Below are positions 1 to 35,255 of a stretch of 35,255 nucleotides of DNA, one piece after another. Every line of letters starts with the position of its first letter. Within the stretch, counting starts at the first letter, position 1. A model generated the notes under the pieces. The model was not told the origin of the DNA and made no database searches. It saw only the letters and a list, made by a program, of their open reading frames with translations. Position numbers and translations under genes: made by a program. Where the stretch lies: assembly GCA_016928955.1 (NCBI GenBank), contig JAFGJV010000038.1, forward strand, positions 1-35,255, given 5' to 3'. This DNA is from Spirochaetales bacterium (GTDB lineage: Bacteria > Spirochaetota > Spirochaetia > Treponematales > UBA12059).

Positions 1-118
1 CTCTGAGTTCTCGACAAACCCATGGAAGACCGGATCGGCCCACCGCTTCAAGCCCCACCAATTTACAGAAAGAACTTTACACTACCAGCTTTTTCACGGA
101 CATTCCTTGTTGTTAGTA

Positions 119-148
119 CCCCGGAGGTCGGATTGCCGCCCTCCGGGG
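119..148. other. GC-rich inverted repeat/hairpin, function unknown
   Basis: CCCCGGAGG (119-127) pairs with CCTCCGGGG (140-148); no U-tract on either side. Confidence 0.3.
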
Positions 149-281
149 CATCAATCGCTACTGCTTCTCTATGCGGTGGGCTGGGCAAACAGTCCCGTTG
201 GCTGCCAGCCGCGTCTTAGCCTTTGGCTAGCGCGGACACGCTTCCCTATAGGGTTCGCGGCCGGCCCTTCATCTATCCAGC

Positions 282-953
282 TCAGGATCCGCGTGACGAC
301 ACGGTGAACACAAAGTCCTTCTCTGCCTGGTCCTCGCCCACCACCACCGTTATGCCTTCTTCCGTGAAGGTGCTCCTTCTCATAGTTTCCAGGCGTATGG
401 TCACGGAATACTGGCCGGCGGGGAGCGTCGCGTCCCAGACACTCTCAGCCACCTGGCTGTTACAGTTTTTCCATTCTCCATCCACATGCTCGCTGGGCTC
501 GCCAATATAGGAACATGTGGTCCTCCGCTGCCAATCCAGCTCGTTATGGTCCAGGTCCCCAAACTCTATATCCATGGGGAAGTCCGCGGCGTAGCTGTCT
601 GCTTCCGCCCCGGAGGCCTTCAGGATCAGCTTGAAGCCGGACTCCGCCCGATCCGCGCTCTGGCTCGGTTCCAGAAAAAAGGGTTTGTCCGACAGCTTGA
701 AGAACACGTCCTCACGTAGCGGCGTGATGGAATATTTTACGACCAAAAGCGTCCGTGATGGACTGCCGGACCCAGCCTCACCCTGAATCCGCCGTTCCGT
801 CACCTCAACCAGGCTGACCCTTATGCCGTCCAGCTCTATGGACAAAGCTTGGGCAAGCGTGCGCTCGGACAGCATGGCTGTAGCTGCGGGTGGCCGAGCG
901 CAGGCCGCCATGAGGAGGAAGAGCGCCGGCAGAATAAAACTTTTGAATTTCAT
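282..953 (-). CDS. Hypothetical lipoprotein
   Basis: 223-aa ORF; MKFK + hydrophobic stretch + lipobox-like LMAAC; AAAGG upstream of ATG. Confidence 0.75.
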   Translation of the reverse strand: MKFKSFILPALFLLMAACARPPAATAMLSERTLAQALSIELDGIRVSLVEVTERRIQGEAGSGSPSRTLLVVKYSITPLREDVFFKLSDKPFFLEPSQSADRAESGFKLILKASGAEADSYAADFPMDIEFGDLDHNELDWQRRTTCSYIGEPSEHVDGEWKNCNSQVAESVWDATLPAGQYSVTIRLETMRRSTFTEEGITVVVGEDQAEKDFVFTVSSRGS

Positions 954-1063
954 ACAGTACCTTTCTACCTATACCTGAGTTGAATGCAAGCTAGCTTAAA
1001 ACCCCAAGAGCTTCAAGGATCCTCGGAAAATCGAGTCTCAATAGGCCGCGCAAGACTAAGTTG

Positions 1064-1858
1064 CTAATAATCCTTCTTCCCTGCTATATGCCTGGCCAAT
1101 AAAGTTATTCCCCCAATCCATACCGCCTGGTACACCTGCACCGGCACCCCCATCCTGAAAATGAAGGGTATCCAGCTGGGAGCACGGGTTTCATCCCGCA
1201 AGGCCTCTATCGAAGGCCAGAATGAAGGGAAGAGAAACATGCCCACTTCTCTCACGGCGTGCGGCAAGCTTACCGTTATGTTCACAAAGGGTATATTGGA
1301 AGACTGAACGATGTTGACCATGATAAAAAATCCCAGACACAGTATTAGCCCGCTCCATCCGTAGAATAAGACGCTGGCCAAAAACCCCACGGCGCAATAT
1401 ACGCCGAAACTGAACAGTGTGGACAGGCACCAGGCCAGAAAGTCGGAAGAGTCCACCGGAAGCTTTGAAACCAGGTGCAGGGCTAGGCCATTCAGGGAAA
1501 TCACCACGACATAGAACAAGGCTATGGCCCATACCACTTTCAGATATGAATCGTACACGCTCTCCTTGCGCTTGGCGTGAGCCAGCTCGATGTAGTACTG
1601 TCCCGTGGCCAGGGAAGGACCTATTGCCTTAAGTCCAAGATACATGGCCACGAACGGCGGTATCAATTCCGTGACCGACAATAAAGCGCTCCAGAACAGC
1701 TGGTATTTGTATTTCAGAGACAAGGAAAGCGCGGAAGCCTCAAACACCCCGGTAGACCAGAATGCCACGTTGAGCAGCACAATGCTGGAAAGCACCAGGC
1801 TGACCATTACGGGATCCCGGGAAAGTTCGTCCAGCCGATAGCGGGTAGAACCTCTCAT
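1064..1858 (-). CDS. ABC-2-type transporter permease
   Basis: 264 aa with about 6 hydrophobic segments; ATGA overlap (1855-1858) with the ABC ATPase. Confidence 0.75.
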   Translation of the reverse strand: MRGSTRYRLDELSRDPVMVSLVLSSIVLLNVAFWSTGVFEASALSLSLKYKYQLFWSALLSVTELIPPFVAMYLGLKAIGPSLATGQYYIELAHAKRKESVYDSYLKVVWAIALFYVVVISLNGLALHLVSKLPVDSSDFLAWCLSTLFSFGVYCAVGFLASVLFYGWSGLILCLGFFIMVNIVQSSNIPFVNITVSLPHAVREVGMFLFPSFWPSIEALRDETRAPSWIPFIFRMGVPVQVYQAVWIGGITLLARHIAGKKDY

Positions 1859-2700
1859 GGCAAAGCTCCTTCGTGCTCCAGACAGTCATGATACCAGTCC
1901 TCCAGATCCCTGGTAGCGTAGTCCAGATCCGCAAAGCGGTAGCTGCCCTCCGCAATCTCACAATCGTTGCCAAGTGCCAGTGTAAGCGTTGCCCCTCGCT
2001 CCAGATTTTCCAAACGTGCGCTAGCCACCCTACTGTCTCTCCGATATTCGGCTAGTACGATTTCAGAAACGAGCCTTCCGCCATAGAGCAAGCCGGCCCT
2101 GTCACAGACCCGTTCAAGGTCGGTAAGGATGTGAGAAGTCATAAGTACGCTCGTGCCGCCAGCCTTTGCATCGGCAACCAGGGAAAGCACGGCCCTTCTG
2201 GCCACGGGGTCCAGGTCCGAGGTGGGCTCATCGAGGATTATAAGCTCAGCCTTGCCCAGGAAAGCCTGGATCACGCCTACTTTCTTACGCATACCCTTGG
2301 AAAAAGTGCCTATGCGCTTGTTGAGCACCTTGTCCATATCGAGTTTCTTCGCCAGCTCCTGCATGAGCTCCCTGGCCTGGATTTCCGGTATGCCTTTAAG
2401 CAAGGCGACAGCGGACAGGTACTCCTTCATCGTTGAACTGCGCGGCAGGATCAAACTCTCCGGCAGATAGGAAAGCCCCTTGGATTCTTTCAGATGATCC
2501 AGGCTTTTGTTGTTGTACAATAGCTGGCCTTCTTGCGGGCTCACCGCACCGATAATGCACTTAATGGTAGTGGATTTTCCGGCTCCATTGGGTCCGACCA
2601 AGGCATAGGTTTCCCCCGAGACCAAAGAAAGGGACAGATCGTTCAAGACCTTCTTACCTGGTGAATAAGACTTATGAACATGCTCTACATGCAAACTCAT
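1855..2700 (-). CDS. ABC transporter ATP-binding protein (exporter type)
   Basis: Walker A GPNGAGKST, signature FSKGM, Walker B IILDEPT, H-loop TSH; GAGGAG upstream. Confidence 0.92.
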   Translation of the reverse strand: MSLHVEHVHKSYSPGKKVLNDLSLSLVSGETYALVGPNGAGKSTTIKCIIGAVSPQEGQLLYNNKSLDHLKESKGLSYLPESLILPRSSTMKEYLSAVALLKGIPEIQARELMQELAKKLDMDKVLNKRIGTFSKGMRKKVGVIQAFLGKAELIILDEPTSDLDPVARRAVLSLVADAKAGGTSVLMTSHILTDLERVCDRAGLLYGGRLVSEIVLAEYRRDSRVASARLENLERGATLTLALGNDCEIAEGSYRFADLDYATRDLEDWYHDCLEHEGALP

Positions 2701-2870
2701 GGACTCCGCTCCTCGAAAGACTCACGGAAACATTCGGATAGGAATTGCACTATCTTGCAGCGAAGGCATAATTCCAATGCTTGGGTGATCGTCACAAGAG
2801 AACACCTAAAACTGACGCTCTATCCTGCAACCCTCATGATTACTAGGACCCATAGAGCACCCTGCCCCAA

Positions 2871-4133
2871 TTATTCACCTCCCTGCCCATCTTGCTCTTC
2901 CATGAGAGCGGCAAGATCGGCGTACCTTGATGGCTGCACGACCTCGGGAGAGAAAGATACAAATCGATATTTTTCCACGCCGCAGCTTTCGACCCTGATC
3001 GCCGGATGGAAATACACCACGGTATTCGTAAAATCAGACTCCGGCGAATAATAGACAGGATACCAAGCCTAAAGAGCCTTCACCCCGTCCATATCAGGCG
3101 CCAATTGCTCATCGTCGATCGCTCCGGGAAACCGTGTGTCTATATTCTCCCTCTTGAAGGAGTTGTATTCGTCTGGGAGAAAAAGCAAGGGGTTCTTGTC
3201 CCGTAGCTCTTCTCGGGAGTAATGATTCTTGTTCGTTACATATACCAAGACGTTGAAGTACGAATCCGCGCCTGTTTCCAGCTCAGGATCTTCCTCAGAA
3301 CGCGCCTTCAGCTCCTCTTTCACCGCCATGACCACAGGAGGCCGATTTTTCATCCCCTCTGAATACAATGGATGCCGCCAATCAACATATATTCCGTCTA
3401 TTCCTATATCAATCCCCAACAATCTTTCCCCGTCGCCCAGTTGGGAGGCGCGACTCAACTCGTTCGTTGCAAAGGGAATCCGTACGGCCAAATTCGTAAA
3501 CTGCATCCCTAAAGGCGCATCACCCAGCTGATACGTTTCACCGTTATAGGCAAGGGTACCAGCCCACCGTCCAAACTGCAGGTTAGTCAACCCTCCAATG
3601 AGAACCAGTTCATCGGGCACCGCCTTGAAAACGAGCCGCCCAATGGGAAATTCCTCTGCAACCCCGTCATTGAAATAGAAACGGATCCCGGTAACGCTCA
3701 CACTGCTGTCTTGGTTGGGATATAGAACACCCACCCTGATAGTACGCTCAAACAAAGCTCCGCCAAAGCGTGAACTATACTCCTTGCCCGCGGGCATATA
3801 GCCAAGATCGCGCGGAGCGCCTATTCCCTGCAATTCCACCTCGAAAGCAGAGCCGTCTTCAGCAAGCAAGTAAATGGATTCAATATTCGACGCCTGTGAG
3901 AACTCAGACACCTTGCGCTCGTCTATCAGATACAGCATTAGATTCTGCGGTTTAGGCGGGCCCTTCAAGAGAGGGTTCTTGGCAAAATACACGGTACCGA
4001 CATGGCGCAGGAAAGCCTGCCGCACATGGCCTTTTTGGGCATCATCACGTTTGTTATGAAAGGAAAAAACCAGGAAGATTATCGACAGGGATGCCAACAA
4101 CACTAGCGCGAATAACATGAGCATTCTTTTCAT
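2871..4133 (-). pseudogene. Membrane-anchored/exported hypothetical protein interrupted by in-frame TAG at 3069-3071 (or a 354-aa CDS 3069-4133)
   Basis: ATG at 4133 after GAGGTG; N-terminal hydrophobic anchor MKRMLMLFALVLLASLSIIFLVF; the same frame stays open for 65 more codons after the TAG, to TAA at 2871-2873. Confidence 0.55.
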
Positions 4134-4236
4134 GGCCACCTCTTTTAAAGAGTGTCTTATTGAATACTTCCATCTCTTCAGCCAATACGGTGGATAAAGA
4201 TAGCGACAAGACCGCTGCAAAAAATAGTATCTTCAT
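4054..4236 (-). CDS. Short ORF with signal peptide, possibly a truncated gene remnant
   Basis: MKILFFAAVLSLSLSTVLA/EEMEVF...; first ORF after a candidate promoter; last 80 nt overlap the next gene out of frame. Confidence 0.3.
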   Translation of the reverse strand: MKILFFAAVLSLSLSTVLAEEMEVFNKTLFKRGGHEKNAHVIRASVVGIPVDNLPGFFLS

Positions 4237-4275
4237 GGAACCTGCCACACTTTTTTCCACGGCGTATATATGGGT

Positions 4276-4304
4276 AATTTTTCACGAAATAAAAACAGTG
4301 TCAA
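4276..4304 (-). promoter_or_regulatory. Candidate sigma70 promoter of the island operon
   Basis: TTGACA (4304-4299), 17 bp spacer, TGn-AAAATT (4281-4276) in an AT-rich tract. Confidence 0.4.
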
Positions 4305-4424
4305 TTGATAGATTAACCGGAAGTTGGCTGTTTCAAAACTGGACTCGTGAACTGTGGGCATGATTTGCAGGCGCTTGATAATATGTCAGCACACGAGTGG
4401 TTTCTACAAGAACCGTCCGTTTAT

Positions 4425-4460
4425 GGGAATCTCTAAAACCCGATGGCCCTTAGGGACTCT
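4425..4460. repeat. Degenerate solo copy of the terminal hairpin of the 108-bp element
   Basis: GGGAATCTCTAAAACCCGATGGCCCTTAGGGACTCT aligns with GGGAACCTCTAAAAACCCCATGGTTATTAGAGGTTCCC (31901-31938). Confidence 0.45.
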
Positions 4461-4544
4461 ATTCAAAAAGAAGAGCCCAATACGGCATCTGTCTGGCAAA
4501 TAGAGCCCCCCTCAACCTCAGGTCAGACGAGAATTACTGTCCGA

Positions 4545-5759
4545 TCAACCCATCGCGAACTGTATGATGGGTATGATGCACACGATGATGAACACAATTT
4601 CCAGCACCAGCATGGTGCGCTCGTTCTTGTCGCCCTTGACGATCTCGTACACGTTCTGGAGGGCGTCCAGGCGCCGTTCCACCGAGCGGGTCCAGCCGGC
4701 CGTGTTGAATATGCCGCACAGGTGCTCGTACACGATGCCCAGGAAATAGTCGCCTATGATCTTGGCGCTGTTCTCCAGGTTTTCCAGGATAAACAGGGCG
4801 TCCAGGCGCAGGGCCTGGATGACGGCCAGCTTGCGCTGCAGGGCGCCTGCCTTGATGGTCCGCTTTTTGGGCCGCTTGCCCGGGCGCTCGCGGCGGTAGA
4901 AGGCGTTGACGTCGTCCTCCGCCTCGTCCAGCCAGCGGTCCAGGAGCCTGTCCAGGGTGCGTAGTTCCAGGAACTGGTAGTTGGCCAGCTCGGTGATCAG
5001 GAGCACGTCCTCGTAGTCGCGCTCGGCGTCTATGATCAGGCAGCGGTCCATGTCAAAGACCACCAGGTCGTTCTGGCTGTAGGAAAAGGGGTTGGACATG
5101 GAGCGGCGTATCTGCGACGCGTGTATGGGCGTGTCCCAGGGCTCTCCGCCGAGCAGGGTGGTCAGGGGCCGCTCGTTGGCCGACACAAAGTCCGCGGGCG
5201 CCATGCCCACGTCGGCAAAGCAGAAGGCCGTGTAGGTTTCCTTCTCCATGCGCTCGGTGTCGTAATGCTCTGCGGCCACCGCGGGCTCCACCTGGGCCAG
5301 AACGGCGCGGTAGCGCTCGTCGGTGTATGTATCCAGGTCGGATATGCCGGGCGACACGGGCCGCGACTCAACGCCGTGGAGTTCCTCAAGGCTGGCGCTG
5401 ACCTTGAGCCTGGCTACTATGGATATGACGCCGTCCGCGTATATGCGGGCCATGGCTGAGAAGCCTTCCACGGCGTCGTCGCAAAAGGCTTTCTGGGAAC
5501 CGGAACGGAGGTCCACGCACAGGGGCGTGGGCATGGTGAGCGACGCCGGGGTGTCGCGGCGCCTGAGTATGCGCATGCCCGGCGTGCCGGGAAGGAGGGC
5601 CGCAGCCTTCTTGATGTCCACCGATCGGCCCACGTCATACAGGGCCATGCGGACTATCTCCACATGGTAAACCGGCGCCTTCCTGACCGCCTTGCGGCGC
5701 TTGGGTGGGGCCGCCTGCGGCGACTTGGCTACCCTGGCTCTCCTTGGCCCGTCGCTCAC
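4545..5759 (-). CDS. RMD1/DUF155-like protein with C-terminal TM helix
   Basis: 404 aa; helical C-terminal half ending LEIVFIIVCII; GTGA overlap with the PASTA gene; family assigned from memory. Confidence 0.6.
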   Translation of the reverse strand: MSDGPRRARVAKSPQAAPPKRRKAVRKAPVYHVEIVRMALYDVGRSVDIKKAAALLPGTPGMRILRRRDTPASLTMPTPLCVDLRSGSQKAFCDDAVEGFSAMARIYADGVISIVARLKVSASLEELHGVESRPVSPGISDLDTYTDERYRAVLAQVEPAVAAEHYDTERMEKETYTAFCFADVGMAPADFVSANERPLTTLLGGEPWDTPIHASQIRRSMSNPFSYSQNDLVVFDMDRCLIIDAERDYEDVLLITELANYQFLELRTLDRLLDRWLDEAEDDVNAFYRRERPGKRPKKRTIKAGALQRKLAVIQALRLDALFILENLENSAKIIGDYFLGIVYEHLCGIFNTAGWTRSVERRLDALQNVYEIVKGDKNERTMLVLEIVFIIVCIIPIIQFAMG

Positions 5760-6775
5760 TGGCCGACCTCCTGCCTGGCAACCACCTTGTTGAGCACCTG
5801 CAGCTCGAGCACGCTGCCGTTCGGCAGGACATAGGGCCAGCTGAAGGGCCCGCCCGGATGCTCCACGGACACCAGGGTGGTCCGTGGGCCGGTGGGCGTT
5901 TCGGCGTACAGGGTAACGCTCAGTGGATAGGGATATTCAGGCAGGTCCCGGGTAAAGAGGCCGGAACTCATGCCGCTTTGTTCCTTGGGCAGGGTGAACA
6001 CCAGCTGGACCGGTTCGGCGGGGTTCTGCACCGTGCCGGGCACGGGCAGCTGGGCAACCACCACGCCGGATTTCTCCGACCCTTCAGCTGGCCGCACGGT
6101 AAAGCTGAAATTGATTCCGGCCTTTTCAATGGCCCTGGCGGCCGCCTCTGAATTGAGTCCGGCGAGTTCAGGCACCGTGACCTTGGACTGTTCGGGACCT
6201 CGGGACACCACAAAGGTCATCTGCACGGCCCCGGTCAGCTCGGTTTCGGCCTGGGGCGACTGCTGGAGTATGGTTCCCGCCGGGCTGGGGTCGTACACGT
6301 AGACGGGCGGCTCGTGCACGGTGATCAGCTGGCGCGACGAGCCGAACACAGTCTGGAGCGACAGCCGCACCTCGTCCAGGTCCTGGCCCACGTAGTCGCC
6401 CACGCGGTTCTGCGCGGCGCCCCTGGACACGACGATGGCTATGCGGCGGCCGGCCTTTACCACGGCTCCGGGAGGCGGATCCTGCTCGATGATCAGGCCG
6501 CGGGTGGCCGGGTCGTCGGAGAAGCGGAGCGACACGCGGGGATACAATTCCTTTTCCTGCAGCTTGATGAGGGCCGTGGACAGCTCCAGGTCCCGCACGT
6601 CGGGGACCAGGGTCTGCTCGGCGCCGCGCAGGGTCAGGAAAAAGGCCACAACCGCGGACACGGCCATGAGTATGATCACGCCCGACAGGGACACTATCGT
6701 CATGCGCGCATGCTTGGGATCCAGTTCGTCGAGTTTCTTGAAGCTGAAAAAGGATCGCATGTCGTTAAAATCCAT
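5756..6775 (-). CDS. Membrane-anchored PASTA-domain protein
   Basis: N-terminal TM then three PASTA-like repeats (VPDV..L / QDPPPG..VK / VVSRG). Confidence 0.85.
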   Translation of the reverse strand: MDFNDMRSFFSFKKLDELDPKHARMTIVSLSGVIILMAVSAVVAFFLTLRGAEQTLVPDVRDLELSTALIKLQEKELYPRVSLRFSDDPATRGLIIEQDPPPGAVVKAGRRIAIVVSRGAAQNRVGDYVGQDLDEVRLSLQTVFGSSRQLITVHEPPVYVYDPSPAGTILQQSPQAETELTGAVQMTFVVSRGPEQSKVTVPELAGLNSEAAARAIEKAGINFSFTVRPAEGSEKSGVVVAQLPVPGTVQNPAEPVQLVFTLPKEQSGMSSGLFTRDLPEYPYPLSVTLYAETPTGPRTTLVSVEHPGGPFSWPYVLPNGSVLELQVLNKVVARQEVGQ

Positions 6776-6833
6776 TATGGTCTCCCGTCAGGTGGCGTGA
6801 TCAGCATCGGAGCTCCGGCCGCGTCGCCCCGGC

Positions 6834-7781
6834 TCATGGAAGTCCGAGCACAGAGCCGACGAATCCCCGCGCCCCGTTGAGAAAATCCTTGTAGCCGAGG
6901 GGTTTCTTGCCCCTCAGTTGTAGGCGCTTGAGGGCAACGAGGCCTTGTCCAGTTTGTACCATTATACCTTTCGGCGTGTCTACCGAGAGCACCGTGCCCG
7001 GCTCCGCGTCCGACGAGCCGCCGGACGGCTCCAGGTCCAAAAGGGCCAGGCGCTCGCCGTTCCAGGTAGTCCACGCCCCAGGCCAAGGATAGTAGGCGCG
7101 GGCCCTGGCGTCTATATCCAGGGCGTCAAGGGACCAGTCCACGCGGCCGTCGTCCTTGCTGATGGCAGAGCTGTAGGTGGCCTGCGACTCGTCCTGCGCT
7201 TCCGGGGCTTCTCTGCCGGCCATGGCGTTTTCCACGGCCCTGGCCAACAGCCTGGCGCCCGCGGCGGCAGCCTTGGCGCTCAGGGACTCGGTGGTTTCCC
7301 GCGCGTCCAAGGCCATGGTTTCCCGCAGGAGCACGTCGCCCGAGTCCATGCGGAGCGCGAGCTTCTGGACGGATACGCCCGTCACTTGGTCGCGGGACAG
7401 GATGGCGTAGGGAATGGGCGCGCATCCCCTCCAGCGCGGGAGGAGCGAGGGATGGGCGTTGATGCCGCCGCGCGGGAACAAGGACAGGAACTTGGGACCA
7501 AAGAGGCGGCCGTAGGCAAAGACCACGAGCAGGTCGGGCTCGAGCGCGGCCACGGCCTCGCGCTCGGCCGGACCGAGCCGCCCGGGCTCAAGTACAGGCA
7601 CGCCGGGCAGGATTTCTGCAGCCTTGAGCGCAACCGGCGTGGGCTCGGGCTTGAGGCCGCGTCCCTTGGGCGCCGGAGGATTGGTCAGCACGCCTACCAC
7701 GTGGGCCACGGCGGCCACGGTTTCCAGAGACGGTACCGCTATCTCTGGGCTGCCAGCAAAGAGGACGCGCACGGGCGTCAT
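6834..7781 (-). CDS. fmt: Methionyl-tRNA formyltransferase
   Basis: FAGSPEIA, NAHPSLLPRWRGCAPI, MDSGD motifs; follows def with ATGA overlap. Confidence 0.95.
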   Translation of the reverse strand: MTPVRVLFAGSPEIAVPSLETVAAVAHVVGVLTNPPAPKGRGLKPEPTPVALKAAEILPGVPVLEPGRLGPAEREAVAALEPDLLVVFAYGRLFGPKFLSLFPRGGINAHPSLLPRWRGCAPIPYAILSRDQVTGVSVQKLALRMDSGDVLLRETMALDARETTESLSAKAAAAGARLLARAVENAMAGREAPEAQDESQATYSSAISKDDGRVDWSLDALDIDARARAYYPWPGAWTTWNGERLALLDLEPSGGSSDAEPGTVLSVDTPKGIMVQTGQGLVALKRLQLRGKKPLGYKDFLNGARGFVGSVLGLP

Positions 7782-8266
7782 GCCCTCATGCGTTTTTCGT
7801 ATTGCTTGAGCAGGCGCTCTCGCACGCGCTCGGGCAGGCGGTCGGTGAACAGGACGCCGTCCAGGTGGTCCAGCTCGTGCTGGATGACCCTGGCCAGGAG
7901 GCCGTCGGCTTCCATGGTGAAGGGCCTCCCGCGCTCGCTGTATGCCTGGACCTGCACGGACGCCGAGCGCTGGAGGTCGGCGTAGGTGCCCGGTATGGAC
8001 AGGCAGCCCTCCTCGTACTCGGACAGGTCCTGGCTGGTTCCTATGATCTCCGGGTTGATGAACACAAAGGGCTTGCCGCCTTCCAGTTGGATCACGAACA
8101 GGCGCTGGCCTATGCCCACCTGGGGACCGGCCAAGCCTATGCCACGCCCGAATTTCATGGTGGTGAACATCGTTTCTATGGTCTTGGACAGCTCGGCGTC
8201 GAAATTTTCCACCGGGGCGGCCTTTTGCCGCAAAACCTCGGCTCCGATTGTATAAATATCGAACAT
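7778..8266 (-). CDS. def: Peptide deformylase
   Basis: GIGLAGPQVG, EGCLS, QHELDHLDG motifs; GAGGGAG SD before ATG 8266. Confidence 0.97.
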   Translation of the reverse strand: MFDIYTIGAEVLRQKAAPVENFDAELSKTIETMFTTMKFGRGIGLAGPQVGIGQRLFVIQLEGGKPFVFINPEIIGTSQDLSEYEEGCLSIPGTYADLQRSASVQVQAYSERGRPFTMEADGLLARVIQHELDHLDGVLFTDRLPERVRERLLKQYEKRMRA

Positions 8267-8335
8267 GGACACTCCCTCAAAGACCGCCGTCGCGGTTCCT
8301 ACAAATATACCTACAGAGAAGCACCCTGTAAAACC

Positions 8336-8812
8336 TCAGGGCTCGGCGCTCAGGTCTAGGGGCAGCTCAAACCGGTCGCCGGGCTCAAGGCCAACCCTCT
8401 CGAACCAGCCCTTGGGCACTTCCAGGGCGTAACGGGCGTAACGCTCTGACCTGACGACGCTTTCCGACAGGGGCTCCATGTCGTGGATCTCGCGGATGGT
8501 GCCGTCGGACGCGATAAAGGCTATGGACAGGGGGACCAGCGTGTTCTTCATCCAGAACGACATGCGCTGGTCGCTGTTCCACACAAAGAGCATGCCCGTG
8601 CCGTCAGGCAGCTTGGTGCGGTGCATGAGGCCCGTCTGGCGCTCTTCCTGGGTGAGGGCCAGCTCGACCCTCACTTCAACGCCGCCCGAGCGCAGCACCG
8701 CCGTGGCCAAGCCGGACTGCGGCCGATCGCCCGTGCACGACACGGCACTTGCCGCCAGCGCGCAGGCCAGCGCGAACACCCACCCAGATCCCCGAACGCC
8801 AACGCGTCGCAT
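8336..8812 (-). CDS. DUF192 family protein (probable lipoprotein)
   Basis: ELA...GLMHR..L....GMLF...FWMKNT.VPLSIAFI...ALEVP.GWF pattern; lipobox-like AVSC; GGAGG SD. Confidence 0.88.
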   Translation of the reverse strand: MRRVGVRGSGWVFALACALAASAVSCTGDRPQSGLATAVLRSGGVEVRVELALTQEERQTGLMHRTKLPDGTGMLFVWNSDQRMSFWMKNTLVPLSIAFIASDGTIREIHDMEPLSESVVRSERYARYALEVPKGWFERVGLEPGDRFELPLDLSAEP

Positions 8813-8901
8813 CACAACCTCCGGCCGGAACGCGTCATCGCTCAGTCCGGCCAGCCTCTACTGTAGCAGGAAGCGAAGCCCGGGGCTAGCGGGGCGAGGG
8901 C

Positions 8902-8940
8902 AAAAGAAAACCGCCCGGCTTGAGCGCGGGCGGTGTTTCT
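8902..8940 (-). terminator. Rho-independent terminator downstream of rpsU
   Basis: ACCGCCCG..CGGGCGGT stem followed on the minus strand by TTTTCTTTT. Confidence 0.75.
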
Positions 8941-8966
8941 GAGGGCCAAGGTCGGGCCTAAAGGGC

Positions 8967-9176
8967 TTAGTAGGACTTGCCCTCACGAGCCTTGCGCGTC
9001 TTGCGCAGGAGCTTGCGCTCAATGGCCTTCATCTTGCGATTGCGGATGGCGGAGGGTTTCTCAAAGTACTCGCGCTTTTTCCACTCTCGGATGATGCCCT
9101 CCTTCTCCACCATGCGCTTGAAGCGCTTGATGGCCTTCTCGAGGGGCTCGCTCTCATCGACGATAATTTGGCTGAT
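8967..9176 (-). CDS. rpsU: 30S ribosomal protein S21 (absent from the ORF track; probable ATC start)
   Basis: Translates as (M)[76 protein letters not shown] is the bS21 hallmark; GGAGGTGAT SD at 9190-9182. Confidence 0.93.
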
Positions 9177-9182
9177 AGGAAA

Positions 9183-10220
9183 TCACCTCCCTTCAATCGC
9201 GGGCATCATTGTACGGAAATCGGGCATTTTGTCAATCCCGAGCAGGGCTTCAGGGTCGCAGGCCACTCCGAGCACCCTGAGTTCCCAGTGCAGGTGGGGA
9301 CCGGTGGACAGGCCGGTTGACCCCACGGCCCCCAGGGATTGCCCGCGTTCCACAATCTGGCCGGGGAGGACGTCCATGCGGCTCAGGTGCATGTAAATGG
9401 TATACACGCCGGGCAGGTGCTCCACGATGACGGTCAGCCCGGTGGTTATGCGCTCCTCAGCCATGACCACCTTGCCCCGCCCCGGCGCCGATACCGGCGT
9501 GCCCGTGGGATAGCCGTAGTCTATGCCGGCGTGCACGCTGTAGGCGGACGTGCCTGATGAGTATTTATAGGTGCGCTGGTCGCCAAAGAAGGCCGTTCTC
9601 CGGTTGCCGCTCAGGGGGGCTGAGAAGCCGCCGTCAAGATACACGGCGCCGGGATCCACGGTCAGGAGCACGGCGTTGTAGTGCTCGGCCTGCTCGTCCT
9701 TACGGGGGTCCGGCTGGGCGCGTATGCGCGTTAGGGCAGCGTTCAGGACCAAGGTTTCCTTGTTCCAGGTCCGCTTCCGCAAATCCATGTCCACCGTGGC
9801 CAGCTCGACGCCGGCAGAGTACGCCACAACGGTGGCCGTGCCCACGGGGGCGTCGGTGGGCACGCCGACCAGGGCCATCCAGGCGGCCCGGGGCGACGAC
9901 GGCCTGGCCGAGGGACCGGCGCCGGGTACCGGTTCGCCTGGCACGCGGTCGGTCCTCCGGGGCACGCGGTGGGCGGGCGCTCTGGGGCTCTCACTGCCGT
10001 CAGGGTAGCGGATGCTCAGCTCCACGGGCAGGGCTGGCAGGCTCTGCCCGGAACGCACGGCCAGGGACACGAACACGGGGTCGCCCTGCCGGACAGCCGC
10101 CGGGGCTACCACGGCGCAGCCCGGATCCGCCGGCGCGGCCGCCTGGGCTTCCTGGGCGCGGATGGCGTGCGCCCCCGCTATGCAGGCTGCCATGGCGAGA
10201 ACGCGGACAAGATGTTTCAT
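9183..10220 (-). CDS. M23 family metallopeptidase, secreted
   Basis: Signal peptide; HAGID (HxxxD), YMHL and TGPHLHWE (HxH) motifs. Confidence 0.9.
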   Translation of the reverse strand: MKHLVRVLAMAACIAGAHAIRAQEAQAAAPADPGCAVVAPAAVRQGDPVFVSLAVRSGQSLPALPVELSIRYPDGSESPRAPAHRVPRRTDRVPGEPVPGAGPSARPSSPRAAWMALVGVPTDAPVGTATVVAYSAGVELATVDMDLRKRTWNKETLVLNAALTRIRAQPDPRKDEQAEHYNAVLLTVDPGAVYLDGGFSAPLSGNRRTAFFGDQRTYKYSSGTSAYSVHAGIDYGYPTGTPVSAPGRGKVVMAEERITTGLTVIVEHLPGVYTIYMHLSRMDVLPGQIVERGQSLGAVGSTGLSTGPHLHWELRVLGVACDPEALLGIDKMPDFRTMMPAIEGR

Positions 10221-10226
10221 GCCGCC

Positions 10227-10312
10227 ATGCTAACCCAAGGGGGACGCGCCCATCAAGGACGCACCGAGACGCCGTATCCGCATTTGACCACCACCGGGGC
10301 TCGTCCTATACT
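10227..10312. promoter_or_regulatory. Divergent sigma70-like promoters for the M23 and PP2C genes
   Basis: Plus: TTGACC (10284-10289)-17-TATACT (10307-10312). Minus: TTGATG (10256-10251)-18-TAGCAT (10232-10227). Confidence 0.55.
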
Positions 10313-10317
10313 GGTGT

Positions 10318-11598
10318 ATGCCCGACCAGGGGCCCCGGGGTAGCATGAGTTCCCAAACCGTTTCTATGGACGACAAGCCCAGCGCCGCGGACCTGAACAC
10401 CCTGGCCGCCAGCCTTTCCCAGGGCGAGGCGCTCCCGGCGGCGTCGGCGGAACTGTCCCGAGCCTATGAGGAAGTGCAGAAGCGGAACGACGAATTCCGC
10501 CGCGAGCTGGCCATGGCTCGCAAGGTACAGGCAACCTTCATACCGCAGGACAATGACTTCCCCCAGCGCTCCGAGTTGGCCTTTGGCGGCTATTACGAGG
10601 CCATGGCCGACGTTGGCGGCGACATATACGACATCATACGCATAGGCAAGAACGCCTACGGCCTGATCATAGCCGACGTGTCCGGCCACGGCGTGGCGGC
10701 CGCCCTGGTCACGGCCCTGGTCAAGATAGCCTTCCGTTCGCGCATGTCCTGGGGCGTGCGCACCGACGACGTGTGTTCAGCCGTCAACGCGTCGCTCCAC
10801 GAGATCCTGGGCGACGGCGAGCGCTACGTCACGGCCTTTGTGGCCATACTCAACCTGGAAACGGGCATCCTGGAGTACACCAACGCGGCCCACCACCCGG
10901 CCCTGCTGATCCGTGGCGACCAGATGTTCAAGCTGGATTCGGACGGCGGATTTCTGGGCATATTCACATCGCCGCGTTTCGGCCGGGAATTCATAGCCCT
11001 GGAACCCGGCGACCGGGTATACCTGTACACCGACGGCATACCGGAGTCGCGCAGCTACCTGGGAGAAGAGTACGGTTTTGATCGTCTGGCCGCCCGCATC
11101 ATGAGCGCGCCGGAGGCGTCGCCGTCTGAGCTGGTGTCCTGGCTCATGCGGGACGTCATGGCCTTTACCATGGGCGCCCCGCCCCACGACGACCGGGCCG
11201 TGCTGTGCGTGTCGTTCAATGGGCTGGCTCCGGAGCGCAAGCCGGGCGACGCGCACGCCGGCCAGGAGGGAACAGCCTCTACCCCCGAGTGGCTGGAAAC
11301 GGCCGGTCAAGAACCCGAACCTCCTCCCAGGCCCCCCGAGGATCCCGTGCGTAAGGGCGCGTACCGCGCGGCCACGGCCGTCCACGACCCCAAGGCCGCC
11401 CTGGATGCCTGGAAACGCTACCTGGACGCCTACCCGGACGACGCCCGAGCCATGAACAACGCCGGCGTTATCCTGTACCGCCTCGGGCGCATGGACGAGG
11501 CAGAGGCCATGCTCAGGAGCGCGGTCATAGCGTCGCCCGGGGACAGGAAACTGCTCCACAACCTTGCCCTTGTATCGAAAGGCGGGCGGAGGATATAA
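10318..11598 (+). CDS. SpoIIE/RsbU-like PP2C Ser/Thr phosphatase with C-terminal TPR-like motif
   Basis: DVGGDIYD, IADVSGHG, YTDGI, HDD motifs; C-terminal P.DARAMNNAGVILYRLGR..EA TPR pattern; start uncertain (10318/10345). Confidence 0.88.
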   Translation: MPDQGPRGSMSSQTVSMDDKPSAADLNTLAASLSQGEALPAASAELSRAYEEVQKRNDEFRRELAMARKVQATFIPQDNDFPQRSELAFGGYYEAMADVGGDIYDIIRIGKNAYGLIIADVSGHGVAAALVTALVKIAFRSRMSWGVRTDDVCSAVNASLHEILGDGERYVTAFVAILNLETGILEYTNAAHHPALLIRGDQMFKLDSDGGFLGIFTSPRFGREFIALEPGDRVYLYTDGIPESRSYLGEEYGFDRLAARIMSAPEASPSELVSWLMRDVMAFTMGAPPHDDRAVLCVSFNGLAPERKPGDAHAGQEGTASTPEWLETAGQEPEPPPRPPEDPVRKGAYRAATAVHDPKAALDAWKRYLDAYPDDARAMNNAGVILYRLGRMDEAEAMLRSAVIASPGDRKLLHNLALVSKGGRRI

Positions 11599-11605
11599 AG
11601 GAAGC

Positions 11606-12112
11606 ATGAACATCTTCCTGTCGCTGACCGGCAAGCCGCGGGGCGGCACCCCCCTTTCCTACGTATACGCCATACCCGTCTGGTACCGCCTGGCGGCTAC
11701 CCTGATCACGGCCATCCTGCTGGCCGGGGCTCTCGCGGTGGAAGGCGTGGCCCTGGGCTGGGTGGTGGTGGTCCTGTCAGCCATCGGAGCCCTCTATGAG
11801 GAACGCTGGACCTTCTCATCGGAGTCCCGCACGGTGACGGCCCGCCTGGGCCTTCTGTTCCTGGCAAAAGGGCCGAGCTTCTCCTTTGACGACGTGGCCC
11901 TGGTAACGGTGGACATCTTTGCCAAAGGCAGGATGGACCAAAGCGTCAAACCGGAGGCAGACAAGATGCCCCTGGGATCCCAGGCGCGCCTGGTCGTCGA
12001 GCTCAAGGACGGCACCCGCTATCTCCTGGATTCCGTGCCGTTCCGCGCCCGGGAACGTATCCGCAGGAACGCCGACACTTTGGCGGCCTTCATGGGCGTG
12101 CCCGCCCGCTAG
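11606..12112 (+). CDS. Hypothetical membrane protein (2 TM)
   Basis: 168 aa from ATG 11606 after AAAGGA; two hydrophobic segments; GC-rich third positions. Confidence 0.7.
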   Translation: MNIFLSLTGKPRGGTPLSYVYAIPVWYRLAATLITAILLAGALAVEGVALGWVVVVLSAIGALYEERWTFSSESRTVTARLGLLFLAKGPSFSFDDVALVTVDIFAKGRMDQSVKPEADKMPLGSQARLVVELKDGTRYLLDSVPFRARERIRRNADTLAAFMGVPAR

Positions 12113-12124
12113 CCCGCCCTTGCC

Positions 12125-12152
12125 TTGACATTCGGCGCCCGCATGCTAAGAT
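12125..12152 (+). promoter_or_regulatory. Candidate sigma70 promoter for serA-serC
   Basis: TTGACA (12125-12130), 16 bp spacer with TGn, TAAGAT (12147-12152). Confidence 0.6.
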
Positions 12153-12310
12153 GGTGCCACGATTTCCCGTCAATCATCCATGCTGGAGTATTCTCGCCCA
12201 GGCGGCTGTCCAGGCCGCGCCGAGCGCTTCCAGCCTGGGCTGGCGGGCAATCCACAGAGGAGGCGCCTTGCAACCCACCGGTGTTTGGCGTCTTTCGACA
12301 AATTACTACA

Positions 12311-12418
12311 GGGAGCCGCTTAAAAACTTCGGTTTTAAGCGGGTTACCTTAGGAAACGAGCGTTTTCGACCGAAAACGCAGGGAACATCCAATAACCATG
12401 GGGTTAGTGGATGCTCCC
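12311..12418 (+). mobile_element. 108-bp triple-hairpin MITE/REPIN-like element, copy A (diverged)
   Basis: Colinear with 14423-14530 and the reverse complement of 31901-32008; flanks TACA/TATT are not duplicated. Confidence 0.8.
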
Positions 12419-12443
12419 TATTGAACCTTAAAAGGAGGGTTCC

Positions 12444-13316
12444 ATGCGTATCCTGCTGGCGGACGCGTTCACGCCTGACCTGCCCAAACGCCTTGAGGCC
12501 TTTGGGGACGTGTCCCAGGATCTGGGCACGGTAGCTGAAGCCGAGATCGTCATAGTCCGGTCCAAGACCAAGGTGGACAAGGCCATGATCGACAAGGCTC
12601 CCAAACTGAAGTACATCATCCGGGGAGGCGTGGGCGTGGACACCATAGACGTTGACTACGCCAAGACCAAGGGCATAGCCGTGGACAACACGCCGGAAGC
12701 GTCCAGCGTGGCCGTGGCCGAGCTGGCCTTTGCTCTGATGATGGCCCTGCCCAACCACATAGCGCGCGCGGACGCCTCCATGAAAGAGGGCAAGTGGCTC
12801 AAGAAAGAGCTCGAGCGCACTGAACTCCTTGGCAAGACCCTGGGCCTGGTGGGCATAGGCCGCATAGCCCGGGAAGTGGCCGCGCGGGCCAAGGCCTTTG
12901 GCATGCGCGTGATTGCCTATGACAAATACGTGGACTCAAGCGACGCCGCCGAGATGGTCAGCCTGGACACGGTATACGCCCAGGCCGACTACATATCCCT
13001 CCATACGCCGCTGACGGACGAGACCCGCGGCATGATCAACAAGACCACCATCGGCACGATGAAAAAGGGCGCGCGCGTGGTCAACACCTGTCGCGGCCAG
13101 GTCATCGTGGATGCCGACGTGGCGGCCGCGTTGGCATCCGGCCAGCTCGGCGGCTACGCGGCGGACGTGTACGACAAGGAGCCGCCGGAAGGATCTCCCC
13201 TCCTGTCGGCGCCCAACGTGGTCCTCACGCCCCACATAGGGGCCAGTTCCGAGGAAAACCTCCTGCGCCTGGCCGACAGCATCGTCGACCGCGTCCAGAA
13301 GTACGCAAAGAAGTAA
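12444..13316 (+). CDS. serA: D-3-phosphoglycerate dehydrogenase, short form without ACT domain
   Basis: D-2-hydroxyacid dehydrogenase motifs RGGVGVDTID, GLVGIGRIA, TPHIGAS; 290 aa; directly upstream of serC; AAAGGAGG SD. Confidence 0.8.
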   Translation: MRILLADAFTPDLPKRLEAFGDVSQDLGTVAEAEIVIVRSKTKVDKAMIDKAPKLKYIIRGGVGVDTIDVDYAKTKGIAVDNTPEASSVAVAELAFALMMALPNHIARADASMKEGKWLKKELERTELLGKTLGLVGIGRIAREVAARAKAFGMRVIAYDKYVDSSDAAEMVSLDTVYAQADYISLHTPLTDETRGMINKTTIGTMKKGARVVNTCRGQVIVDADVAAALASGQLGGYAADVYDKEPPEGSPLLSAPNVVLTPHIGASSEENLLRLADSIVDRVQKYAKK

Positions 13317-13326
13317 GGAGTCACCG

Positions 13327-14421
13327 ATGAAACGCGTCATCAACTACGCGGCCGGCCCCGCCGCCATACCCATGGAAGTCCTTGAGCAGGCCCGCGACGA
13401 AATGCTGGACTGGAACGGCACCGGCTGCTCCGTCATGGAAGTGTCGCACCGCGGCAAGGAATACGACGCCCTGCACATGGGCACCATGGACCTGTTCCGC
13501 GAGATAGCCGGGCTCCCGTCAGACTACCACGTCCTTTTCACCACCGGCGGCGCCAGCACCCAGTTCCTCATGCTCCCTATGAACTACCTGGGAGCCGGCA
13601 AGGAAGCCGACTACGTGATCACCGGCAACTGGTCCAAGGGCGCCGTCAAGGAAGCCAAGCGTTACGGCAAGATCTCCCACCCGGCCAACATGGAGCTGGA
13701 GGGCGAGCGCTTTGTGGCCATACCCAAGCAGGCCGAGCTGAATTTCAACCCGGCCGCCGAGTACGTGCACTACACCAGCAACAACACGGTGGAAGGCACC
13801 CAGTGGCACTACATACCGGACGTCAAGGGCAAGCCCCTGGTGTGCGACATGTCCAGCGACATATTCAGCCGGCCCCTGGACTTTACCAAGTACAGCATGA
13901 TCTACGCCGGCGCCCAGAAGAACCTGGGTCCCTCCGGAGTGACCGTGGTGGCCATCAAGGACGAGTTCCTCCAGAAGGCCAACGCCGACCTGCCCACCAT
14001 GATGTCGTACAAGGTGTTCAAGGAGAAATTCTCCATGCACAACACCCCGCCCTGCTTCTCCATCTACATCCTGAACCTGGTGCTCCGCTGGCTCAAGAAG
14101 AACGGCGGCCTGGCGGCCATGGGCAAGATCAACGAGCAGAAGCAGAAACTCCTGTACACCGCGGTTGACGGCTCCGGCGGCTACTACCAGGGCCTGGCCC
14201 AGCCGGAGTCCCGCTCATGGATGAACATAGACTTCAAGCTTCCCACGCCGGAGCTGGACGCCAAATTCGTGACAGACGCCAAAGCGGCTGGCATCGTGCA
14301 AACCAAGGGCTACCGCACCATGGGCGGCATACGCCTGTCCGCGTACAACGCGGTGTCCCTCAAGGACGTGGAGACCACGGTCCAGTTCATGCAGGATTTC
14401 AAGGCCAAGAACCCAGCCTAA
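13327..14421 (+). CDS. serC: Phosphoserine aminotransferase
   Basis: NYAAGPA, SVMEVSHR, DMSSD, PLP-lysine motif GAQKNLGPSG, NTPP. Confidence 0.95.
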   Translation: MKRVINYAAGPAAIPMEVLEQARDEMLDWNGTGCSVMEVSHRGKEYDALHMGTMDLFREIAGLPSDYHVLFTTGGASTQFLMLPMNYLGAGKEADYVITGNWSKGAVKEAKRYGKISHPANMELEGERFVAIPKQAELNFNPAAEYVHYTSNNTVEGTQWHYIPDVKGKPLVCDMSSDIFSRPLDFTKYSMIYAGAQKNLGPSGVTVVAIKDEFLQKANADLPTMMSYKVFKEKFSMHNTPPCFSIYILNLVLRWLKKNGGLAAMGKINEQKQKLLYTAVDGSGGYYQGLAQPESRSWMNIDFKLPTPELDAKFVTDAKAAGIVQTKGYRTMGGIRLSAYNAVSLKDVETTVQFMQDFKAKNPA

Positions 14422-14422
14422 A

Positions 14423-14530
14423 GGGAGCCTCTAAAAACTTCAGTTTTTAGAGGATTACCTTAGAAAACCTTGCGTTTTCAGCCGAAAACGCAGGGAACAT
14501 CTAATAACCATTGGGTTATTAGATGTTCCC
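14423..14530 (+). mobile_element. 108-bp triple-hairpin MITE/REPIN-like element, copy B
   Basis: Imperfect terminal inverted repeats GGGAGCCTCTAAAAAC / GTTATTAGATGTTCCC; flanked by TAAA (14419-14422) and TAAA (14531-14534). Confidence 0.85.
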
Positions 14531-14550
14531 TAAAGTCCTACTGACACGAC

Positions 14551-14587
14551 ACAAAAACCCGCCCGGTCAGACCGGGCGGGTTTTTGT
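14551..14587. terminator. Bidirectional rho-independent terminator
   Basis: ACAAAAACCCGCCCGGT-CAG-ACCGGGCGGGTTTTTGT between convergent serC and lipoprotein genes. Confidence 0.9.
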
Positions 14588-14601
14588 ACAGGGACAAACG
14601 A

Positions 14602-15072
14602 TCAGAAGGCAACCGTGCAGTCAAAGGTATTGGCGCCTATGACGCCCTGCAAAGTCACGGAGCCGTTACCGGTATCCGTGTTGAGGCTGATGGTTGCAGT
14701 GTAATCCATGGCCAGGGTGTAGTTCAGGTCCGGGCCGGTGATTGACAGGCCTGAGCTGTGGACGGCCATCGTATAAACTACCAAAGGCAGATTGGTATCA
14801 TCTACGCCCATGGACGCACTGAAAGCGCCTTGAACATGATAGGTCTTGCCGTCCACCAAAACGTCGGCGTTGATGGTGTAATTGTAGGTGGCGGTCGCGG
14901 ACGAGCGGGCCACCGCCGCTTTGGCTGCCTCTTCCACTGCCTGGGGCATCCCGGCATTGACAATCCGGGCCGCCAGTACCGCTTCCTCATCAGTCAGGTT
15001 GCCACTGAAGGGGTTGGCGCACGACGCCAAAACCAGGGCCGCGGCCAAGGCCGCGAACAGAATTTTTCTCAC
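14602..15072 (-). CDS. Hypothetical lipoprotein
   Basis: GTG start at 15072 after AAGGAGG; MRKILFAALAAALVLASC lipobox. Confidence 0.8.
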   Translation of the reverse strand: MRKILFAALAAALVLASCANPFSGNLTDEEAVLAARIVNAGMPQAVEEAAKAAVARSSATATYNYTINADVLVDGKTYHVQGAFSASMGVDDTNLPLVVYTMAVHSSGLSITGPDLNYTLAMDYTATISLNTDTGNGSVTLQGVIGANTFDCTVAF

Positions 15073-15225
15073 GTTTATCCTCCTTGCCCGGAGGCAGGGG
15101 CTCCCGTAGAGAGCGCTGCCACCCATGGGACTTTGAATAAACCACAGTCTATCGCGGAGAATTCTTCTTTTCAGGAGATGTTGTCCGAATTAGGAGCGGC
15201 GTTCTTTCCCTGTCAGCGGGGCCGT

Positions 15226-16026
15226 TTACGGAAAGAGGCGACGCTCCAGGGCGGAAAGATTTCCGCCGGAGGCGAGCACATCGGCCACAGCCCTGCCAAA
15301 GGCGTCAGTGCCCATGCCGGATGACCCGGCCCGCCTGGCAAACTCAGCCACGTGACCGAACTGGCCAACATGCAAGCGCGAGGCGGCAATGATACGAGCA
15401 AGGTCGTCACGGCAGGGCTGGCCAAAAGCGTAGGCCACGGCCGCCGCCGCTGTCAGCGCCGCCCCAGCGCGCTCGGGGTCGCCGCCGCTGGCCATGGCCC
15501 AGGCATGCACGCCGCGCACCGCCTCAAGGCCAAGTCCGTTCCGCAGGGCAGCTCCGGCGCTCAGGTAGAAAACGGACGCCTTGTCCGACGGAGGCCATAC
15601 GTCAAAACCCGGTAGCCTGACTATACGGGTCCAGGCATCGGCGTCTACCGCGAGGGCGTCCAGGATGGCCGCGGGACTGGCCCGTTTGGCCACAGCTTCC
15701 CTAATACGCTGGCTGAAGGCGCCCTCCGGCACGCCGGCGGCCAGGGCCGGGGCGGCCAGCTCAAGTATGGCCGTTTTTGTGCCAGCGTCCAGGTATCCGG
15801 CCTCCGCTGAGCCCAGGAAGGAGCGGAGAGCGTCCATGCCTGAGTCCGCCTGCCCGGAACCCGAGCGTTCCCTGGTTTTGTCCTCAGTTCCCTGGGCGCT
15901 CGGCGTGTCGACGCCGCTGCCCGGGTTTTGGGGCTGGGCTGGCCTGCCTCCGGGCTGGGCATAGGCCGATACGGCCAGGGCTGCCACAAGGAAGGCGCTT
16001 ACGCAGATCACGCGCAGTCGGGTCAT
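15226..16026 (-). CDS. Secreted Ala-rich helical hypothetical protein
   Basis: Signal peptide ending AYA/Q; AGGAGG SD; third gene of the ECF operon. Confidence 0.75.
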   Translation of the reverse strand: MTRLRVICVSAFLVAALAVSAYAQPGGRPAQPQNPGSGVDTPSAQGTEDKTRERSGSGQADSGMDALRSFLGSAEAGYLDAGTKTAILELAAPALAAGVPEGAFSQRIREAVAKRASPAAILDALAVDADAWTRIVRLPGFDVWPPSDKASVFYLSAGAALRNGLGLEAVRGVHAWAMASGGDPERAGAALTAAAAVAYAFGQPCRDDLARIIAASRLHVGQFGHVAEFARRAGSSGMGTDAFGRAVADVLASGGNLSALERRLFP

Positions 16027-16035
16027 ACGCTCCTC

Positions 16036-16605
16036 CTACAGGGCCAGGGACGACATGGAGCCCCCAAAGCCGTCGTCCAGCAACATGGGCGCGTTGGGAT
16101 CGGCCACCCAGCGCTCGCCGTCTATGATAAAGTTGTACGTGTATGCCCTGCCCTTGCGCAGGGGGACGACGATGGACCAGGTGCCGTCGTGGGCGCTCCG
16201 CGTAAGCTCGTAGCCCTCGGGCGACCAGCCGTTGAAATCGGCGGCCAGAACCACGCTGCTGGCTTCCGGCGCCTCCAGGGTGAACCGCACCTCTACCACG
16301 TCCAGCGGACGCAGAAGAGTCGCTGTCAGGGTGGAACTGATGGCTATGAGGGCGACGGCGGCGGCGGCCAGGGCCGCCACGCGCCACGCGCGTGGGGCGC
16401 GCGCGCTTTGCGGACGTTTTGCGCCGTTCGGCCGGCCAAAGGCGCGCGCCGCCTCCATGATGGCGTCGGCGCTGGCCGCCGCGGCTTGCCTGTTGCGGGG
16501 AAACAGGCGCGCCCCGGAGCCCGGCTCCGGAGAGTCGAACACCCAGGCGGCCCGTTTTCTGGCCTGCGTAACCTGTGGCATGTCCGTCGGCTTCAATCCC
16601 TTCAT
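16036..16605 (-). CDS. Single-TM protein with C-terminal CBM48/glycogen-binding-like domain; candidate anti-sigma factor
   Basis: TM WRVAALAAAAVALIAISS then VRFTLEAPEASSVVLAADFNGW...W...L.KG..YTYNFIIDGERWVADP..P...DGFGG; directly follows the ECF gene. Confidence 0.8.
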   Translation of the reverse strand: MKGLKPTDMPQVTQARKRAAWVFDSPEPGSGARLFPRNRQAAAASADAIMEAARAFGRPNGAKRPQSARAPRAWRVAALAAAAVALIAISSTLTATLLRPLDVVEVRFTLEAPEASSVVLAADFNGWSPEGYELTRSAHDGTWSIVVPLRKGRAYTYNFIIDGERWVADPNAPMLLDDGFGGSMSSLAL

Positions 16606-16609
16606 ACTT

Positions 16610-17191
16610 CTATCTACCCTCCAAGGCCGTGTCCGGTTGCCCGGCAAGCCGTCTGGCCAGCTCTTTTCTGGCCCGAAACAGCCTGGACTTCACTGCTTCC
16701 GTGCCCAGGCCAAGGCTGGCGGCCACCTGGGCCACGTCCAGCCCGGCAAAATAATAGAGTTCCACGGGAGCGCGCATGGAAGCAGGTAGCCCGGCAAGTG
16801 CCGATCTGAGCTCGGCCGCGGCCAGGTCTCGCAGGACGCCGTCCTCCGCGCTGGCCTCGGCTGGCCCGTCGCCCGCCAGGAGTTCCTTCCCGGCCGCCTC
16901 CACCAGCTGTCCGGCGGCCGACCTGGACGCGTACCTGGATTTGACCCGGTTGGCCGCGATGGCGAACAGCCAAGGGGCAAAGCCCCGGGCGGGATCAAAA
17001 GAAGAAAGCGAACGGTAGGCCCGGATGAACACGTCCTGGACGGCGTCCTCCGCCTCGTCCGCGTCGCCAAGCCGGGCGGCGCAGAAACGGTACAGCCGGT
17101 CGCTGTAGCGGTCCACCAGGATGCGGAAAGCTTCTGTGTCGCCGCTCACGACGCGCTCGAGCGCGGTACGGTCGTCCGTTTCCTCGTTCAT
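16610..17191 (-). CDS. ECF-family RNA polymerase sigma factor
   Basis: GD.EAF..LV.RY, AEDAVQDVF, F.PWLFAIA.N (region 2); LP..R...LYYF.GL...VA..LG....VKSRLFRAR (region 4). Confidence 0.92.
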   Translation of the reverse strand: MNEETDDRTALERVVSGDTEAFRILVDRYSDRLYRFCAARLGDADEAEDAVQDVFIRAYRSLSSFDPARGFAPWLFAIAANRVKSRYASRSAAGQLVEAAGKELLAGDGPAEASAEDGVLRDLAAAELRSALAGLPASMRAPVELYYFAGLDVAQVAASLGLGTEAVKSRLFRARKELARRLAGQPDTALEGR

Positions 17192-17325
17192 TGAAGCCCA
17201 GTATAGCGCGGAGTGGCCGCTTAGAAAATCCGCGCGGCGGGCGCAACCGGACGGCGGGTCGGGCGGTATACCCTTGCGTAGGCGCTGAAGGCGGCAAGCC
17301 GGGGCGCCCACCAGGAGGTTTGACC

Positions 17326-17772
17326 ATGAAGAAGACCCTTACTGTCCTGTTGTTCATGGCTTTGGCCGTTTCGGCTTTTGCCATGGGAGCCAGGCAAGCC
17401 ATGACTGAAGACGAGGCCCTGGCCATGATCGACGCCAAGGTTACCGAGCTCGAGCTCACCCTTGAGGATTCCCAGGCGGCCAAGGAGGCTTTTGCCGCCA
17501 TGGTGGAAGCCCAGGTCCGCGTCGAGAACGCCTTCCGCGTGGTGTCCGACGCCATGGACGGCGGCCTCAAGGCCAAAGAGATGACGGCCCTGGCCGAGCA
17601 GGTACGCCAGCGCTCCAAGGCTGGTGGTTCGGCTGGCGAGTGCGAAGAGGCCGCCAAGCTGATGGTACGCGAGCAGATCCGCACCCGCGACCAGGCGCAG
17701 CTGAAAGACGGTTCGGGCGACGGCGTCACCGATCAGCCGGGTACCGGAGCCGGAGCGGGAGCCGGCAACTAA
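17326..17772 (+). CDS. Secreted helical hypothetical protein with low-complexity tail
   Basis: AGGAGG SD; MKKTLTVLLFMALAVSAFA signal peptide; tail QIRTRDQAQLKDGSG...GAGAGAGN. Confidence 0.8.
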   Translation: MKKTLTVLLFMALAVSAFAMGARQAMTEDEALAMIDAKVTELELTLEDSQAAKEAFAAMVEAQVRVENAFRVVSDAMDGGLKAKEMTALAEQVRQRSKAGGSAGECEEAAKLMVREQIRTRDQAQLKDGSGDGVTDQPGTGAGAGAGN

Positions 17773-17844
17773 TCCTTGGCACGACGGGTTGCCGCGGAAC
17801 GCGCTGGACCGCGGCTGCCCTCCTTGCATCCCCCCCCTTTCTTT

Positions 17845-17880
17845 GGACCCCGTCGGGATGGCCGGCGGGGTCCTTTCTTT
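17845..17880 (+). terminator. Rho-independent terminator
   Basis: GGACCCCGTCGG..CCGGCGGGGTCC stem followed by TTTCTTT. Confidence 0.75.
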
Positions 17881-17932
17881 GCCGGCGGTCCGCGCTATGA
17901 AGCCCGGCGGTTTCGCGCTATAGTTGTGGGTG

Positions 17933-18586
17933 ATGAAATACCTAGTCGTCGTATTCCTGGTCCTGGCGTCGGCCCTGCCAGCCGCGGCCATGGACCTGGA
18001 CGCCATAACCGGACGCTTCGGCGTGGCCATCATCAACAACACCGCGCCCACCGCGCCCAATCCCGTGATCAACACCCTGGGAGCGTCCTTCAACCTGCCC
18101 TTCTCCGAGGATTCCCTATTTTCCTTCGACCCGGCCCTGGACATCCTGTGGACCAACTATGAATGGTACGACGGGCGGGCAGCGCCCACCGAATCGGAAA
18201 CCGGCGAGGGCAACAACGTGTTCGTGCTGGGATTCCTTCTGGACCTGCCCGTGGTGGTCAACGTCCGCTTTTCTGACAAGCTCGGCGGGGCCTTCTCCCT
18301 GGGTCCTGCCTTCCTCCTGCGGGTGTCCTTCAAGGGCGACACCACGGAGGGGCTTGAGGCGACCATGGACGAGAACCTGCGCCTGGTTTCGGCGTACTTC
18401 TGGCAGTCGGGACGCTGGCTATACCCGTCAACGGCGTTCAGGTTCGACGTGTTCCTGCAGGAGGGCATCACCTTCAGCATAGGCGCGCGCGGCTTCCTGC
18501 CACTGTTCAACGCCTGGGATCCGGGCATAGCCTTCTGGGACCACGCCATGATCCACGTGACCTTGGGCATGAGGATACGCCTCTGA
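17933..18586 (+). CDS. Secreted protein, candidate small outer-membrane beta-barrel
   Basis: Signal peptide; alternating hydrophobic strands; C-terminus HVTLGMRIRL. Confidence 0.6.
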   Translation: MKYLVVVFLVLASALPAAAMDLDAITGRFGVAIINNTAPTAPNPVINTLGASFNLPFSEDSLFSFDPALDILWTNYEWYDGRAAPTESETGEGNNVFVLGFLLDLPVVVNVRFSDKLGGAFSLGPAFLLRVSFKGDTTEGLEATMDENLRLVSAYFWQSGRWLYPSTAFRFDVFLQEGITFSIGARGFLPLFNAWDPGIAFWDHAMIHVTLGMRIRL

Positions 18587-18597
18587 TGGGAGGCTAC

Positions 18598-19404
18598 ATG
18601 GCTGCCGACGGGCGCCTGGCTGGAGAATCCGGCGCGGGAGACGTGGACGCGGCCCTCCGCGTGGCCGCCGAGGCCGGCCGCATCGTGCTCGAATCCGGCG
18701 GCGAAACCTACCGGGCAGAAGACATCATCATGGCCATCGCCGGGGCCCTGGGAGCGCTCAGCGTGGAAAGCTTTGCCACCCCGACCGGCCTCATGGCGTC
18801 CTGCGAAGACGACGAGGGCCGCAGCCGCGCCGTCATCCGCCGCATACGCAAGGGACAGATGAACCTGGACAAGATAGCCAGGGTGAACGCGGTTGCCCGG
18901 GACGCCGTGGCCGGCTCCTGCGACCTGGACGAGGCCGAGCGGCGCCTGTGCGAGATAGACGCCCTGCCGCCCTACCCAAAACCGGTGCCCGCCCTGGGCT
19001 CGGCCCTGATCACCGGCTTTTTCTGCCTGCTGTTCGGCGGGGCCTGGAACGACGCGCTGACCGCGGGCTTGGTCGGCCTGGCCATGGGCAGGCTGACGTC
19101 CTGGCTGGGAGCCATGCGCCTGCCCGGTTTCTTTATCAACATAGCCGGAGGCGCGTTTAGCGCGGCCATAGCCCTGGGCGCAGGGGCGGCGGGGCTCGCC
19201 GCCAGCGTAGACGCCGTGATCATAGGGTCGATCATGCTCTTGGTGCCGGGGGTGATGATAGTCAACGCCATACGCGACACGATAGCCGGTGACCTGGTGG
19301 CCGGGGTTGCGCGCGGGGCCGACGCCGTGATATCGGCGGCCGGCATATCCATAGGCGTGGGCGTTGCGCTCAAGCTGTGGGCCCTGGCGGGCCAGGCCTT
19401 ATGA
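18598..19404 (+). CDS. ThrE-family threonine/serine exporter, N-terminal-type subunit
   Basis: LESGGETYRAED, NLDKI..VN, IIGSIMLLVPG...NAIRD..GDLV.G; GGGAGG SD before ATG 18598. Confidence 0.88.
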   Translation: MAADGRLAGESGAGDVDAALRVAAEAGRIVLESGGETYRAEDIIMAIAGALGALSVESFATPTGLMASCEDDEGRSRAVIRRIRKGQMNLDKIARVNAVARDAVAGSCDLDEAERRLCEIDALPPYPKPVPALGSALITGFFCLLFGGAWNDALTAGLVGLAMGRLTSWLGAMRLPGFFINIAGGAFSAAIALGAGAAGLAASVDAVIIGSIMLLVPGVMIVNAIRDTIAGDLVAGVARGADAVISAAGISIGVGVALKLWALAGQAL

Positions 19405-19871
19405 CGGAAGCTCTTGCCCAGCTTGCCTGGGCCCTGCTTGCCACCTGCGGCTTTGGGCTCTTGTTCCGGGCGCCGCTCCGAGACCTGCCGGTGGCCGCCC
19501 TGGGCGGCGCCTTGGCCTGGGGGGCCTTCCTGGCGTCCAAGGCGCTCACCGGTTCGCCGAACCTGGCATATTTTGCCGCGTCCTTTGCCGTGGGCGTATA
19601 CGCCGAGTTCATGGCTGCGCTGCTCAAGCGGCCGGCCACCCTGTTCATCCTCAGCGCCATCATTCCGCTGGTGCCCGGCGGGGGCATGTACTACACCATG
19701 TTCCACGCGGTGTCCGGCGACGCGTCCAGGGCGGCATCGGCGGGTTTTGACACGATCCTGGCCGCCGGCGGCATAGCCGGGGGGCTGGCTGTGGCGTCGG
19801 CCGCGTCGCGTATCCTCTGGCTCAAAAAGCCCCGCCCAAGGACGCCCGGGCATGGACGCCGGACTACCTAG
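19401..19871 (+). CDS. ThrE_2-family exporter subunit
   Basis: Hydrophobic, IIPLVPGGGMY motif; ATGA overlap with the preceding gene. Confidence 0.85.
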   Translation: MTEALAQLAWALLATCGFGLLFRAPLRDLPVAALGGALAWGAFLASKALTGSPNLAYFAASFAVGVYAEFMAALLKRPATLFILSAIIPLVPGGGMYYTMFHAVSGDASRAASAGFDTILAAGGIAGGLAVASAASRILWLKKPRPRTPGHGRRTT

Positions 19872-19879
19872 GGGCTACT

Positions 19880-21022
19880 ATGCCATCCATGGATTCGGTC
19901 ATACCCTTTGATTCCGACCGGCCTACGCGGGCCGAGATCCGCCTGGGCGCCCTACGCCGCAATTTGGCCAGGGCCCGCGCCCTGGCCGGCAACGCCAAAA
20001 TCATGGCCGTGGTCAAGGCCGACGCGTATGGTCACGGCCTCCTCCGGACGGCGCGCGAGTTCTCCGACTCGGGCGCGGACTACCTGGGCGTGGCCCTGGT
20101 CGAGGAGGGCGTATACCTGCGCCGGAACGGCATCCGCGTGCCCATACTGGTGCTCGGACCCCTGGACCTACGGCAGGCCGGACAGTTCATCTCGCACGGG
20201 CTGGACATAACCCTGCCGTCCATGGAAAAGGCTGCCGCCATATCGGAAGCGGCCCTGGCCGCCGGACGGAAGGCCCGAGTACACCTCAAATTCGACACGG
20301 GCATGGGCAGGATAGGCGTGCAGTGGGACCGCGATCCCGGGGGCTTTGCCAGGGCCGTGCTGGGCCTGCCCGGCCTCGAGCTGGCCGGCGTGTTCTCGCA
20401 TTTTTCGTCGGCTGATACGGACGACGACTACAGCGCCGAGCAGGAGCGCCGTTTCCGCCTGGTACTGGACGCCGTACGCCGCGAAACCGACGCGCCCTTC
20501 CTGGCCCACTTGGCCAACTCGGCCGGCCTGGTGACGCGGCCGTCGTCCCGCTTTGACTTGGTACGGACCGGCCTGATGCTGTACGGTTACGAGCCGGCGC
20601 CGCCTGCGCTCACCGGCGTGGAACCGGCCATGCGCTTCATGTCCAAGGTGGCGTATTTCAAGGCCCTGGACAGGGGAGCGTCCCTGAGTTACGGCCGGCG
20701 CTGGACCCTTGAGCGCTTCAGCCGCGTGGCCACCGTACCCGTTGGGTACGCGGACGGCTACCCGCGCGCCCTTGGCTGCCAAGCCAGGGCCATCATTCGC
20801 GGGCGGAGCTACCCCGTGGCGGGCACCGTGTGCATGGACCAGCTGATGCTGGACCTCGGGCCGGACGGAGAAGCGTACAACGGCGACGACGTGCTGCTGT
20901 TCGGGGTCAAGGGCGACCAGCGGCTCCCCCTGGAGGAACTCTGCGCGATCGCGGGTACCATACCCTACGAGCTTGTGTGCCGCGTCAGCGCCCGCGTCCC
21001 CAGGGTGTACGTGGAAGACTGA
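19880..21022 (+). CDS. alr: Alanine racemase
   Basis: AVVKADAYGHG PLP motif, HLKFDTGMGRIG, GYADGY, CMDQ, TIPYE; start 19880 or 19889. Confidence 0.95.
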   Translation: MPSMDSVIPFDSDRPTRAEIRLGALRRNLARARALAGNAKIMAVVKADAYGHGLLRTAREFSDSGADYLGVALVEEGVYLRRNGIRVPILVLGPLDLRQAGQFISHGLDITLPSMEKAAAISEAALAAGRKARVHLKFDTGMGRIGVQWDRDPGGFARAVLGLPGLELAGVFSHFSSADTDDDYSAEQERRFRLVLDAVRRETDAPFLAHLANSAGLVTRPSSRFDLVRTGLMLYGYEPAPPALTGVEPAMRFMSKVAYFKALDRGASLSYGRRWTLERFSRVATVPVGYADGYPRALGCQARAIIRGRSYPVAGTVCMDQLMLDLGPDGEAYNGDDVLLFGVKGDQRLPLEELCAIAGTIPYELVCRVSARVPRVYVED

Positions 21023-21040
21023 GCGGGCGCTGCCGGTCGT

Positions 21041-21691
21041 TTAGGGCAGGAGCGACAGGACGGCAAAAAAGTGCAGGATAGTGCCCGCGCCCACGAACAG
21101 GTGCCACACGGGGTGGCTCCAACTGGCCTTGCCGGCGTAAAATGCCACGCCGAGGGTGTACGCCAGCCCGCCGCCCATCAGGAACCAGAGGGTATCCGCG
21201 CCCACCGACGCCGCCAGCGGTTTCCAGGCAAACACCACTATCCAGCCCATGGCCACATAGGCCACGGAGGTGAGAATCTTGGTCTGGCGGGTACGGAAGG
21301 GCTCCAGGGCTATCCCCAACAGGGCCGCTCCCCACACGATACCGAATATCCACCAGCCAACGCCCGGCCTCAGGGCCACCAGCGCAAAGGGCGTGTATGT
21401 GCCTGCTATCAGGACGTAAATGGACGCATGGTCCAGAACCTTGAATACCCGCTTGGCTCGCGGCGAGCGTATGGCGTGATACAGCGTGGACATGAGATAC
21501 AGAAGCAAAGCCGACGCGGCGAACACGGAAAACGACACCACATGCCAGGCGTTGCCCCTGGACAAGCCGGCTGCCACGAGCACCACGGCGCCGACCGCCG
21601 CCAACACGGCCCCCAAGCCGTGGCTGATGGCGTTGGCCAGTTCGGCGCCCGCTGAATACGGCCGCGTTTGTTGAAGTGCAGTCTGAGACAT
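21041..21691 (-). CDS. Hemolysin III/PAQR family membrane protein
   Basis: E.ANAISHG, STLYH, LDHASIYVLIAGTYTP, H.VWHLFV motifs; about 7 TM. Confidence 0.92.
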   Translation of the reverse strand: MSQTALQQTRPYSAGAELANAISHGLGAVLAAVGAVVLVAAGLSRGNAWHVVSFSVFAASALLLYLMSTLYHAIRSPRAKRVFKVLDHASIYVLIAGTYTPFALVALRPGVGWWIFGIVWGAALLGIALEPFRTRQTKILTSVAYVAMGWIVVFAWKPLAASVGADTLWFLMGGGLAYTLGVAFYAGKASWSHPVWHLFVGAGTILHFFAVLSLLP

Positions 21692-21785
21692 GTACCTACC
21701 TTTCTGAGTCCTTTGACCCTGGCATATCGCTCTGGTTGCGTTTCCCGAGGTTTTTCGGTGTTGAACGGGCGCCAGGGCTCAGGGC

Positions 21786-21820
21786 AAAAAAAAACGGAAC
21801 GCCGGCCCTGGCGTTCCGTT
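21786..21820 (-). terminator. Strong rho-independent terminator
   Basis: 11-bp stem AACGGAACGCC/GGCGTTCCGTT, 6-nt loop, run of 9 T on the minus strand. Confidence 0.88.
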
Positions 21821-21907
21821 CTCTGGGCTTCCGCCCTTTTACCTTGTCCCCCACACGGCTGTTTTTACCTGATACATTTTTACTTGTTTTGGGGACCTTA
21901 CCAACCG
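21786..21907 (-). ncRNA. Candidate sigma54-dependent small RNA (~120 nt)
   Basis: Bounded by a -24/-12 promoter and a terminator; only a 12-codon ORF inside; four GUAA motifs and two stems. Confidence 0.6.
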
Positions 21908-21917
21908 CCATCTATAG

Positions 21918-21933
21918 AGCAGGAATCATGCCA
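21918..21933 (-). promoter_or_regulatory. Sigma54 (-24/-12) promoter
   Basis: TGGCATGATTCCTGCT matches TGGCAC-N5-TTGCW with correct GG-N10-GC spacing; immediately downstream of a sigma54 activator gene. Confidence 0.75.
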
Positions 21934-22136
21934 AAAGCATGGAGGAACAGTCAAAATGCAAGAAATTTCATGCGTTCGTATTTCGTTATATTACATACAC
22001 TTATCTAGTTTGTCTGACAGAACCCTGCAGAAACGAACATCAGGGCTTCCCGAGCCCCTGTGCGTTTTATCCGTACCACAACCGTATTCGCTGTAAAAGT
22101 TAAGAATAATTCCTTGGCCATCAAGGTGTTACATGC

Positions 22137-22172
22137 TTGTAGCAAAAACGACAACTGTGCAAAATCGCACAG
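22137..22172. promoter_or_regulatory. Tandem enhancer-like sites (2 x TGT-N10-ACA)
   Basis: TTGT-AGCAAAAACG-ACAA (22137-22154) abutting CTGT-GCAAAATCGC-ACAG (22155-22172). Confidence 0.55.
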
Positions 22173-22181
22173 GGCACCCAG

Positions 22182-23582
22182 CTAGTCGTCTTCATTACTC
22201 CGTACGCTGCGGTTCAAGGCCGAGCGCGATATGCCAAGGAGGCCAGCGGCCACGCCCTGGTTGTCCCCGCTTCTGGCCAGAGCCTCCCGTATCAGCTCCG
22301 CCCTGGCCTCCCTGAGCGTCGGGAGGACGGCCAGCCGGGAGAACAGGCCATCAGCGTCGCTCTTGGCCGGCACGTGAGCCTTGCCCCCGCGGAATACGCG
22401 GGCCTTGAACGAATCCAGGGCCAGCACGCGCGAGTCCGAGCGGGCAACGGCGTCATGGACCATGGATTCCAGCTCGCGGACGTTGCCCGGAAAATCATAG
22501 GTCCGCAGCAAATCGTACAACTCGGGCGGTATGATGGGTTTTTTCTTGCCGAATCTCCCGGCCGCCGCCTCGGCAAAGCGCTCGACCAGGAGCGGGAGGT
22601 CGTCGCGACGCTCCCTGAGGGGCGGCAGGCGTATCCGGTGGGTTTCTAGCCGGTAGTACAGGTCCTGGCGAAACTGCCCTGCGGCCGCCGCAGCCTCCAA
22701 GTCCCGATGCGTGGCTGTCACCACCAGGGCATCGGATGTCTTCATGGCGTCCGAGCCCAGGGGGTAGTAGCGTTTCTGCTCGATCAGGCGGAGCAACTTG
22801 ACCTGGCTCTGGGCTGAAAGGTCGCCGATTTCGTCCAGGAACAGGGTGCCGCCCGCCGCCCGCTCTATAAGGCCCGGACGGTCGGTATCCGCGCCCGTGA
22901 ACGCTCCCCGGCGGTGGCCAAACAGAGTATCGCTGAACATGGTGTCGTCAAGTCCCGCCACGTTCACCGCCACCAGCTCGCCCGAGCGCCCGGACGCCGC
23001 GTGTATGGCGCTTGCTACCAGTTCCTTGCCCGTGCCGGATTCGCCCGATATGAGCACGGGCCGGTCGCTGGCGACAATGGCTTCTATGTACCGGAAGATG
23101 GACAGCATGCGGCCGTCCCGGGTGATGATGCGGTCAAAGCTAGGAGACGGGGGCTTGGCAGCCTCCAAAAAGCTTTGCCTGAGGGCGCGATTGTCCTCTT
23201 TAAGGCTGGCTATCAGGGCGGCGTGCTCGATACTGGCCAGAAGACGGGCGCTCTCAGCCGACTTGGGCACATAGTCAAAAGCTCCTGCCTTCATGCAACG
23301 GACCACGGCGTCCAGATCGTCCACGGCCGTGCCCACGATGACCGGCACGTTCGGATAGTCCTCCCGCATGCGCTCGAGCACCTGATACCCGTCCATGCCG
23401 GGCATGAGCAGGTCCACGACCATGGCCACCGCGGGCTTCTCGTCCAGGGCGGCAAAGGCGTCCTCGGCGCGTTCGCAGAGGGCCACGTCCGTCCAGCCCT
23501 CGAAACGCAGCACGCGCCCCATCCTGGCAAGCACGTCCACGTCGTCGTCAAGCACCAGGATACGCCCGGACTTGTCTATCAT
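22182..23582 (-). CDS. NtrC-family sigma54-dependent response regulator (REC-AAA+-HTH)
   Basis: REC (LDDD, VDLLMPG), Walker A GESGTGKE, intact GAFTGA, LFLDEIGD, FPGNVREL, Fis-type HTH; ATGA overlap with the kinase. Confidence 0.95.
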   Translation of the reverse strand: MIDKSGRILVLDDDVDVLARMGRVLRFEGWTDVALCERAEDAFAALDEKPAVAMVVDLLMPGMDGYQVLERMREDYPNVPVIVGTAVDDLDAVVRCMKAGAFDYVPKSAESARLLASIEHAALIASLKEDNRALRQSFLEAAKPPSPSFDRIITRDGRMLSIFRYIEAIVASDRPVLISGESGTGKELVASAIHAASGRSGELVAVNVAGLDDTMFSDTLFGHRRGAFTGADTDRPGLIERAAGGTLFLDEIGDLSAQSQVKLLRLIEQKRYYPLGSDAMKTSDALVVTATHRDLEAAAAAGQFRQDLYYRLETHRIRLPPLRERRDDLPLLVERFAEAAAGRFGKKKPIIPPELYDLLRTYDFPGNVRELESMVHDAVARSDSRVLALDSFKARVFRGGKAHVPAKSDADGLFSRLAVLPTLREARAELIREALARSGDNQGVAAGLLGISRSALNRSVRSNEDD

Positions 23583-26500
23583 GTAGCCCCTTCCTTGTCT
23601 CTCAGCGCGGGAAGGCGGATGATCGCCTCCGTTCCCCTACCGAGGGTGGAGTGCAATTCTATGGCCCCGCCCAGCTCGCGCACAATGCCCGCGGATACCG
23701 GCATGCCCAGACCGGTGCCCCCCCGCTCGCGGCGGGTGGTAAAAAAGGGGTCGAACACGGAACTCAGCACGTCGGGGCTCATGCCCGCTCCCTCGTCGCG
23801 CACGCGAACGCACACCCAGGACGGAGAGTCGCCTCCGCCTTCCGCGTACGTGGACACCTCTATGCCCTTGTCGGGGTCCGGCAGGGCCTGCAGGGCGTTT
23901 TCCATGACGTTGACCACAACCTGCGTGAGCTTGAGCCTGTCCGCGCGCACGGGCGGAAGGCCGGAAGCTTGGTTGAACACGGCCCTGCGCGTGCACACCG
24001 ATATCGTGTGCCTGAGGAGGCGGGACGCGTACCCCACCACCTGGTTGACGTCCACCGCCTCGGCCTGGCCGGCGCTTGAGCCGCGGGCGTAGTCCTTGAG
24101 GTCGGACACTATCCTGCGTATGTGCTGGGCGCCCATGTACAGGTCGTTGAGCATCTCCGGAACCTCGGCCGCCAGATCCTCGGCGGAAAAGCCCTGGACG
24201 GCGAATTCTCGCTCGCGCCCGAGCCTGGTGACTTCCGGGGCAAGGGCCGCCCATATCTCCCTCAGCATGGGCACGTTCCTGAGCACGGCGTTGTTGGGGG
24301 TGTTGATCTCATGGGCCACGCCCGCCGTCAGCCAGCCGAGCGTCTTGAACTTGTCCACCTCGGCCATGCGGGCACGCTGTTCCCGGTCCCTGGCCACGCC
24401 CTTGGCCAGGTCCACCTGGGTACGCACTCGGGCCGACAGCTCGGAACCGCCGACAGGACGGACAACAAAATCCCGGGCTCCCGCGCCAAAGGCCTTGCCC
24501 AGATCTTCCTTGCGGGCGGAATCCAATATAAGGATGACAGGCGGGGCGTCGTGCTCCTTGGACACGCGTATCAGCGTGCAGAGCTCAAAGCCGCTGATCT
24601 CGGGCATGTCCGCGTCCACCACGGCCGCCTGGTATTCGCTGCCGGTGGACACCGCGTTCAGGGCATCCAGGGCCGATACCCGGGCGTCCACGGACCAGCC
24701 GTCCTCCTCCAGGCGCCGCTTGAGGGCAAAAAGGCTCAGGGGGTCGTCGTCCACGGCCAGGATCATGCCGCCCGGCCTTGCCTTGGCCGCAAGGTCCACG
24801 CTCAGGGCCTCCGGGCTCCCGTACTCCCTGTGTGCGTCCGCCGCGTCGCCATACTGCCGCCAGCTCATGGAGCGGGGGAACACAAAGGAATAGCGATTGC
24901 GGCCGCCGTCCCTGGAGTAGGAAAAGCTTCCGCCCAGTTCCCGTGCCAGGCGCGAGCACACCACCAGGTCCACCGCGCCAGCTTCCTCGGCCAGGAGCCT
25001 GGCCGGACCGCCGGAGTCGTCGCCCCGATACTCGGACGGCAACCCCTCCACTTCGGGACCGGTGTCCGCCTGCTCCACGCCGTCGTCGCTCAGCTCAAAC
25101 CTGACCAGGTGGGAATCCGCGGACGCTTCCACCCGGTACTCTCCCAGGCCCCGGGTTTTCATGACGCGGCACAGCACCATATAGGCAAGCTGCTGTATGC
25201 CCTTGAAGTCGTTGCGCAGCTCGATGAGGGGCACTTCAAAGCGCTCGCGAATGTCGCGGCCGGCGCGCAGGTAGGCGGTAAGGTTGACGGCGGCCCTGAG
25301 CACGGGCGCCAGGTTGAAGGTTTCGGCCTGGGGCCGTAGGACGCCGGCGCGCAGGCGGAGATACACCAGGGTGTTGGCGACCAGGGTGGCCACGCCGATC
25401 AGCTGGGCCCGCGCCAGGGCCAGTACCGACCCGGACGCGTGGTCGGCCGGCTTGATTTCCTCGACCAGGGCCAGGGCAGTGTCCAGGGGTTCGGCCAGGG
25501 CCCGAGCCGTGCCCAGTATGTAGGTGTCCCTGTCGGCGGTCACGCGCTCCAGGCGCTTGAAGGCCCGGGCGTAATCCTTGTCGGCGTTGAGCCTGGTCTG
25601 GATGGCCAGAGTGCCCAGGGCAAAGCTCATGAGCAGGGCGTGGAGAAACAGGGCTATGGGCAGCAGATGAAAGAACACGTCCAGTTCCGACAAACGGGGT
25701 GCGGCCGCCGCGAGGAACGCGCCCGCCAGGCCCGACGCGGGCAGGAGCCACAACGCGTTCTTGGACGAGCGCAGCCACCGGTCGGTCCTGAAAGCCGCCA
25801 CGCCCCGGACGCCCTCCTGCACGAGCTGGACCAGGAGTATCCCCATCATCGCGAGGTGGGGAACGGTTGACGGCAGAAGCGCGGACAGAAGGAGAATAGC
25901 CGCGTAGGCGGCCGGGCATACGATCCCCGGCCTCCATGCCCGGGCCTTCCCCTCGCCGTAACGCTGTCTGCCAACGGCCAAAAGCGACAAACCCTGGGCG
26001 CAGAAGAGCAGGTCAAGCGCCAGCCTTCCGCCCGTGGGGCCAAGGGCCAAACCCGCGGTGCCCGCTCCCCTCAGGCTCAGCATCACGAGGAGCAGGGACG
26101 CCGCCGCGAACACGAGATATCCGGGCATATTCACGGATCGACCCACCACGATGACCATGGCGGCCAGGTACAGTATCGCCATGGCGCCCACCACGATGCC
26201 TGCCACCCGGGTAAACAATATGAGCCTGCCCGTCAGGGCGCCCAGCCTCCACAGCCTGAGATCCCAGAAGAAACGGCCATGCCCCTCCATGCGCACGTAC
26301 ACGGTCCAGCGCGTGCTGGAGGTCAGGGACAGGGACAGGGCGGACACGTTGGACAGACCCGTGTCCAACACGCGGTCGTCCAGGTCAACGCCCCTCCACA
26401 CGTGGCGGGTGCCGTCTTCTGCCACGGCGACGAGAAGGCTTGGCCGTGCGTCCGAGAGGTAGGACGTAAGCACCCAGTCGTCATAGCCGGACAGGTTCCT

Positions 26501-26842
26501 GACCGTCAGGGCCACCCAGCGCGACCCCGAGCCGTAGCGGCCGGCCTGGTCGGGATCAAAGCTTCTGAACACCAGGGCGTCGGGTATAAACCCAAGACCG
26601 GCGGGATCCAGCTTGGCTCCGGCCGAGTCGTACACCAGCATGTCGCCGGAAATGCTCATGGCCTGGGCGCCTTCCCAGAGCACCAGGGTGGGGAGGCTGG
26701 GCCTGGGCTCTGACCCGAGCGGGGTTTCCGCGCCCCCCTGGCCGGGCCGAGCGTCCGTGGGCGACGCCCAAAGCGGGGCGACCAGGGCGGCAAGCAAGCC
26801 CAGGGCGTACATCCGGCGCGCGGCCGCTGGTTTTCCGCTCAT
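23579..26842 (-). CDS. Hybrid sensor histidine kinase (extracytoplasmic domain + multi-TM + degenerate kinase-like module + REC + HisKA/HATPase)
   Basis: H-box GVAHEINTP, N-box NVMENA, DEGAGM, FDPFFTT, GTGLG; REC AVDDD...VDADMP; ATG 26842 overlaps the PHP stop. Confidence 0.9.
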   Translation of the reverse strand: MSGKPAAARRMYALGLLAALVAPLWASPTDARPGQGGAETPLGSEPRPSLPTLVLWEGAQAMSISGDMLVYDSAGAKLDPAGLGFIPDALVFRSFDPDQAGRYGSGSRWVALTVRNLSGYDDWVLTSYLSDARPSLLVAVAEDGTRHVWRGVDLDDRVLDTGLSNVSALSLSLTSSTRWTVYVRMEGHGRFFWDLRLWRLGALTGRLILFTRVAGIVVGAMAILYLAAMVIVVGRSVNMPGYLVFAAASLLLVMLSLRGAGTAGLALGPTGGRLALDLLFCAQGLSLLAVGRQRYGEGKARAWRPGIVCPAAYAAILLLSALLPSTVPHLAMMGILLVQLVQEGVRGVAAFRTDRWLRSSKNALWLLPASGLAGAFLAAAAPRLSELDVFFHLLPIALFLHALLMSFALGTLAIQTRLNADKDYARAFKRLERVTADRDTYILGTARALAEPLDTALALVEEIKPADHASGSVLALARAQLIGVATLVANTLVYLRLRAGVLRPQAETFNLAPVLRAAVNLTAYLRAGRDIRERFEVPLIELRNDFKGIQQLAYMVLCRVMKTRGLGEYRVEASADSHLVRFELSDDGVEQADTGPEVEGLPSEYRGDDSGGPARLLAEEAGAVDLVVCSRLARELGGSFSYSRDGGRNRYSFVFPRSMSWRQYGDAADAHREYGSPEALSVDLAAKARPGGMILAVDDDPLSLFALKRRLEEDGWSVDARVSALDALNAVSTGSEYQAAVVDADMPEISGFELCTLIRVSKEHDAPPVILILDSARKEDLGKAFGAGARDFVVRPVGGSELSARVRTQVDLAKGVARDREQRARMAEVDKFKTLGWLTAGVAHEINTPNNAVLRNVPMLREIWAALAPEVTRLGREREFAVQGFSAEDLAAEVPEMLNDLYMGAQHIRRIVSDLKDYARGSSAGQAEAVDVNQVVGYASRLLRHTISVCTRRAVFNQASGLPPVRADRLKLTQVVVNVMENALQALPDPDKGIEVSTYAEGGGDSPSWVCVRVRDEGAGMSPDVLSSVFDPFFTTRRERGGTGLGMPVSAGIVRELGGAIELHSTLGRGTEAIIRLPALRDKEGAT

Positions 26843-27585
26843 GCCGGCCGCTCCATCCAATACGGCCGGGCCTTGCCATCGGCCAGGGCCCTGGCCAGGA
26901 CCGACAGGTCCACGGAGCCATCAGCCCGCTTCCAGTCCGGACCGGTGTCCAGCCTGAACGGCCGGCGTCCTATATGCTCCGGATAGTGGGCATCGGAACC
27001 CGATATGACCGGGTAGCCGCGGGCCGTTCCCTCCGGCAGGGGGCGAACGGCTTCAATGGCGGCGTACGGCCCGTCCGGGAGAAAACCCAGCTGGGTAAGG
27101 ACGCCGAACATGGGCCTGTCAACGTGGGCCGGTATGACCAGGGCCCCGTGGGCCAGCGCCTGGTCGCACAGCTCCCCATAGGCCAGGTCCAGGGCGCCGC
27201 CCAGCCAGCGCTCTGGCAGATCCACCACGTAGTCGTCGGCGTCGACCACGGCCTGGTCGCCCAGAATTTCCGGGTCATAGGGATAGTCCGGGGTATGGCC
27301 GCCAAGAAAGCGGCCAAAGTCCAGGGCCGCGTCGGGATCGGAGAACAGGCACAGGACATGCACCTCCTCCACGCTGCACGCCTCCATGCCGTACAGGGCG
27401 GAAAGGCCTTCCCTCCGGGCGCACAGCGCGAAGGCCGGCGCGTTGAGCGCGGCGTTGTGGTCGGTCAGGGCGACGATGTCGATACCCTGGCCGGCGGCCG
27501 CTCGGGCCAGGAGCGACGGTGACATGTCCAGGCTGGCGCAGGGCGAGAGGCAGGAATGGTTATGCAGGTCGCAGACGACGCTCAC
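26839..27585 (-). CDS. PHP-domain metal-dependent phosphoesterase
   Basis: DLHNHSCLSPC, LTDHN, AHVDR, SDAH motifs; GTGA overlap with the DRTGG gene. Confidence 0.88.
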   Translation of the reverse strand: MSVVCDLHNHSCLSPCASLDMSPSLLARAAAGQGIDIVALTDHNAALNAPAFALCARREGLSALYGMEACSVEEVHVLCLFSDPDAALDFGRFLGGHTPDYPYDPEILGDQAVVDADDYVVDLPERWLGGALDLAYGELCDQALAHGALVIPAHVDRPMFGVLTQLGFLPDGPYAAIEAVRPLPEGTARGYPVISGSDAHYPEHIGRRPFRLDTGPDWKRADGSVDLSVLARALADGKARPYWMERPA

Positions 27586-27929
27586 CGTCCGCCCGCACCG
27601 CCGCCCATGGCCTGGTAGACGAGGCCCGTGGCGTGGAACTGGTCCAGGTCGGTGGCAAAAACGGCCAGCCCTTCGGCCCGGGCGGCGTCCAGCATGTCCT
27701 CTGGGGCCTTCCGGCCGCCGCACAGCACGATGGCCGCCAGGTTGGCCAGGGACGCCACGGCCACCGTATTCTTGTGGGCCTGTATGGTCAGCAGCACCGA
27801 ACCGGCGCCCGCCTTGGCCATCACGTCGGACAGGAGGTCGGACGTGTAGCCGCCGTCCAGAGGACGGTCCTGGTAGTGGTCCTGGACGGGCTGAAACCCC
27901 AGCTCCGTGCCGAGCTCGCGTATGGTCAT
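27582..27929 (-). CDS. DRTGG-domain protein
   Basis: GYTSDLLSDVMA, LLTIQAHKNTVAVA pattern; AAGGAG SD. Confidence 0.8.
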   Translation of the reverse strand: MTIRELGTELGFQPVQDHYQDRPLDGGYTSDLLSDVMAKAGAGSVLLTIQAHKNTVAVASLANLAAIVLCGGRKAPEDMLDAARAEGLAVFATDLDQFHATGLVYQAMGGGAGGR

Positions 27930-27957
27930 GCGTTTTCTCCTTGCAGCTTAGGCCGTT

Positions 27958-28905
27958 CTACCCGGACGCGCCGGTCTCCGCCGCCCCGCCGCCCAGCAAT
28001 ATGGCGGCCTTCACCGTCGTGCCTGCGCCGGCTGACGATACTATGGAAAACTCGTCGGACGAGCGCCGGGCGTTGGGCAGGCCCAGGCCGGCGCCAAAGC
28101 CGAGCGAGCGTATCCACTCGTTGGCCGTGGAGTAGCCTTCCGTCAAGGCGGCGTCCACGTCCGGTATGCCGGGGCCCTTGTCCACGGCCAGAATGTCCAC
28201 CCGGCCGTCCGCCAGGCGGAACTCCATGACACCGCCGTGCGAGTGGATGACCTGGTTCAGCTCCAGCTCGTAGCTGGCCACGGCGGCGCGGCGCACGGTC
28301 TGGGGGTCGGCTCCCGCCGTCTTCAATGCCTTTTTGAGTTCTGCCGACGCCCGCCCCGCGTTCTCGAAATCGAAGCGCCGCGTGGTGAAACGCAGTATCC
28401 GGGGTCCTGCCGCCGGGTCTGCGGCCGGGCTTACCTTGGCGATCCCCTCCTCCAGACGCTCAACCTCGCGGTTCATCTCCACCAGCAGGGCCCGGATGAT
28501 GTCGGTGGCCGTCACTATGCCGACCAGGCTGCCGTCCCGGTTGAGCACGGGAAAGCGCCGGTAGTGGTAGCGGTTCAGGTAGGTGATGGCAAAGCTGAGC
28601 GGCATGTCGGCTTCCAGCACCGTAAGGCCCGTGGTCATCCTGGAGCCGGCCCGTTCGTCTATGTGGCCGCCGTCCAAGGCCTCTATGATGTCGCCTATGG
28701 TGACGATGCCCGCCAGGCGGCCGCCGTCCATGATGGGCACGCCCGTGATGCCGTGCTCGCGCATGAGCTCTTGGACGTGGCGCAGGCTGTCGAGAGGCGT
28801 CGCCCAACGCACGTCCGCGCTCATGACGTCGGCCACCTTCAGCCGGTAGATCAGGTCAAGGACGACCTTGGGTCCGCCGTCCGTGTCCAGGGGTATGGAA
28901 TCCAT
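27958..28905 (-). CDS. CBS-pair plus RsbT/RsbW-like HATPase (Ser/Thr kinase) fusion
   Basis: Two CBS repeats (VADVM, GVPI..G.LAGIVT.GDI; RFPV..DGSLVGIVT..DI) then YELELNQVIH, DKGPGIPD, EGYST, GFGAGLGLP. Confidence 0.85.
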   Translation of the reverse strand: MDSIPLDTDGGPKVVLDLIYRLKVADVMSADVRWATPLDSLRHVQELMREHGITGVPIMDGGRLAGIVTIGDIIEALDGGHIDERAGSRMTTGLTVLEADMPLSFAITYLNRYHYRRFPVLNRDGSLVGIVTATDIIRALLVEMNREVERLEEGIAKVSPAADPAAGPRILRFTTRRFDFENAGRASAELKKALKTAGADPQTVRRAAVASYELELNQVIHSHGGVMEFRLADGRVDILAVDKGPGIPDVDAALTEGYSTANEWIRSLGFGAGLGLPNARRSSDEFSIVSSAGAGTTVKAAILLGGGAAETGASG

Positions 28906-28913
28906 GGCCGGTC

Positions 28914-31127
28914 TCAGGCGTCCGCCGGACCCAGGCGGACGAGCAGGGCGTCTGCCCGGCTTCGTAGGCGTTCCATGTCCAGCCGGGCCTGCCGCACGAA
29001 CGGCGACGACTCGGGCGTGGACAGGACGGCCCGCATCTCGTCGTCGTCGCGGAACGTGGCCTTGCGGAAGGCGTTGGTATAGTCCTTTCGGCGCGTCAGG
29101 TATATCTGTTCCTCCACAAAGCGCGTGGTTTCCATGAAGTGGGCCGTCTCCCGGGCCAGGTCCCCGGCTTCCAGGCGCTCCGTCCTGCACAGGCCGGCCA
29201 GCGTGGCCCATGCGTGCTGGGCCTTGTCCAGGGGATACTCGGCCCATAGCCGCTCGTACTCGGCGTGCACGTTGTCCCAGCAGGCAAGCTGCCCGGACTT
29301 GACGCGGGATACCAGGGCCTCGACCTTTTCCCGGGGTACCAGCTGGCCGCCAAGGTTTTCCCAGTCCCGCACCCGGGGGCCTTCCAGCACCTCGGCCGCG
29401 TCCTGGAAGCCTAGGTCCGGCCGCTCCTCAAAGTAGTCCAGCAAGGTCCTCACGGCGTACCACCTGAGCATGTGCCGGTAGGCCTTGTACGCCCGGCGCG
29501 GCTTCAGGACGACCACGGCCCGCCGCGAGTTTTCCACACCGGGGGCGCGCACGTCCAGGGCGTCCACATCTTCCTTTGAGCCGGCCAGCAGGGCTCGGCC
29601 TCGCTCGCGCGCCTCGGCAGGCTCCGGGGTTGCGTCGCCCTTGAAGGCGTACCATGCCTCGCCGACCAGGCGCTCCAGCAGGGCCAGCGACCCGAACATC
29701 TCCTCGGCCGTGTCCGGGGCAAAGGGAGAGAACTCCACGCGCTGCACCTTGACCTTGCGTCGGTCGCGCGAGGCGAATTTGTCCTCGTTCCGGATCAGGG
29801 CGTACATGTTGTACATCCACCAGTAGGCCGGCATGAGCTCCAGCCGGTCCCTGGCCGGATCGTCGGCCACCAGGGCAAAGGGAAAGGGCACGTCCAGCTC
29901 AAAGCGGTAGTCGCCCTTGGCCAGGAGGCAGTAGCTGGCAAAGCGGGAACTGTGCTTGACCGAGGTGGACAGCCCCGGCCAGAAGCCGCGGCCCGCGTCT
30001 ATCTCGCCGTCGTTGGAGCGCGAGTTGTGGTTGGAGCCAACCGTGGCGCCGGCGGCCATGTTCGACTGGCCCCGGACCACGGCGGCCACCAGGAAACTGG
30101 TGTTGTGGTGTTGCTCGTGGGCCGGGAATACCAGGTTGTTCAGCATCTCGCAGCACGACACGGTGGAATTGTCGCCCAGCACGGAATGGATGAGCCGGGC
30201 CCCGTACTTGAGCGCCGAGTTGGAGCCCATGACAAAGCGCACGGCCTTGCAGCCGTAGAATATCCGGCAGCCGTATCCCACGATCCCGTTGACCAGCTCC
30301 ACGCCCTCGCCTATCTGCGTGCGCTCGGCGTCGCTGGAGCGTATGGTCAGGTTCTTGAGCTTGTTGGCGCCCTTGATATAGGCGCAGGCGCCGACGCGGA
30401 CGTCTTTGATGATGCGGTTGCTCTTGATCACGCTGTGCGGTCCAATGACGCCGTATTCCCCGCGGCGCGTTTCGAAGCAGGCCTGGGTCATGCCGCGGAA
30501 GCGGTCCATGAGGGCGCCGTCTTCCCGCCGCTTGGCCCACAGCCAGGCGTCCGCGCATATCATGGACTCGAACGGCAGGACCGAGCGGCCGCCGGCCTCG
30601 TTCATCAGGTCCAGCCACACGCGCAGGTCCTCGGTCTCGCCGTCCTTGATGATGCCGTTGCCCCACTTGGCGTGGTTGGTCACGTGGATCTCGTCGTTGT
30701 TGAGGAGGATGCACCCGTCGCCTATCAGGTAGTGGGCTATGTACGCGCATGAGTGGATGGCGCAGTCGTCGCCCACGTCGCAGGACACCAGGCGGGACGA
30801 GGTGATGCCAACCGGTACCACCATGTCGTGGTGCTCGAGCGCGACGCTCGACACGCGGCCGATGCGCACCAGGCCCGCGAACTCGCTGTTCCTCACCAGG
30901 CCGGCGTCAAACCGGTCGCTGACCAGCACCGTGGACCAGTCCGCGGCGCGGTTGCCGTTGCGCTCGAGGGCGGCTATCTCGTCCGCGCCGAGCCTGCGGT
31001 ACTCCGAGTCAGCCTTGCCGGACTCGAGCCTGCGCAGATAGAACTCGTCCTGGCCGTCGGGCAGGAAAGCCGGGGGCACAAAGCCGTAGCCCAGATCAGC
31101 TCTCCCATGGACTTGTATGTCGTTCAT
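28914..31127 (-). CDS. DUF4954-like protein with left-handed beta-helix-like repeats
   Basis: 737 aa; YRRL..EI..LE.NGN start; hexapeptide-like repeats (IGEGVEL.NG.VG, LGDNSTV); family assigned from memory. Confidence 0.75.
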   Translation of the reverse strand: MNDIQVHGRADLGYGFVPPAFLPDGQDEFYLRRLESGKADSEYRRLGADEIAALERNGNRAADWSTVLVSDRFDAGLVRNSEFAGLVRIGRVSSVALEHHDMVVPVGITSSRLVSCDVGDDCAIHSCAYIAHYLIGDGCILLNNDEIHVTNHAKWGNGIIKDGETEDLRVWLDLMNEAGGRSVLPFESMICADAWLWAKRREDGALMDRFRGMTQACFETRRGEYGVIGPHSVIKSNRIIKDVRVGACAYIKGANKLKNLTIRSSDAERTQIGEGVELVNGIVGYGCRIFYGCKAVRFVMGSNSALKYGARLIHSVLGDNSTVSCCEMLNNLVFPAHEQHHNTSFLVAAVVRGQSNMAAGATVGSNHNSRSNDGEIDAGRGFWPGLSTSVKHSSRFASYCLLAKGDYRFELDVPFPFALVADDPARDRLELMPAYWWMYNMYALIRNEDKFASRDRRKVKVQRVEFSPFAPDTAEEMFGSLALLERLVGEAWYAFKGDATPEPAEARERGRALLAGSKEDVDALDVRAPGVENSRRAVVVLKPRRAYKAYRHMLRWYAVRTLLDYFEERPDLGFQDAAEVLEGPRVRDWENLGGQLVPREKVEALVSRVKSGQLACWDNVHAEYERLWAEYPLDKAQHAWATLAGLCRTERLEAGDLARETAHFMETTRFVEEQIYLTRRKDYTNAFRKATFRDDDEMRAVLSTPESSPFVRQARLDMERLRSRADALLVRLGPADA

Positions 31128-31165
31128 GCGCCGCCTGTCCCTTCAGGTTCCGCCCCGGGGGGCGC

Positions 31166-31211
31166 GGAACCGCAACGGTTCCATCCTACACGCAGACGGT
31201 CGGCTTTTCAA
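31166..31211 (-). promoter_or_regulatory. Sigma70 promoter of the six-gene operon with a palindrome over the start site
   Basis: TTGAAA (31211-31206)-17-TAGGAT (31188-31183), followed directly by GGAACCG-N3-CGGTTCC (31166-31182). Confidence 0.55.
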
Positions 31212-31305
31212 CGCTCGGGCGTGGCCAGCGCGGGCCGTGGCCTTCCTGCGGGGAGCCCGTGCGCCATGATTGACAAAGCCGGCGGCTGAATGACATGGTA
31301 GTCCC

Positions 31306-31872
31306 ATGGACGCCGTCTTTGCCGTGGACAGCCAAGAGGACCTGGATACCGAACAGGCCGCCTTCGAGCTCTTTCCCCTCCTCGCGTCCGCCGGCAACGC
31401 CGTGCTCCGGGCGGAGTACGCCATTGCCCTGGCCGACCTCATTGGTAGCCCGGGCGAATTCCACAAATACGTGCGTGGCAACTCAGGCGACCTGGAAACG
31501 CGCAGGACGCGCCTTCTGACGGTATTCAGGGACAATATCCTGCTCCTGGTGGGCAAGACCTGGGTGGACCACCACGACGAAAAGCGCCGGGACGCCGCCA
31601 TCAAGCTGGTGGACGAACTTTGGGACCTGTCGCGCGCCGGACAATGGGCCACCGCCCTGTCCCGTTTCCGCTCCCTGTCCGCGGACCTGGCCTGGCTGCT
31701 GTTCGGCGAATCGCCCCTGGACCGCGGCTTTATGGACTACGTGTTCCGCATCGATCCCAAGCTCGGCATTTTCTACTGGTACGTGGACGCCCTGGGCCAG
31801 CAAGACCAGCCGGAGCCCGATCTTGCCCGGCTGGAATTCCTCATCGGCATATACGCCCTGTCAAGCTTCTGA
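31306..31872 (+). CDS. Hypothetical helical protein
   Basis: 188-aa ORF with host-like codon bias; TTGACA at 31270 upstream. Confidence 0.75.
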   Translation: MDAVFAVDSQEDLDTEQAAFELFPLLASAGNAVLRAEYAIALADLIGSPGEFHKYVRGNSGDLETRRTRLLTVFRDNILLLVGKTWVDHHDEKRRDAAIKLVDELWDLSRAGQWATALSRFRSLSADLAWLLFGESPLDRGFMDYVFRIDPKLGIFYWYVDALGQQDQPEPDLARLEFLIGIYALSSF

Positions 31873-31900
31873 CGCCCGCCCTCATCCCGAGCAGGCTGTT

Positions 31901-32008
31901 GGGAACCTCTAAAAACCCCATGGTTATTAGAGGTTCCCTGCGTTTTCGTCCGAAAACGCAAGGTTTTCTAAGGTAACCCTCTAAAAACTGCAGTTTTTAG
32001 AGGCTCCC
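31901..32008 (-). mobile_element. 108-bp triple-hairpin MITE/REPIN-like element, copy C (inverted)
   Basis: Reverse complement colinear with copy B; flanked by TGTT (31897-31900) and TGTT (32009-32012). Confidence 0.85.
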
Positions 32009-32039
32009 TGTTGAAACGCAGCGAGTTTTCAATACCCTG

Positions 32040-33503
32040 CTAGGCCTCGGACAGCGCCGTGCTGAGGGCGTCGGCCAGCATGGATGCCGGAGGTTCGGGC
32101 AGGGTGGCAAGCACGACCCTGAACAGCTCCCTGGACGCGTGTATGTCCGCGCGGGCCCTGGCGTACGCCTGGTCCCTGCCCAGCGGCACCCTGGCCAGGC
32201 CCTCGGCCACCGCCTGGTCGGCCACCTCGGCGGCCTCCAGCTCGAAGAGTCCGTCGTCGTCCATGGTCGGGAGTATGGATTCCGGCGTGATGCCCTCGGG
32301 CCTGTTCCTGGCAAAGTCGGCCAGGGCGTGGGCGCAACGCAGGGCCATGCTGTCCGATATGGCCTTGGCCCGTACCAGGAGGGCCCCTTTCAGGATACCG
32401 GGAAAACACACTGAATTGTTCACCTGGTTGGGAAAGTCCCCCCTGCCCGTGGCGACTATGTAGGCGCCTTCCTCTTTGGCGGCGTGCGGCCATATCTCGG
32501 GCACCGGGTTGGCGCACGCAAAGACCACGGCCTTTGGCCCCATGGACCGTACCCAGGGCCGCTTGACGGTGTCCGGCCCCGGCGACGACAGGGCTATCAG
32601 GGCGTCCGCCCCCTTGAGCGCGTCTTCCGGCAGCTTGAAGCGTTCCGGATTGGTGGCCAGGGCCAGCTCCCATTGCCGGTAGGCGTCGGGATCGGCCTCA
32701 AGGTCGGCCCTGCCCGCGTGTATGCCGCCTTTGCGGTCAAAAAGGCTGAGCCGCGCGGGGTCCGCCCCGTCGGCCATGAGAAGCCGGGCTATGGTCGTGT
32801 TGGCCGCGCCTGCCCCCAGAAGGACGATGCGGGCGTCGGCCAGGCGCTTGCCAGCCAGGTCCAGGGCGTTCCGGAGCCCTGCCAGGGTAACGCAGGCCGT
32901 GCCCTGGGCGTCGTCATGCCACACCGCTATGCCGGCAGAGTCGCGCAGGGCGTCCAGCACACGGAAGCACTGCGGCTGGCTGATATCCTCCAGGTTGACC
33001 GCCCCGAACGACGGGCTGGCCATCTTGACGAACTGTATCAGGCGCTCGGGATCGGGACGGCCCCTCTCGTCGCGATCGTTTACGCAGAGGGGCACGGCGT
33101 CCACGCCGCCCAGGTATTTCATCAGGAAGGCCTTGCCCTCCATGACGCCAAGCCCACCGGGCGGGGTAACGTCGCCGTCGCCCAGGACCCTGGTGGAGTC
33201 GCTGACCACGGCCACCGTGTTGCCCCTTCCGGACAGCTCGAAGGACGCGTCGTTGTGGTCGCGTATGGCCGTGGACACGGAGGACACGCCGGGCGTGTAC
33301 CAGGCGTTCAGCCAGGCGGGGCCGTACAGCCCGCAGCGGGGAGCGGTCTGTATCTTGCCCCCGTAAAAGCGGTGGGCGGCCTCGGACAGGACGCGGTAAA
33401 AGCGCGTCTGGACGCGGGCGCGTCGGTCGGGATCGGGTTGCAGGCGCTCCAGAACGGCGCTCAAGTTCCCCAGGTCCAGGTCGATACTTTCGTTATGGGG
33501 CAT
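32040..33503 (-). CDS. Malic enzyme (NAD(P)-dependent)
   Basis: YTPGV, VMEGKA, NLEDI, HDDAQGTA, GAGAA, FACANPVPEI, TGRGDFPNQVNN.VCFPG; GGAGG SD before ATG 33503. Confidence 0.92.
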   Translation of the reverse strand: MPHNESIDLDLGNLSAVLERLQPDPDRRARVQTRFYRVLSEAAHRFYGGKIQTAPRCGLYGPAWLNAWYTPGVSSVSTAIRDHNDASFELSGRGNTVAVVSDSTRVLGDGDVTPPGGLGVMEGKAFLMKYLGGVDAVPLCVNDRDERGRPDPERLIQFVKMASPSFGAVNLEDISQPQCFRVLDALRDSAGIAVWHDDAQGTACVTLAGLRNALDLAGKRLADARIVLLGAGAANTTIARLLMADGADPARLSLFDRKGGIHAGRADLEADPDAYRQWELALATNPERFKLPEDALKGADALIALSSPGPDTVKRPWVRSMGPKAVVFACANPVPEIWPHAAKEEGAYIVATGRGDFPNQVNNSVCFPGILKGALLVRAKAISDSMALRCAHALADFARNRPEGITPESILPTMDDDGLFELEAAEVADQAVAEGLARVPLGRDQAYARARADIHASRELFRVVLATLPEPPASMLADALSTALSEA

Positions 33504-33561
33504 TGCGTCCTCCGCGCCACAGTATATGCTGTAAGGCGGCTGGAATAGAAGCGGGAGAGGT

Positions 33562-35067
33562 ATGGACCTGTACTCCATGCGCGACATGCGCCAGGGTATG
33601 CTCAAGCTGGACACGGCCGGAACGGGCCAGCGGGTGGACGCCACGGTGGTCCTGCTCGGGGGCACGGGCGACCTAGCCACGCGCCGTGTGGCGCCGGCCC
33701 TGTGGAAACTGTGGCTCGGCGGCCAACTCGGCAGGCGGTTCAGGCTGGTGGGCATGGCCAGGCGGGAGCTGGACGACCAGGGCTACCGGGCCCTGCTGGA
33801 CGCGGCCATCCGCGCCTCCCTGCCGGCTGGCATGCCAGGCGACCCCGCGCGCGACGGCTTCCTGGACCGCGTATCCTACCTCCGGGGCGACGTGTCCGAC
33901 CCCGCTCCCTACGCCGCCCTGGCCCGCCTTCTTGCCGACCCTTCCGAAAACGCGCTGTTCTACCTGGCCTGCACGCCGGACCGTTTTGGCGACGCCGCCA
34001 GCCGCATAGCGGAAGCCGGTCTGGCCGGCACAAACTCGGGTACCGCCGGCTGGAGGCGCCTGGCCGTGGAAAAGCCCTTTGGCACCGACCTGCCCAGCGC
34101 CCGCGCGCTGAACCAGCTCCTTCACGAGCGCTACGACGAGGACGATATCCTGCGCGTGGACCACTACCTGGGCAAGGAAGCCGTCCAGAACATCCTATAT
34201 TTCCGCTTCTACAACGCCATCTTTGAGCCCCTGTGGAACCGCAAGCATATAGAACGGGTGGAAATATCCGCTACCGAGACAGGCGGCATAGGGGACCGCG
34301 GCGGCTACTACGACGACTCGGGCGCGGCCAGGGACATGCTCCAGAACCACCTCATGCAGCTGTTCTGCCTGGTGGCCATGGAACCGCCGGGCGATTTCTC
34401 CCCGGAGGCGGTGCGCGACGCCAAGGTTCGCCTCCTACGGTCGGTACCCCACGCCGGTCCCCTGGAAGCGCCGCTGGACTGCGTACGCGGGCAGTACGCC
34501 CAGGGCACTGACGGACCTGCCTACCTGGACGAACAGCGGGTCAGGCCGGGTTCCACCACGGAGACCTTTGTGGCCGCCCGGCTCACGGTGGACAACTGGC
34601 GCTGGAAGGGCGTGCCCTTCATCCTGAAAACCGGCAAGGCCCTGGCCGAGCGCGCCTGCCACATTGTCGTCCATTTCCGCAAGGACGATGATACCGCCTC
34701 GGAGGCCAACCGCCTCCTCCTGTCCATCCAGCCGGACCAGCGCGTCGTGCTGACCATCAACGCCAAGACCTCAGGCGGCGACTCCAGCGAACGCGAGGAG
34801 CTGGTGGGAGCCCTGCGCGACACGGCCGGCGCCTACCCTGACGCCTACGAGCGCATCCTGGGCGACGCTCTGCGCGGCTACTCGCAGCTGTTCATACGCT
34901 TTGACGAGGCCGAAGAGGCTTGGCGCCTGGTGCAACCCTTCCTTGAGTACTGGAAACGCCATCCCTCCAGCGGACTTGCCCTCTACCCGGCCGGCGGCAA
35001 CGGCCCGGACCTGGGCGCTCTGTACCGCCCAGACGCCGGCCAGGACAAGGCGGCCCGCGGAGCCTGA
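33562..35067 (+). CDS. zwf: Glucose-6-phosphate 1-dehydrogenase
   Basis: GGTGDLA, EKPFG, RVDHYLGKE, RDMLQNHLMQ, WRWKGVPF..KTGK. Confidence 0.96.
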   Translation: MDLYSMRDMRQGMLKLDTAGTGQRVDATVVLLGGTGDLATRRVAPALWKLWLGGQLGRRFRLVGMARRELDDQGYRALLDAAIRASLPAGMPGDPARDGFLDRVSYLRGDVSDPAPYAALARLLADPSENALFYLACTPDRFGDAASRIAEAGLAGTNSGTAGWRRLAVEKPFGTDLPSARALNQLLHERYDEDDILRVDHYLGKEAVQNILYFRFYNAIFEPLWNRKHIERVEISATETGGIGDRGGYYDDSGAARDMLQNHLMQLFCLVAMEPPGDFSPEAVRDAKVRLLRSVPHAGPLEAPLDCVRGQYAQGTDGPAYLDEQRVRPGSTTETFVAARLTVDNWRWKGVPFILKTGKALAERACHIVVHFRKDDDTASEANRLLLSIQPDQRVVLTINAKTSGGDSSEREELVGALRDTAGAYPDAYERILGDALRGYSQLFIRFDEAEEAWRLVQPFLEYWKRHPSSGLALYPAGGNGPDLGALYRPDAGQDKAARGA

Positions 35068-35123
35068 GCTCCCGCCTTGTGTGCCAAAGCCTTGATGTCA
35101 AACATGCTGAGCCAATTTCAAAA

Positions 35124-35172
35124 AGGAGCCTCTAAAGCTGCAGGTTATAGAGGTTTACCTTAGAAACCTTGC
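35124..35172 (+). mobile_element. Truncated, degenerate copy of the 108-bp element (left half only)
   Basis: AGGAGCCTCTAAAGCTGCAGGTTATAGAGGTTTACCTTAGAAACCTTGC aligns to the first ~50 nt of copies B and C, then diverges. Confidence 0.7.
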
Positions 35173-35255
35173 TTACTGCCGCGAACCTTATTGGTCGCTC
35201 TGGGAGCTAGGGCTTCGTCCGACCTCAGGCAAGGGCGAACCTCGGCGTATACGCC

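Follow-up and report, generated by a model that had tools for sequence, protein, structure and literature searches.

A small non-coding RNA gene conserved in free-living spirochaetes lies directly behind the gene of its probable activator

The Source Locus

The window, i.e., the whole 35,255-nt stretch of DNA analyzed here, belongs to a genome of 2.87 Mb that is 99.5% complete, and carries on its minus strand a predicted small RNA unit situated between the gene of an NtrC-type activator and that of a membrane protein. Homologous copies are referred to as type I or type II, as described below. The features concerned are the following, with the basis of each assignment in parentheses:

23579–26860 (−): hybrid sensor kinase with a 7TMR-DISM-like extracellular/7TM N-terminus, receiver and HisKA/HATPase domains (Pfam, Atlas)
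22182–23582 (−): NtrC-type sigma54 activator, 466 aa, with receiver and AAA+ domains (Pfam)
22156–22171 (−): palindromic enhancer-like site TGTGCA-N4-TGCACA, predicted binding site of the activator (type I conservation)
21918–21933 (−): sigma54 −24/−12 promoter TGGCATGATTCCTGCT (sequence; consensus across 57 distinct copies)
21786–21907 (−): predicted small RNA of about 120 nt (sequence, folding, homologous loci)
21846–21896 (−): P1 helix GUCCCC/GGGGAC (21896-21891/21851-21846), whose A-rich loop holds two of the motif copies (type I comparison)
21836–21885 (−): three good motif copies, AAGUAAAAA at 21885-21877, AGGUAAAAA at 21870-21862 and AGGUAAAAG at 21844-21836 (family consensus)
21836-21825 (−): GGGC-GGAA-GCCC hairpin (sequence)
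21786–21820 (−): intrinsic terminator, 11-bp stem 21820-21810/21803-21793 and 9-T run 21794-21786 (sequence)
21712–21739 (−): separate promoter element GCAACC-N16-GTCNA for hlyIII (conservation)
21041–21691 (−): HlyIII/TrhA (PAQR family) membrane protein gene, a neighbour outside the RNA unit (Pfam HlyIII; NCBIfam TrhA above cut-off)

The stop of the kinase gene overlaps the start of the activator gene. In Pfam, the kinase displays REC, HisKA and HATPase domains together with a weak 7TMR-DISM_7TM match (E 0.013), and its top Atlas match corresponds to 7TMR-DISMED2/7TM clusters (0.95). The activator scores under every named equivalog cut-off, its closest named homologues being found in spirochaete metagenome assemblies at 65–67% identity. 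A homologous kinase is situated upstream at L040, L041, and L066, and none lies beside the activator of type II copies, so that the fixed core consists of the activator and the RNA; in this sense, the kinase/activator/small RNA layout proposed in a preliminary description of this DNA holds for its last two members, but not for the neighbouring kinase as a constant part. DUF4954, CBS/HATPase, 115-aa and PHP genes are lined up head to tail and lead on to the kinase and activator genes (window 26839–31127, −); the 115-aa gene upstream of the kinase is presumably DRTGG-like, and a PHP gene is also present upstream at L040 and L066.

Promoter and Enhancer-Like Site

The sigma54 promoter begins 248 nt past the activator stop, and its sequence places the predicted +1 of the RNA at about 21908–21906. 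The consensus of the 57 distinct copies is TGGCAYG-N4-TTGCW, and the sigma70-like site overlapping the promoter here is not evident in the homologues. The source genome encodes rpoN, on whose presence the preliminary description had made its proposal depend, as well as eight full sigma54-activator domains. A genome-wide chance check found at least two GTAA within the next 120 nt at 1 of 36 consensus sigma54 sites, i.e., here alone; furthermore, the RNA unit is the sole cluster of three within 100 nt among the 176 RDGTAAAA sites of the genome.

At 14/14 type I loci examined, the palindrome TGTGCA-N4-TGCACA lies past the activator stop, and a relaxed version of the pattern has 2 matches in the whole source genome. 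Since this enhancer-like site is nearly unique in the genome, the activator may act mainly through the RNA, which it probably switches on. In type II, TGCA-N3-TGCA-like sites are found between −91 and −120 at 15 of 16 loci. A second element, TGT-N10-ACA, stands beside the palindrome (window 22153-22138, −); its pattern was matched here only, and it is altered in a strain variant. Other strong intergenic sigma54 promoters of the genome are situated on contigs C46 (35880), C35 (6184), C14 (12739), C31 (7620), C47 (74045), and C58 (19676). Two of them precede genes with sigma factor-like N-termini, as is also the case at L129, an arrangement that might recall, by analogy, an RpoN-to-RpoS-like cascade.

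RNA Structure and Terminator

The sigma54 box, the GTAA positions, the GUCCCC/GGGGAC helix, the small hairpin and the 11-bp-stem terminator with 9 U all lie where the preliminary description had put them. Its folded structure, including the two GUAA copies in the A-rich loop that can be read directly in the sequence, is recovered by RNAfold (z −3.1 and −3.55 in two runs). Two details had to be amended: the fourth of the four GUAA copies (minus-strand start positions 21901, 21883, 21868, and 21842) reads AGGUAAAAG and not AGGUAAAG, and the GGAA loop of the small hairpin, although present here, is not conserved among homologues.

P1 was found in 17 of 27 type I copies, with compensatory replacement of U-A by C-G in 4 and of G-C by A-U in 2, its arms having been positioned by our own script and register. 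RNAalifold did not recover P1 from automatic alignments, because the arms are out of register in them. In the terminator stem, both sides have changed at 7 of the 11 pairs (10 copies) in a compensatory manner; a consensus terminator scanner did not list the terminator of the source locus, probably because its stem runs into the T run.

The unit is a non-coding RNA gene. A comparison of six type I copies revealed no open frame common to all of them, and array gaps of 9, 11, 13, and 14 nt, which occur beside those of 12 nt, argue against a reading frame. Rfam gave no match above the gathering score either in the window, where four weak miRNA/snoRNA chance matches appeared, or in 10 homologous loci. 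The family is real and apparently unpublished: searches of the open-licence full text of PMC and bioRxiv found no description of it, and the preliminary description did not recognise such a circuit as described.

Relationship With hlyIII

In 19 type I loci, hlyIII lies downstream of the unit on the same strand, which would suit the alternative offered by the preliminary description, namely an attenuated hlyIII leader. This alternative is refuted, and we grant it next to no probability, by the following. All 19 distinct type I loci with hlyIII downstream carry, between terminator and hlyIII, the element GCAACC-N16-GTCNA, which we take to be an ECF-type promoter, whereas it is missing from the six type I loci devoid of hlyIII (0/6). 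The RNA unit thus persists where hlyIII is lacking, and where hlyIII is present the gene has a promoter-like element of its own past the terminator. Moreover, downstream genes vary, the next gene being convergent at L016/L040 and L017/L066, and type II copies preceding cheY-like, ABC permease or convergent genes. Only 3 genes of the source genome have GCAACC-N16-GTCNA within 150 nt upstream, and the 16-nt spacer is not enriched genome-wide.

Distribution Among Spirochaetes

Overall, 59 distinct promoter-bearing copies were gathered, i.e., 57 deduplicated ones (26 type I and 31 type II) and two more; beyond these, there is a cut copy (L293) and a second copy without activator (L321). Promoter, motif and terminator are kept across the family, flanks and most of the internal sequence vary, and RNA length ranges from about 95 to 205 nt.

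Type I activators (at least 56% identity) occur in 16 of 40 related genomes. In all 11 related genomes with enough DNA downstream of the activator, and at L041, a sigma54 box lies 206–271 nt past the activator stop, with GTAA repeats and then a terminator behind it; where the contig is cut, the unit was found on another contig in 4 of 5 genomes, the fifth being 72% complete. A covariance search, of the kind advised in the preliminary description, was carried out with a model of the type I unit built without the promoter, which matched in 26 of 141 genomes of the order; ten new loci were obtained, with the sigma54 box at the expected place in eight, further upstream in one, and one cut. The promoter-terminator unit that the same description had anticipated at orthologous loci is therefore found, behind one activator clade.

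Type II copies follow more distant activators (about 41–50% identity) and are built more simply: the promoter comes first, then motifs repeated in tandem at a 12-nt period, then the terminator. The named carriers of the unit are all metagenome-assembled, and the labels of close type II matches read Alkalispirochaeta sp. and Spirochaeta sp. Among 80 of the 94 matches to a promoter-plus-motif pattern, 14 were labelled as spirochaete, 12 of them with the activator upstream; among 80 of the more than 122 matches to a promoter-free pattern, 14 came from spirochaetes, and the activator was present in 13 of these vs. 0/66 of the others. Among 81 relatives of one carrier, 22 possess a triple array (control, 0), in every case with promoter and activator (22/22).

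In a midpoint-rooted activator tree of 126 tips, the type I clade has a support of 1.0 and type II is weakly supported (0.505). Both together make up 39 of the 40 tips of one clade (support 0.75), the exception being L080, whose type II-clade activator is still upstream of a cheY-like gene and has neither promoter nor array, in an apparent loss of the RNA. The unit was found in 0 of 141 loci of other activators (74 + 67), and in none of the 11 non-self matches inspected in a phylum-wide search of 350 genomes, L131 being cut by the contig end. Four weak model matches from a Treponema-like family lack promoter and activator, with two further weak matches falling outside this check; three pattern matches within the family (L260, L268, and L277) were dropped as chance.

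L321 (genome G465, contig C532, about 1560–1640) is a second motif array with terminator that is not beside an activator, has no sigma54 site within 190 nt and follows the gene of a predicted exported protein. At two Bacteroidota loci, L170 and L191, GTAA occurs 9 and 7 times, respectively, after a sigma54-like site, with no activator nearby; these are probably simple repeats.

The Repeated Motif

The family consensus, derived from 109 sites on the sense strand, is A-D-G-U-A-A-R-A-A; the first copy of the source RNA, UGGUAAGG, departs from it, leaving three good copies. Unbiased counts were obtained from 12 loci picked by activator homology alone, with the seed excluded. GTAA appears 41 times vs. 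2 for TTAC within the unit (1403 nt), the corresponding figures for the flanks being 6/8 in 1800 nt upstream and 5/4 in 1800 nt downstream, and GGTAA was counted 26 times vs. 8.6 in shuffles (maximum 15), these loci being kin and hence not independent. A terminator-finder script misplaced the ends at L016, L162, and L194, of which the unbiased counts include L016 only.

The number of GTAA copies varies from 1 to 10 per RNA, the L062 RNA having eight copies, and the short motif is kept while the surrounding sequence varies; several type I copies have 0–1 perfect motifs (e.g., L291, 0; L113, 1). In the six type II loci found through the activator that have at least two copies, 15 of 20 gaps show the 12-nt spacing. 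The predicted unpaired probability is 0.73 for motifs vs. 0.48 elsewhere, partly as an effect of A-richness. Besides, GTTGG at the 5′ end is enriched among type I units (10 vs. 2.1); type II units lack it, and several type I copies have drifted away from it.

The repeats might instead be DNA sites for a transcription factor tuning the promoter or the downstream gene, or the transcript might be incidental. Tandem DNA sites of some response regulators resemble GTAAA repeats, and in four RNA-library runs, available as contigs only, depth is flat, at about 1–5, across the RNA unit and its flanks and is uninformative on expression; two of these contigs span the terminator, as DNA carry-over or read-through would produce. 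However, neither the 12–13 nt period nor the irregular type I spacing fits the helical repeat, the motif is restricted to the sense strand between promoter and terminator, compensatory changes preserve RNA pairing in both P1 and the terminator, and downstream genes differ among loci, all of which renders this explanation quite unlikely. The strain variant, from sludge runs, has 0 of its 10 differences in the 121-nt RNA on a 389-nt contig (P 0.024, post hoc), a weak, post hoc hint of selection.

Putative Decoy Function and Partner Searches

Comparison among loci demonstrates that the predicted promoter, enhancer-like site, terminator and motif are conserved and linked to one activator clade. 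A stand-alone non-coding unit with a variable number of kept, unpaired sense-strand motifs has the anatomy of protein-titrating RNAs, and we consider, with a probability of roughly two in three, that the RNA acts as a trans-acting decoy (protein sponge) for an RNA-binding protein. For type I, the signal sensed by the kinase would lead to phosphorylation of the NtrC-type activator, whose binding to TGTGCA-N4-TGCACA, about 200–240 bp upstream, would open the sigma54 promoter; the resulting short, self-terminating RNA would display several unpaired A-D-G-U-A-A-R-A-A sites, in the P1-closed loop in type I and in the 12-nt-period array in type II, and these could bind several molecules of the protein, drawing it off its usual RNA targets. 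Transcription of the RNA, its dependence on the activator, protein binding and the sponge effect are what we infer from this anatomy. The second, activator-less copy L321 in one genome is as in multi-sponge systems.

Concerning the partner, it is not Hfq, since no Hfq (PF17209) was found in 6/6 genomes (the source, 99.5% complete, and five with type II), even if a very divergent Hfq could escape such a search. It is also probably not CsrA. The site of CsrA is ANGGA, so ANGUA is one base off and a CsrA with changed specificity might be envisaged: the source genome encodes one CsrA, as in systems of the CsrB/RsmZ kind, and so do four of the five type II genomes tested; position −2 is A in 95 of the 109 motif sites; and the sensor, being 7TMR-DISM-like, is reminiscent of RetS/LadS, whose signals enter Csr/Rsm systems. 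Nonetheless, GGA is not enriched (17 vs. 16.3 expected, 0–3 per copy), the single csrA stands in a flagellar operon-type context, canonical CACGGAU sites are found in three flagellin leaders, and a second CsrA-like protein was not found, making such a partner highly improbable.

Searches for targets of the presumed decoyed protein, which would miss a few-target regulator or a shorter site, brought no target set to light. In the source genome, the motif near starts is no commoner than control words; a GTAA peak at −16 to −13 corresponds to the GTAAGGAG ribosome-binding site, and the G before TAAGGAG (16/38) equals the genome background. No avoidance of the motif in coding sequence was found, and a leader search across 42 family genomes gave no recurring target gene beyond close kin (32 matches listed vs. 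23 for the control). The idea of a sponge-type circuit put forward in the preliminary description is sustained in its conserved, sigma54-driven, self-terminating unit with repeated single-stranded motifs, but no partner or target was found in these searches. In three genomes of one genus (L495, L509, and L510), the motif occurs once or twice immediately ahead of the ribosome-binding site of a 496-aa response-regulator-like gene, a weak target lead. Genes for RRM proteins occur in 37 of 41 genomes, whether or not these have the RNA; the leaders of RRM genes (31 loci) do not carry the motif, nor do those of spoVG, which is present, and csrA in the source genome. The in-vitro motif given for RbpB, GUAGGAUA (bioRxiv 10.1101/2021.04.27.441718), has GUA in common with the RNA repeat, which serves as a lead only.

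Comparison With Known Small RNAs

Small RNAs transcribed from a sigma54 promoter next to the gene of their activator include GlmY, under GlrK/GlrR, and Pxr, encoded next to nla19. GlmY, whose decoy action concerns a single protein, RapZ, mimics a structured RNA, whereas tandem motifs are found here, a comparison made by description and by the absent Rfam match. CrcZ and CrcY carry AANAANAA motifs, none of which appeared on reading 21907–21821 of the source locus. The RNA resembles CrcZ in layout and CsrB in design, and is a member of neither group.

As in the case presented here, CrcZ/CrcY/CrcX of Pseudomonadaceae form separate units that directly follow the gene of a sigma54 activator of the NtrC type; the Crc RNA sequesters a protein regulator, with extra copies in some genomes (PMC8871633). 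The same source assigns SLC5-STAC-PAS domains to CbrA and reports CbrB sites as not palindromic (PMC8871633), in contrast with the 7TMR-DISM-like sensor with REC and HK domains and the palindromic enhancer-like site of the source locus. Further differences are the lack of Hfq in the six genomes searched, the ADGUAARAA motif, the length range and the absence of Rfam matches; the CbrA-CbrB-CrcZ comparison of the preliminary description thus survives as regards layout, though not for sensor type, Hfq or motif. CsrB/CsrC and RsmY/RsmZ also combine a short repeated motif in unpaired RNA with an intrinsic terminator, and CsrA sponges have the motif in common with target mRNAs, as stated in PMC12119571. 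Unlike them, the present RNA has GUAA instead of GGA, is under predicted sigma54 control, and no matching mRNA targets were found in the searches above. Further literature consulted is PMC9481697 and PMC11697453.

NrsZ of Pseudomonas aeruginosa, another RpoN-/NtrC-type-dependent small RNA with repeated modules, is processed into three similar modules whose loop motif, ACAGGCAG, is needed for rhlA activation (PMC4253122), in contrast with the A-rich, mostly linear motif found here. A repeated motif can thus act on mRNA, and pairing of the repeats, or of the type I 5′ GUUGG, with target RNAs, either as a base-pairing small RNA or as an RNA sponge, stays a rival, also favoured by the enrichment of 5′ GTTGG in type I. 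On the other hand, an A-rich 9-mer pairs weakly, near start codons the complement of the motif ranks 11/30 and the CCAACC complement 9/15 among permutations, and the 5′ GUUGG behaves inconsistently across the family, as indicated above; pairing is considered unlikely.

Significance and Other Genome Features

To our knowledge, spirochaetes have no recognised Hfq, and little is known of their post-transcriptional regulators. In Borrelia, few RNA-binding proteins have been characterised, as stated in PMC13285594. A conserved small RNA with a sharp, unfamiliar repeated motif and with promoter, enhancer-like site and activator all defined offers a direct route to its presumed binding protein, and could also report on a 7TMR-DISM signalling cassette, so far uncharacterised, of bacteria that are anaerobic and for the most part uncultured. 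More tentatively, and with the odds somewhat against it, the decoy could belong to a global protein-sponge circuit that would be the third of its kind, next to Csr/Rsm and Crc/Hfq, and in which a new RNA-binding regulator of free-living spirochaetes would recognise A-N-G-U-A-A; this regulator, possibly an oligomer with a 12-nt footprint, would be switched off by the sigma54-driven decoy, and the latter would have stayed with one activator clade while sensors and neighbours were swapped. If this were true, a post-transcriptional regulator of a class new to bacteria could readily be fished out with this RNA as bait.

Other repeats were observed in the source genome. The ends of contigs C26, C40, C44, and C54 carry arrays of ATAGTAAGGA-like units with a period of about 18 nt, which are probably part of a repeated element, and window positions 35109–35123 hold one of the 16 genome copies of the intergenic repeat GAGCCAATTTCAAAA.
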